Assembly (NCBI GenBank): GCA_041613315.1
Contig: JBFJHJ010000026.1
Coordinates: forward strand, 1-46,995
DNA: 46,995 nucleotides
Reading direction: 5' to 3'
Source of the DNA: Gemmatimonadales bacterium
GTDB taxonomy: Bacteria > Gemmatimonadota > Gemmatimonadetes > Gemmatimonadales > GWC2-71-9
This document shows, one piece after another, positions 1 through 46,995 of this stretch. The position numbers were made by a program, and so were the translations under genes. The notes below the pieces were generated by a model that was given only the letters and a program-made list of their open reading frames with translations, was not told the DNA's origin and searched no databases. Positions within the stretch are counted from its first letter, which is position 1, and each line of letters opens with the position of its first letter.

Positions 1-98
1 CGCGTCGTCGCGCGGGTGGTGTCACGTTCCTGGGCGCGCAGCGTTGCGGCTACGGCGGTGGCCAGCAAGCACGCGGCCAGCAGACGGCGAGGGTGCAT
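1..98 (-). CDS. 5' end of a secreted protein (runs off the window edge)
   Basis: ATG at 98 on the minus strand, preceded by GGAGAG. Translates MHPRRLLAACLLATAVAATLRAQERDTTRATT, a Sec-type signal peptide ending in LRA|Q. Not in the ORF track because it is truncated. Confidence 0.7.
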   Translation of the reverse strand, partial: MHPRRLLAACLLATAVAATLRAQERDTTRATT

Positions 99-182
99 GA
101 GCTGCTCTCCTGAGGTGAGGGCCTGGAAAGGTGGCCTACCGACGCGGTGGGTGGAAGGCCGCACCCCGCGGGCGTCTCGAGC

Positions 183-1391
183 ATGAAGGTGCCCGGATCG
201 TGGCGGCGGCTCGGGCTCTTCTTCGCGGCGAACGTGCTGTTCGGCGCCGGTCTCTTCTATCACGCCTTCCTCTACAATTTCTATCTCGACGCCCTGGGGT
301 TGGGAGAGGCGGTCATGGGCTGGGCGCAGGCCGCGCTTACAGCCGGCGGCCTGATCGCGTTGCTCCCCGCCGGCATCCTCGTGGACCGCGTCGGGGCGCG
401 GCCGGCGTTCGTCGGCGCATGTGCGCTGGCGGCGATGGGGCTCGCCCTGGGCGCCGTGGCGGCGCGCCCCGCGCCGGTGTACCTCGCAGGTGTCCTCGCG
501 GGCCTCGGTACCGCCACGTGGCGCGTCGCCTCGGGTCCTATCGTGATGGAACTCGCGCATGGCGCGATTCGTTCCCGGGCGTTCTCTTGGAATGTCGCGC
601 TGCTCGTCGGCTCGGGCGCCGGTTGGATGGCGTCGGCGGGGGCCCTCGCGACATGGCTCGAACGGGCGATGGGGGCAGATCGGGTCGGCGGGCTCCGCGT
701 CGCGCTGCTCGTGGGCGCCGCGGCGACCGGCCTCGCCGCGCTGGTCTTCGGGTTTGTGCGCCTGAAGCCTCGGGCGAGCGCCGATGGCGTTCGTCCGGCC
801 GGTGCCGAGCGGGCGCCCCGCCTCCAGCTCGTCCCGAGCGGGGTTTCGCGTCGGTTCGTGGGGGCGATTGGCGTCGTAGCACTGTGGATGGTGGCACCGG
901 CGCTCGTGCTCTCGTTCTTCAATCTGTATTTCCTGCGCGCGCACGGCATGGCGGTGGACCGGATCGGGTTCCTGTTCGGGGCTACGCACGTTGTGACGGC
1001 GCTCGTCATTTTCGGGAGCGGCGAAATGGCCGCGCGGTTGGGCCCACGGCGGTTGCTCGCCGGCTGGACCCTGCTCTTTGCCCCGGCGCTCTGGCTCCTG
1101 GCTGGGGTCGAGGGGCTGGGCATTGCCATCGCGCTCTACTTCGTGCAGGGGATCGTGTCGCCGGCCACCAATCCACTCATCGACCAGATCCTGCTCGAGC
1201 GGGCGCCCGTGGAGCGACGCGGCGCGGTCTCGAGCTGGCGAAACGCGGCGACCGAGGTCGGCGGTATCGTCGGGGCGGGGGTGGGGGGGACCATCCTTGA
1301 GGTCGTTGGATTCGACGGCCTGTTCGTTGCCGCAGGTGCACTGGCGGCGGCGGCGGCGCTCGTGCTGATCGCGGTCGTTCGTCGCCTGTAG
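183..1391 (+). CDS. MFS transporter
   Basis: About 12 hydrophobic segments; motif A-like GILVDRVGARP and second-half GEMAARLGPRR. ATG at 183 preferred over the upstream start at 147. Confidence 0.88.
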   Translation: MKVPGSWRRLGLFFAANVLFGAGLFYHAFLYNFYLDALGLGEAVMGWAQAALTAGGLIALLPAGILVDRVGARPAFVGACALAAMGLALGAVAARPAPVYLAGVLAGLGTATWRVASGPIVMELAHGAIRSRAFSWNVALLVGSGAGWMASAGALATWLERAMGADRVGGLRVALLVGAAATGLAALVFGFVRLKPRASADGVRPAGAERAPRLQLVPSGVSRRFVGAIGVVALWMVAPALVLSFFNLYFLRAHGMAVDRIGFLFGATHVVTALVIFGSGEMAARLGPRRLLAGWTLLFAPALWLLAGVEGLGIAIALYFVQGIVSPATNPLIDQILLERAPVERRGAVSSWRNAATEVGGIVGAGVGGTILEVVGFDGLFVAAGALAAAAALVLIAVVRRL

Positions 1392-1398
1392 GTAGGAG

Positions 1399-2649
1399 CT
1401 ACCGGCGCGCGCGGACGCGGGCCCGCCTGGTGGCGAGCATCCGGAGTCGACGCAGCTGAACGTCAACCCGCTCGCCGAGTGTCGCGTTGGGGTCCGAGGG
1501 CCAGACGAGTTCCGACGCGTTGCACAGGATCTCCCACGGGCCCTTGGCCCACATCAGCTTTTCGGCAATGGATCGGTGCGGTAGGATGAAACCGCCGGAC
1601 GCGGTGATGGCGTTCACGACGCCGCGCAGGCGTCGAGTGGTGGCCCCTCGGAGCGCGCTCCGTAGCGCCGGATCGAGCGTGCCCGGTGCGAGACGCTCGG
1701 CCAGTTCACAAGCAGGATACACGAACCGCAGGGTGCCCGACTGGTGAAGCAGCCGCGACAACGCCGGCCAGTCGAGCCGGCCGCGCGCGCGGTCGGCGCG
1801 GATGACGAGCACCAACTCCACCAGGCGCACGAGCTGCAGCTCGTGGAGGTTGTAGGAGGCGTGAAGCGCCAGGAAGGCGGTCAGCAGCGGTTGGGCGAGC
1901 ACCCGGGCAGGCTGGCCGTCGACCGAGAACGTCTCGGTGTGCGCCGGGGCGTCACACGGCAGACCGGCGGATCGTCCGCGGAAGTAGTCTCGCTCCAGGG
2001 CGACGTGGAGATCCACGGACCACGGATTGTCGGCGTGGTTCAGCTCGACGGACTGGATGATGCGGGGCGCGCCTGCGGCGATCCAGGTACTCCGCGTGGG
2101 CCGCGAGAGTCCGCGATGCTCGGAGAACCCTGCGTTCTGGAGCGCGATGCGGGCCCTCGCCACCTGGCCGGAAGACACGAGCAGGTCGAGGTCGGCGCCC
2201 GCGCGGGCGCCGGGCTCCAGGAAGTAGGTGCGGGCGGTGTGGAGGCCCTTGAGCAGGGTGGGCACCACATCTTCACGGGCGCAGGTCGCGAGGATGCGGA
2301 GCAGCGCCTCGTGGAACGTCCTGGCGCGCCGCCGGCCGTGTTCCAGGTGCCGGGTCAGGAGCTCCCGCACGGGCGCGTCGGCCGTGACGGTCCCGGCGCC
2401 GATCCAGTGGCCGAGCAGGGCGCCCATGCCGGTCGAGAAGGCGGCGATACCGATCGCGCGGGTCGCGACGGCGTCGGCGCCGGCAAGGTGCGGGCGCTCA
2501 CCTGCCAACACGGCACGCGCAGTCTGGGCGATCCGCGCGTGCGCGCGGGCGTGGTCGTCCGGCGTGAGATCGGGCCACAACGCCTGCGGGTCACTCCGCG
2601 CCAGGAACGCGGCGTTCTCCGGCACGGTGCCGGCGGGCCGGCCCGTCAT
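1399..2649 (-). CDS. Nucleotidyltransferase family protein (NTP_transf_5-like)
   Basis: LLKG...R...DLDLLV motif plus VDLH and a C-terminal LHA..H/LDW helical region. ATG 2649 chosen to avoid overlap with the divergent GT2. Confidence 0.8.
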   Translation of the reverse strand: MTGRPAGTVPENAAFLARSDPQALWPDLTPDDHARAHARIAQTARAVLAGERPHLAGADAVATRAIGIAAFSTGMGALLGHWIGAGTVTADAPVRELLTRHLEHGRRRARTFHEALLRILATCAREDVVPTLLKGLHTARTYFLEPGARAGADLDLLVSSGQVARARIALQNAGFSEHRGLSRPTRSTWIAAGAPRIIQSVELNHADNPWSVDLHVALERDYFRGRSAGLPCDAPAHTETFSVDGQPARVLAQPLLTAFLALHASYNLHELQLVRLVELVLVIRADRARGRLDWPALSRLLHQSGTLRFVYPACELAERLAPGTLDPALRSALRGATTRRLRGVVNAITASGGFILPHRSIAEKLMWAKGPWEILCNASELVWPSDPNATLGERVDVQLRRLRMLATRRARVRARR

Positions 2650-2698
2650 CGTGGGGGCCCGGCCGGGTGGGGGCGAGCGTGCCTCAGGTGAGACCGAC

Positions 2699-3673
2699 AT
2701 GACATACGAGCGGCCCATAGTCTCAGTGGTCCTTCCAACCTACAACCGGCTGAACTATCTGCGTGAGGCCGTGGCATCGGTGTTAGCCCAGACGTACGAC
2801 AGGTGGGAGCTGATCGTCGTGGACGATGGCTCCACGGACAGGACCGTCGAGTACCTGCGCACGCTGCCACGGCATCGCGTCCAGATCGTGCGGCGCACGC
2901 ACCGGTCGAACGCGGCGATCGCCCGTAACTTGGGGCTCGCGCACGCTCGCGGCGACTACGTCGCTTTCCTCGACTCCGACGATGTGTGGCTGCCCGACAA
3001 GCTGACGCTGCAAGTGCACCGGCTCCGAGCGATGCCCGATGCCCGGTGGAGCTACACGCAGTTCGGGATCATCAATGATCGCGGAGACGACATTCCGGTG
3101 TTGTCCGGCGGTCCCTGGTATCCACACGAAGGATGGGTACTGGAAAAAGTGATCACGACTGAGGTAATCGCGCCGATGCCGACGCTTGTCGTCGACCAAC
3201 GCTTTCTCCGCGAACTCGGGGGCTTCGATGAGCGCCTCGTGCATGGCCAGGATCTCGATCTACGGCTGCGCTTGGCGGCGCGCAGCCCTGTCTGTGCCGT
3301 TCCGAGAACCCTCTGCAAGATCCGGGAGCATGCCGGTCGCTCTACCTACATGCTGCAGGAGATCCACCTGTGGTGGCTGCGCGTCTACGAGAAGTTCGGG
3401 CGTTCCGCGGCGACGAAGGTCCTGCGGCGCAGCTGTCGGCGAGAATGCGCCTTTCACCTGGCGTATCTCGGTGACCACTATGCCAAGACGACGTCGCTGT
3501 GGCGGGCCGCACCGCTGCTGTTCGCTGCGTTCACGTATCGCCCGCTCTATCCATGGCTTTGGCGGGTCACCGCTAAGGCGATGATACGCCCGTTGGTGCC
3601 GGCGGCCGTGTGGCACGCGCTACGGGGGCAGCGCCGTCGTCGGCAGGCCGCTCCGCCTTCTCATGACAGCTAA
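2699..3673 (+). CDS. Glycosyltransferase family 2
   Basis: VSVVLPTYNR, ELIVVDDGSTD, ARNLG, AFLDSDD (DxD), GGFDE..DLDL. ATG at 2699. Confidence 0.93.
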   Translation: MTYERPIVSVVLPTYNRLNYLREAVASVLAQTYDRWELIVVDDGSTDRTVEYLRTLPRHRVQIVRRTHRSNAAIARNLGLAHARGDYVAFLDSDDVWLPDKLTLQVHRLRAMPDARWSYTQFGIINDRGDDIPVLSGGPWYPHEGWVLEKVITTEVIAPMPTLVVDQRFLRELGGFDERLVHGQDLDLRLRLAARSPVCAVPRTLCKIREHAGRSTYMLQEIHLWWLRVYEKFGRSAATKVLRRSCRRECAFHLAYLGDHYAKTTSLWRAAPLLFAAFTYRPLYPWLWRVTAKAMIRPLVPAAVWHALRGQRRRRQAAPPSHDS

Positions 3674-4853
3674 CGCGTATTCTGACGCTGCTGCCGCGCC
3701 GCGGGCGCGCTGCCGTTCCGTGGTACAGGTTAGTTTCTTTCTCGATCCGCTTCGGCGTGAGCCGGACATGCTCTTGGATGCGTGGCCGACGCTGAGCGGC
3801 GTGGCGGAAGCCGTCGTCGCCGCCGGCACGGGGTGCACGGTGGTCCAGGCGTCGTGGACCGTGGCTACGCGGCGTAGGGGCGGCGTTACGTATCACTTCC
3901 TCAGGCCAGACGGTCTCACCCTGGAGCGCGTCGGTGTTCCGGCTGCGCTCCGGCGGCGACCGCGCTTGCTCGCCCAGATCGCACGGCTGAAACCCGATGT
4001 TGTGCACGTGCACGGCCTGACATTCGCCGCGGCGACGCATGCGCTTGGGCGAGCCCTCCCTGCGGTACCTGTGCTCGTGCAGGATCATGCGGATCGTCCG
4101 CGGGGCGGGGTGCGCGGAATGATCCAGGGATGGGGACTTGCGCTGGCCGACGGAATTGCGTTCACCGCCCGGGAGCAGGCGGTCGCCTTCGTCACTGCAG
4201 GGCTGTTGGATGCCGACGTGCCCGTGTTCGAGGTGCTCGAGTCGTCCTCGGCGTTCACCCCCGGCGATGCTGGGCAGGCCCGGTCTCGCACTGGTGTCTT
4301 CGGCGACCCCTGCCTGCTGTGGCTCGGCCACCTCGATGCGAACAAGGACCCGCTCACGGTCCTCGATGGGCTGAGCCGTGCCGCAGCGCACCTGCCCGAT
4401 CCGCACCTGTGGTTCTTTTTCCGTTCGGCGCCGCTTCTCGGCGCGGTGGAACGCCGCATCGCCACTGACCCCGCGCTCCGCGGCCGGGTGCACGTGCTCG
4501 GCACACGACCGCACGCGGAGGTGGAGCACCTCCTTCGCGCGGCGGATTTCCTCGTGCAGGGGAGTCATCGAGAGGGCAGCGGCTTCGCCGTGATCGAGGC
4601 CCTCGCGTGCGGGACGACCCCGCTCGTGACGGACATCCCGTCCCTCGACAAGATCACCGGCGGCGGGGCCGTGGGCGCGCTCTCGCGGCCGGGCGACGCC
4701 GTGGGGATGGCCGAGGCGCTGCTCGAGTGGTCGCGGCGGGACCGGGCGGCGCTGCGCTCGGCCGCGCGCGCGCATTTCGAGCGAGAGCTGTCGTTCGAGG
4801 CGATCGGCCGTCAGCTTTGCGCGGCGTACCAGGCCCTCCTGGATCGCGCGTGA
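3663..4853 (+). CDS. Glycosyltransferase family 4 (GT-B)
   Basis: PDVVHVHG, GHLDANKD, EGSGFAVIEALACGTTPLVTD (E-x7-E motif). Overlaps the GT2 stop. Confidence 0.9.
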   Translation: MTANAYSDAAAAPRARCRSVVQVSFFLDPLRREPDMLLDAWPTLSGVAEAVVAAGTGCTVVQASWTVATRRRGGVTYHFLRPDGLTLERVGVPAALRRRPRLLAQIARLKPDVVHVHGLTFAAATHALGRALPAVPVLVQDHADRPRGGVRGMIQGWGLALADGIAFTAREQAVAFVTAGLLDADVPVFEVLESSSAFTPGDAGQARSRTGVFGDPCLLWLGHLDANKDPLTVLDGLSRAAAHLPDPHLWFFFRSAPLLGAVERRIATDPALRGRVHVLGTRPHAEVEHLLRAADFLVQGSHREGSGFAVIEALACGTTPLVTDIPSLDKITGGGAVGALSRPGDAVGMAEALLEWSRRDRAALRSAARAHFERELSFEAIGRQLCAAYQALLDRA

Positions 4854-5986
4854 AGATCGCTGTCATCGTCCCGGGCGGTGTGGATCGGAGCGGTGAGCGA
4901 CGCGTGATTCCGGCGCTCCTGTGGCTCTTCGAGCGCATCGCGCGCGAGCACGACGTGCACGTGTTCGCGCTCTACCAGGATGCGGAGCCGTCGCGGTACA
5001 CGCTCCTCGGCGCGACGGTGCACAGCGCCGGGCGGCCGGGGTCGCGACGGCGCACGTTCCGCAACCTGTGGCGCGAGCATCGGGACCGCCGGTTCGACGT
5101 ACTGCATGCGTTCTGGGCGACGCCCCCCGGCGTGATCGCGGCCGTCGCGAGTCGACTGCTGCGCGTGCCCGCGCTCCTGCACCTGGCCGGTGGAGAGCTG
5201 GTCGCGCTTCCCGAGATAGGCTACGGGGCCCGGCGCCACTGGCGGGGACGGTTGTGGGTGAAACTGGCGCTACGAGGTGCGGCGCGGGTGACGGCGGCAA
5301 GCCGCGACATGGTTGAGCGCGCCGCGGCGCTGGGTGTCTGCGCCGATGAGCTGCCCCTCGGTGTGGATGCGATCCGGTGGCCTCGGCGTGCGCCCGCGCC
5401 TCGTCCAGGGGACCGACCCCCGCGGCTCCTCCATGTTGCGAGTCTCAACGCCGTGAAAGATCAAGACACCCTCCTACGAGCGGCTGCGATGCTCACGCAG
5501 CGCCATGTGCCGTTTCAGTTGGACGTCGTCGGAGAAGACACGCTTGGCGGTGCGCTTCACCGGACCGCGCGGGCGCTTGGGCTCGAAGAGCTGGTTACGT
5601 TTCATGGGTACCTGGTGCAGCGAGAGCTCCGGCCGCTGGTGGAGCGTGCCGACGTCCTGGTCATGTCCTCACGCCACGAAGCCGGGCCGCTCGTCATGCT
5701 CGAGGCCGCCGTGGCCGGCGTCCCGACAGTCGGGACGGCGGTCGGGCACGTCCGGGATTGGGCCCCGGACGCCGCGGTCGCCGTCCCGGTCGGCGACGCG
5801 GATGCCCTCGCCTGTGCGGTGGCGGAGTTGCTCGACGACGAGCCGCGCCGGCTACGCGTCGCCCGGGCGGCACAGGAACGGGCGCTGTCGAGAGACGCCG
5901 ATTGGACGGCGCGGCGCGTGCTTGGCATCTACGACGAGATGACAACAGGGCGGGCCGGCCGCCGCCCACATAGGTCGGAGACATGA
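4850..5986 (+). CDS. Glycosyltransferase family 4 (GT-B)
   Basis: GTG start in a GTGA overlap; KIAVIVPGG, FDVLHAFW, SLNAVKD, EAGPLVMLEAAVAGVPTVGT. Confidence 0.9.
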   Translation: MKIAVIVPGGVDRSGERRVIPALLWLFERIAREHDVHVFALYQDAEPSRYTLLGATVHSAGRPGSRRRTFRNLWREHRDRRFDVLHAFWATPPGVIAAVASRLLRVPALLHLAGGELVALPEIGYGARRHWRGRLWVKLALRGAARVTAASRDMVERAAALGVCADELPLGVDAIRWPRRAPAPRPGDRPPRLLHVASLNAVKDQDTLLRAAAMLTQRHVPFQLDVVGEDTLGGALHRTARALGLEELVTFHGYLVQRELRPLVERADVLVMSSRHEAGPLVMLEAAVAGVPTVGTAVGHVRDWAPDAAVAVPVGDADALACAVAELLDDEPRRLRVARAAQERALSRDADWTARRVLGIYDEMTTGRAGRRPHRSET

Positions 5987-6945
5987 CTGCGGCGCTTGCG
6001 CATCGTACCGAGCTACCGGTGCTCGGGATCCCCGTTCGGTTCGAGACCGACTCGGACGCCATCATGGCGGTCGTGACGGACACGTTCGGCGTGTGGCGTG
6101 CCGCACGGCAATCCGGGGGGACCCATGAGACCACGAAGGTGCACGTGCGCCTCATGTCGCACGAAGGGCCCGAAGGTGAGCCGCATGCGCCGGTCACGTA
6201 TCACATGCCGGATCGGCAGCGCCTGCTGCTCAGGACACCCGGAAGTGTGGGCCATGCCGACCTCGCCCGGCATGATGCGGTCGCCTACGTCACGCCTGCC
6301 CTCGTAGCAGACCGCGAGCACTTCCGTTATTCCGTAGTCGAGGCTCTGACGTACTTCGTGCTCAGCGATCTCGATCGATGCCCTTTCCACGCTGCAGCGC
6401 TGGTCCGGGGCGCCCGTGCGCTGCTCCTCGCCGGGCCGAGTGGCGTTGGTAAGAGCACCGTGACGTACGCGGCGAGTCGGCGTGGCTTTCGAGTCCTGGC
6501 CGAGGATATCGTGTGGCTGGCGTTCAAACCGCGCTTCCGGATCTGGGGTCTCGCACGTCGCGTCAACCTGCCCAAGGATGCTGCGCGCATGTTCCGGGAA
6601 TTGGCGGACGCGCGAGCGTCGCTGCTGGCGAACGGCAAGGAAAAGATCGCACTCCCGCTCGAGACGACCGGCGGGGCTGAACAGCTGCTGGCGGATGGGG
6701 GGGCAATCTGCCTGCTCTCGCGAAGCGGCGGGCCGGCGGGGCTGGTGGAGGTGGGGTCCGACGAGATCGAGCGCGCGCTCCTGGCGAGGGTTGAGGCGGG
6801 CTTCGATCGGTACCGCGACGCGATCCCCGCCGCCGTCGCGGCCCTGGCCGCCCGCGGTGGCTGGCGCCTCAACCTCTCCGACGACCCCACCGACGCCCTC
6901 CCGCACCTCGAGGAGATGTTGCGCACGCTCGCCGAGGGCGCGTGA
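5983..6945 (+). CDS. HPr kinase-like P-loop (serine kinase) protein
   Basis: FHAAALV...LLLAGPSGVGKST (Walker A), then GFRVLAED (acidic motif), the HprK-related signature. ATGA overlap with the upstream GT. Confidence 0.75.
   Translation: MTAALAHRTELPVLGIPVRFETDSDAIMAVVTDTFGVWRAARQSGGTHETTKVHVRLMSHEGPEGEPHAPVTYHMPDRQRLLLRTPGSVGHADLARHDAVAYVTPALVADREHFRYSVVEALTYFVLSDLDRCPFHAAALVRGARALLLAGPSGVGKSTVTYAASRRGFRVLAEDIVWLAFKPRFRIWGLARRVNLPKDAARMFRELADARASLLANGKEKIALPLETTGGAEQLLADGGAICLLSRSGGPAGLVEVGSDEIERALLARVEAGFDRYRDAIPAAVAALAARGGWRLNLSDDPTDALPHLEEMLRTLAEGA
6859..6945 (+). repeat. Direct repeat copy 1 (3' end of the kinase gene, 87 bp)
   Basis: Matches 8453-8539 at 60 of the first 63 nt; same length to the TGA. 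Confidence 0.92.
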
Positions 6946-8429
6946 CGTTCCTCCGGATCTCCGAGTGGCGCCGCGGCACGCGAGCGCCAGCTCGTAGCGG
7001 CGTGCGCGGCGACACACACCTACGCCGCTCCTGGACAACCCGTCTCGATCGCGCCGTGTCGGCCGTCCCAGTGGTGTACCACCGCGGACGGCGGGCCCGC
7101 CTCCCGGCGCTCGCCCTGCTGTCGTTGTTGGCGGCCTGCGCGGGCCTCACCGACGCGGACGCACCGGTGGTTGCGTCACTCGTGGTGGCCGAGTCCGGAC
7201 CGCACGTGCGCGCGCTGCGGATCGCCCTCGAGCGGCCGGCGCCCGTGACCGTCGTGTATCGTACGGATGACGGTCCGGAACTCGAGGCGGCGTCGCCGCG
7301 CGCGCTGACTCACCGCGTCTCGCTGGCCCGCCTCCAGGCCGGGCGAACCTACTCCTACGAAGTGGTTGGCACACACCACGGCGGCACCTTCGACACCGAG
7401 GACCTGCCGCCCGACCTGGCCCGGATCGGCTTCGGGGCCACAGGCGCACCGACGGCGCCGTTGGCGCTCGTACACGTCTTTCAGCGGGACGGCTTCACTG
7501 GGTATGTCGTCGTCGACGCGGTCGGGGAGGTGGTGTGGCACTGGCGCACCCAGGACTTCCCGTTCGGCATGACACGACGGGAGAACGGGAACTTCGTGTT
7601 CATGGACAAGGGACGCGGGCTCGTCGAGGTGACCCCTCTGGGCGGGGTGGTCTCGCAGCTGGCGCAGGACACCGTGTCGCGTGAGATGCATCACGATGTG
7701 ATCGCGACCGCCGCCAACACGGTGCTGTTTATCGCGTTCGACACGCGCGAGGTCGCGGGCGCCCGGACGAAGGGTGAGGCCGTGTGGGAATGGTCGCCCG
7801 AAGCCGACCAGGTCACGAAGCGTTGGAGTTCCTGGGATCACATGTCAGTCGCCGACGACCGCGGCCCACGGTTCGGCGTCGAGTGGATGCATGCCAACGC
7901 GTTGGCGATTGGGCCGCGCGGTAACGTGCTGCTCAGTGTTCACTACTGGAACCAGATCGTCTCCATCGCGCCGGGATGGCGGAACGTCGAGTGGCGGCTC
8001 GGTGGCGTCAACGCTACGATCGCCGTTCCCGAGGGCGAGCAGTTCTCCGGTCAACATACTGCCCGGGAGATCGCACCGGGGCGGGTGGTACTGTTCGACA
8101 ACCGTCTCGAGCGACGTGACTACTCGCGCGCCGTGGAGTTCGAGATCGTTGGAGATCGCGCAGAACGGCGATGGGAGTGGAGTGCGACGCCCCTCAACTT
8201 CGCCTCGGCGGTCAGTTCGGCCCGCCGGCTACCCAACGGCAACACGCTGATCGGGTTCGGCATGAGCGAGGGTACGGCGGGGTCCACTGGCCCCATAGAG
8301 GTTTTCGAGGTTACGCCAGATGGGTCGGTGGTGTGGCATCTCGCGGTGACCAACGTCTTGGTGATGTACCGCGCCGAACCTCTCTGGACCATTGCCGGGG
8401 AGACGTCGGTAGCACGGGCCGGGCGCTAG
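6942..8429 (+). CDS. Arylsulfotransferase (ASST) family lipoprotein, beta-propeller
   Basis: HHD, WMHANAL, GQHTA, LFDNR, SSARRLPNGNTLIG motifs; lipobox LLAAC. The true start may lie nearer 7071. Confidence 0.85.
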   Translation: MTFLRISEWRRGTRAPARSGVRGDTHLRRSWTTRLDRAVSAVPVVYHRGRRARLPALALLSLLAACAGLTDADAPVVASLVVAESGPHVRALRIALERPAPVTVVYRTDDGPELEAASPRALTHRVSLARLQAGRTYSYEVVGTHHGGTFDTEDLPPDLARIGFGATGAPTAPLALVHVFQRDGFTGYVVVDAVGEVVWHWRTQDFPFGMTRRENGNFVFMDKGRGLVEVTPLGGVVSQLAQDTVSREMHHDVIATAANTVLFIAFDTREVAGARTKGEAVWEWSPEADQVTKRWSSWDHMSVADDRGPRFGVEWMHANALAIGPRGNVLLSVHYWNQIVSIAPGWRNVEWRLGGVNATIAVPEGEQFSGQHTAREIAPGRVVLFDNRLERRDYSRAVEFEIVGDRAERRWEWSATPLNFASAVSSARRLPNGNTLIGFGMSEGTAGSTGPIEVFEVTPDGSVVWHLAVTNVLVMYRAEPLWTIAGETSVARAGR

Positions 8430-8452
8430 CAGCCCCCGTGCGGGCGCTGCGC

Positions 8453-8539
8453 GGCTGGCGCCTCAACCTCTCCAACGACCCCGCCGACGCCCTCCCGTAC
8501 CTCGAGGAGATGTTGACAGCACTCGACCAGGGTGCTTGA
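8453..8539 (+). pseudogene. Direct repeat copy 2: orphan 3' fragment of a kinase allele
   Basis: Encodes GWRLNLSNDPADALPYLEEMLTALDQGA*, compared with GWRLNLSDDPTDALPHLEEMLRTLAEGA* in copy 1. Confidence 0.88.
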
Positions 8540-8588
8540 CTCCTCCGCGTTGCGCCCGCGTTCGACCGTTCCCAACTCAGGTGCGTCC

Positions 8589-10781
8589 ATGACCCGATTC
8601 GTCGCCCGCGTCGCCGGCGCCGCCCTCGTTGCGGCCGGCGTGTACGCCGCGCCCCTCGCCGCCCAGACCGCCCCGATCCGCGGCTTCGCCCGCGACCAAC
8701 TCGACCGCCGCGCGCGGCTCGAACGCATCCTGCGGACCACGCCCGACACCGCCCGACTCCGCCAGTACATGCTCTTCATGAGCGAGGAGCCGCACCACGC
8801 GGGCTCCGCGCGCTCGCGCATCGTGGCGGAGTACGCGCTCGGCCTGTTCCACCAGTGGGGGCTCGCTGCCGAGATCGAGACCTTCGAGGCGCTGCTGCCG
8901 ATCCCCGTGGCGCGTGAGGTGGAGCTGCTCGCCCCCGTGCCCTATAGCGCCCAACTCCGCGAGCCCGCCCTCAGCGCGGACAAGGATTCGGGGGACGAGC
9001 ATCAGCTCCCCACCTATAACGCCTACTCGGCGGACGGCGACGTGACGGGCGACCTCGTCTTCGTAAACTACGGGCTCCCGGAAGACTACGACCGGCTGGC
9101 CCGACTGGGCATCGACGTGCGGGGGAAAGTGGTGATCGCCAAGTACGGCCGGAGCTGGCGCGGGATCAAGCCGAAAGTGGCCGCCGAGCACGGCGCCGTC
9201 GCGTGCCTCCTGTATTCCGACCCCGAGGATGACGGCTATTACGTGGATGACGTGTATCCCCAGGGGCCGATGCGCCCGTGGCAGGGCGTGCAGCGCGGCA
9301 GCGTGATGGACATGCCGACCTATCCCGGCGACCCCCTCACGCCGGGCTGGGGCGCCACCCCGGGCAGCCGGAAGCTGCCCCGCGACGAGGTTCCCACGCT
9401 CATGCGGATTCCCGTGCTGCCACTCTCGTATGGGGACGCGCAGCATCTCCTTGCGGCGTTGGGGGGGCCGGTCGCCCCGAACGACGATTGGAAGGGAGCG
9501 CTTCCCATCACGTATCGGCTGGGCCCCGGGCCGGCGCGCGTCCGCGTCAGACTCGCGTTCGACTGGAGCGTGCGCCCGATCTACAACGTGATCGCGCGCA
9601 TTCCCGGCGCGACCTACCCCGATCAGTGGGTCCTCACCGGCAATCACCACGATGCCTGGGTGAACGGCGCGCAGGATCCGATCTCGGGGGCGGTGGGGTT
9701 GCTCGAGACGGCGCGGTCGTTTGCGGAGCTCCTGAAGACCGGCTGGCGGCCGCAGCGCACGCTGATCTTCGCGCTGTGGGATGCGGAAGAATGGGGGCTC
9801 ATCGGCTCGACCGAGTGGGCCGAGGCGCACGCCGACGAGCTGGCGTCGAAGGCGGTCGCCTACATCAACACCGATTCGTATGAGCGGGGCCGATTGGGCC
9901 TGTCGGGCTCGCATTCGCTCGAGACGTTCTTTCGCGAAATCTTGCGCGACACCCCACAGCCGCAGGGCGAGGGCAGCGCGCTCGACGCGCTGGCCGCCCA
10001 CGCGCTGGCGGAGGCCAAGACGGCGGGCGACTCGGCCAAGGCGCGCGAGTGGACCTATCGGCTCGGGGCGCTCGGCTCGGGCTCCGACTACGGGCCCTTT
10101 CTCGACCACCTGACGATCGCGGCGGCGCACGCGGGCTACGGCGGCGGGCAGGAGGCGGGCATCTATCACTCGATCTACGACAGCTACACCTTCTTCACCC
10201 GCTTTCTGGACCCCGGATTCCTCTTCGGCCGCTCGCAGAGCGGCGCCGTCGGCGTGGCGCTGCTCCGCTTGCTCGACGCGCCAATCCTGCCGTTCTCGTT
10301 CACCGACGCCGCCGACACCTACCGGCGCTACGCGACGGAGATCGACTCGCTCGCCACGGCGGAGCTCGGAGAAGCTAGCGTAGACTTGGAAACCGTCCGG
10401 TCGGCGCTGGACCGTCTCGCCGCGGCGGGCGCGGCGTTCGACTCGGCCCTCGCCGGCGCCACGGCCCGCGGTCGGTCGTGGCTCGAGCGCCGGCGCGCGG
10501 ACCTCGGCTCCATCAACGCCGAGGTGTACCTCAGCGAGCGCGACCTCGCGCTGGAAGGCGGAGTGCCGCGGCGCCCGTGGTACCGCCACGCGATCTACGC
10601 GCCGGGGTTCTACACGGGCTACGGCGTCAAGACGATGCCGGGCATTCGGGAGGCGGTCGAGCAGGGAGATCGTGCCGAGGCGGCCGTCCAGGCCGCCCGC
10701 GTCGCCGAGGCGCTCGAACGCATGGCCGCCCGCGCGGCGACCGCGGCCGCCACCCTGCGCGCCATAACGGATACGCCGTAA
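8589..10781 (+). CDS. M28 metallopeptidase, glutamate carboxypeptidase II-like (PA and transferrin-receptor dimerisation domains)
   Basis: Signal peptide; GNHHDAW, GAQDP, WDAEEWG, YINTD, GSGSDY, YHSIYD, PWYRHAIYAPG. Confidence 0.93.
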   Translation: MTRFVARVAGAALVAAGVYAAPLAAQTAPIRGFARDQLDRRARLERILRTTPDTARLRQYMLFMSEEPHHAGSARSRIVAEYALGLFHQWGLAAEIETFEALLPIPVAREVELLAPVPYSAQLREPALSADKDSGDEHQLPTYNAYSADGDVTGDLVFVNYGLPEDYDRLARLGIDVRGKVVIAKYGRSWRGIKPKVAAEHGAVACLLYSDPEDDGYYVDDVYPQGPMRPWQGVQRGSVMDMPTYPGDPLTPGWGATPGSRKLPRDEVPTLMRIPVLPLSYGDAQHLLAALGGPVAPNDDWKGALPITYRLGPGPARVRVRLAFDWSVRPIYNVIARIPGATYPDQWVLTGNHHDAWVNGAQDPISGAVGLLETARSFAELLKTGWRPQRTLIFALWDAEEWGLIGSTEWAEAHADELASKAVAYINTDSYERGRLGLSGSHSLETFFREILRDTPQPQGEGSALDALAAHALAEAKTAGDSAKAREWTYRLGALGSGSDYGPFLDHLTIAAAHAGYGGGQEAGIYHSIYDSYTFFTRFLDPGFLFGRSQSGAVGVALLRLLDAPILPFSFTDAADTYRRYATEIDSLATAELGEASVDLETVRSALDRLAAAGAAFDSALAGATARGRSWLERRRADLGSINAEVYLSERDLALEGGVPRRPWYRHAIYAPGFYTGYGVKTMPGIREAVEQGDRAEAAVQAARVAEALERMAARAATAAATLRAITDTP

Positions 10782-10806
10782 CGGACCACGCTATGGGAGG
10801 AATCAC

Positions 10807-12480
10807 GTGATGTCTCTCCGTCGACAGGCGCCGTGCGCGCTCGTCCTGCTGGCGACCGGACTCGCCGCCTCGGCCTGCACCGAGGACCCGCAGATCCGCA
10901 GGGCGCAGGCGACGATCACCGCCTCGGATCTCAGCGCCGAGATCGCCATCCTCGCGTCCGACTCGTTCGAGGGTCGTGGCCCCTCGTCGCTCGGCGAAGA
11001 GCGGACCGTGGCCTACCTGCGCACCGGGTTCCAGGAGCTGGGTCTCCGCCCCGGGAACGGGGACAGCTACTACCAGGAGGTTCCGCTGGTCGCGATCGCG
11101 GCGGACACCACGATGACGCTCGCGGTGTCGGGACGGGGCGCGACGAACCGATTCGCGTACGGCACCCAGTTCATGGGCTGGACCACGCGTGTCGTCCCGC
11201 GGGTGGACATTGCCGGCTCGGACGTCGTGTTCGTCGGCTACGGCATCGTGGCGCCAGAGTACGCGTGGAACGACTATGCCGGCATCGACGCGCGTGGGAA
11301 GACGGTGGTGATGCTGGTCAACGATCCAGGCTTCGCTACCAAGGACACCGCGCTCTTCAACGGCAACGCGATGACCTACTACGGCCGGTGGACCTACAAG
11401 TATGAGGAGGCGGCCCGCCACGGCGCGGCGGCGGCGCTCATCGTGCACGAGACGGCGCCGGCAGGGTACCCCTGGGAAGTCGTGAGCGGCAGTTGGTCCG
11501 GGCCCCAGTTCGATCTTGTCGCGGCCGATAGCAACATGTCGCGAGTGGCGCTGGAGGGATGGCTGACGCTCGCGAGCGCGGAGGCCGTGTTCCAGCAGGC
11601 CGGCCTGCGGTACGACTCCCTCAAAGCCCAGGCCGCCCGTCGGGGGTTCCGCCCCGTGCCGACGGGGCTCCGTGCCTCGGCCGGTGTCCGCAACACGATC
11701 ACGCGCTCGACGTCACGCAATGTGCTGGCGCTGCTCCCCGGGACGACGCGGGCGGACGAGATCGTCGTCTACATCGCCCACTGGGATCACCTCGGCCGGG
11801 ACCCCACGCTCCCCGGCGACCAGATCTACAACGGCGCGCTCGACAACGCGACGGGCACCGCCGGGCTGCTCGAGCTCGCGGCGGCGTATGCCTCCCTCGC
11901 GCCAAAGCCTCAGCGCTCGGTGCTGTTTCTCGCGGTGACGGCCGAGGAGCAAGGCCTCCTGGGCTCGCAGTACTATGCGACGCATCCCGTCTATCCGCTC
12001 GATCACACGGTCGCGGTGGTCAACATGGATGGCCTCAACATCTGGGGACCGATGCGGGACATCACGGTCGTGGGATACGGCATGTCCGCGTTGGACGACC
12101 TGCTGGCCGACGCCGCGCGAACCCAGGACCGGGTCGTGCGGCCCGATCCCGAGCCCGAGAAGGGGTTCTACTATCGCTCCGACCATTTCGAGTTCGCCAA
12201 GATGGGCGTGCCGGCGCTCTACACCGATGCGGGGATCGACAACATCGAGCACGGCGAAGCGTGGGCCCGCGAGCAGCGCGACAAGTACACCAATGAGCGC
12301 TACCACAAGCCGTCGGACGAGTTCGATCCGACGTGGGATCTGCGGGGTGCGGTGCAGGATCTTCAGCTGCTTTTCCGGGTGGGGTACGGCATCGCCAACG
12401 GCGCCCACTACCCCAACTGGCGGCCGGGGACCGAGTTCCGGGCGGCGCGCGACGCCATGATGGCGGCGCGGTCCCGCTAA
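10807..12480 (+). CDS. M28 family aminopeptidase lipoprotein with PA domain
   Basis: GGAGG RBS; lipobox ASAC; AHWDHLG, NGALDNATG, AEEQGLLGS, NMDG, RSDH, YHKPSD. Confidence 0.93.
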   Translation: MMSLRRQAPCALVLLATGLAASACTEDPQIRRAQATITASDLSAEIAILASDSFEGRGPSSLGEERTVAYLRTGFQELGLRPGNGDSYYQEVPLVAIAADTTMTLAVSGRGATNRFAYGTQFMGWTTRVVPRVDIAGSDVVFVGYGIVAPEYAWNDYAGIDARGKTVVMLVNDPGFATKDTALFNGNAMTYYGRWTYKYEEAARHGAAAALIVHETAPAGYPWEVVSGSWSGPQFDLVAADSNMSRVALEGWLTLASAEAVFQQAGLRYDSLKAQAARRGFRPVPTGLRASAGVRNTITRSTSRNVLALLPGTTRADEIVVYIAHWDHLGRDPTLPGDQIYNGALDNATGTAGLLELAAAYASLAPKPQRSVLFLAVTAEEQGLLGSQYYATHPVYPLDHTVAVVNMDGLNIWGPMRDITVVGYGMSALDDLLADAARTQDRVVRPDPEPEKGFYYRSDHFEFAKMGVPALYTDAGIDNIEHGEAWAREQRDKYTNERYHKPSDEFDPTWDLRGAVQDLQLLFRVGYGIANGAHYPNWRPGTEFRAARDAMMAARSR

Positions 12481-12487
12481 CGCCCGA

Positions 12488-13027
12488 TCATCCGCCGGCG
12501 TCCACCGTGCCGATATACGGCAGCGTGCGGTACTGCTCGGCGTAGTCGAGGCCGTAGCCCACCGCCCACACGTCCGGAATCTCGAACCCCAGGTAGTCGA
12601 TCGTGACGTCGACCTCGCGGCGCGCCGGCTTGCGCACCAGCGCGCACGTGCGTACGGATGCCGGCTCGCGCGTCTTGAACAGCTCCACCAGGTAGTGGAG
12701 CGTCCGGCCCGTGTCCACGATGTCCTCGACGATCACGACGTGCTTCCCCTCGACGCTCTCCCGCAGGTCCATTACCAGACGCACCGCGCCGCTCGCCGTG
12801 CTGCCCGCCAACCCGTAGCTCGACAGCGCCATGAACTCGATCGTCCGGGGAATGGTGAGACGCCGGGCCAGGTCCGCCAGAAAGATGAACGCGCCTTTGA
12901 GCACGCCCACGAGGACCAGGCCGCCCACGCCCGCGTAGTCGCGTGAGATCTCCGCCGCGAGCTCCGCCACGCGACGGCGAATCGCGTCCTCGCCGATCAG
13001 CACGCGGGGTTCGGTGCCGGCAGTCAA
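12488..13027 (-). CDS. hpt: Hypoxanthine phosphoribosyltransferase
   Basis: GVLKGAFIFLADL, PRPP loop VVIVEDIVDTGRTL, VGYGLDYAEQYRTLPYIG. Confidence 0.95.
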   Translation of the reverse strand: MTAGTEPRVLIGEDAIRRRVAELAAEISRDYAGVGGLVLVGVLKGAFIFLADLARRLTIPRTIEFMALSSYGLAGSTASGAVRLVMDLRESVEGKHVVIVEDIVDTGRTLHYLVELFKTREPASVRTCALVRKPARREVDVTIDYLGFEIPDVWAVGYGLDYAEQYRTLPYIGTVDAGG

Positions 13028-13049
13028 CGCCGCCCCGCACGCGCCGCGA

Positions 13050-15080
13050 CTATGGCCGTCCCCCGGCGTCGGCCAACGGCAGCGCCACGTCTTCGCCCCA
13101 GAGATACTTCGCGAACCATTGCCAGTTATGCCACATGGCGGCGAGCTGCTCCTTGGGCTTCGTGATGCCGTGCCCGAAGCCCTTGTAGACGATCAGCTGC
13201 GTGGGGACACCCTGGTCCTGGAGCCCTTGATGCAGCTCGTAGGCATTCGGAATCGGCACGCGGCGGTCGAACTCGCCGTGCTGGATCAGCGTGGGCGTCG
13301 CGGCCCGTCGGATGTAGGTCATCGGGGACGTCGTCGCGTAGATGTCGGGGTCGTCCCACGGCGTGGCCTGGAGGTACTGTCGCGTGAAGGGGTGGATGTC
13401 GGTGTTCACGTAGTACGTCGTCCAGTTCGAGATCCCGGCGCCCACCGAGATCGCGGCGAAGCGGCGCGTCGTGGTCGTGAGAAACGCGGAGATGTAACCG
13501 CCCTGGCTCCAGCCCATGGCGCCCATGCGGGTCGTGTCCACGAACCCCTGCGCCACCAGATGGTCCACCCCCGACAGGACGTCCCACGCGTCGCCGACCC
13601 CGAGGTTTCGCACGTTGAGCGCGCGGAACGCCTCCCCGTAGCCGGCCGAACCGCGGTAGTTGGGCCGCAGCACCAGCGCGCCCTTCGCGAGCCACTGCAG
13701 GACGGGATAGACGTAACCGGTGACCGGGGTCGGCACATCGATGCCGGTGGGCCCGCCGTGGATCTCGACGAAGAGCGGATAGCGCCGCCGAGGGTCGAAG
13801 TCCCTCGGCGTGTGGAGCACGCCTTCGATCCGTGCGCCGTCCTGACTCGTCCAGGCAATCATCTCGCTGGCGCCGAGCGTCCAGTCCGCGATCTGGTCCG
13901 TCATGGCGGTCACGGCCACCGGTCGGTATCGGGCTGCCGTCGCACGGTAGATCTCGGTCAGCGTCGTCGGGGACGCGCCCGAGAGCGCCACGGTCCGGCC
14001 GTCGGGCGTGAACGCGATGGCGCCGATCACGGGCGGCGAGTCGGCGAAGAGTCGGGTCGGCCCGCCGTTCGGGTCCACGCGGAACACGTGCCGCTTGGCG
14101 TTCCGCCAGGCCACGACGTAGATGCCCGTCGGCGTCCACGCGATGTCGCCGACGTTCTCGTCCAGGTCGGCCGCGAGGCGCCGGCGCTCGCCGCCCGACG
14201 CTGGCACCGTGAAGAGCTTCCCGTTGCGGTAGTAGTTGGACGTCGTGTCGCCGTCGTCCGACCGGAAGAGCACCCAGCGGCCGTCCGGCGACCAGATCGG
14301 GCGGCCGTCATAGCCCGGCGTCCGGATGAGCGGTCGGAGCGTCCGCGTGGCCACGTCCAGTAGCGACACGTCGGCGTGCATCCGCGAATTGATGAGCGGG
14401 TCCGGGGTGAGCTCCACCGCGAGCCGCGAGCCGTCGGGCGACCAGGCGAAGTTCCGCACCGTGAACGTACTGTCGTCCGTGAGACGCGTCGGGGTCGGGG
14501 CGGTGTCGCCGGCCTCCCGTGAGGCGGAGATCAGCCAGAGGTGCCGCTGGCGGTAGTCGGCGTCCTCCACGGCGAAATCGCCGTAGCGCTCCTTGCGCTT
14601 CTTGTCCGCGTCCGACTCGGGCTCCGAGCGCGTGAATGCGATGCGGCGGCCGTCGGGGGCCCAGGCGAAATCGTGGACGCCTTCGGCGACGTCGGTGAGC
14701 GTCCACGCTTCGCCGCCCGCCGCGCGAATGAGGTGGATCTGCTGCTTGTCGCCGCGGTCCGCGAGGAACGCAACGAACTGCCCGTCCGGCGACCAGGACG
14801 GCGACGTGCTACTGCCGTCGGGCGTCCGCGTGAGCTGAAACGGCGCCTCGCTCTCGCGTGCGAGCCAGATCTCGGTATCGAATCGGTTCTGCTTCCAATC
14901 GGCCGTGCGCACCGTATACGCGATCGTGCGGCCGTCGGGCGAGATCGCCGGACTCCCGGCGCTCGCGAGGGAGATGACGCGCTCGAACGACGGGCCCGGC
15001 ACCTCAGCCTGGGCGGTGAGGCCGCGCGGGAGGGTGGCGGTGACGAGCACCAGGAGCGAACACCGAGCGGTGTAGGACAT
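13050..15080 (-). CDS. S9 family serine peptidase (acylaminoacyl/dipeptidyl peptidase) with PD40 propeller
   Basis: Signal peptide, WSPDG repeats, IHGGP, nucleophile GWSQGG, HGEFDRRVP, GHG. Confidence 0.93.
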   Translation of the reverse strand: MSYTARCSLLVLVTATLPRGLTAQAEVPGPSFERVISLASAGSPAISPDGRTIAYTVRTADWKQNRFDTEIWLARESEAPFQLTRTPDGSSTSPSWSPDGQFVAFLADRGDKQQIHLIRAAGGEAWTLTDVAEGVHDFAWAPDGRRIAFTRSEPESDADKKRKERYGDFAVEDADYRQRHLWLISASREAGDTAPTPTRLTDDSTFTVRNFAWSPDGSRLAVELTPDPLINSRMHADVSLLDVATRTLRPLIRTPGYDGRPIWSPDGRWVLFRSDDGDTTSNYYRNGKLFTVPASGGERRRLAADLDENVGDIAWTPTGIYVVAWRNAKRHVFRVDPNGGPTRLFADSPPVIGAIAFTPDGRTVALSGASPTTLTEIYRATAARYRPVAVTAMTDQIADWTLGASEMIAWTSQDGARIEGVLHTPRDFDPRRRYPLFVEIHGGPTGIDVPTPVTGYVYPVLQWLAKGALVLRPNYRGSAGYGEAFRALNVRNLGVGDAWDVLSGVDHLVAQGFVDTTRMGAMGWSQGGYISAFLTTTTRRFAAISVGAGISNWTTYYVNTDIHPFTRQYLQATPWDDPDIYATTSPMTYIRRAATPTLIQHGEFDRRVPIPNAYELHQGLQDQGVPTQLIVYKGFGHGITKPKEQLAAMWHNWQWFAKYLWGEDVALPLADAGGRP

Positions 15081-15181
15081 GGTGGGGCACTCCTCCCTGC
15101 GCGGGTCCGGCGCCCGCGCCGGGCGCCAGGCCTGACGAACCAGCTATGCGAAGACGATGCGGGCCACTCGACCGCACGCCC

Positions 15182-15445
15182 TCAGGCGAGCCGCCCGGTG
15201 CCCCGAAAGCCGACGGTCGTCGGGCCGTGGTCCGAGACGTTCACGTTGGTGACCGTGATGTCGCCCGCGCGGCCGTCCGCCAACTCCAGGCGGTAGCCCT
15301 TGCCGGGCGGCACCTCGGCGCCCTGCGGCAGCTCGAATGTGCCGTTCCACTCGATCCCACCCTCACCCGTCACGGCCAGGTACGTCTCCACGCCGTCGGC
15401 GATCACCGTCTTGCCCTTCACGACCTTCGCCTGGACGAATTCCAT
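15182..15445 (-). CDS. Small beta-rich hypothetical protein
   Basis: GGAGA RBS, ATG, normal protein composition; fills the gap between co-oriented genes. Confidence 0.7.
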   Translation of the reverse strand: MEFVQAKVVKGKTVIADGVETYLAVTGEGGIEWNGTFELPQGAEVPPGKGYRLELADGRAGDITVTNVNVSDHGPTTVGFRGTGRLA

Positions 15446-15558
15446 GCCGCGGTCTCCCTATCCCCTGCGCGGCGCCGCGCCGCTCGTGGATCGTAACGCG
15501 AACCGCGCCCATCCGTGAGAGGTCACGCGGCCGGGCGGGATGCGTTCGGGCCGATCGC

Positions 15559-16188
15559 CTACGTGCCGACGCTGTCCGCGGGGGCGATGGACGCCCGCCG
15601 GATCGTCACCGGCTCGACGGGCATGTTGGCGTGCGCGCCCTGGCGGCGCGTGGGTACCCGTCCGATCGCCTCAACGACCTCCATCCCCTCGATCACGCGA
15701 CCGAACACCGCGTACCCCCAGCCCCGAACCGTCTTCTCGCTGAAGTCGAGCTCGAGGTTGTCCTCCAGGTTGATGAAGAACTGGGAGGTGGCGCTGTGGG
15801 GGTCCATCGTGCGCGCCATCGCCACCGCGCCCCGCACGTTCTTGAGCCCGTTGTCCGCCTCGTTCACGATCGGGAAGACCGAGCTCTTGCGCTCACGCCC
15901 TTCGGCCGTGACGGCGCCGGCCTGAATCACGCCGAGCTGACGGTCCACGCGATGGACGACCAACCCGTCGTAGAAGCCCGACCGCACGTGCGCCAGGAAG
16001 TTCTTGACCGTCTCGGGCGCCTTCTCGCGGTCGAGCTGCATCACGACGCGGCCGTTGCTCGTCTCGAAGACGACGACGGGGTTGGGATCGGGTGCCGCCG
16101 CGGCCCCCTCGTCGGCACGCTCGGCGGGGCGGCAGGCGAGGGTGAGCGCGACCCCGAGAAGCAGGACCGCATGCCGTGCCAACCGCAT
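15559..16188 (-). CDS. Cyclophilin-type peptidyl-prolyl isomerase (lipoprotein)
   Basis: GGAGG RBS, lipobox LTLAC; APETVKNF, FYDGLVVHRV, VAMART, SATSQFFIN, GYAVFGRV. Confidence 0.92.
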   Translation of the reverse strand: MRLARHAVLLLGVALTLACRPAERADEGAAAAPDPNPVVVFETSNGRVVMQLDREKAPETVKNFLAHVRSGFYDGLVVHRVDRQLGVIQAGAVTAEGRERKSSVFPIVNEADNGLKNVRGAVAMARTMDPHSATSQFFINLEDNLELDFSEKTVRGWGYAVFGRVIEGMEVVEAIGRVPTRRQGAHANMPVEPVTIRRASIAPADSVGT

Positions 16189-16262
16189 CACGACCTCCCT
16201 CCTATAGCGGGCGCCGCCCGACAGTGTACCCTCCGAGGCCGGCCGGGGCAATCGGTGGCCGC

Positions 16263-16712
16263 CTACGGGCCGAAGGGCTGGTCGAGATGCTCTTGCCGGC
16301 CGACCCGGTAGGCCTCCCGCAGCCATGCCCGCACGTCCGCGTCGACGTCGTCGGCGGACCGCAGGCGGAAGCGGTGCTCGTGGCACCGGGGCGAGTATGT
16401 CTCGATGCGGGTGAAGCGGGGATGTGACAGCCGCCGCGCCAGGATCACGTGCGCATCCACCCACCGCGCGCGCAGGGACACCGCGGCGAAGGTCATGCGC
16501 GCCTTGAAACCGATGCGGGTCTTCGCGGGCGACACGATCACCGGCCCGCAGGCCCGCACCGCCCGCGCGAATCGGCGGTAGATCGCCACGACCCCGGCGG
16601 GGCGCCGCTCGAGATGATCCCGCACGGTGAACCGCCCGCACGAGTGCCACTGGTTGCGATTGGCGAAGCGCCGCCCGCACCGGGGGCAGCGCCAGAGGGG
16701 GCGCGGGGGCAT
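16263..16712 (-). CDS. DUF5655-like protein with N-terminal CxxC...HxC zinc knuckle
   Basis: WRCPRCGRRFANRNQWHSC; C-terminal DVDADVRAWLREAY. Family assignment is by recall. Confidence 0.7.
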   Translation of the reverse strand: MPPRPLWRCPRCGRRFANRNQWHSCGRFTVRDHLERRPAGVVAIYRRFARAVRACGPVIVSPAKTRIGFKARMTFAAVSLRARWVDAHVILARRLSHPRFTRIETYSPRCHEHRFRLRSADDVDADVRAWLREAYRVGRQEHLDQPFGP

Positions 16713-16720
16713 CGGCGGTG

Positions 16721-17239
16721 TCAGGAGAAGCGCATGATCCAGCGGTCCGCCTGTCGTCGCAGGCGCTCGTCCTCCCACGACACGAATCGGCGGCCGTGGT
16801 AGTCGGTGGCCGCCCGGATGAGCGTGAACGGCGGCCGACGGACCTCCGCGCCGGTGTCGTAGCGCAGCGCCGAGATCCCCAGCCGGGCCATGTAGCCCTC
16901 AGGGTCGTCGGGGTAGAACGTCGTAGACGCCAGCCGGTCGTTGAAGAACGTCAGCACCAGCTCGCCGGTACGGTCGAGGTCGGCGTAGCCGGCGAGCGAG
17001 ACGGTCAGCCAATCGTAGGCGGGGCGGGGGTCGCCGGGGGGAAGCCGGGAGTCGGTGACCAGGCGCCAGGGGAGCTGCGCCGGGAGTGAGCGTCGCACGT
17101 CGGCCGGCGACGTGTAACTCTCGAACGGCCCCAGGAGCGGCGAGCGGACGGACTCGACGCGCGTGTATGTGTCGGAGCCGGCACAGGCGGTGAGCAGGAT
17201 GATGGGAACCAGGCGGAGGTGGGGCGCAGGGCCGGGCAC
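16721..17239 (-). CDS. Hypothetical lipoprotein
   Basis: Lipobox LLTAC; tightly packed between co-oriented genes. Confidence 0.65.
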   Translation of the reverse strand: MPGPAPHLRLVPIILLTACAGSDTYTRVESVRSPLLGPFESYTSPADVRRSLPAQLPWRLVTDSRLPPGDPRPAYDWLTVSLAGYADLDRTGELVLTFFNDRLASTTFYPDDPEGYMARLGISALRYDTGAEVRRPPFTLIRAATDYHGRRFVSWEDERLRRQADRWIMRFS

Positions 17240-17246
17240 GGCGCGC

Positions 17247-17849
17247 CTACCGCCGCGAGGATTGCGCCGACTCGGGTCCCACCAGGCGCACGGTGCCGGG
17301 AGCGAGGAGGATCTGGGATGTGGGCGGGATCTCCACGAAGAGGTCGCGGCCGGTCGCCGTGAGCGCGGGGTACTGGTCGCCCACCTGCGCCATGACGATC
17401 TGGAGAAGCCGCTCGGGGATCGTAATCCCGTTGATGATGACGTTGGCGAGGCGGAACCGCACCGCCCGCGGCCCGGCGCTCTCCAGTTGCACTTGCGCCG
17501 CCACCGGCGTCTCGGGTCCGAAGAAGCCGAGCAGCGGTCCCAGTGCGCGGCGCGCTTCGCCGGGCAGATCCTCGATACGGCCGTGAAACAGGATGAGCGT
17601 CGTGTCCACGGTGACCCGCAAGCGGAGATCGGGCGGGATCGGCCGGATCCCCAGGCGGGCCATCAGGTACGACGCGAAGTCGCCGCCCGCCACCGGCGCG
17701 TGGGAGAGTGTCCGGTCGATGAAGACCGAGTCGACCGCCGCCGAGGCGCGGACGACACCCTGGTTCGTGAGGGGGTCGCCCGCCGGCTCCTGCCCGAGGA
17801 GCGGCCCGGCCACCAGCGACAATGTTCCGAGAACGGCCAACGTGCGCAT
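17247..17849 (-). CDS. Hypothetical secreted protein
   Basis: GGAGGG RBS, ATG 17849, signal peptide MRTLAVLGTLSLVAGPLLG|Q. Confidence 0.7.
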   Translation of the reverse strand: MRTLAVLGTLSLVAGPLLGQEPAGDPLTNQGVVRASAAVDSVFIDRTLSHAPVAGGDFASYLMARLGIRPIPPDLRLRVTVDTTLILFHGRIEDLPGEARRALGPLLGFFGPETPVAAQVQLESAGPRAVRFRLANVIINGITIPERLLQIVMAQVGDQYPALTATGRDLFVEIPPTSQILLAPGTVRLVGPESAQSSRR

Positions 17850-18054
17850 CCGGCATCCCTCCCCACAAACATACACACGGCCGGCCGGCGGGTGCCCTCC
17901 GGAGAGCGGCCGGTTCGCTCGCCGCGAGCTGCGGTGGTGGGCCGGATCCCCCGGCCACGCGGCCGCGCCGCAGATCGCAGCGGACGAGGCGGCGACGTCT
18001 TGCAGCCGGGCGAGTTGCCGCCACCCGGCCGGGGAGATAGCGTAGAGCAGCGAC

Positions 18055-18750
18055 ATGTCCCTACTCTCTGCCTCCATCGGCGGTACCCGGCGCCTCGTGG
18101 TGGGCCTCGGCCAATACGGGCTGCTCCTCGGGCCGGTGCGCCGCGCGATCGTCGAGCCCGCCGCCGCAGTCAGCGACGAAGTCCTCAAGCTGCTCCTGTG
18201 CCACTACGGCCGCCGGCTCTGGGAGGTCGGCATGATCGCCGGCGTCGCGGGCAACCTGTCTGCGCGGGCGCGCGCCCGTGAGGCGCTCTACATCACGCCC
18301 ACCGCGGTAAACAAAGCCTGGCTCAGCCACGCCGACATCCGCCACGTCCCGCTCGAGCCGGCGCCCGAGGATCTCACCAATGTGAGCTCGGAGTTTCCCA
18401 TGCACCGGGCGTGCTACGTCGCGGCGGACGTGGTGGGCGCCGTGATTCACACACATGCGCCCGCGCTCACCGCCGTGGGGATCCGCGACGTCGACATGGG
18501 CGCCTATCTCCCCGAGTCCACCGAGGCGCTGGGCGGGGTGCGGCGGCTGCCGTTCGCGCCGGCGGGCTCCGACGCGCTCGGGAACGCGGTGGGGGATGCG
18601 GTCGCCGACGGGGCACGGCTGCTGCTGCTCGAACGCCACGGGGTCGTGAGCGTCGGGCGCACCCTCTCCGATGCGTACGACCGGATGGAGTTCGCCGAGC
18701 TCACGGCCAAAGCCGTGCTGCTCGCGGCAGGCGGTTTGCCGGCCGCGTAA
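18055..18750 (+). CDS. Class II aldolase/adducin family protein
   Basis: GNLSAR, SSEFPMH, AVIHTH, LLERHGVV (Zn-binding His). Confidence 0.9.
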   Translation: MSLLSASIGGTRRLVVGLGQYGLLLGPVRRAIVEPAAAVSDEVLKLLLCHYGRRLWEVGMIAGVAGNLSARARAREALYITPTAVNKAWLSHADIRHVPLEPAPEDLTNVSSEFPMHRACYVAADVVGAVIHTHAPALTAVGIRDVDMGAYLPESTEALGGVRRLPFAPAGSDALGNAVGDAVADGARLLLLERHGVVSVGRTLSDAYDRMEFAELTAKAVLLAAGGLPAA

Positions 18751-18778
18751 CGCGCGGCCACCCGCGCTCCGGGCCGCG

Positions 18779-19069
18779 TCACGCTCCCTGGGGTGAGGAA
18801 GACGCCACCCGCCGGCACTCTTCGACCACGTCGTTGGGAATGAGCCGGAGCCCCAGCGCGAGCAGCGCCGGGACCACGATCACGTCGTCGAGCTGCCCCA
18901 CCAGCGGAATCCAATCGGGGATGAGGTCCAGCGGCGAGACGGCGTAGGCGACCGCCGCCCCGATCAGCACGCGGGCCATCCACGGCGTGCGCTCGTGCGC
19001 GATCACGAGGCGGTAGACCCGAAGCTCCGTCCGCAGCGAAGCGGCCAGCCCGCGGAGGGGCCCGCTCAT
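18779..19069 (-). CDS. YkvA/DUF1232 membrane protein
   Basis: YAVSPLDLIPDWIPLVGQLDD signature; ATG overlaps the SDR stop. Confidence 0.9.
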   Translation of the reverse strand: MSGPLRGLAASLRTELRVYRLVIAHERTPWMARVLIGAAVAYAVSPLDLIPDWIPLVGQLDDVIVVPALLALGLRLIPNDVVEECRRVASSSPQGA

Positions 19070-19812
19070 CGACGCCGCACCATGCGCTCCGCGAGCGGCG
19101 GATGCACCCGCGTCACCAGCGCGAGCATGCGGGTGAGCCCCAGCCGGATCTCCCAGCGGTCCGTCGCCATGCCCCGGAGCGCCGCGTCGGCCACCGCCTC
19201 CGGCGACAGCTTTCGTCCGCCGCGTCCCCGCGTCATCTCCGTGTCCACCAGGGGCGGGAGCACCTCGAACACCCGCACCGACGGCGCCCGGGTCTCGAGC
19301 TGATAGCGGAGCGCCTTGGTGAACGAGCGCACCGCCGCCTTGGTGGCGCAGTAGACGGGCGCGCTCTGTTTGGGCGCGAGGGCGAGGGCCGACGAGACGT
19401 TGACGACCGCCGCCTCGGCCTCCCGAGCGAGGAGCGGCATCGCGAGCGCCGTGAGCTTGACCAGCGCGGTCAGGTTCACCGCGATCTCCTGATCCACGTG
19501 CGGGAGGATCGTGTCGGGATTGTCGACCGCGTAGTCGTCGTTGAACTGGACGCCCGCGTTGTTCACGAGGATGGAGATCCCGCCCAGGCGCTCCACCGCC
19601 GCCGCGACGAGCCGCCGCACGTCGTCCTCGCGCGTCACGTCGCAGGTCTCGGTCAACAGGCCGGGCACCTCCCGCGCCGCCTGCGCGAGCCGTTCGGGCC
19701 GGCGGGCGGCCGCCAACACCCCGTTGCCGCGGGCGCGGAACGCGCGCGCGAGCGCGAGCCCGATCCCCGAGCTGCCACCCGTGACCAGGACCGTATGACC
19801 GGTGAGACGCAT
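19066..19812 (-). CDS. Short-chain dehydrogenase/reductase (DltE-like)
   Basis: TGGSSGIG, NNAG, NVSS, YCATK, PPLVDT. Confidence 0.93.
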   Translation of the reverse strand: MRLTGHTVLVTGGSSGIGLALARAFRARGNGVLAAARRPERLAQAAREVPGLLTETCDVTREDDVRRLVAAAVERLGGISILVNNAGVQFNDDYAVDNPDTILPHVDQEIAVNLTALVKLTALAMPLLAREAEAAVVNVSSALALAPKQSAPVYCATKAAVRSFTKALRYQLETRAPSVRVFEVLPPLVDTEMTRGRGGRKLSPEAVADAALRGMATDRWEIRLGLTRMLALVTRVHPPLAERMVRRR

Positions 19813-19946
19813 GGGTGCCTCGTGGGCGGAGGGATCGGAGAGGCGGCGGCACGTCCCGCCGCCTCTCATAACCTAGCAAACCGCCGGAGCGGGCGGGGTA
19901 CCTCGGGGGGTGCTGGCGGCGTGCGAGCGAGCCCCGCGAGACGGGG

Positions 19947-20831
19947 CTAACGCTCGGTGATCGCGCTCAGGGCCGACGGGAAGGCGAGGGCGCCGGCGGC
20001 GGCCTCGTTGATCAGGTAGGCGAGGCGCACGCCGCCCTGCACGAGCCGCTGGCGAATGATCGGCGCCGCCAGCCGGTAGTAGGGATCGCCGATCGCGTTC
20101 CCCGCGGGCAAGGCGTAGACCAGCTCCTCGCAGATCCGGTACGACTCGTTGGTCCAGGCGATCACGTCAAAGCCCTCCCACGCCGACGCCTCCTCCGGCG
20201 CGACCGCGGCGGCGAGGCGCCGCGCGTCACCGGGCCAGGTGAGCCCCGTGCGCTCCAGGAGCTTGGAATCCCACGTCCAATGGAGACTGAGCGGCCGCCC
20301 CCCGTCTTCCCCGATGCCGAAAAATTGCACCAGGACGTCGTTGCCGCCCCGATCGCCGGGCCGGCCGGCGTGGAGCGGCTGGTGCAGATCCCCCACGAAA
20401 TGGCCGAGGAACTTGAGCGCCTCGGTGCGGGGGAGCGCTCCGGCCGCGGGGTCGGCGAGGACGAAGGCGTAGCGCGCGATCGCCCACGTGACGCAACGCC
20501 GCTCCGGGTCAGCGCAGTCGCGTGCGAGATCGAGCCCCGCGGACCCAGCCGGGATGTTCACGTAGTGGTACGTCGTGGTGTAGCGGTGGGTCGTGCCGCG
20601 CACGTCGTCCGCCCAGTTGCACGCGTCGGCGAAGGCGGTGTCGGCGCCCGCGCCCAGGAGGCGGCGCACCAGCGCCCGTCCCCGGTCGTTCAGCCGCTGC
20701 CACGCGATCTCGCACACGATGCGGTGCCCTTCGGGTCCCCAGACCGCGACGGGCGTCGGCACGGCCGGCACGGCGCCGGCCGTGAGCGCGGCGAAGGCGA
20801 TGATGAGGATGGGAGAGGGCATGCGGTCCAT
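19947..20831 (-). CDS. S1/P1 nuclease (secreted)
   Basis: Signal peptide, then WGPEGH, WAD, HFVGDLHQPLH, DRGGN, LHWTWD, GGVRLA. Confidence 0.93.
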   Translation of the reverse strand: MDRMPSPILIIAFAALTAGAVPAVPTPVAVWGPEGHRIVCEIAWQRLNDRGRALVRRLLGAGADTAFADACNWADDVRGTTHRYTTTYHYVNIPAGSAGLDLARDCADPERRCVTWAIARYAFVLADPAAGALPRTEALKFLGHFVGDLHQPLHAGRPGDRGGNDVLVQFFGIGEDGGRPLSLHWTWDSKLLERTGLTWPGDARRLAAAVAPEEASAWEGFDVIAWTNESYRICEELVYALPAGNAIGDPYYRLAAPIIRQRLVQGGVRLAYLINEAAAGALAFPSALSAITER

Positions 20832-21175
20832 CCTACCGCGGGGCGTCCGGTTGGTTCCCCCCGTCGGCGATCGTCACCCGTGCGGCGGCTTCGCGTCGAA
20901 CCGTCTTGTCGCGCGGGGCATGGATGAACGACCGCGCCCCCCTGGCGCCGCGTGGCGCCGACCACGACAATGGTCTCGCCGGACGCGTCCCTCGCGATGT
21001 CTCCCCTCGCGAGCTGGGCGGGGTGCGGTGGCCGCCGCTGCGCCCGTCAGCCGATAGAGAGACGCGCCGTGATCGGGCCCGAGAGATCCGAGCGGGTCCG
21101 GGGTCTTGCCCGATTCTCAACGATGAGAATCGCCTCCTTGCGGATGCCTGTTCCGAGGTATACGTTCGCTCCCGT

Positions 21176-21214
21176 TGTGATCTGGATCACATCGATTGTG
21201 TGATTTATCCCACA
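21176..21214 (+). promoter_or_regulatory. Two tandem CRP/FNR-family boxes
   Basis: TGTGA-tctgga-TCACA (21176-21191, exact TGTGA-N6-TCACA) and TGTGA-tttatc-CCACA (21199-21214), in an AT-richer patch of a divergent intergenic region. Confidence 0.7.
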
Positions 21215-21556
21215 GAGGGGTCCAGATCCGAGCACCGACGCGCCCTAGCCGCTGGGGTCTGACCCGCACCCCCGCGTCGGTCCTGCAAGTGCAGCCGACG
21301 CCCAAGAGGGGGCATCATGACCCGGCAGGTGTGCCATCGCTAGCTCATCGCGGGCGCCCTCGCCCGTCCTGACAAGCGCGTGCAGTCGGACCCCCGGATG
21401 CGCCCGCATCCGGCACGCGCACGCGCGAGCGCCGGCGACCCAGTCGGCTACCGTCGCGCGAGACAGACCCATCGAGCGTGCTCGGCACCCCGTCGCAGCC
21501 AGCAGTTGGCGGGCGGGGCGCCAGCCTTTCCCAACGTCCTTACCGGAAGGTGTATC

Positions 21557-22693
21557 ATGACACGACCCGCTGGAACGATCGCTCTGACCTGTACCTTCGC
21601 CTTCCTCATGGTGGCGTGCGACGGGGGGGTCAAGTCCGTCGGTGACGACACCGTCGGGCCGATGTTTTCGGAGACGTCCGCGGGAGCGGCGTTGACCGAC
21701 TTCGCCGCGGGGGCACCGGAGGGGGCGGACGCGCCGGCTCCCACGCAGCCCACGGCCACTCCGACGTCCAACGGTTCTCTCAGGTTCTTCACCGACCGGG
21801 GGGCGTTCCGGGTGGAGGCGCCCGACTTGCCGCTGGAGGATTTCGAGGAGGGCAATGTCGGAGCGGGTGGTGCCGTCGGCTGCCCGTCGCCCCTCGATGA
21901 GACCAGCAACAACTTCTGCTTCGCGCCGGGCGACATCGTACCGGGCGTCCGATTCAGCACGCCGCAGTTCGCCTCGATCGCGCTGCTGGGTACAGGCTTC
22001 GGCGGCGCGCCATCGAAGAACGTGGTCGCCAATTTCTTCGTCGACAACTGGGTCATCGACTTCACGGCAGGCAACGTGACCGGTGCAGGCATGGACCTCG
22101 TCGCGGTCTTCGCCGCGGATGTGTGTGAGATCGAGATCTTCGGTGCCAGTGGTCTCCTGGGGTCGACGGCGGCGCCGTGCACCAATGCGGGGACCTTCTG
22201 GGGCGTCGTTTCGGACGACGAGGTTATCACTCAGATCACGATCACATCACCCAACAACCAACCCGGTCTCCCCTTTCCGTCAGCGGAGGGTGTGGACAAC
22301 ATCGAGTTCGGCGAGGCGTTCATCCCGGTCGTGATCGACATCAAGCCGGGGAGCGACCCCAACTCGATCAATCCCACGAACCTCGGCGTGATCCCGGTCG
22401 CGATCTTGACGACCAGCGCCGCGGCCGGCGACGCGCGCGACTTCGACGCCGCCGACGTGGACGCGAGCACCGTGGCGTTCGGTCCCGGCGGCGCGGCGGA
22501 GGCGCACGGGATGGGGCACATGAAGGACGTGGACGGGGACGGCGACATGGACATGGTGCTGCACTTCCGGACCCAGCAGACGGGGATCGCCTGTGGCGAT
22601 ACGGAAGCGACGTTGACCGGCCGGACGCTCGCAGGCCGGCGGATCAAAGGCACCGACGCCGTGAACACCGTGGGGTGCAAGAACACGCTGTAG
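21557..22693 (+). CDS. Extracellular lipoprotein with beta-sandwich domain and C-terminal IDIKPG/DxDxDG domain
   Basis: GAAGG RBS, lipobox LMVAC; C-terminal VIDIKPGSDPNSIN...DVDGDGDMDMVLHF (Ca-binding-like loop). Confidence 0.75.
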   Translation: MTRPAGTIALTCTFAFLMVACDGGVKSVGDDTVGPMFSETSAGAALTDFAAGAPEGADAPAPTQPTATPTSNGSLRFFTDRGAFRVEAPDLPLEDFEEGNVGAGGAVGCPSPLDETSNNFCFAPGDIVPGVRFSTPQFASIALLGTGFGGAPSKNVVANFFVDNWVIDFTAGNVTGAGMDLVAVFAADVCEIEIFGASGLLGSTAAPCTNAGTFWGVVSDDEVITQITITSPNNQPGLPFPSAEGVDNIEFGEAFIPVVIDIKPGSDPNSINPTNLGVIPVAILTTSAAAGDARDFDAADVDASTVAFGPGGAAEAHGMGHMKDVDGDGDMDMVLHFRTQQTGIACGDTEATLTGRTLAGRRIKGTDAVNTVGCKNTL

Positions 22694-22704
22694 CGAGCAA
22701 CGGC

Positions 22705-22737
22705 ACGGGGGGCGGCACCGCGGGTGCTGCCCCCCGT
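22705..22737 (+). other. Strong intergenic hairpin (attenuator or mRNA stabiliser)
   Basis: ACGGGGGGCGGCACC-gcg-GGTGCTGCCCCCCGT, 15-bp stem with one G-U pair; no U tract. Confidence 0.55.
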
Positions 22738-22759
22738 CACTTGAAACAGGAGGCGATGC

Positions 22760-24186
22760 ATGACACGCGTGCAGGGTTTCACATCCAGGATATTCCTCGC
22801 GGGGGCGTTTGCGCTGCTCACGGTGGCGTGCGCCGATCGCGAGCCCGTCGGGCTCGACGGGTTCGGTCCCTCATCGCCCTGACGGGGGCGACGCCCACCA
22901 AGGCCACGTCGCAGCACGTTGTGCTGCTCCGCTCCGGCATCCCGGGCGACTTCGCGTCGCGGGTCGAGCGGTTGGGCGGCACGCTGCTCCGGACGATGCC
23001 CGAGATCGGGGTGGCGGTCACCAACGGTCTCACCGACGAGGCCGCGTCCAAGCTGGCCAAGTACAACGACGTCGCGGGACTGGACCGGGACCTCGAGGTC
23101 CAGTGGATCCCGCCCCTCGAGAGCTTCGCGGTCGAGGCGACCGACGATCCGGGCGGGGAGTCCGACCAGAGCGGCGCCAGCGCGTTCGCCGCGTGGCAGT
23201 GGAACCTGCGGCAGATCGCCGCGGACCAGGCCTGGCTCAGCACCAATCAGGGCCAGGGCGCGCGCGTCGCGATCCTCGATACCGGGATCGACCCGCTCCA
23301 TACCGACCTCGCGGGCAAGGTGGACGTCGCCGCCAGTGCCAGCATGTTGAGCTTCTCGCCGTGTGACGGCCTCTTCGGCATCCCGGACCAGAACACGATC
23401 TACGATTTCCGCTTTCACGGCGCCTTCGTCGCCGGGGTCGTGACGTCGAACGGTGTGCGGATCGCCTCGGTCGCGCCGGACGCCACGCTCATCGGCGTCA
23501 AGGTATTGAGTTGCCTCGGCAGTGGGTCGTTCGGGGACGTCATCGCTGGCATCGTGCATGCCACGAGCGTCGGCGCCGACGTGATCAACATGAGCCTGGG
23601 CGCCTATTTCCCGAAGAATCTGCCGGGCGCCGGCCAGCTCGTGGCGGCGCTCAACCGAGCGACGAACTTCGCGAACCGCAACGGCGTGCTCGTGGTGGCG
23701 TCGGCCGGCAACGGCGCGACGGATCTCGACAAGGACAAGAACTTCACCCACGTCCCGTCGCAGTCCGCGAACGTGCTGAGCGTCGGGGCGACCGGCCCGT
23801 TCCAGCAGATGAACTTCGACCAGCTGGCGACGTATACAAACTTCGGCGTGTCGGGCGTGGACGTGATGGCGCCGGGCGGGAACTTCCAGTCCGGTGGCGT
23901 CATCCAGGACGGCATCCGCTCCGTGTGCTCGAGCTTCAGCATCTTCTTCGGCGGGGCGTGCCAGACGGCGACGCGCAACGTCAATCTGATCGGCGGCAAC
24001 GGCACGAGCTTCTCGGCGCCCCACGTGGCGGGGACGGCGGCCGTGGTCAAGTCGCAGTTCCCGAGCAAGGGTCCCTCGCAGCTCGAGCACTGCGTCTTCA
24101 AGGGCGCCGATGACCTCGGCAAGCCCGGCACTGACGATCAGTACAGCAAGGGCCGGATCAACGTGGTGGGCGCGGCGGCCTGCTGA
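22760..24186 (+). CDS. S8 subtilisin-like serine protease (lipoprotein), with an apparent 1-nt frameshift near 22865-22880
   Basis: Triad VAILDTGID / FHGAFVAG / GTSFSAPHVAG, oxyanion SAGN, I9-like propeptide. The signal peptide with lipobox LTVAC lies in a different frame (ATG 22760 to TGA 22882). Confidence 0.85.
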
Positions 24187-24380
24187 GGGAGCCGTGCGGC
24201 GCCGGCTGAGTGCGCCTGCCCGGGTGTCGGGTGGGGGGCGTTGCGCTCACCCCCCACCCTCCCCACGGCGGCCCGCCTCTCCTTCGCGACCCTCGCCGGT
24301 TGGGTCAAGAGGCGGGCCGGACGCACGCACCATGCGACCCTTGGAGCGGATTTCACAACACCTACCACATGGAGGTTCTG

Positions 24381-24776
24381 ATGCGTGTCAAGACCCTCGC
24401 CGCCGTGGCGGCATCACTCGCCCTCTTCGCCTGTGCCGGCGCCGACGTCGGCCCGACCGACGCACCGTTGTTCGATGTGGCGAGCGCGGACGACGTTCTG
24501 GGCGCGCTCGAGACCGGCGAACACAACTCGGCCGGCGTGGCTCGCGGGTTCTTGTGCGGGACGGGTCCTGGCGGACTGACGACGGAGAGTCACGAGACCA
24601 TTTCCAACAGCGGCAACCAGACCCTCACGTGCCACGGGTTTACCAACAACCCGCCGCCCGAGGCCGTGATCCTACGGGGATTCGGCTGCAGCTTCTTCTT
24701 CGGTGGGTTCACGTTTGACCGGACGCGGCTGGTGATCTCGCCGTCGGGCGAGGTGACCCTGAAGTGTCAGCGGTAG
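24381..24776 (+). CDS. Small Cys-containing lipoprotein
   Basis: GGAGG RBS, lipobox LFAC, four further Cys residues. Confidence 0.75.
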   Translation: MRVKTLAAVAASLALFACAGADVGPTDAPLFDVASADDVLGALETGEHNSAGVARGFLCGTGPGGLTTESHETISNSGNQTLTCHGFTNNPPPEAVILRGFGCSFFFGGFTFDRTRLVISPSGEVTLKCQR

Positions 24777-24804
24777 TAGCGACTCCACGCTGACGGAACG
24801 ACGG

Positions 24805-24840
24805 ACGGGCGGGGCCCCAGCGGTCCCGCCCGTTTCGTTC
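24805..24840 (+). terminator. Probable intrinsic terminator
   Basis: ACGGGCGGGGCC-ccagc-GGTCCCGCCCGT followed by TTCGTTC, between convergent genes. Confidence 0.65.
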
Positions 24841-24882
24841 AACTCTCTTATCCGAGCGCCGGACCGGCCGGGCCACGGCGCG

Positions 24883-25365
24883 CTACGGCACGGCTGCCGC
24901 CACCTGAACCGCCCGCGTCACCCCCGCGCAATCCTCGTAGGAATTACAGACCCCAAACTCGACTGCCAGCCCCCCAGCGCGTGTGGCGCGCGCGGTGAAC
25001 TCGAGCGTCCGCGTCTCGCCGGGCTCGATCGGATGGTCGAAATACCACACGCGGAGCCTCGGCAGGCGGACCGGCGATTCCCCCGTGGCCTCCGGGCGCA
25101 CCTCGAGGATCTCGAACCCCTCGAAGAACCGGTCGGGGAACTCGACGTTGTCCAGCACGATCGTCTGCTCGTGCGGATTGCTGGCCGTGATCGTGATGAC
25201 GAAGGGCTCGCCCACGACGACCGTGTCCGGGATCGCGGCGTGCACGGCCGGTCGGGGGCCGGTGAACAGTGCACCGAACGCCACGAGGCCGCCGATCACC
25301 AGGAGGATGGTGACGAACGCGCCCAGCGCGAATCCGGCCCAGAAGGCGTGGGTGCTCTTGGCCAT
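24883..25365 (-). CDS. Membrane-anchored Ig-like hypothetical protein
   Basis: N-terminal TM helix, then a beta-sandwich pattern (GEPFVITITASN...IEPGETRTLEF). Confidence 0.7.
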   Translation of the reverse strand: MAKSTHAFWAGFALGAFVTILLVIGGLVAFGALFTGPRPAVHAAIPDTVVVGEPFVITITASNPHEQTIVLDNVEFPDRFFEGFEILEVRPEATGESPVRLPRLRVWYFDHPIEPGETRTLEFTARATRAGGLAVEFGVCNSYEDCAGVTRAVQVAAAVP

Positions 25366-25366
25366 G

Positions 25367-25696
25367 TCACTTGGGCGGCAGCGACCGCACGAACCGGAGC
25401 GCGTCGTCCACCCACCGGCGGAGGCTCGCGCGCCGCGCCGTCCCCTTGGGGCCGACGTAGACGAATCCGGTGAGCGGACGGCCGGTGAGGTCCATCGGCC
25501 GCGCGTGGGCCCGGCGGAGCGCCGCCTCGTACGCCGCCGGCCCGACGCGGGCCACGAGGTCGTCGCCCGTCACCCCGCAGCACATGTGTCCGCCGATCAT
25601 GAACGCGAGGCCGCCGAACATCTGGCGCTCGGCGACGCCGGGCTGCGCCTCCAACGCCTCGCGTACCCGCTGCGCCAGCCGCTGATCATACGACAT
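25367..25696 (-). CDS. TfoX/Sxy N-terminal domain protein
   Basis: MSYDQRLAQRVR, RQMFGGLAFM, LVARVG, RPMD...GFVYV, WVDDALRFV. Confidence 0.88.
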   Translation of the reverse strand: MSYDQRLAQRVREALEAQPGVAERQMFGGLAFMIGGHMCCGVTGDDLVARVGPAAYEAALRRAHARPMDLTGRPLTGFVYVGPKGTARRASLRRWVDDALRFVRSLPPK

Positions 25697-25788
25697 CGCG
25701 AAGGGGCGTCGTCGTGAGCCGATGGGGTCCGAGGCTCTGCATCACTGCCAACACCCGGCACGTGCCCGTCGGGGCCGCCGGCTACCGC

Positions 25789-26175
25789 CTACGGTCGTAG
25801 TGGGACGACGAACGACCGGATGCTGTCCGCGATCCACACTCCCTCGGCATCCTGCACGGAGTACCACCAGTAGACGACCGCCCGCTGCGTATCCGGCGTG
25901 TAGCCGCCCAGGTCGGCGTACGGCACGACCGCGACGGCACCGCGCCCGAGTGCCGGACAGCCCGGTCCCGCGCAGGCCAGGAACAGGTGCGAGCCGCCGC
26001 CCGGTTCCTCGGCGAACACCGCATAATGGACGGGTTGGGTACCGACGTTCAGCAGTTGGAGCGCATCGGCTCCCGCCGTCGCCTGCAGCGGGCCATCCGA
26101 CACGGGATCGAGCGTGGCGTCGCACGCGACGCCACCGAGCAGCGCCAGCAGGGGAAGCACCCGAGTCCACCGCAT
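25789..26175 (-). CDS. Hypothetical lipoprotein
   Basis: GAGG RBS, lipobox GVAC. Confidence 0.7.
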   Translation of the reverse strand: MRWTRVLPLLALLGGVACDATLDPVSDGPLQATAGADALQLLNVGTQPVHYAVFAEEPGGGSHLFLACAGPGCPALGRGAVAVVPYADLGGYTPDTQRAVVYWWYSVQDAEGVWIADSIRSFVVPLRP

Positions 26176-26236
26176 AGTGCGGCCTCACGAAGAGTGGATG
26201 CTCCTTGAGACCCCAGGTGCCGTTCGCCGGTTCCCG

Positions 26237-26416
26237 CTACACCGCCTGCTTCGCGGCTTCGGTCGCAAGCGTGGCCGTCGGGGTGAGCCCGAACTGGGCC
26301 CGGAGCGTGCCGAGCTGCCCTATGTGATACGACTCGTGCCACATGTAGAACACCAGGGTGTCGAGCACCCGCTGTTCGCCGTGCGGCGCGTCGGGCCCGC
26401 CGAGCGGACTCGAGAG
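26237..26416 (-). pseudogene. 3' remnant of a DinB-family gene
   Basis: Minus frame reads LSSPLGGPDAPHGEQRVLDTLVFYMWHESYHIGQLGTLRAQFGLTPTATLATEAAKQAV* (HExYHxGQ motif), preceded directly by TAG TAG with no 5' half. Confidence 0.72.
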
Positions 26417-26516
26417 CTACTACTCTCGATGACAGCCCTGCCGGTGGGGCACCCCGGGGCCGGCGGGGGCGAGACACGGCGTCGGGGTCAGCGCGCTCGG
26501 CGGGAGCGGCGCCCCG

Positions 26517-27074
26517 CTAGCCCCCTCCCTCCCCATTGCGCAGGGCGAACAACGAGTCGGCTAGATCCTTCAGCTTGAGCATGAACTCGTGCGAGCCGTA
26601 GCCGGCGAGCAACGCAAACGCGATGTACGGCATCCGACCCAGCAGCGAGGCCCACGCGATGCCCTTGGCGCCCTCGACGTTGAGCGTCATCGCCCCGCCG
26701 AGCAACAGGAAGAAGACGATCAGGCCGCTGATCCCGCCGGCGAGCGGCCTGAGGTAGTAGGACAGGTCGTAGTTCGAATGGTAATCCCCCGCGGCCGAGT
26801 GCTTGCTCAAGCCGCGACAGTTGTAGAGGCACCCGCCCATGATCCCGGCGAAAAACATCACCCCGATGGTCTTGGCGAAGATGCCGCGCAGCGCCCCATC
26901 CGTGAGGCCCTGCGCCTGGTCGGCCTGCAGCGGCGGTAGCGAGTGGAGTAGGACGGCGAACCCCGCGGCGGCGAGCAGCACGACGCCGACGGTGTAGGCC
27001 ACGATCCGCATCATGGTGCGGCCGTTGCCGTGTGCGACGATGGGATTCGTTGGGACTCCGGCGACCGCGTCCAC
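26517..27074 (-). CDS. Four-TM membrane protein of unknown function
   Basis: GGAGG-N4-GTG; AGIMGG, YYLRPLAGG, FALLAGY motifs. Confidence 0.75.
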   Translation of the reverse strand: MDAVAGVPTNPIVAHGNGRTMMRIVAYTVGVVLLAAAGFAVLLHSLPPLQADQAQGLTDGALRGIFAKTIGVMFFAGIMGGCLYNCRGLSKHSAAGDYHSNYDLSYYLRPLAGGISGLIVFFLLLGGAMTLNVEGAKGIAWASLLGRMPYIAFALLAGYGSHEFMLKLKDLADSLFALRNGEGGG

Positions 27075-27262
27075 GCGTCCTCCCGGGTCATGGGCATGCG
27101 CGCCGCGGCATTGCCTGCGGGCGAGTCGGTGCCCGGAGAGCCGGTACCGGCCGCGGCGCGACGATAGCAGGTGAGCAACGCTAGGGGCGGGCGGTCAATC
27201 CGTGATCAACGCGGCGCAGCCGTCCGACAAGGCGAGGCGGCCGCGACGTTTGAGGAGCGTGG

Positions 27263-27580
27263 CTACGGCCGCTGGCGGCGCTCCCGTTCACGCTGGATCT
27301 CCTCCTGCGCGCGCCGCATCCGCTCGCCTTCCAGCCGCCGCTCCTGCTCGCGCTTCTCGGCCCAGATCTCCTCGCGACTCTTCCGCTTGGCGTTGTACAC
27401 CCACATCGCGACGAACAGGCCCAGCTGCGCGGGGAACCAGAGGAGAAATCCCATCGTGCCCAACGTGGCCAGCGACAGCACGATACTCCCGGTCACCCAT
27501 GGCCACGGCGGCACACGCTCGGACGTGGCGATGCGGTGGAACAGGATGGCGAAGCCGGCGGTGGCAGCGAGTCCGAGCAT
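27263..27580 (-). CDS. Small membrane protein with charged coiled-coil tail
   Basis: Hydrophobic N-terminal helices plus an E/R-rich C-terminus. Confidence 0.6.
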   Translation of the reverse strand: MLGLAATAGFAILFHRIATSERVPPWPWVTGSIVLSLATLGTMGFLLWFPAQLGLFVAMWVYNAKRKSREEIWAEKREQERRLEGERMRRAQEEIQRERERRQRP

Positions 27581-27646
27581 GCGACCGACATGGGAACGAC
27601 CGGATCGGCGGCAAGAGGGCGGGGCGGCGTGGACCCCGCCGGCGGC

Positions 27647-28111
27647 CTATCTCCTGACCAGTCGGGGATCGAGCACGAAGGGCTGGGCCTGGCCGATCTC
27701 GACCGTGCCAAAGTCGGGGTGGGTGGGATTGAGTAGATAGTTACCCTCGGCCGGCACGATCGCGCTCGGGACCCGGAGCACCACGGACCGGTTGCCGGAG
27801 GCCCATCGGTCGCCGATCTGCTGGAGCCGGCGGGGCGCGGGCGAGGAGGCCCAGTTCTTGGGGAGATCGCGCCGCGGCACCTCGGTCACGAGGCGCTCCG
27901 GAAAGTGCACCGGGATCACGGCGTACCCCCTGAGCGGTGGGGCGGCCTGGAGGTGCACCAGCACCTCGAGCGCCGCGAGCGAGACCGACTCGGAGCAGTA
28001 CACGACGCGTGTGCCCGGACTGCTCCAGCGCCCCCCGTAGCGCCGCGCGCCTTCCCCGTCGAACGCCTGCGGCACGTAGCGGGACTTCACGAGCCGCCAG
28101 GCGCTCGGCAC
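27647..28111 (-). CDS. RES-domain toxin (NAD+ phosphorylase/ParT-MbcT-like)
   Basis: WRL, FDGEGA..GGRWS, VVYCS.S.SLAALE, VPSAIVP, NYLLNP.HPDF. Confidence 0.92.
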   Translation of the reverse strand: MPSAWRLVKSRYVPQAFDGEGARRYGGRWSSPGTRVVYCSESVSLAALEVLVHLQAAPPLRGYAVIPVHFPERLVTEVPRRDLPKNWASSPAPRRLQQIGDRWASGNRSVVLRVPSAIVPAEGNYLLNPTHPDFGTVEIGQAQPFVLDPRLVRR

Positions 28112-28600
28112 TTAGCTGGGGATGCCGTGCGTGAGCCGCCCGATCAGCTGCTCGACCTCGCGGGCCCCGACCTCGCTCTGGGCGAGGGCGAGGGGCGTGC
28201 GGCCGGCGAGCGCCTGCTGCGGCGTCGCGAGCCAACGCTTGGCGCCCGCGAGGTCGCCCTCGAACAACTCCAGCGCCTCGGCGAAGACCCGCGAGGCCCG
28301 GACGAGCCGGTCCGATTCGTCGGGCAGGAGCCGCTTGCGCGCCTTGCGGCGACTCAGGGTGCGAATGGGGATCTGCACCAGCTCCGCCAGCTGCTGGATC
28401 GAGAGCTGGACGTTCTTGCGGAATCGGTCGAAAGCAGTGTAGGGCAGGCCTTGATGCACCCGCGCCACCAGCGCTTCGGTCCCCGTAGCCCTGAGGCCGA
28501 GGAGCGCCACATAGTAGTGGGGTGCGTGGGGGCCGCCCCGGAGTTCTGCGCGCAGGCGGGCGAGATCCCCCGCCGCCCTACGGGTCGCGGTCTTGGGCAT
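28112..28600 (-). CDS. Xre/MbcA/ParS antitoxin (HTH plus DUF2384)
   Basis: IPIRTLSRRK, ESDRLVR, AKRWLATP..ALAGRTPL, GAREVEQLIGRL.HG; abuts the toxin; AGGAGG RBS. Confidence 0.93.
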   Translation of the reverse strand: MPKTATRRAAGDLARLRAELRGGPHAPHYYVALLGLRATGTEALVARVHQGLPYTAFDRFRKNVQLSIQQLAELVQIPIRTLSRRKARKRLLPDESDRLVRASRVFAEALELFEGDLAGAKRWLATPQQALAGRTPLALAQSEVGAREVEQLIGRLTHGIPS

Positions 28601-28611
28601 CGGTCCTCCTA

Positions 28612-28650
28612 GCCATATGGCAATATGACATATGCCATATGGCAGGTCAA
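28612..28650 (-). promoter_or_regulatory. Sigma70-type promoter of the xre-res operon with twin palindromic operators
   Basis: Minus strand TTGACC-17 nt-CATATT. GCCATATGGC palindromes at 28612-28621 and 28634-28643. Confidence 0.75.
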
Positions 28651-28784
28651 CCCCCGGGGGCCCGTCCCCGGTCGCCCTCGACGACCGATGCGCCGAGCCA
28701 GGGCTCTCGCCGTGTGGGTGATGCCGGTTGCCGCGCCACAGTCCGCGGGCCTATACTCGGCAGACGAATCTCCGGAGCCGCCCG

Positions 28785-30131
28785 ATGCGCGTACTGTTCC
28801 TCGAGGTCGACACGGAGCGCGAGTGGGCTGTCGCTTCCCTCGGACCGTCGTTCATCGCCGCGTTCCTGCGCCAGCACGACCACGACGTGCACTTCCTTCG
28901 CGTCCCGCTGGAGATGACGGCCGACCAGGTCGCGGGGGAGATTCGGGACCTCGCCCCCGACCTTCTCGGCGTCTCGCTGACCACCCGACAATGGCAACGG
29001 GCCCGGCGCCTGGTTCGGGACATCCGCCGGCAGATCGAGGTGCCTGTCGCGACCGGCGGGTTGCACCCGACGTTCGCCCCCGACGACGTGCTCGCGAACC
29101 CCGGCTTCGATTACGTCTGTCTCGGCGAGGGAGAGGAGGCGACGCTCGACTTGGTCGCGGCGCTCGAAGCCGGCGCACCGGCCGACGGCATCCCCAACAT
29201 CATGACCCGTCCCGGCACGCGTCCGCGGCTGCGCCCGCCGTTCGCGCCGCTCGACGCCATGCCGTTCATGGCGCGCGACATGCTTGACGAGCCGGACGCG
29301 GTCGTCCACATGTCCACGCAGCGCGGCTGTCCGTTCCCCTGCACCTACTGCGGCGCCCGCAAGTTCCACGATCTGTACGAGGGCGTCGGCAGCTACGGTC
29401 GGCGGCGCTCGTTGGACAACGTCCTCGCCGAGTTATCCGATGTCCGGCAGGCACGCGACGTGCGCTACGTGATCTTCCTCGACGACACGTTCACGATCAA
29501 TCATCCCTGGGTCAAGGAGTTCTGCCGCGTGTACCGGACGGCGATCGGTCTCCCGTTCTGGATCCATGCGCGCGTCGAGACCGTGAACGAGCGGATGCTG
29601 CACCAGCTGGCGGGGGCCGGCTGCCGGCACATCACGTACGGCGTGGAGAGCGGCAGCTACCGGATCCGCAAGGAGGTGATGCGCCGGCCGGTTCGGAACG
29701 ACCGGTTCCGCGACGTCTTCCGCTGGACGAAAGACGCGGGGATCACGGTGACGGCGAATTACATGCTGGGGTTGCCGGAAGAAACCCGGGAGGACCTGCA
29801 GCAGACGCTCGACCTCGCGGAGGAGCTGGAGGCGTACGATTTCGGCTACTTCGTGTTCTACCCGTATCCCGGCACGCACCTGTTTCACTATTGCCTCGAG
29901 AAGAAATACCTGCCGGCGGACTACCTCGATCGGGAGGCCAACCACCGCGAGTCCATCCTCCGGTTGCCCACCCTCACCCAGGACGACATCGCCGAGTACT
30001 ACGAGCGGTTCACCGCGTTGCGGGCGCGCTTGTTCGCGGCCCGGGCCCGCGAGGCCCTGGGACCGACGATCCCGATGGAAGTCATGAGGGCGGCAACCGC
30101 GCACGTGCACGCCTTTGCCAGCACGGGTTGA
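28785..30131 (+). CDS. B12-binding radical SAM protein
   Basis: N-terminal cobalamin-binding domain (PDLLGVS, GGLHPT, GEGE), RGCPFPCTYC (CxxxCxxC), FLDDTF, GVESG, MLGLPEET, PYPGT. Confidence 0.93.
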   Translation: MRVLFLEVDTEREWAVASLGPSFIAAFLRQHDHDVHFLRVPLEMTADQVAGEIRDLAPDLLGVSLTTRQWQRARRLVRDIRRQIEVPVATGGLHPTFAPDDVLANPGFDYVCLGEGEEATLDLVAALEAGAPADGIPNIMTRPGTRPRLRPPFAPLDAMPFMARDMLDEPDAVVHMSTQRGCPFPCTYCGARKFHDLYEGVGSYGRRRSLDNVLAELSDVRQARDVRYVIFLDDTFTINHPWVKEFCRVYRTAIGLPFWIHARVETVNERMLHQLAGAGCRHITYGVESGSYRIRKEVMRRPVRNDRFRDVFRWTKDAGITVTANYMLGLPEETREDLQQTLDLAEELEAYDFGYFVFYPYPGTHLFHYCLEKKYLPADYLDREANHRESILRLPTLTQDDIAEYYERFTALRARLFAARAREALGPTIPMEVMRAATAHVHAFASTG

Positions 30132-30909
30132 CGGCGAGCCCCGGCCCGCAGCGTCGACGATCGTCACGCCGCAGCACCGGGCGGAGTATCGGCACGACGG
30201 GTTCGTGCGCCTCGGGCGCGTGCTCGGCGTGCGAGCGGTCGCGACATTGTGCGGTACGCTCGAGCAGTGGGCGCAGTCCCGGGGGCCGGCGGGCGATTAC
30301 GGGATCCTCCAGAACAACGTGTGGCGAACGCTTCCGGCATTCGCCGCGTTGGTCGAGCGCGGGGGGCTCGCCGCCGTGGCATGCCACCTGCTGCGCGTGC
30401 CGGAGGTCGTTCTGTTTCAGGACAACCTCGTGTGGAAACCTCCCGGTGCCAGGCCCATCGAATGGCACCAGGACTACAGCTATTGGCCGCTCGACGCGCC
30501 CAGCGGGGTGACGCTGTGGCTGGCGCTCGACGACGCGGATCGCACGAACGGGTGCATGCACTACCTGCCGGGCACGCATCGGCTCGGTGAGCGGCAACCG
30601 GCCGATTTCATCGCCGGAACGAATCAGCCGCGGTCGGGCGATCTCCCGCCGCTGGACTGGCGGGCGCGTGCGGCGGAGGCGGTCGTCGCGCCGGCGTCGG
30701 CCGGAGCGCTGCTCGCGCATCACCCGCTGGTGTGGCACATGTCGCCCGGGAACAGTTCGACTCGACCGCGCCGGGCGTTTACGATGACGTGGGTCACGCC
30801 GGACGTGCATTGGGACCCGGCGCACGCCCCCCATCCCTACCTGCACGCGCTCTCGCCGGCTCGCGGCGCACCGATCGCGGGCGAAGGATTCCCTCGATTC
30901 CGGATGTGA
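30115..30909 (+). CDS. PhyH-family Fe(II)/2-oxoglutarate dioxygenase
   Basis: KPP...WHQD (HxD), TLWLALDDA..NGCM..PGTH, distal WH.S..N..RRA. Start uncertain; overlaps the radical SAM stop. Confidence 0.9.
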   Translation: MPARVDGEPRPAASTIVTPQHRAEYRHDGFVRLGRVLGVRAVATLCGTLEQWAQSRGPAGDYGILQNNVWRTLPAFAALVERGGLAAVACHLLRVPEVVLFQDNLVWKPPGARPIEWHQDYSYWPLDAPSGVTLWLALDDADRTNGCMHYLPGTHRLGERQPADFIAGTNQPRSGDLPPLDWRARAAEAVVAPASAGALLAHHPLVWHMSPGNSSTRPRRAFTMTWVTPDVHWDPAHAPHPYLHALSPARGAPIAGEGFPRFRM

Positions 30910-30916
30910 GCGGCGG

Positions 30917-31993
30917 TTACGTGGCCGCCGCCACGACGAGGTGCACGCCGTACGACACCGTGCTCCGGTCGTGCAGGCGGGTGTGCCAGGGGAGGTCGGC
31001 CACTTCGGCGACGAGCTCGAGACCCGCCGTCGATTGGGGGTGGGCGCCGGGTGTGAGGAGCGATCGGACGAACGGCTCGCTCGCGCCACGGTCAGGCCCC
31101 CGCTGCGAGTGTCCCCCGATCCATTGCCCGGGCGGCGTGACGGCCGCCGACCAGTCGTAGGGCGTGGTGAGCACGGCGCGCCCACCCGGACGCAACACGT
31201 TCCGAACCGCCGTGAGGAACGTGAGCGGTGACGCCACGCAGTCCAGCACGTTGAGTCCGACGGCGAGCCCGACGGCATCGTTGGCGAACGGCAGCGCGAG
31301 GGCGTCGCAGGCCCAGAAGTCCACGCGGTCCGCGCCGGCGAAGCTGACGGGGAACTCGCGGCGGTCGTACACGATCCCCACGCGCCGGCGTGGATAGCGG
31401 ATCGTTCCCGTGCGCAGCACGTGCTGCGCGACGCGAAGCATCGAGAAGTTGATGTCGACGCCGAGCACGAGGTCTGTGGTGTGCTCGGCGAGCGTGAAGG
31501 CGGTTCGCCCCACCGCGCAGCCCAGGTCGATGACCGGGCCGGCGATAGGCGTATCGATCAGGTCGAGCCCCCGCTCCAGGCAGCGGACGACCGATCCGGG
31601 CCGCGCGTCGCCCGCGGGCTCGTGCTCGTCGAGGTCGGCGTAGTTGTCCCAGCAGTACGTGCTCAGGTGCTGCCGGGTCGCGTCATACCACGTGCCCGGC
31701 CCCATGCCGTCCCCGAGGATCCCCTCCAGCGTCTCCGAGAGATCGTCGCGCGCGATCAGGTGCTGGATGTTGTCCGACAGGTAGCTCACGATGTGCGGCA
31801 CGAGCACGGGGATGCCGTCCACGATCGGGTACTCGAGGCGGCACTCGGCATCGGGGCAGTGAATGACCCCCTCCGATACGACCTCGCGCTCTTCGTGGAT
31901 CACCGTGGCCAGCACGAGCGGGACGTCTCTCGTGCGTTCCGCTCGGCAGCGGGGACAGACGGGTCGGAACGACTCGAAGTGCCGTCGGCGCAA
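30917..31993 (-). CDS. Class I SAM-dependent methyltransferase with N-terminal Zn/Trm112-like domain
   Basis: CPRC...CPDAEC..YPIVDGIPVL; SAM motif VIDLGCAVGR; CDALALPF, LRPGG. TTG 31993 follows GGAGG at the end of the PAAR gene. Confidence 0.85.
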   Translation of the reverse strand: MRRRHFESFRPVCPRCRAERTRDVPLVLATVIHEEREVVSEGVIHCPDAECRLEYPIVDGIPVLVPHIVSYLSDNIQHLIARDDLSETLEGILGDGMGPGTWYDATRQHLSTYCWDNYADLDEHEPAGDARPGSVVRCLERGLDLIDTPIAGPVIDLGCAVGRTAFTLAEHTTDLVLGVDINFSMLRVAQHVLRTGTIRYPRRRVGIVYDRREFPVSFAGADRVDFWACDALALPFANDAVGLAVGLNVLDCVASPLTFLTAVRNVLRPGGRAVLTTPYDWSAAVTPPGQWIGGHSQRGPDRGASEPFVRSLLTPGAHPQSTAGLELVAEVADLPWHTRLHDRSTVSYGVHLVVAAAT

Positions 31994-32001
31994 CTGGCGG
32001 G

Positions 32002-32388
32002 TCAGCCTCCGATCCGCACCGTGGGGCAGCAGGGCCCTTGGATCTTGCCGGTAGGCGCCGGAATCGGTGCGACGCAGCTCGAGTGAGCGGTGGCGTCGTT
32101 CAACCGGGCCGCCGGCAGGTTTTCGATCAGCACGGTCGCGGATCCCTTGCTGATGATCCCCGGTCCGGCCGGCACACAACCGGGCAACATGCACGGCAGC
32201 GTGGTATCCGAGGTCCGGGCCGCCGGCTTGCCGCCGATGCGTACGGTGGCGGCGCCCTTCGCAATCTGCAGGGGAAGCGGCGGGTGGGGCACCGGCGTCG
32301 GCACCGGCGCCGGTGGGTGGATCGGCGCATGACAGTGAGGTGCGTCCTGCACGACGCTGTCACCCATGCGCGCGGCGGGTTGTCCCAT
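32002..32388 (-). CDS. PAAR domain spike-tip protein
   Basis: Three literal PAAR motifs (QPAAR, KPAAR, LPAAR) and three TV(R/L)I strands; AGGAG RBS. Confidence 0.95.
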   Translation of the reverse strand: MGQPAARMGDSVVQDAPHCHAPIHPPAPVPTPVPHPPLPLQIAKGAATVRIGGKPAARTSDTTLPCMLPGCVPAGPGIISKGSATVLIENLPAARLNDATAHSSCVAPIPAPTGKIQGPCCPTVRIGG

Positions 32389-32422
32389 GGCCCATCTCCT
32401 CTCTCTTCGGTTGCGCGACGGG

Positions 32423-32659
32423 TCAGTTCAAATTGATCATGGCGCCCTTGAGGTTCATGGTCGCCGCCGCCTTGAGCTCCATCGTGCTGCTCGACTCGAT
32501 GGTCACGGTCGTGCCTTTGAGGGTCACGGCGTTGCCGCTGGCATCAACGCTCAGGCATTTCTCGATGGCCGTCAGTTTCTTCTGGAGATCCGCGACCTGC
32601 CGGGTGAGCTTCATGACGGTGGCGTCCGAGCTGCTGGGTTGCAGGGGGGTCCGGTGCAT
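32423..32659 (-). CDS. 78-aa protein: coiled coil plus VgrG/gp5-like C-terminal beta-helix tip
   Basis: GGAGG RBS, ATG 32659; heptad LTRQVADLQKKLTAIEKCL, then repeats AVTLKG/TVTIES/TMELKA/TMNLKG ending GAMINLN. Confidence 0.75.
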   Translation of the reverse strand: MHRTPLQPSSSDATVMKLTRQVADLQKKLTAIEKCLSVDASGNAVTLKGTTVTIESSSTMELKAAATMNLKGAMINLN

Positions 32660-32851
32660 GGGGTCAGGCCTCCGGCGAGTGTGGGTCTCCTGGCACTCGC
32701 GCGCTCCGCAGGGGAGAGCGTCGGGCGCAATGACGCGCCTCCAGGGGACGGGTCGCGCCAAAGTATCTCGTGGTCGGCGGGATGGCAAACGGGCGGCGAC
32801 CGACGATCCTCGACATGGACCTACGCCGGCGGCGTGGGCTCGGGGACTCGT

Positions 32852-34315
32852 CTATCGGACTTTGAAGGGGTCCGTGAATCTCAGTTCCGTGAGGAACCTC
32901 TCGTCGGTCAGGGTACGCAGGAACGCGACGAGCGCATCGATCTGTTCCTCGGTCAAGTCCAAGCGCTTCGGTGCGCCGCCGGCAGTCTTCAGGGCGTCGT
33001 CGAGCTGGGGATGCGGTTGCACGCCCGCGTTATAGTGCTCGACGACCTCTCGCAGCGTCGCAAACCGGCCGTCGTGCATGTACGGTCCCCGCGCGCCGAC
33101 GTTCCGCAACGAGGGCGCCTTGAAGCGTCCACCGCCCGCGCCCTCGTCGGTATCCGTACTCGCGTCCAGACCGTTGTTGCGGATGCTGTCGCTCACCTGG
33201 GCGGCCGTGTGATGGCATTGGTGGCACCCGGCGGCTCCTGAGGTGGTGTTGCCCGGGACGGCGGCAAACAGCTCGTAGCCGAGACGTTCCTGCTCGGTGA
33301 AGATCGGTGCGCCGTCGGGGAAGCCCGCGGCGAGCGCGCGATCGTATGTGGACCGATACGAGACCATGGCGCGCACGAACTGCGCCAGGGCCTTGGCGAT
33401 ACGGTCGGCCGTCACGTCCGGCGTCCCGAACGCGCTCGCGAACAGCGGCGGGTAGAACTCCGTGTCGGCCAGCTTGCTTTCCAGCACGACCAGGGGCATC
33501 CCCATCTCGGTCCGATCCTGGATCGGGGTTAGCACCTGTTCTTCCAGCGTCGCCGCCCGCTCGTCCCAGAAGAAGTGTCCCCGGGCGTAGTAGCGGGCGT
33601 TGGCTAACCCCGGGGAATGCCGGCGCGTCAATCCACCGAGGTACCCGCGGCTGAAGCGACTCGTGTCCGAGAATCCATGGGCCTGCTGATGGCACGAGGC
33701 GCACGAGACGGAATCGTTGAGCGAGAGCCGCATGTCGTAGAACAGCACTCGGCCGAGCGTCGCACCGGCGTTGGTAATGGGATTGTCGGCGGGCGTATTG
33801 TCGGTGGCCGCCACGTCGCCAAACGGGCTGTCGGGATCCGTGAAGTGATTGGGAAGCGCCACGTCGGCTGCGGCGTACCTGTAGGTCACCGCGGGGAGGG
33901 TCGGGGTGTCAAACGGCGTCAGGGAAAGGGCGACGATGTCGAAGCTGTCGCGGGCGATGCCGCCGTTCCCATCCTCCGCGACGATCGCCGCGGTCACGGT
34001 GGCAGGCTCGGTGGGAGTGCCGCTGATCAGGCCCGCATCGCTCGTCAGGCCATTGGGCGCGGGAGTGAAGATGATGCGGTAGGTCAGGGGGTCGCCGTCG
34101 GGGTCGCTGAAGACCGTCCCCTGGCGGGTCGCGTCATAGCTGAACGCCACGCCGGCGGTAGCCGGCTGATCGTCGTTGGGGGCGACGACGAGCGGTGGCC
34201 GATTGCCAATCTGCTCGGGGGGGGCCGTCGTGGGGCCGCTGCCGTCGCAGGCGGTGCCGGCGATGGCAACGATCGGCAGCACGGCCCAGCATCTGGCGAG
34301 AGGCACTCGGTGCAT
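32852..34315 (-). CDS. Di-haem cytochrome c peroxidase (MauG/bCcP superfamily) lipoprotein with N-terminal Ig/cadherin-like domain
   Basis: Lipobox GTAC; FSDPDGDPLTY..ISGTP Ig repeat; LGRVLFYD..CASCH, FWDERA, CHQCH, FKAPSLRN, GPYMHDG. Confidence 0.9.
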   Translation of the reverse strand: MHRVPLARCWAVLPIVAIAGTACDGSGPTTAPPEQIGNRPPLVVAPNDDQPATAGVAFSYDATRQGTVFSDPDGDPLTYRIIFTPAPNGLTSDAGLISGTPTEPATVTAAIVAEDGNGGIARDSFDIVALSLTPFDTPTLPAVTYRYAAADVALPNHFTDPDSPFGDVAATDNTPADNPITNAGATLGRVLFYDMRLSLNDSVSCASCHQQAHGFSDTSRFSRGYLGGLTRRHSPGLANARYYARGHFFWDERAATLEEQVLTPIQDRTEMGMPLVVLESKLADTEFYPPLFASAFGTPDVTADRIAKALAQFVRAMVSYRSTYDRALAAGFPDGAPIFTEQERLGYELFAAVPGNTTSGAAGCHQCHHTAAQVSDSIRNNGLDASTDTDEGAGGGRFKAPSLRNVGARGPYMHDGRFATLREVVEHYNAGVQPHPQLDDALKTAGGAPKRLDLTEEQIDALVAFLRTLTDERFLTELRFTDPFKVR

Positions 34316-34434
34316 GGTCCATCCCTTGGTGCGCGCTACTGAGAGACCGGTCACGGCGAAGATACGCGGAGGACGGTCCGACGCCAGCGGAGCGCCGGTG
34401 CTGGCGACATGGACCGCTCGTCGGCGCTCGGCGG

Positions 34435-34941
34435 TCAGTCGGGCAACGGCGCCCACATCCGGCGCCAGATGCCCCAGGCCCCGTCGGGCGGGCGGCTGAG
34501 CACCATGAGGTAGGTGGTGCGGCTCGTCGCTTGTCGGGTCCGGCGCTCGTCCACCCAGGTGAACGCGACGTCCGCCCGGCCCCGCACGATGGCCAGATCG
34601 CCGCTCACCTTCACTTCGGCGATCGTATCGTCGAACCGCGTCACGGTGGTGGCCGGCCCCGCCGGAGGCCACCAGAACCGCCGGATGGCGTCGGTGCCCT
34701 CGACGGGCGGGACGCCGAACGGGAGGAGGACGGCGTCGTCGGTGAGGGTGGCCATCACGGCGGCGGAATCGTTGGCGCGCCAGGCGGCGGCGTACGCCTC
34801 CGCCACCTGTCGCGCCGCGAGTTGGTCGGCACGCTCGGAGTTGCACGCGACGGTCCCGAGGACGAGGAGCGGCGGGAGGATCGCCGGGAACCCGAATGCA
34901 CGTCGTAGATCGTTCACCGTCTCGTATCCTCGCAGGCTCAT
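34435..34941 (-). CDS. NTF2/SnoaL-like (DUF4440) lipoprotein
   Basis: YAAAWRAND, TDDAVLLP...EGTDAIRRFW, SGDLAIVRG, DGAW; lipobox TVAC. Start uncertain. Confidence 0.8.
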   Translation of the reverse strand: MSLRGYETVNDLRRAFGFPAILPPLLVLGTVACNSERADQLAARQVAEAYAAAWRANDSAAVMATLTDDAVLLPFGVPPVEGTDAIRRFWWPPAGPATTVTRFDDTIAEVKVSGDLAIVRGRADVAFTWVDERRTRQATSRTTYLMVLSRPPDGAWGIWRRMWAPLPD

Positions 34942-34994
34942 GTGTTCACCAGGCGCCGCAACATCGACCCGGCGGATCTGTCCGAATGCGGTAT

Positions 34995-35144
34995 TCAGGT
35001 ATCGCGTTGGTAATCCACCCGGTCGCGGCGGCCATCGTCGCGGCGGGTGAGCCACCAGATCGGTGCGCCGATCACGAGCGCCGCGGTCGCGACACCTACG
35101 ATAACTCTGAACAGCGTACGTGCTCCACCGGCATCCGGTCGCAT
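34995..35144 (-). CDS. Small single-TM protein (49 aa)
   Basis: MRPDAGGARTLFRVIVGVATAALVIGAPIWWLTRR; co-oriented with its neighbours. Confidence 0.45.
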   Translation of the reverse strand: MRPDAGGARTLFRVIVGVATAALVIGAPIWWLTRRDDGRRDRVDYQRDT

Positions 35145-35166
35145 CACACCCGTGCCGCGCTCCACC

Positions 35167-36153
35167 TCACCGCTGATATTGAAACCGATACTCGCGCCGA
35201 TCCACCCGCGCGAACTCATGCGTTTCCTTCCCCACCCGCACCGTTCCGGCGACGTGTTTCGCCACCTCCAGCTCGTACGGGATCAACGTCGCCGGCTCGG
35301 CTACGAGCCACACGGTGTTCTCCATCTCCAGCTCCTCGAACACCGGCACGGTGTCGCCACCCGCCACCCCGGCCTCCCGCATGAACCGCGTGAGGAACTC
35401 GACGAGCTTCTCGGGATCGGGGTACGACTGCATCTCGAGTTCCACACACCGCTCCTCCACCGCCCCGCTGTCGCACGCTACCCGTCCCACCACCGCGAAT
35501 TGATAGATCGTGGGGAGCAGGATGTCCGGGAACAGCGGCGTGGGCTCCTGCGCCTCCATTTCGTACACCGATCCGATCTCGAGATCCCCCTCGATCCACG
35601 CCCCCACCGCGGCGTTCCAGAACTCGCTCACCTGCGACTGAAGCACCTCGGGCGAGAGTAGCCGCTCGAGCATCTGCTCCGCCTGGGCACCCGGCATCTC
35701 GCCCGCCCGCGCGCGGATCATCGAGTCCACCGCCGCCCTCACTGGCGCGATGTCATGCACCCCCACGAACTCGCCCTCGGCACTGACCACGTAGCTCGGC
35801 ATCAAGGTGCCCAACAGGGTGTTCATCTGCTCGAGCGCGGCCGCACCACCCATGGCGATCGCCGCCTCCATCCCCGGCACCGTGAAATCGCCGTGGCGGA
35901 TCAAGCGCCCCTTGGGATGCGCTTCGGCGCTCATCCGATAGGACAAGCGATGGACCGCCGTGTCGTTCCCCTCCTCCCGCGTGCGGACAACGTCCACCCA
36001 CGCGGACAGCCCCACGGGCCAGCCGAAGCGGAGAACCACGACCTCGGCCGGCGGGACGGTATCGGTTTGGGCAGGGAGGCCGGGCGCGGCCCCCAGGCAC
36101 ACCGAGGCGAGCCCGAGGATGACGGTCACCGGCCGGAGCTGGGCAGGGCGCAT
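35167..36153 (-). CDS. Hypothetical secreted protein
   Basis: Signal peptide ending LPA|QTDT; acidic beta-rich body. Confidence 0.75.
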   Translation of the reverse strand: MRPAQLRPVTVILGLASVCLGAAPGLPAQTDTVPPAEVVVLRFGWPVGLSAWVDVVRTREEGNDTAVHRLSYRMSAEAHPKGRLIRHGDFTVPGMEAAIAMGGAAALEQMNTLLGTLMPSYVVSAEGEFVGVHDIAPVRAAVDSMIRARAGEMPGAQAEQMLERLLSPEVLQSQVSEFWNAAVGAWIEGDLEIGSVYEMEAQEPTPLFPDILLPTIYQFAVVGRVACDSGAVEERCVELEMQSYPDPEKLVEFLTRFMREAGVAGGDTVPVFEELEMENTVWLVAEPATLIPYELEVAKHVAGTVRVGKETHEFARVDRREYRFQYQR

Positions 36154-36285
36154 AGGACGAGGTCCGAAGGGTAGGCTACCAATCTCCATGGCGACGCGCC
36201 CGGAAGCCAGGCCCCTAGCGGGACAGCGTCACTCGCCCGGAAGACACGCGTCCAATCTAGCGATCCCCACCCATACCTTACGCCC

Positions 36286-36819
36286 TCAGATAGCCACTCC
36301 CGATGTCGCCACGTACGTCGCCCGTGCGGTGCGGGGAAACGCGCCCCACCAAAGCGCATTCTCCTGGCGACGGTAGTGGAACAGGAACTCGCCGGCCGTC
36401 TGCTTGACGGCCTGGTTTCGCGTGTTGCTGTAGTGCCACACCACGCCATTCAGCACAATCCCGATGTGCTTCTTCGGGACGTTTGCCATCCGCATCGGCA
36501 TCGGTCCGGGGTGGCAGACCCGCTCTGGCTGGAAGCTCGAACGCTTGCTGACGAAGATGAGACCCGCTCCATTGGCCGGACACTCGATGATCTCTTGGGT
36601 CATCGGGCAGCGGGCGAAGATCTCGTGAACCCGCACATTGGCCGCCGCAGCGGCGCCGCGTCGTCCTCTCAAGGCGGCACATGTGACGCCGAAGTCCAGC
36701 TGCAGAACGTGAGCTACAAAGTGGGCACAATGATTGTCGTTTCTGGCGTCGTATCCGTGAGGGCATACGGCACGCATGGAATGGCCGAGGTAGCCATCCA
36801 ACACGTCTGTCGTGACCAT
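36286..36819 (-). CDS. Putative papain-like (NlpC/P60/Tae-type) Cys-His amidase
   Basis: GGAGA RBS; NHCAHFVAH and KHIGIV motifs; no signal peptide. Confidence 0.55.
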   Translation of the reverse strand: MVTTDVLDGYLGHSMRAVCPHGYDARNDNHCAHFVAHVLQLDFGVTCAALRGRRGAAAAANVRVHEIFARCPMTQEIIECPANGAGLIFVSKRSSFQPERVCHPGPMPMRMANVPKKHIGIVLNGVVWHYSNTRNQAVKQTAGEFLFHYRRQENALWWGAFPRTARATYVATSGVAI

Positions 36820-37083
36820 GGCGCTTCTCCCTTTCTCGAGTGATACCGCCCACCGCTGCCGAGGAGTATTCGGGGGGAGGCCGGTCACGCGATCGTCAAG
36901 CCGGTCGGCGGCATACGCATGCGAGGCCGGGAGCAGGCCACGCGGGGCGCGCCCGTTCGCGCGCCGAACGTCAGGCACCACAATGGATTGACTCGCCGGT
37001 GAGTCGGTGACGGGGACCGTCGCTGCATCCGTGGGTGCTTCGACCGGAGCCCCACCCGAGCGGTGGCAGGAACGGATCGCGCG

Positions 37084-38310
37084 TTACCCGCGGCCCCCCG
37101 CCAGCCGCGCCGCATCGGGCGAGCGCTTGAGCGTCCACATCGCCCAACTCCCGAACGCTGGCCCCGCGGCGAGGAACGCGAACGCCCAGCGCCACCCCAC
37201 CCACCCGGCCATCATCGGCACGAGCTGGATCGTGGCGAGCGTCAAGAGAAATCCCATCGAGGTCTGGGTCGTGAGCTGCGTGCCCATGTACTCGGGCTCG
37301 GCCAGCTCACTGATGCTGGTCGAGAACTGGGCCGAATCGGCGACGATCGCGAATCCCCAGACGAGCGCCACCGCGGTGAGCACCACGGGCGAGCCCTCGA
37401 ACAGGAGCCCCACGCCGAGCGCGCACGCGCCGCTCGTCGCCATGCTGGCGATGGTCGTGCGCGTCCGGCCCCAGCGGTCGGCCACGTGCCCCGCCACGAG
37501 ACTGCCCAACCCGCCCGCCGCGATCACGGCGAACGCGCCGAGCGCCGCCAACGTCTCGGGTGCGGTGGGTCCCCACGCCGCGACCATTCCGCTCCGGCGG
37601 TACGCCTCGACCAGGAACAGGGGGATCCAGGTCCACATCGCGTACAGCTCCCACATGTGTCCGAGATAGCCGAAGTTGGCGAGCCGGAGCGGGCGCACGC
37701 GGAGCGCGCGTCCCATGTGCCGCCACCGAAACGGCGGGACCGATGCGCGATACGGCCCGAGTTCGCCCACGATCCACGCGAGCACGCCGCCCGCGGCCGC
37801 GAACGCCGACACGACATACATGACCGGCTCCCACGCGCCTATTCCGCCCAGCCCTCGGACGAGATGCGGCGCCGCCGAGCCCACGGTGAGCGCCCCCACG
37901 AGCAGCCCCAGTCCCAGGCCGCGGTCCTCCTTCGTCCAGGTCGCCATGATCTTCATACCAACCGGATAGACCAGCGCCAGCGCCATCCCCGTGCCGAAGC
38001 GGAGGGCCACGGCGATGCCGAAGCCGGGATCGAGGGCGGGGATCGCGACGTTCAGGGCGGCGCCCGCGAGCGCACCGACCGCCACCACCTTTCGCGGCGG
38101 CCACAGATCGGGGACGTTGAACAGGGCGGAGAGGAGGGCGCCGGTCACGAATCCCAACTGGACCGACATCGTGAGCCATGCGGCGAGTCCGGGCGAGACG
38201 CTCCAGTGCCGCACCAACGCGGGTACCACGGCCGTCGCCGAGAACCAGAGGCTCATCGCCAGAAGCTCGGCGAGAGAGAGCGACAGGAGGACGAGCCATT
38301 TGCGGGTCAT
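37084..38310 (-). CDS. MFS transporter
   Basis: About 12 TM; SLWFSATAV, YPVGMK, GYLGHMWELYAMW, ADRWGR, DSAQFS. Confidence 0.92.
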   Translation of the reverse strand: MTRKWLVLLSLSLAELLAMSLWFSATAVVPALVRHWSVSPGLAAWLTMSVQLGFVTGALLSALFNVPDLWPPRKVVAVGALAGAALNVAIPALDPGFGIAVALRFGTGMALALVYPVGMKIMATWTKEDRGLGLGLLVGALTVGSAAPHLVRGLGGIGAWEPVMYVVSAFAAAGGVLAWIVGELGPYRASVPPFRWRHMGRALRVRPLRLANFGYLGHMWELYAMWTWIPLFLVEAYRRSGMVAAWGPTAPETLAALGAFAVIAAGGLGSLVAGHVADRWGRTRTTIASMATSGACALGVGLLFEGSPVVLTAVALVWGFAIVADSAQFSTSISELAEPEYMGTQLTTQTSMGFLLTLATIQLVPMMAGWVGWRWAFAFLAAGPAFGSWAMWTLKRSPDAARLAGGRG

Positions 38311-38320
38311 GATGCGGTGG

Positions 38321-38402
38321 TCACTCTTCACTTCTCACTGTTCACTTCTTCGCTTCTCACTTCTCACTTCTTCACTTCTCACTTTTCACTTTTCACTTTC
38401 AC
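38321..38402. repeat. Heptameric tandem repeat (TCACTTY)n, about 11 units
   Basis: tcactct tcacttc tcactgt tcacttct tcgcttc tcacttc tcacttct tcacttc tcacttt tcacttt tcactt tcac; fills nearly the whole intergenic gap. Confidence 0.92.
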
Positions 38403-39490
38403 CCCCCGATCGCATACGTCAGCGTCGTCGTGAGCAGCATGTCGTGCCGCTCGACCCCGGGGCGCGGGCGGCTGTCGAGCTCGTTGAGCAGGCCGACGCG
38501 GACCCCCAGTCCCTTGTAGACGGTGGTGGTGACGCTCGCATCGGAACGAATCTGGTAGTCGCCCAGATCCTGGACGTTGGGGAGCCAGTTGAAGTCCCAC
38601 GAGAACGTGGCGGGCCCCAGCTTCTGTGTCAGGTCGGTGCCGGTATTGAGCACGGCCGCCGTCTCGCCGCCATTCGAGGTAAACCGCTCGACCCGGGCGC
38701 CGCCCGACGCGGAGAACCTGAGGTCCGTGGTCCGGGTGGACACGAGCTGCACGCCCAGCCCGGCGTTGTAGATCGAGCGGAGGTCGATGTCCTGGAACGT
38801 GTCCCGCTCCTGCCGCGTCTCGCCGAACGCAAAGAGCCGTGACGTGAAGAACACATCGGCCCGAAGCGAGCCGTAATACCGGTTGACCGTGGTCGCGAGC
38901 GTGCCGTCCGCCGCCTCGCTCTGCTCCCGCACGAGTCCCACGACGACCTTGAGTCGGTCCTTGGGGCTCCGGCGCATGACCTCGACGCTCGCCGTCAGCC
39001 CGCGGGCGCGGCTGTTGCCGCTCTTGTCGGAGAAGCCGAGGCTCCCGCTCGCGCGCCAGAACCGCAAGAACGGCGTGAACAGCCCGATGTCGATCTTTTC
39101 CAGGGCGGTCAGATTCGCCGGATTGCCCACGGCCTCGATCGCGGTCGGCGCCACCTCCCGCGTCGCGCCGTCGCCGAACGTGAGCGTGACCCGGCCCGCC
39201 GCGCCGGGCGCGACCGTGACGGCGGCGATCGTCCCGTCGGCGAGCCTGATCCCGATGGGCTGTGGCGCGGTGAAGCCGGCCACGCGGTTCGCCGCCACGC
39301 GCGTCTCGGCGCCGCCGAAGCGGAACACCCAGGTCGTGTCGGCGATCCGGACGAGACGGCCGGTGACCCGGTCACCGTTTGCGAGCTGGAGGGTCTGGTC
39401 CTGGGCCGTGGCTGCCGCGGGGGCCACCGCGAGACATGCCGCCCCCACCAGGGCGGCCGCGAGGTGAGATCGGACGGACGTACGGTCCAT
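38399..39490 (-). CDS. DUF481 (YdiY-like) outer-membrane beta-barrel protein
   Basis: Signal peptide; DQTLQLANGDRVTG N-terminal domain; SGNS, ERDTFQDIDLR..GLG, amphipathic strands ending TLTYAIGG. Confidence 0.82.
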   Translation of the reverse strand: MDRTSVRSHLAAALVGAACLAVAPAAATAQDQTLQLANGDRVTGRLVRIADTTWVFRFGGAETRVAANRVAGFTAPQPIGIRLADGTIAAVTVAPGAAGRVTLTFGDGATREVAPTAIEAVGNPANLTALEKIDIGLFTPFLRFWRASGSLGFSDKSGNSRARGLTASVEVMRRSPKDRLKVVVGLVREQSEAADGTLATTVNRYYGSLRADVFFTSRLFAFGETRQERDTFQDIDLRSIYNAGLGVQLVSTRTTDLRFSASGGARVERFTSNGGETAAVLNTGTDLTQKLGPATFSWDFNWLPNVQDLGDYQIRSDASVTTTVYKGLGVRVGLLNELDSRPRPGVERHDMLLTTTLTYAIGG

Positions 39491-39656
39491 TCGGACAACT
39501 CCCGTCAGTGCGATGGAGTGAGACGATTGGGGTCGCGGCAACGTGCCATGGGGGCCGGCCGCGGCGGGTCGCAATATAGACGAAAGGAGGGAATCGGGTT
39601 CGGAGCCCGGGCTCGAGCGCCGGCGTGTGGTCAGAACAGGTGTGACGCCGGTCGCG

Positions 39657-40307
39657 CTATGCCGGCACCAGGTCGATGAAGCGGTGGCCGTCCATATCGA
39701 GGCGCTCGCCCGTGGTGAACGCCACCGCGCTTCGGAATTCGGGACCGTCGAACACGAAGGTGTGATACTCGCCCCGCTCCCCGCAGGGATCGAGATCGTC
39801 GATCGTGGTGATCTCGGTGACGAGGTCGGAGTCGAACTCGCGTCCGATGAACCTGGCGGCGGCGCGCTTCAGGTCCACGCTCACCACGAGTGCCCGGTAG
39901 CCCCGCTCCACCACCTCCCATGCCAGCTCGACGGCCGGCTCGCCCCAGAGGGGTTCGATGTGCTCGAGCCCCGCCGCCCGCACGCGCTGCTCGTACCACG
40001 CGCGTACGTCGGCCAGGTGCACGTTGCCGAACACCACGCCGTCCACGTCCCGCGCGAGGAGCGACTCGAGCACGCCGCCGAACACGATCTCGTAGTCATC
40101 GGGAATCGTGTGCGCCGTGAGCAGCTGGATGCGCATCGCGTCGGCCTGGCGCTGGATGAGCGCATGCCGCACCCCGTGAAACCGCACGCGGCCCGTCGAG
40201 CCGTCGTAGATGTTGACGAGGTAGCGGACGTCCATTCCCTCGCGCTTCGCGCGGTCGAGCGCGAGCATCGAATCCTTCCCGCCACTCGTCATCAGGGCGT
40301 ATGGCAT
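39657..40307 (-). CDS. Diphthine-ammonia ligase (Dph6/MJ0570)-like PP-loop ATPase
   Basis: SGGKDS, VVFGNV, EPLW, DPCGERGEYHTFVFDGP. Confidence 0.88.
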   Translation of the reverse strand: MPYALMTSGGKDSMLALDRAKREGMDVRYLVNIYDGSTGRVRFHGVRHALIQRQADAMRIQLLTAHTIPDDYEIVFGGVLESLLARDVDGVVFGNVHLADVRAWYEQRVRAAGLEHIEPLWGEPAVELAWEVVERGYRALVVSVDLKRAAARFIGREFDSDLVTEITTIDDLDPCGERGEYHTFVFDGPEFRSAVAFTTGERLDMDGHRFIDLVPA

Positions 40308-40462
40308 GCGGTAATCTGCGCGCCACGCGGGAGGACGGCTAGTAGCGCAGTCTCGACGTGAGCGGGCCGTCAACGCCGCCGATGCCGCACGTGGCGAGAG
40401 GATCCCCCACCGCCGGCCACCCCTTGACGTGCCTCGCCTCTCTGTGAGTAGTTCACACCACG

Positions 40463-42322
40463 ATGAGCGAGGAACAGAAGCGGAAGCTCACCGCCGCGGG
40501 GGTGTGGCGGGAGGCGCGAGAGCTGATCTGGGACCACCGGCGGCGGCTCGCCCTCGGCAGCGCCATCATGGTCGTGAACCGCCTGGCGGGGTTGGTGCTG
40601 CCCACCTCGTCCAAGTTCCTGATCGATGACGTGCTCGGGAAGGGCCGGGCGGAGTTGCTCATCCCGCTCGCGGCGGCTGCCGGGATCGCGACGCTCGTGC
40701 AGGCGGTATCGTCGTTCGCGCTCTCCCAGATCCTGGGCGTCGCCGCGCAGCGCGCCATCACCGACATGCGCAAGCGGGTCCAGGCGCACGTGAGCCGGCT
40801 GCCGGTGCGCTACTTCGACTCCACGAAGAGCGGCGTCCTGATCTCGCGGATCATGACCGACGCCGAGGGGATCCGGAACCTCGTGGGGACGGGGCTCGTG
40901 CGCCTGACCGGCGGGCTCGTGACGGCAGCGATCGCGCTGGGCGTGCTCATTTGGCTCAACTGGACGCTCACCGTCATGATCCTGGCCGTGCTGGCGCTGT
41001 TCGGGGCGGCGATGACCTTTGCGTTCAAGCGGCTCCGGCCGGTGTTTCGCGAGCGCGGCCGGATCAACGCCGACGTCACCGGCCGTCTGGGCGAGTCGCT
41101 GGGCGGCGTGCGCGTGGTGAAAGCGTATGTCGCCGAGCGGAGCGAACGGCTGGTCTTCGCACGGGGCGCCCACCGGTTGTTGCGCAACATCGCCAAGACC
41201 ATTACCGGCATCTCCGCCATCACCGCCGTCACCACGGTGATCGTGGGGATCATTGGCGTCGTCATGATCCTCGTGGGCGGGCGAGCGATCTTGAGCGGCG
41301 CGATGACGCTGGGTGACTTCGTGATGTTCGTGTTCTTTACCGGACTCGTGGCATTCCCGCTGATCGAGATCGCGGAGATCGGGACGCAGATCAGCGAGGC
41401 GTTCGCCGGGCTCGATCGGATTCGGGAGATCCGACGCATGGCGACCGAGGACGCCGAGGACGCGAGCCGCGAGCCGCTGGGCGTGATCGACGCCGAGATC
41501 GCGTTCGGCGACGTGAACTTCGCGTACGAACCCGGCCGGCCGGTGCTGAAGCACGTCTCGTTCACGGCGCCGCCGGGCTCCACCACGGCGCTCGTCGGCC
41601 CGAGTGGGTCGGGCAAGAGCACTCTCATCTCCCTGGTCATGGCGTTCAATCGGCCGACCGAGGGCACCGTCACCGTGGACGGCCGCGACCTGGCCTCGAT
41701 CCGCCTCCGCGACTACCGCCGCAGCCTCGGCGTGGTGCTCCAGGACAACTTCCTGTTCGACGGGACGATCGCCGAGAACATCAGCTACGCGCAGCCGCAC
41801 GCGACGCGGCAGGACATCCGGCGGGTGGCGAAGATCGCGCACGCCGACGAGTTCATCGAAGAGTTCCCCGACCGGTACGACACCGTGGTGGGGGAACGAG
41901 GCGTCAAGCTCTCCGGCGGGCAGCGCCAGCGGATCGCGATCGCCCGTGCGATCCTGGCGGATCCCAAGATCCTGATCCTCGACGAGGCCACCTCGAGCCT
42001 CGACTCGGAGAGCGAGGCCAAGATTCAGGACGGGCTCCGCCGCCTGCGCCGGGGCCGCACGACGTTCGTCATCGCGCACCGTCTCTCGACGATCCGGAGC
42101 GCCGATCAGATCCTGGTGCTGGATGAAGGGAAGATCGTGGAGCGCGGGACCCACGAGGAGCTGCTCGCCAACGGCGGGAAGTACCGGCGGCTGTACGAGA
42201 CGCAGTACAAGATCGAGCACGACCGGTTCGTGAACCCCGGGGAGGATCCGACCCTCGAGCCCGAATCGCCGGTGGTGGAAGCGCCGGCGGGCGAGGGACT
42301 GTCGGTGCCGAGGAACCTCTAG
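40463..42322 (+). CDS. ABC exporter, fused permease/ATPase (MsbA-like)
   Basis: TM domain, then GPSGSGKST, LSGGQRQR, ILILDEATSSLD, IAHRLST. Confidence 0.95.
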   Translation: MSEEQKRKLTAAGVWREARELIWDHRRRLALGSAIMVVNRLAGLVLPTSSKFLIDDVLGKGRAELLIPLAAAAGIATLVQAVSSFALSQILGVAAQRAITDMRKRVQAHVSRLPVRYFDSTKSGVLISRIMTDAEGIRNLVGTGLVRLTGGLVTAAIALGVLIWLNWTLTVMILAVLALFGAAMTFAFKRLRPVFRERGRINADVTGRLGESLGGVRVVKAYVAERSERLVFARGAHRLLRNIAKTITGISAITAVTTVIVGIIGVVMILVGGRAILSGAMTLGDFVMFVFFTGLVAFPLIEIAEIGTQISEAFAGLDRIREIRRMATEDAEDASREPLGVIDAEIAFGDVNFAYEPGRPVLKHVSFTAPPGSTTALVGPSGSGKSTLISLVMAFNRPTEGTVTVDGRDLASIRLRDYRRSLGVVLQDNFLFDGTIAENISYAQPHATRQDIRRVAKIAHADEFIEEFPDRYDTVVGERGVKLSGGQRQRIAIARAILADPKILILDEATSSLDSESEAKIQDGLRRLRRGRTTFVIAHRLSTIRSADQILVLDEGKIVERGTHEELLANGGKYRRLYETQYKIEHDRFVNPGEDPTLEPESPVVEAPAGEGLSVPRNL

Positions 42323-42366
42323 CGCGCCAGAGCGCCGCCGGATCGCAGGAGCGGCAGGAGGCGAGC

Positions 42367-42891
42367 ATGTCGTGGTACGAGCTCCCGGTGGGGGACGGGG
42401 CGCCCGACGTCGTGAACGTCGTGGTGGAGATCCCCAAGGGCACGCGCAACAAGGTCGAGTTCGATCCCGCGCAGGGCGTGTTCCGGCTGGACCGGGTACT
42501 GTACTCGCCCATGCTCTACCCCGGCGACTACGGGTTCATCCCCGGCACGCTCTCTCCGGACGGCGACGCGCTGGACGTGCTGGTGTTCGTGACCGATCCC
42601 ACCTTCACCGGCTGCGTGCTCACGGCGCGCCCCGTGGGCGTGCTCGAGATGCGGGACGAGGCGGGCGTCGACGAGAAAGTCCTGGCGGTGCCGGACCGCG
42701 ACCCGCGCTTCGCCGAGCGCCGCGACCTCGCCGACATCCCGCAGCATTCCCTCAAAGAGATCGAGTACTTTTTCGAGGTCTACAAGGTGCTGGAAGGAAA
42801 GGAAACCGCGCTCATCGGATGGCAGTCGGCCGCGCGGGCCAGAGACATCATTCGCGCGGCGATCGCGCGGAAGAGCGCGGTGAGCCCGTAA
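42367..42891 (+). CDS. ppa: Inorganic pyrophosphatase (family I)
   Basis: VEIPKG, LDRVL, YPGDYGFIPGT, DGDALDVLV, DEK, FFEVYK; GGAGG RBS. Confidence 0.95.
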   Translation: MSWYELPVGDGAPDVVNVVVEIPKGTRNKVEFDPAQGVFRLDRVLYSPMLYPGDYGFIPGTLSPDGDALDVLVFVTDPTFTGCVLTARPVGVLEMRDEAGVDEKVLAVPDRDPRFAERRDLADIPQHSLKEIEYFFEVYKVLEGKETALIGWQSAARARDIIRAAIARKSAVSP

Positions 42892-42967
42892 GGACGGCAC
42901 CGGCAGCTTGGCGGAAGCGGTTGTACGGTGCGCCCCCTGCCGCCGCGCCTGCGCTGCCGCTCCGCGC

Positions 42968-43927
42968 TCAGTTCTTCCCCGAATCTCCCAGATCCATCAG
43001 CGCCGCCGGATAGGGCTCGAGATACGTCTGCCGCGCGAGATACGGCTGCTCGAAACGGTGGATCCACGACTGGAGCACGGCGAGCGGCGCCTGCAGCGTC
43101 ACCTGTCCCGCGCGATAGCCGTCGAGCGCTTGCAGGAAGTGCCGTTTCTCGGCGGGGGAGAGGCCGTCCGACACGTAGCCCATCGCGTGCATCATCACGT
43201 TCACGTGCGACGGATTGCGGGCCGGGCGCGCGAGCGCGCGGGCCAGCTCGGCTGCATAGGCCGCCGTCACAGCCCCGAACGCCTTGCGTTCGGCGTTCGC
43301 CACGATCCGCCCCAGCGCGCGGAGCGCCGCCTGGTGATACGCCATGAGCATGAACTTGTTGGCCGCGTGGAACGCCACGAGATCGGCCATGCGGCCCGAC
43401 CCCCGCACGCGGCGGAACGCCGCCAGCGTGAAGATCTTCATCAGGAAGTGATGCCGCAGGCGGAAGTTCGTGAGCCGGCCCTCGTCCTCCACCGCCGCAT
43501 GGGGGAAGCGCTTGAGCACCGCCCCGCCGAAGAACCCGGCGTCCTTCGCGATTGGCCCGCCCCCCGGGCTCTCGCCGTAGACTTTCGTGTCCTTGATGCC
43601 ACACGACGGCGAGCGGCTCTTGAGAATGAACCCGTCCACCGCGGCCAGCTCCCCCAGGTACCGTTCGCCGAACTCGGTCATCGCGTCGGTCACGTCTGTG
43701 CCGGTCGTCGGCTGGACCAACCGCCGCCGGTCCTCGAGTGTCACGATGCGGATCGGGTCGCGCGGCGTGCCGAGCCCGATCTCCACCTCGGGACAGATCG
43801 GCTTGAGCTCGACGTGCGGCATCAGCGTGAGCACGAACGGCGCCCGGATCGTCTGGCCGTTGTAGCGGCAGGCCGCCAGTTCGAGGCACTTGCTCGCCAC
43901 CACGATCGGCCTCGCGAAGCGCGTCAT
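42968..43927 (-). CDS. ybgA: DUF523(TudS)-DUF1722 fusion, YbgA/RudS-like thiouridine desulfidase
   Basis: SKCL..CRYNG, PICPEV, SRSPSCG, EDEGRL; DUF1722 part FHAANK..MAYH, HVNVMMH.MGY, YLARQTYLEPYP. Confidence 0.85.
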   Translation of the reverse strand: MTRFARPIVVASKCLELAACRYNGQTIRAPFVLTLMPHVELKPICPEVEIGLGTPRDPIRIVTLEDRRRLVQPTTGTDVTDAMTEFGERYLGELAAVDGFILKSRSPSCGIKDTKVYGESPGGGPIAKDAGFFGGAVLKRFPHAAVEDEGRLTNFRLRHHFLMKIFTLAAFRRVRGSGRMADLVAFHAANKFMLMAYHQAALRALGRIVANAERKAFGAVTAAYAAELARALARPARNPSHVNVMMHAMGYVSDGLSPAEKRHFLQALDGYRAGQVTLQAPLAVLQSWIHRFEQPYLARQTYLEPYPAALMDLGDSGKN

Positions 43928-45366
43928 TCGGTCACTGTCTCGGGCGTCGCCGCCGCGATCCGACGCAGCATGCCCCGGAAGATGAGGGTGTGGATCGGGT
44001 AGAGCAGGTACCAGTAGAGGCGGCCCACGAGGCCGGCCGGATCGAAGATCGCCGTCTGCCGGATCTCGGACCCCGTGCCGTCAGGCGCCACCTCGAACTG
44101 GAGCCACGCGCGCCCCGGTACCCGCATCTCCGCCGCGAGCCGGAGCAGCCGATCGGGCTCCACCGCCTCCACGCGCCACCAGTCGAGCGTGTCGCCGGGC
44201 AGCAGGTGCTCGGGGTCGCGGCGGCCGCGCCGGAGCCCCGCGCCGCCCGCCAACAGGTCGAGCAACCCGCGGACGCGCCACAGCCAGTCGGCGTAGTACC
44301 AGCCGACCGCACCACCAATGCGGCGGATGGGGCGGAACGCCGCCCGCGAGGTGCGCGGCACGTGGACCGAGCGGGAGTCCACGAAGCGGGAGCCGAGCCG
44401 GGCGCCGGCCCAGCCGCGCCCGTCGCCTACCGAGGAGAGCGCGTCGGACCAACGCGTCTCCGCGAACTCACGGTCCTCGTTCGCGAGCGCTCGGGCGATC
44501 GCCTGCGCCACTCCCATGGGCCGCACGGCGAAGGCGCGGAGCGCCCGGTCGTCCTCGACCACGGTGTCGTTGCGGATCGAGTCGATGAGCTTGCGGCCGA
44601 TCCGCGCGTAGACCGGCGTCACGAGGCCGAGCCACAGGCTCGACAGGCGCGGCGTCAACACGGGGACCGGAAGAAATACCCGGCGCAGCCTGCGCTGGCG
44701 GGCGTACTCGCGCATGATCCCGAGGTACGACACCCGATCCGCGCCGCCGATCTCGAAGATGCCCGCGACGTCGGACGGTGCGTCGAGTGCTGCCACCAGG
44801 TAGTGCAGGACGTCCTCGATCGCGATCGGCTGGGCTTTCTTGTCCACCCAACGCGGCGTCACCATGACCGGGAGCTTCTCGACCAGCGCCCGCACCAACT
44901 CGAACGACAGGCTGCCCGAGCCCAGGATGATGGACGCGCGCAGCTCGATCGCCGGCACGCCCGACTCGCGGAGGATGCGCCCCACCTCCTGGCGGCTCTC
45001 GAGATGCGGCGAGAGGTCGGCCTCCCGTCCGAGGCCTCCCAGGTAGATGATCCGCCGCACGCCCGCCCGGCGCGCGGCCGCGCCGAACGCCTCGGCACCG
45101 CGCCGATCTTGCTCCTCGAACGACTCGCCGGCACCCATCGAGTGGATCAGATAATACGCGGCGCCGACGCCCGCGAGCGCCGGTGCGAGCGACTCGGCGT
45201 CGAGCACGTCGCCTTTCACCACGTCGGTTGCCGGCGCGGTCCGCAGCCGCAGATGTTCCGGCCGGCGGGTGAGACACCGGACGGGGCGGCCCTGCCGCTC
45301 CAGCACGTGCAGCAACCGCCCGCCCACGTAGCCGGTGGCGCCCGTCACGAGGATGCGATCGGTCAC
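43924..45366 (-). CDS. ybjT: NAD(P)-binding SDR-like oxidoreductase with DUF2867 (YbjT-like)
   Basis: ILVTGATGYVG, YYLIHSM, HLESRQEVG, LAAEMRVPGRAWLQF, GRLYWY..PIH..IF.GM. GTG start 45366; stop overlaps the downstream ATG. Confidence 0.88.
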   Translation of the reverse strand: MTDRILVTGATGYVGGRLLHVLERQGRPVRCLTRRPEHLRLRTAPATDVVKGDVLDAESLAPALAGVGAAYYLIHSMGAGESFEEQDRRGAEAFGAAARRAGVRRIIYLGGLGREADLSPHLESRQEVGRILRESGVPAIELRASIILGSGSLSFELVRALVEKLPVMVTPRWVDKKAQPIAIEDVLHYLVAALDAPSDVAGIFEIGGADRVSYLGIMREYARQRRLRRVFLPVPVLTPRLSSLWLGLVTPVYARIGRKLIDSIRNDTVVEDDRALRAFAVRPMGVAQAIARALANEDREFAETRWSDALSSVGDGRGWAGARLGSRFVDSRSVHVPRTSRAAFRPIRRIGGAVGWYYADWLWRVRGLLDLLAGGAGLRRGRRDPEHLLPGDTLDWWRVEAVEPDRLLRLAAEMRVPGRAWLQFEVAPDGTGSEIRQTAIFDPAGLVGRLYWYLLYPIHTLIFRGMLRRIAAATPETVTE

Positions 45367-45433
45367 GGGGGGAAGGTAACACGGGGTACCGGGAGGCTTG
45401 GAATCGCCCTGGCCGCCGGATAGCTTCGAGATC

Positions 45434-46915
45434 ATGACCGCGAACGGTACGCCGCACCTCGTCCTCGTCCGCATCGCCGCGGAGGTGGCGACCAAGGCGC
45501 GGCGCACACGGCGCCGCTTCCAGCGGCAGCTCGTGGACAATATCCGGGACGCGCTCCGCTCCGGCGGTATCGACCACCGCATCGATGCCGGCTGGAGCCG
45601 CATCCTCGTCGAGGCGTCCGACGCGTCGGCGGCGGAGCGCGTCGCCCGGGTGTTCGGCGTCAGCTCCGTCTCGACGGTCGAGGCGCGCGTCCCGGGCGAC
45701 CTGGCAACGATCGTGCGCGTGGGCCGCGAGCTGTACGCCGACCGCGTGCGCGGCCGGAAGTTCGCCGTGCGGGTGCGCCGCGCCGGACGGTTCCCGTTCG
45801 CGTCGCAGGACGTCCGTGTCCAACTGGGCGCCGCACTCAATCCCGGCGCGACGGTGGATCTCGACGATCCCGATGTCGCCGTGTGGGTGGAGCTCCGGGA
45901 CGGCGAGGCTTTCCTCTATAGTGACCGCGTCCCCGGAGTGGGTGGCCTGCCCCTGGGCGTCGAGGGCCTCGCCGTCTGTCTCATCTCCGGCGGGTTCGAC
46001 TCGCCGGTGGCCGCGTGGCTCATGCTCAAGCGCGGGATCGCGCTGCACTACGTCTTCTGCAACCTGAGCGGCGAGGCGTACGAGCGCGCCGTGGTCTCGG
46101 TGGGGAAGATCCTGGCGGACGCGTGGAGCTTCGGGTCTCGCCCCAAGATCCACGTCGTGGACTTCGTCGCGGTGGTCGAGGCGCTCAAGGCCGCGGTCGC
46201 GCCCCGCTACTGGCAGGTGGTGCTCAAGCGCTTGATGTACCGCGCCGCCGAGCGGATCGCGGCGGCGGTGGAGGGCGAGGCGATCGTCACGGGCGAGTCG
46301 GTGGGCCAGGTGTCGTCGCAGACGCTGGGCAACCTGCGGGCGATCGACGACGTCGCCGAGCTGCCGGTGTTCCGCCCGCTCCTGGGGTTGGACAAAACGG
46401 AGATCATCGCGCGGGCCGAGCGGATCGGGACGGCGGTCTTGAGCGCGCACATCCGCGAGTACTGCGCGATCCTGCCCGACCGCCCCGTGACGCACGCCAA
46501 GCCCCGGGCCGCGCGGAACGAGGAAGCGAAGCTGGACCTGGCGGTGTTGGAGGCGGCGGTGGCCGGCCGCAAGGTGCTGGATCTCCGGGGGCTCACCGCG
46601 GTGGACCTGGTGCAGCCGTATCTCTTCGCGGACGATCTGGAGGACGGCGCGGTGCTCCTCGACTGCCGGGAGCCGCATCACTACGAGGCGTGGCACTATC
46701 CCGGCGCCGAGCGCTGGGACCTGGCGGACCTGGCGGCGCGCTTCCGCGAGCTGGACAAGACGCGGCGCTACGTGCTCGTGTGCCAGTTCGGGGTGCAGTC
46801 GGCGTACGTGGCCGAGGCGATGCAGCGCGCGGGGTACGAGGCGTACTCGTTCAAAGGCGGGGTGAAGGAGCTGCGTCGCTACGCGCGGGATCGGGGGATG
46901 GCGGCGCCGGTGTGA
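45434..46915 (+). CDS. thiI: tRNA 4-thiouridine synthase with THUMP, PP-loop and C-terminal rhodanese domains
   Basis: GVGGLPLG, LISGGFDSPVA, TGESVGQVSSQTL, RPLLGLDK, EYC, rhodanese LVCQFG. Confidence 0.95.
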   Translation: MTANGTPHLVLVRIAAEVATKARRTRRRFQRQLVDNIRDALRSGGIDHRIDAGWSRILVEASDASAAERVARVFGVSSVSTVEARVPGDLATIVRVGRELYADRVRGRKFAVRVRRAGRFPFASQDVRVQLGAALNPGATVDLDDPDVAVWVELRDGEAFLYSDRVPGVGGLPLGVEGLAVCLISGGFDSPVAAWLMLKRGIALHYVFCNLSGEAYERAVVSVGKILADAWSFGSRPKIHVVDFVAVVEALKAAVAPRYWQVVLKRLMYRAAERIAAAVEGEAIVTGESVGQVSSQTLGNLRAIDDVAELPVFRPLLGLDKTEIIARAERIGTAVLSAHIREYCAILPDRPVTHAKPRAARNEEAKLDLAVLEAAVAGRKVLDLRGLTAVDLVQPYLFADDLEDGAVLLDCREPHHYEAWHYPGAERWDLADLAARFRELDKTRRYVLVCQFGVQSAYVAEAMQRAGYEAYSFKGGVKELRRYARDRGMAAPV

Positions 46916-46995
46916 TTGCTTCGTCTCCTCAATCGCTATCCTGCTGATCATCCTGATGTTCTATCTGATCTGGAAGTACCTCACGTAGCCCCGAG

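Follow-up and report, generated by a model that had tools for sequence, protein, structure and literature searches.

A PAAR protein subfamily paired with a histidine methyltransferase homolog, and a candidate spike-tip maturation module in a Gemmatimonadales bacterium

The accessories of T6SS tips known so far are chaperones, adaptors, and toxins, and OvoA-type methyltransferases act on small molecules. OvoA's C-terminal domain, together with OvoM and OvsM (8khq, 9bxl-9bxn, 9bxh-9bxk), are known as 5-thio/selenohistidine N-pi-methyltransferases (TIGR04345); OvsM reportedly methylates the seleno form only and not plain histidine (10.1101/2024.04.10.588772). A eukaryotic carnosine and protein histidine N1-methyltransferase without a link to secretion, CARNMT1 (5yf0, 5x62), methylates histidines in Cys/His (C3H) zinc-finger motifs of proteins (PMC12275196). 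Canonical PAAR proteins have four ligands (PMC10715212); solved spike-tip proteins of the PAAR type are c1882 and VCA0105 (PDB 4jiw and 4jiv; PF05488). In the Tvp accessory complexes (TvpA/DUF2169 and the VgrG mimic TvpC), a PAAR gene is accompanied by one for TvpC, a VgrG-like trimer that lacks the hub and has been suggested to keep the tip in place within a pre-complex (PMC13373197). We found no paper in the literature describing a PAAR-methyltransferase module.

The locus and its surroundings

The locus analyzed here lies in a window (the whole stretch of DNA under analysis) of 46,995 nucleotides and comprises the following features.

28785..30131, + strand: B12-binding radical SAM enzyme (448 aa; PF02310 and PF04055, both above cut-off)
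30115..30909, + strand: PhyH-family Fe/2-oxoglutarate dioxygenase (PF05721, E 1e-27; start codon uncertain)
30917..31993, - strand: OvoA-C-like SAM methyltransferase with a fused Trm112-like zinc ribbon (358 aa, TTG start; TIGR04345, E 2e-27, sub-cut-off)
32002..32388, - strand: PAAR spike-tip protein of a His/Cys/Pro-rich subfamily (128 aa; PF05488, E 6e-13)
32281..32340, - strand: extended tip loop of the PAAR, residues 17-36 (PHCHAPIHPPAPVPTPVPHP), a candidate methylation site, especially at His35-Pro36
32423..32659, - strand: mini-spike (78 aa; weak VgrG/gp5 matches)

All five ORFs are present as the earlier note had described them, in two convergent operons whose stops are separated by 7 nt. 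Every gene except that for PhyH has a GGAG-type ribosome site 5' of it. A promoter scan gave two weak sites, which were not used. The same note had recognized no injection machine genes in the 47 kb, and a Pfam scan of the remaining window genes, as delineated by an ORF caller, likewise gave no T6SS, eCIS, or tail family; an ORF near 36.3-37.0 kb had no family match. The flanking genes (RES-Xre, cytochrome c peroxidase, and others) did not recur in 253 related loci and were excluded from the module. A phage origin was considered and rejected: phage records contained no match to the PAAR, and viral contigs gave only weak Trm112-like matches to the methyltransferase.

Near-obligate pairing of the PAAR subfamily with the methyltransferase

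Across several phyla, the methyltransferase gene was found directly 3' of the PAAR gene in 74 of 80 PAAR loci, with a gap of <30 nt in 72 of 75 (median 6 nt). Searches started from either protein led to the same places: two matches each among 301 genomes of the own phylum, two each on plasmids, and, among 151 Thermoanaerobaculia genomes, seven with the methyltransferase and six with the PAAR, the seventh case being truncated where its contig begins. No match came from the genomes (12 and 3) whose PAARs are all of the ordinary kind. In the cultured, non-pathogenic Azospirillum, Aureimonas, Rhodopirellula, and Stieleria, the pair sits within or beside T6SS clusters. Most PAAR-methyltransferase loci lie in T6SS clusters and a few in eCIS; core tss genes were present in 41 of the 48 related loci of at least 15 kb, and VgrG in 30 of the 80 PAAR loci. 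Overall, the results show that this PAAR subfamily and the methyltransferase are an almost obligate two-gene unit in T6SS and some eCIS loci, and that the usual setting of the pair is a complete T6SS rather than an orphan module.

The module had been taken for an orphan, which holds within the window but not genome-wide: a T6SS cluster is interrupted by the end of contig C7, which belongs to this genome as well. The search for CIS/T6SS loci that the earlier note had suggested returned tssM, tssL, and two tssK genes above the Pfam cut-off, together with the tssB start, cut by the contig end. VgrG, Hcp, and TssC were not found, but the assembly is 83% complete and its T6SS cluster continues beyond the contig end; one sub-threshold PF05954 match was detected, and no sheath match indicative of an eCIS was seen in the host genome.

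Toxins are most often encoded just downstream of PAAR (PMC8651086), and the tight translational coupling of the pair would also suit a methyltransferase that is itself a cargo effector, carried non-covalently on the PAAR loop and injected, for example, into eukaryotic grazers, for which no immunity gene would be needed. The targets of such an effector would be histidines in proteins of the host, zinc-finger proteins among them, in keeping with the action of its structural relative CARNMT1 on eukaryotic zinc-finger proteins; the radical SAM enzyme and PhyH would then be either additional cargo or unrelated passengers. Against this, no common immunity-like gene was found downstream of the pair in 65 scorable loci: the next gene was on the opposite strand in 37 and beyond a long gap in 9, and the 19 close same-strand neighbors fell into 17 unrelated groups. 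Polymorphic toxins, moreover, are swapped, unlike the methyltransferase, for which one enzyme family accompanies one PAAR type across phyla and the two trees run together (Mantel rho 0.51 over 57 loci, a correlation that linkage alone also gives). An oxygen-sensitive B12 enzyme would probably also make poor cargo. Overall, we regard delivery of the methyltransferase as rather unlikely.

A histidine N-methyltransferase fold beside a histidine-rich tip loop

The methyltransferase scored 96 bits against TIGR04345 (cut-off 170), and the best matches in a PDB sequence search were 8khq, 9bxh, and 9bxl (E 4e-31 to 1e-26; next 1e-13). The top 11 structural neighbors of its model (pLDDT 96) were all histidine N-methyltransferases, with OvoM/OvoA/OvsM (VIA Z 24.7-25.6; rmsd 2.2-2.5 Å over 235-242 residues) followed by CARNMT1 (Z 18.9-19.6; rmsd 3.2-3.4 Å, 254-258 aligned; 11-15% identity). 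The DLGCAVGR, N-x-x-D, PYxW, and WxGG motifs are common to the OvoA-C/OvoM/OvsM enzymes and the methyltransferase, and Y113, G158, G162, D251, P278, W281, and W291, at SAM-site and OvoA-type positions, were invariant in 73 sequences. In the protein atlas, the methyltransferase fell into unnamed clusters of its own and a carnosine N-methyltransferase cluster at 0.93. By structure, the methyltransferase belongs, as an intact enzyme, to the group of histidine N-pi-methyltransferases. It differs from the OvoA-C/OvoM/OvsM enzymes in an added N-terminal part, made up of a Trm112-like ribbon with four cysteines and a helical linker, in forming a clade apart (SH-aLRT 99 in a quick tree), and in its partner, which is the PAAR and not, as for the OvoA-C type, a sulfoxide synthase. 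Because the methyltransferase is a histidine N-methyltransferase homolog, the branch of the earlier note in which PAAR is the substrate is favored over payload loading; that reading gained from this homology and from synteny, from which we infer modification of the PAAR itself.

Consistent with its assignment, the PAAR scored 49 bits against PF05488 (Pfam cut-off 27), and its model adopts the conical PAAR fold, matching 4jiw and 4jiv (Foldseek E 5e-6 and 2e-5; TM 0.85 by target for 4jiw). It shares with c1882 and VCA0105 the fold and three PAAR motifs, and C66 sits at the canonical zinc-ligand place. Whereas those proteins have ~93 residues, this PAAR has 128, including a 20-residue His/Cys/Pro loop of the subfamily pattern PHCHAPIHP...HP, and nine His/Cys are conserved in its tip loops, compared with the four ligands of canonical PAARs; unlike the 4jiw/4jiv proteins, it has a fixed enzyme partner, and it carries no toxin extension. 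H18, C19, H20, H24, C66, C71, and C105 were invariant in 70 aligned PAARs, in four of which H102 was replaced by an aromatic residue together with Q14 by His; the candidate metal ligands were otherwise conserved. Model confidence was lowest at residues 21-30 (mean pLDDT 60). Where the locus includes a methyltransferase, the PAAR retained His35-Pro36 in all cases (84 of 84), and the pair of residues was changed in three PAARs whose genomes gave no methyltransferase match, although these three belong to one clade (support 0.93), come from possibly incomplete assemblies, and also have G77 or S83 changed. Metal binding alone could explain the conservation of the PAAR histidines.

The same genetic linkage and His35 pattern would arise if the methyltransferase were a chaperone or adaptor of the PAAR, its histidine pocket holding the His-rich loop to aid tip folding or loading, or if it modified another part of the tip, such as the VgrG end or the mini-spike. 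Enzyme-fold adaptors and PAAR chaperones do exist in T6SS, for instance in the Tvp system (PMC13373197). The SAM-binding and putative catalytic positions are invariant here, however, although a protein acting purely as a chaperone could do without them, and we consider this explanation quite unlikely.

Production of a small methylated imidazole-like metabolite, resembling ovothiol and serving as payload or protectant beside the injection system with the PAAR as a mere neighbor, appears distinctly improbable. The nearest solved enzymes do act on small molecules (OvoM/OvsM; SnoK for PhyH; AprD4 for the radical SAM enzyme), and sister methyltransferases lie in metabolic clusters: a Desulfobacterota family without PAAR, at 24-38% identity, is often encoded 5' of a molybdopterin oxidoreductase gene, so the fold need not act on proteins. 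No sulfoxide or selenoxide synthase or other substrate-supplying gene, and no other metabolic gene, was found among the recurring neighbors of the 80 PAAR loci, in which the methyltransferase is usually alone with the PAAR and the radical SAM enzyme and PhyH are patchy.

Accessory genes and a model for tip maturation

The radical SAM enzyme has the B12-binding plus radical SAM architecture of the class B cobalamin radical SAM methyltransferases (ApyD, the MCR glutamine methylase TIGR04014, and TsrM), and its CxxxCxxC motif was invariant in six aligned sequences. Matches to models of these types were weak (at most 117 bits versus cut-offs of at least 251), the enzyme fell below the cut-off of every NCBIfam family shown, and the protein atlas returned generic names only. 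Its matches included AprD4, the closest solved relative, BchE, and OxsB, in which the same architecture supports, in some members, chemistry other than methyl transfer. Relatives comprised 27 metagenome loci at 52-66% identity, followed by a gap to 27-36%. PAAR and/or methyltransferase were present on 13 of the 27 contigs (11/13 for contigs >5 kb), compared with 0 of 53 for more distant control enzymes, and the outgroups were located among glycosyltransferase genes. Conversely, 8 of 79 PAAR genomes contained the radical SAM enzyme and in 71 it was not found; three of the eight copies sit away from the PAAR, and no PAAR residue tracked its presence (best, 6/20 versus 0/62). The radical SAM enzyme is thus an accessory layer tied to the PAAR-methyltransferase pair.

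In PhyH, of which SnoK is the closest solved relative, H118, D120, H208, and R219 were invariant in 13 aligned sequences. PhyH was encoded in 0 of 80 PAAR loci and 3 of 27 radical SAM loci (L088, L090, and L100, where the orthologs adjoin the radical SAM gene), and no ortholog was found in 10 genomes tested, making it the loosest member of the module. The earlier note had presented the three enzymes as one candidate system, which a lack of conserved synteny with the PAAR would have refuted. Synteny was found for the methyltransferase and for the radical SAM clade, so that the interpretation in the note is supported in part; a fixed three-enzyme system is contradicted by the rarity of PhyH and by the majority of PAAR-methyltransferase loci, which have no radical SAM gene. 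Although the operons converge and PhyH is seldom with PAAR, chance juxtaposition of two unrelated operons has next to no probability, and for PAAR, methyltransferase, and radical SAM it is refuted by recurrent linkage across phyla, the radical SAM gene lying beside the pair in varied orders and orientations in several phyla, with all five genes in L088 and four in the same layout in L063; PhyH alone may be a chance neighbor.

The mini-spike label is weakly supported. Read by eye, the protein has a predicted short coiled coil and a VgrG/gp5-like beta-helix end, without a hub or OB domain, and its matches to the Francisella VgrG family NF041249 (E 0.002) and to phrog_4540 (E 0.009) were weak. 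A homology search returned only itself, yet a G-x-x-I-x-L-N end is common to it and to proteins of 111-139 aa encoded directly upstream of this PAAR type elsewhere. A profile of 14 mini-spikes gave 1427 representatives, without gene context, and no convincing link to full VgrG (probability 4%). As a hub-less VgrG-like partner of PAAR it resembles TvpC (PMC13373197), whereas TvpC has an OB fold along with a beta-prism, for both of which 78 aa are too few. No DUF3540 or DUF6484 match was found in the mini-spike, DUF2169 (TvpA) was found neither in the window nor in the 83% complete assembly, and the string "methyl" does not occur in the main text of the Tvp paper.

Overall, we propose, with a probability of about 50%, that the locus serves to mature the spike tip of a contractile injection system, as a module in which the methyltransferase N-methylates a PAAR tip histidine. 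The module would most likely serve the T6SS of the host genome. The methyltransferase would bind its own PAAR and act on one of the histidines of its long, His/Cys/Pro-rich tip loop, with His35 the best pointer and His18, His20, and His24 as alternatives, and methylation may determine the choice of metal-binding imidazoles, thereby shaping or stabilizing the elongated tip. The radical SAM enzyme and PhyH would provide optional tailoring: that the former, present in roughly one genome in ten, adds a C-methyl group or a cross-link, either to this tip or to the mini-spike, is a tentative suggestion, and hydroxylation of the tip or a linked substrate by PhyH, in a few genomes, is doubtful. The hub-less mini-spike may hold the PAAR as a scaffold during tailoring, like TvpC. 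Somewhat unlikely in its full extent is a wider version, in which injection systems of many phyla carry dedicated tip-tailoring enzymes, a histidine methyltransferase marking the metal-binding loop of the PAAR, and in which a RiPP-like line here (B12 radical SAM C-methylation or His-Cys cross-linking, and Fe/2OG hydroxylation) works on a PAAR held by the mini-spike, so that the T6SS receives a chemically armored tip in trans. In contrast to RiPP clusters, the substrate proposed here is a structural protein that is folded; no short leader precursor, recognition element, protease, or exporter was found in the five-gene module or its recurring neighbors, and neither a precursor peptide nor a recognition domain was seen for the radical SAM enzyme.

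A widespread PAAR type with a fixed histidine methyltransferase homolog, predicted to be catalytically intact, suggests that the piercing tip is matured by covalent modification. If this is true, bacteria would have a protein histidine methyltransferase for which both the substrate and a candidate residue can be named, and a B12 enzyme that acts on a protein would come from the radical SAM clade.

The five-gene module in its host genome

ORF calling and a Pfam scan found all five genes of the module where the earlier note had placed them, in two convergent operons whose stop codons are, as that note claimed, separated by 7 nt.

Genes of the module
28785-30131, +, B12 radical SAM enzyme, 448 aa
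30115-30909, +, PhyH dioxygenase
30917-31993, -, methyltransferase, 358 aa
32002-32388, -, PAAR (spike-tip protein), 128 aa
32423-32659, -, mini-spike, 78 aa

In codon-position GC, the module (0.81-0.90) resembles four flanking genes (0.85-0.93). The earlier note had also recognised no sheath, tube, baseplate, full VgrG or ClpV gene in the 47 kb, and the window genes scanned against Pfam include no further injection-system families. The genome does carry such machinery: another contig, C7, terminates in genes for T6SS membrane and baseplate components (tssM, tssL and two tssK) and a tssB-like gene of which the contig retains only the start (G000:C7:80201-89758; L081:10443-20000). Searches of the 83% complete assembly found no VgrG, Hcp or TssC, an absence that proves little because the C7 cluster extends past the end of its contig. 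As in two related loci (L062 and L064), the gene after tssM on C7 encodes a small lipoprotein-like protein.

Three further features of the window were not seen in the related loci: a toxin-antitoxin pair (RES and Xre) transcribed divergently from the radical SAM gene (27647-28600, -); upstream of the mini-spike, a di-haem cytochrome c peroxidase (MauG/MbnH-like) with an Ig domain (32852-34282, -); and a protein with NHCAHF and HIGIV motifs (36286-36981, -), by eye reminiscent of a Cys-His amidase and with no family or structure match.

Linkage of PAAR and methyltransferase

Among the best 80 of 184 relatives from a PAAR search of species genomes, the methyltransferase gene lies directly downstream of PAAR in 74 loci. 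Of the six others, two PAARs are the last gene before a contig ends (in one case the genome has a methyltransferase fragment elsewhere), one is in a genome with a second pair, and three are in genomes with no methyltransferase match. Carriers of this PAAR type include Acidobacteriota, Planctomycetota, Gemmatimonadota, Alpha- and Gammaproteobacteria and Desulfobacterota. The reverse search, from the methyltransferase, agrees with the PAAR-first search. In 301 genomes of the host's phylum, both genes occur in the same two (the genome under study and one repeat of a locus among the 80), and the methyltransferase is missing from 12 genomes that have PAARs of other types. It is present in seven of 151 Thermoanaerobaculia, six of which have the PAAR type and the seventh of which is cut by the contig start; three of these carriers, the centre of the draw included, were already among the 80. 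In plasmids, both genes occur in the same two records. We give counts, not statistical tests, because the genome samples are kin-structured.

Of the 80 PAAR loci, 54 have T6SS core genes no more than 10 kb away, as do 41 of the 48 loci of at least 15 kb; the cluster labels were assigned by eye from characteristic signatures, some being confirmed by domain scans. Three loci are of the eCIS type, L001 by its Baseplate_J and DUF6519 domains and L056 and L179 by their likeness to L001. No recurring immunity gene was found in the related PAAR loci, and it is unlikely that the methyltransferase is itself a cargo effector.

A second methyltransferase (MethyTransf_Reg plus PKMT_2nd, Rickettsia PKMT-like; two members scanned) occurs in ten of the 80 loci (L003, L008, L013, L014, L015, L020, L021, L035, L054 and L061), a hint that protein methylation may be more common around T6SS machines. 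MORN_2 repeat proteins also recur near the PAAR type or the radical SAM gene (L180:3087-3791, L181:552-1082, L103:1-462 and L090:3060-4019).

The PAAR tip loop and a histidine methyltransferase-like enzyme

The predicted model of PAAR has the PAAR fold with an extra 20-residue loop, PHCHAPIHPPAPVPTPVPHP. His18, Cys19, His20, His24, Cys66, Cys71 and Cys105 are invariant in 70 aligned PAARs, and His35 and His102 nearly so; the first 80 PAARs were collected by patterns drawn from this loop, and ten full-length PAARs found via the radical SAM enzyme also retain its motif. Canonical PAARs, in contrast to these seven invariant and two near-invariant residues, have four ligands (excerpted text of PMC10715212). 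All 84 PAARs whose locus contains the methyltransferase keep His35-Pro36, as do 118 of 119 database homologues; the pair is altered to HG, LP or HA in the three genomes without a methyltransferase match. Because these three PAARs belong to a single clade and have further differences at Gly77 or Ser83, the change counts as one loss event and only as a pointer. In four other PAARs (L082, L083, L084 and L088), His102 is replaced by Trp or Phe and a histidine is gained at the symmetric position 14, an apparent swap of metal ligands.

The solved sequences closest to the methyltransferase are OvoA, OvsM and OvoM (E 4e-31 to 1e-26; next, 1e-13). The top structural neighbours of its predicted model (pLDDT 96) are OvoM, OvoA and OvsM (Z 24.7-25.6), followed by CARNMT1 (Z 18.9-19.6) ahead of any other methyltransferase (RlmA, Z 18.0), and every one of the first eleven methylates a histidine imidazole nitrogen. 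The active site is intact, the SAM-site and OvoA-type positions being invariant in 73 sequences, and four cysteines in the alignment form an N-terminal Trm112-like ribbon. In a quick tree of 97 rows, 79 PAAR-linked methyltransferases fall on one side of a branch (SH-aLRT 99), separate from the OvoA domains and from a PAAR-free sister family in Desulfobacterota. The sister proteins (L199-L226; Trm112-OvoA-C-like, about 312 aa) are often encoded directly before a molybdopterin oxidoreductase.

We put at about 0.5 the probability that the methyltransferase acts on a histidine in the loop of its own PAAR, a modification that would tune metal binding or rigidity of the tip. In the portion consulted of 10.1101/2024.04.10.588772, OvsM does not methylate plain histidine, which counts against a protein substrate; CARNMT1, as excerpted from PMC12275196, methylates C3H zinc-finger histidines as well as carnosine, and its action on zinc fingers counts for one. 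That the enzyme serves as a chaperone, or acts on another tip substrate, is slightly less likely than the cargo role, and a small-molecule pathway is the least likely of these rivals.

Radical SAM, PhyH and mini-spike

In a minority of genomes, the radical SAM enzyme and PhyH may introduce additional modifications. In a metagenome search, the best 80 of 486 radical SAM relatives split into a close clade of 27 loci (52-66% identity) and 53 distant loci (27-36%). Of the 27 close-clade contigs, 13 carry PAAR and/or the methyltransferase, vs none of the 53 distant ones; among the 13 close-clade contigs that exceed 5 kb, 11 do. Of the other close-clade loci, L089 has eCIS sheath and Pvc16 genes and L102 has tssA, B and C; L092 and L096 contain DUF6931, which we take to be linked to T6SS. 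The clade appears once in each genome draw of 301, 151 and 251, always beside the pair, two of the three finds being draw centres. Of 79 PAAR genomes, eight contain it, five of them close to PAAR and three at another site, and one fragment was found in addition. Therefore, the radical SAM clade depends on the pair, and not the reverse. No PAAR residue was found that tracks radical SAM presence. Outgroup enzymes lie among glycosyltransferase genes in several of nine loci read, and the five-gene locus L088 has a second B12 radical SAM gene (6804-8768, 654 aa), transcribed divergently from the module.

The iron triad of PhyH is intact in the alignment. Orthologues (47-50%) adjoin the radical SAM gene in three of the 27 loci, including L088, which has all five genes, and more distant PhyH genes lie near it in L093 and L086; no orthologue was found in ten genomes tested. 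PhyH may belong with the radical SAM enzyme, but its tie to PAAR is weak. The co-occurrence of PAAR with all three enzymes that the earlier note proposed to test held for the methyltransferase and, in few genomes, for the radical SAM enzyme; PhyH was in 0 of 80 PAAR loci.

Hub-less beta-helix proteins ending G-x-x-I-x-L-N lie directly upstream of PAAR in seven of the 80 loci and in six radical SAM loci; a full radical SAM gene is present in three of those seven genomes vs five of 72 others. The excerpted text of PMC13373197 describes TvpC as a hub-less VgrG mimic templating a PAAR pre-complex, a precedent for a mini-spike that would hold PAAR, although TvpC has an OB fold and the mini-spike does not. 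DUF2169 (TvpA) was not found in the 83% complete assembly. Desulfobacterota T6SS-like loci with a split spike (L055:139-9977, L079, L077 and L080) combine a 543-aa gene that matches no Pfam or NCBIfam family, a 172-aa Francisella-VgrG-like beta-helix (E 2e-5), TssF/TssG-like genes and a second, 128-aa mini-spike ahead of PAAR. In four loci where no T6SS core gene was seen nearby (L082:13239-14429, L083:13138-14403, L084 and L088:12942-14489), the gene immediately before the mini-spike, PAAR and methyltransferase genes encodes a member of a 400-515-aa family that likewise matches neither database.

A literature search mostly outside subscription journals yielded no description of a methyltransferase or radical SAM enzyme linked to PAAR. 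No word beginning with "methyl" occurs in the main texts of a PAAR survey (PMC8651086), a T6SS accessory-factor review (2026; PMC13584744) and the Tvp paper, whose supplements may list the gene; the O-methyltransferase mentioned in the excerpted text of PMC10215855 is unrelated. We class the module as a T6SS/eCIS tip accessory module, a variant for which no earlier description was found. If tip modification is shown, its function would be new.
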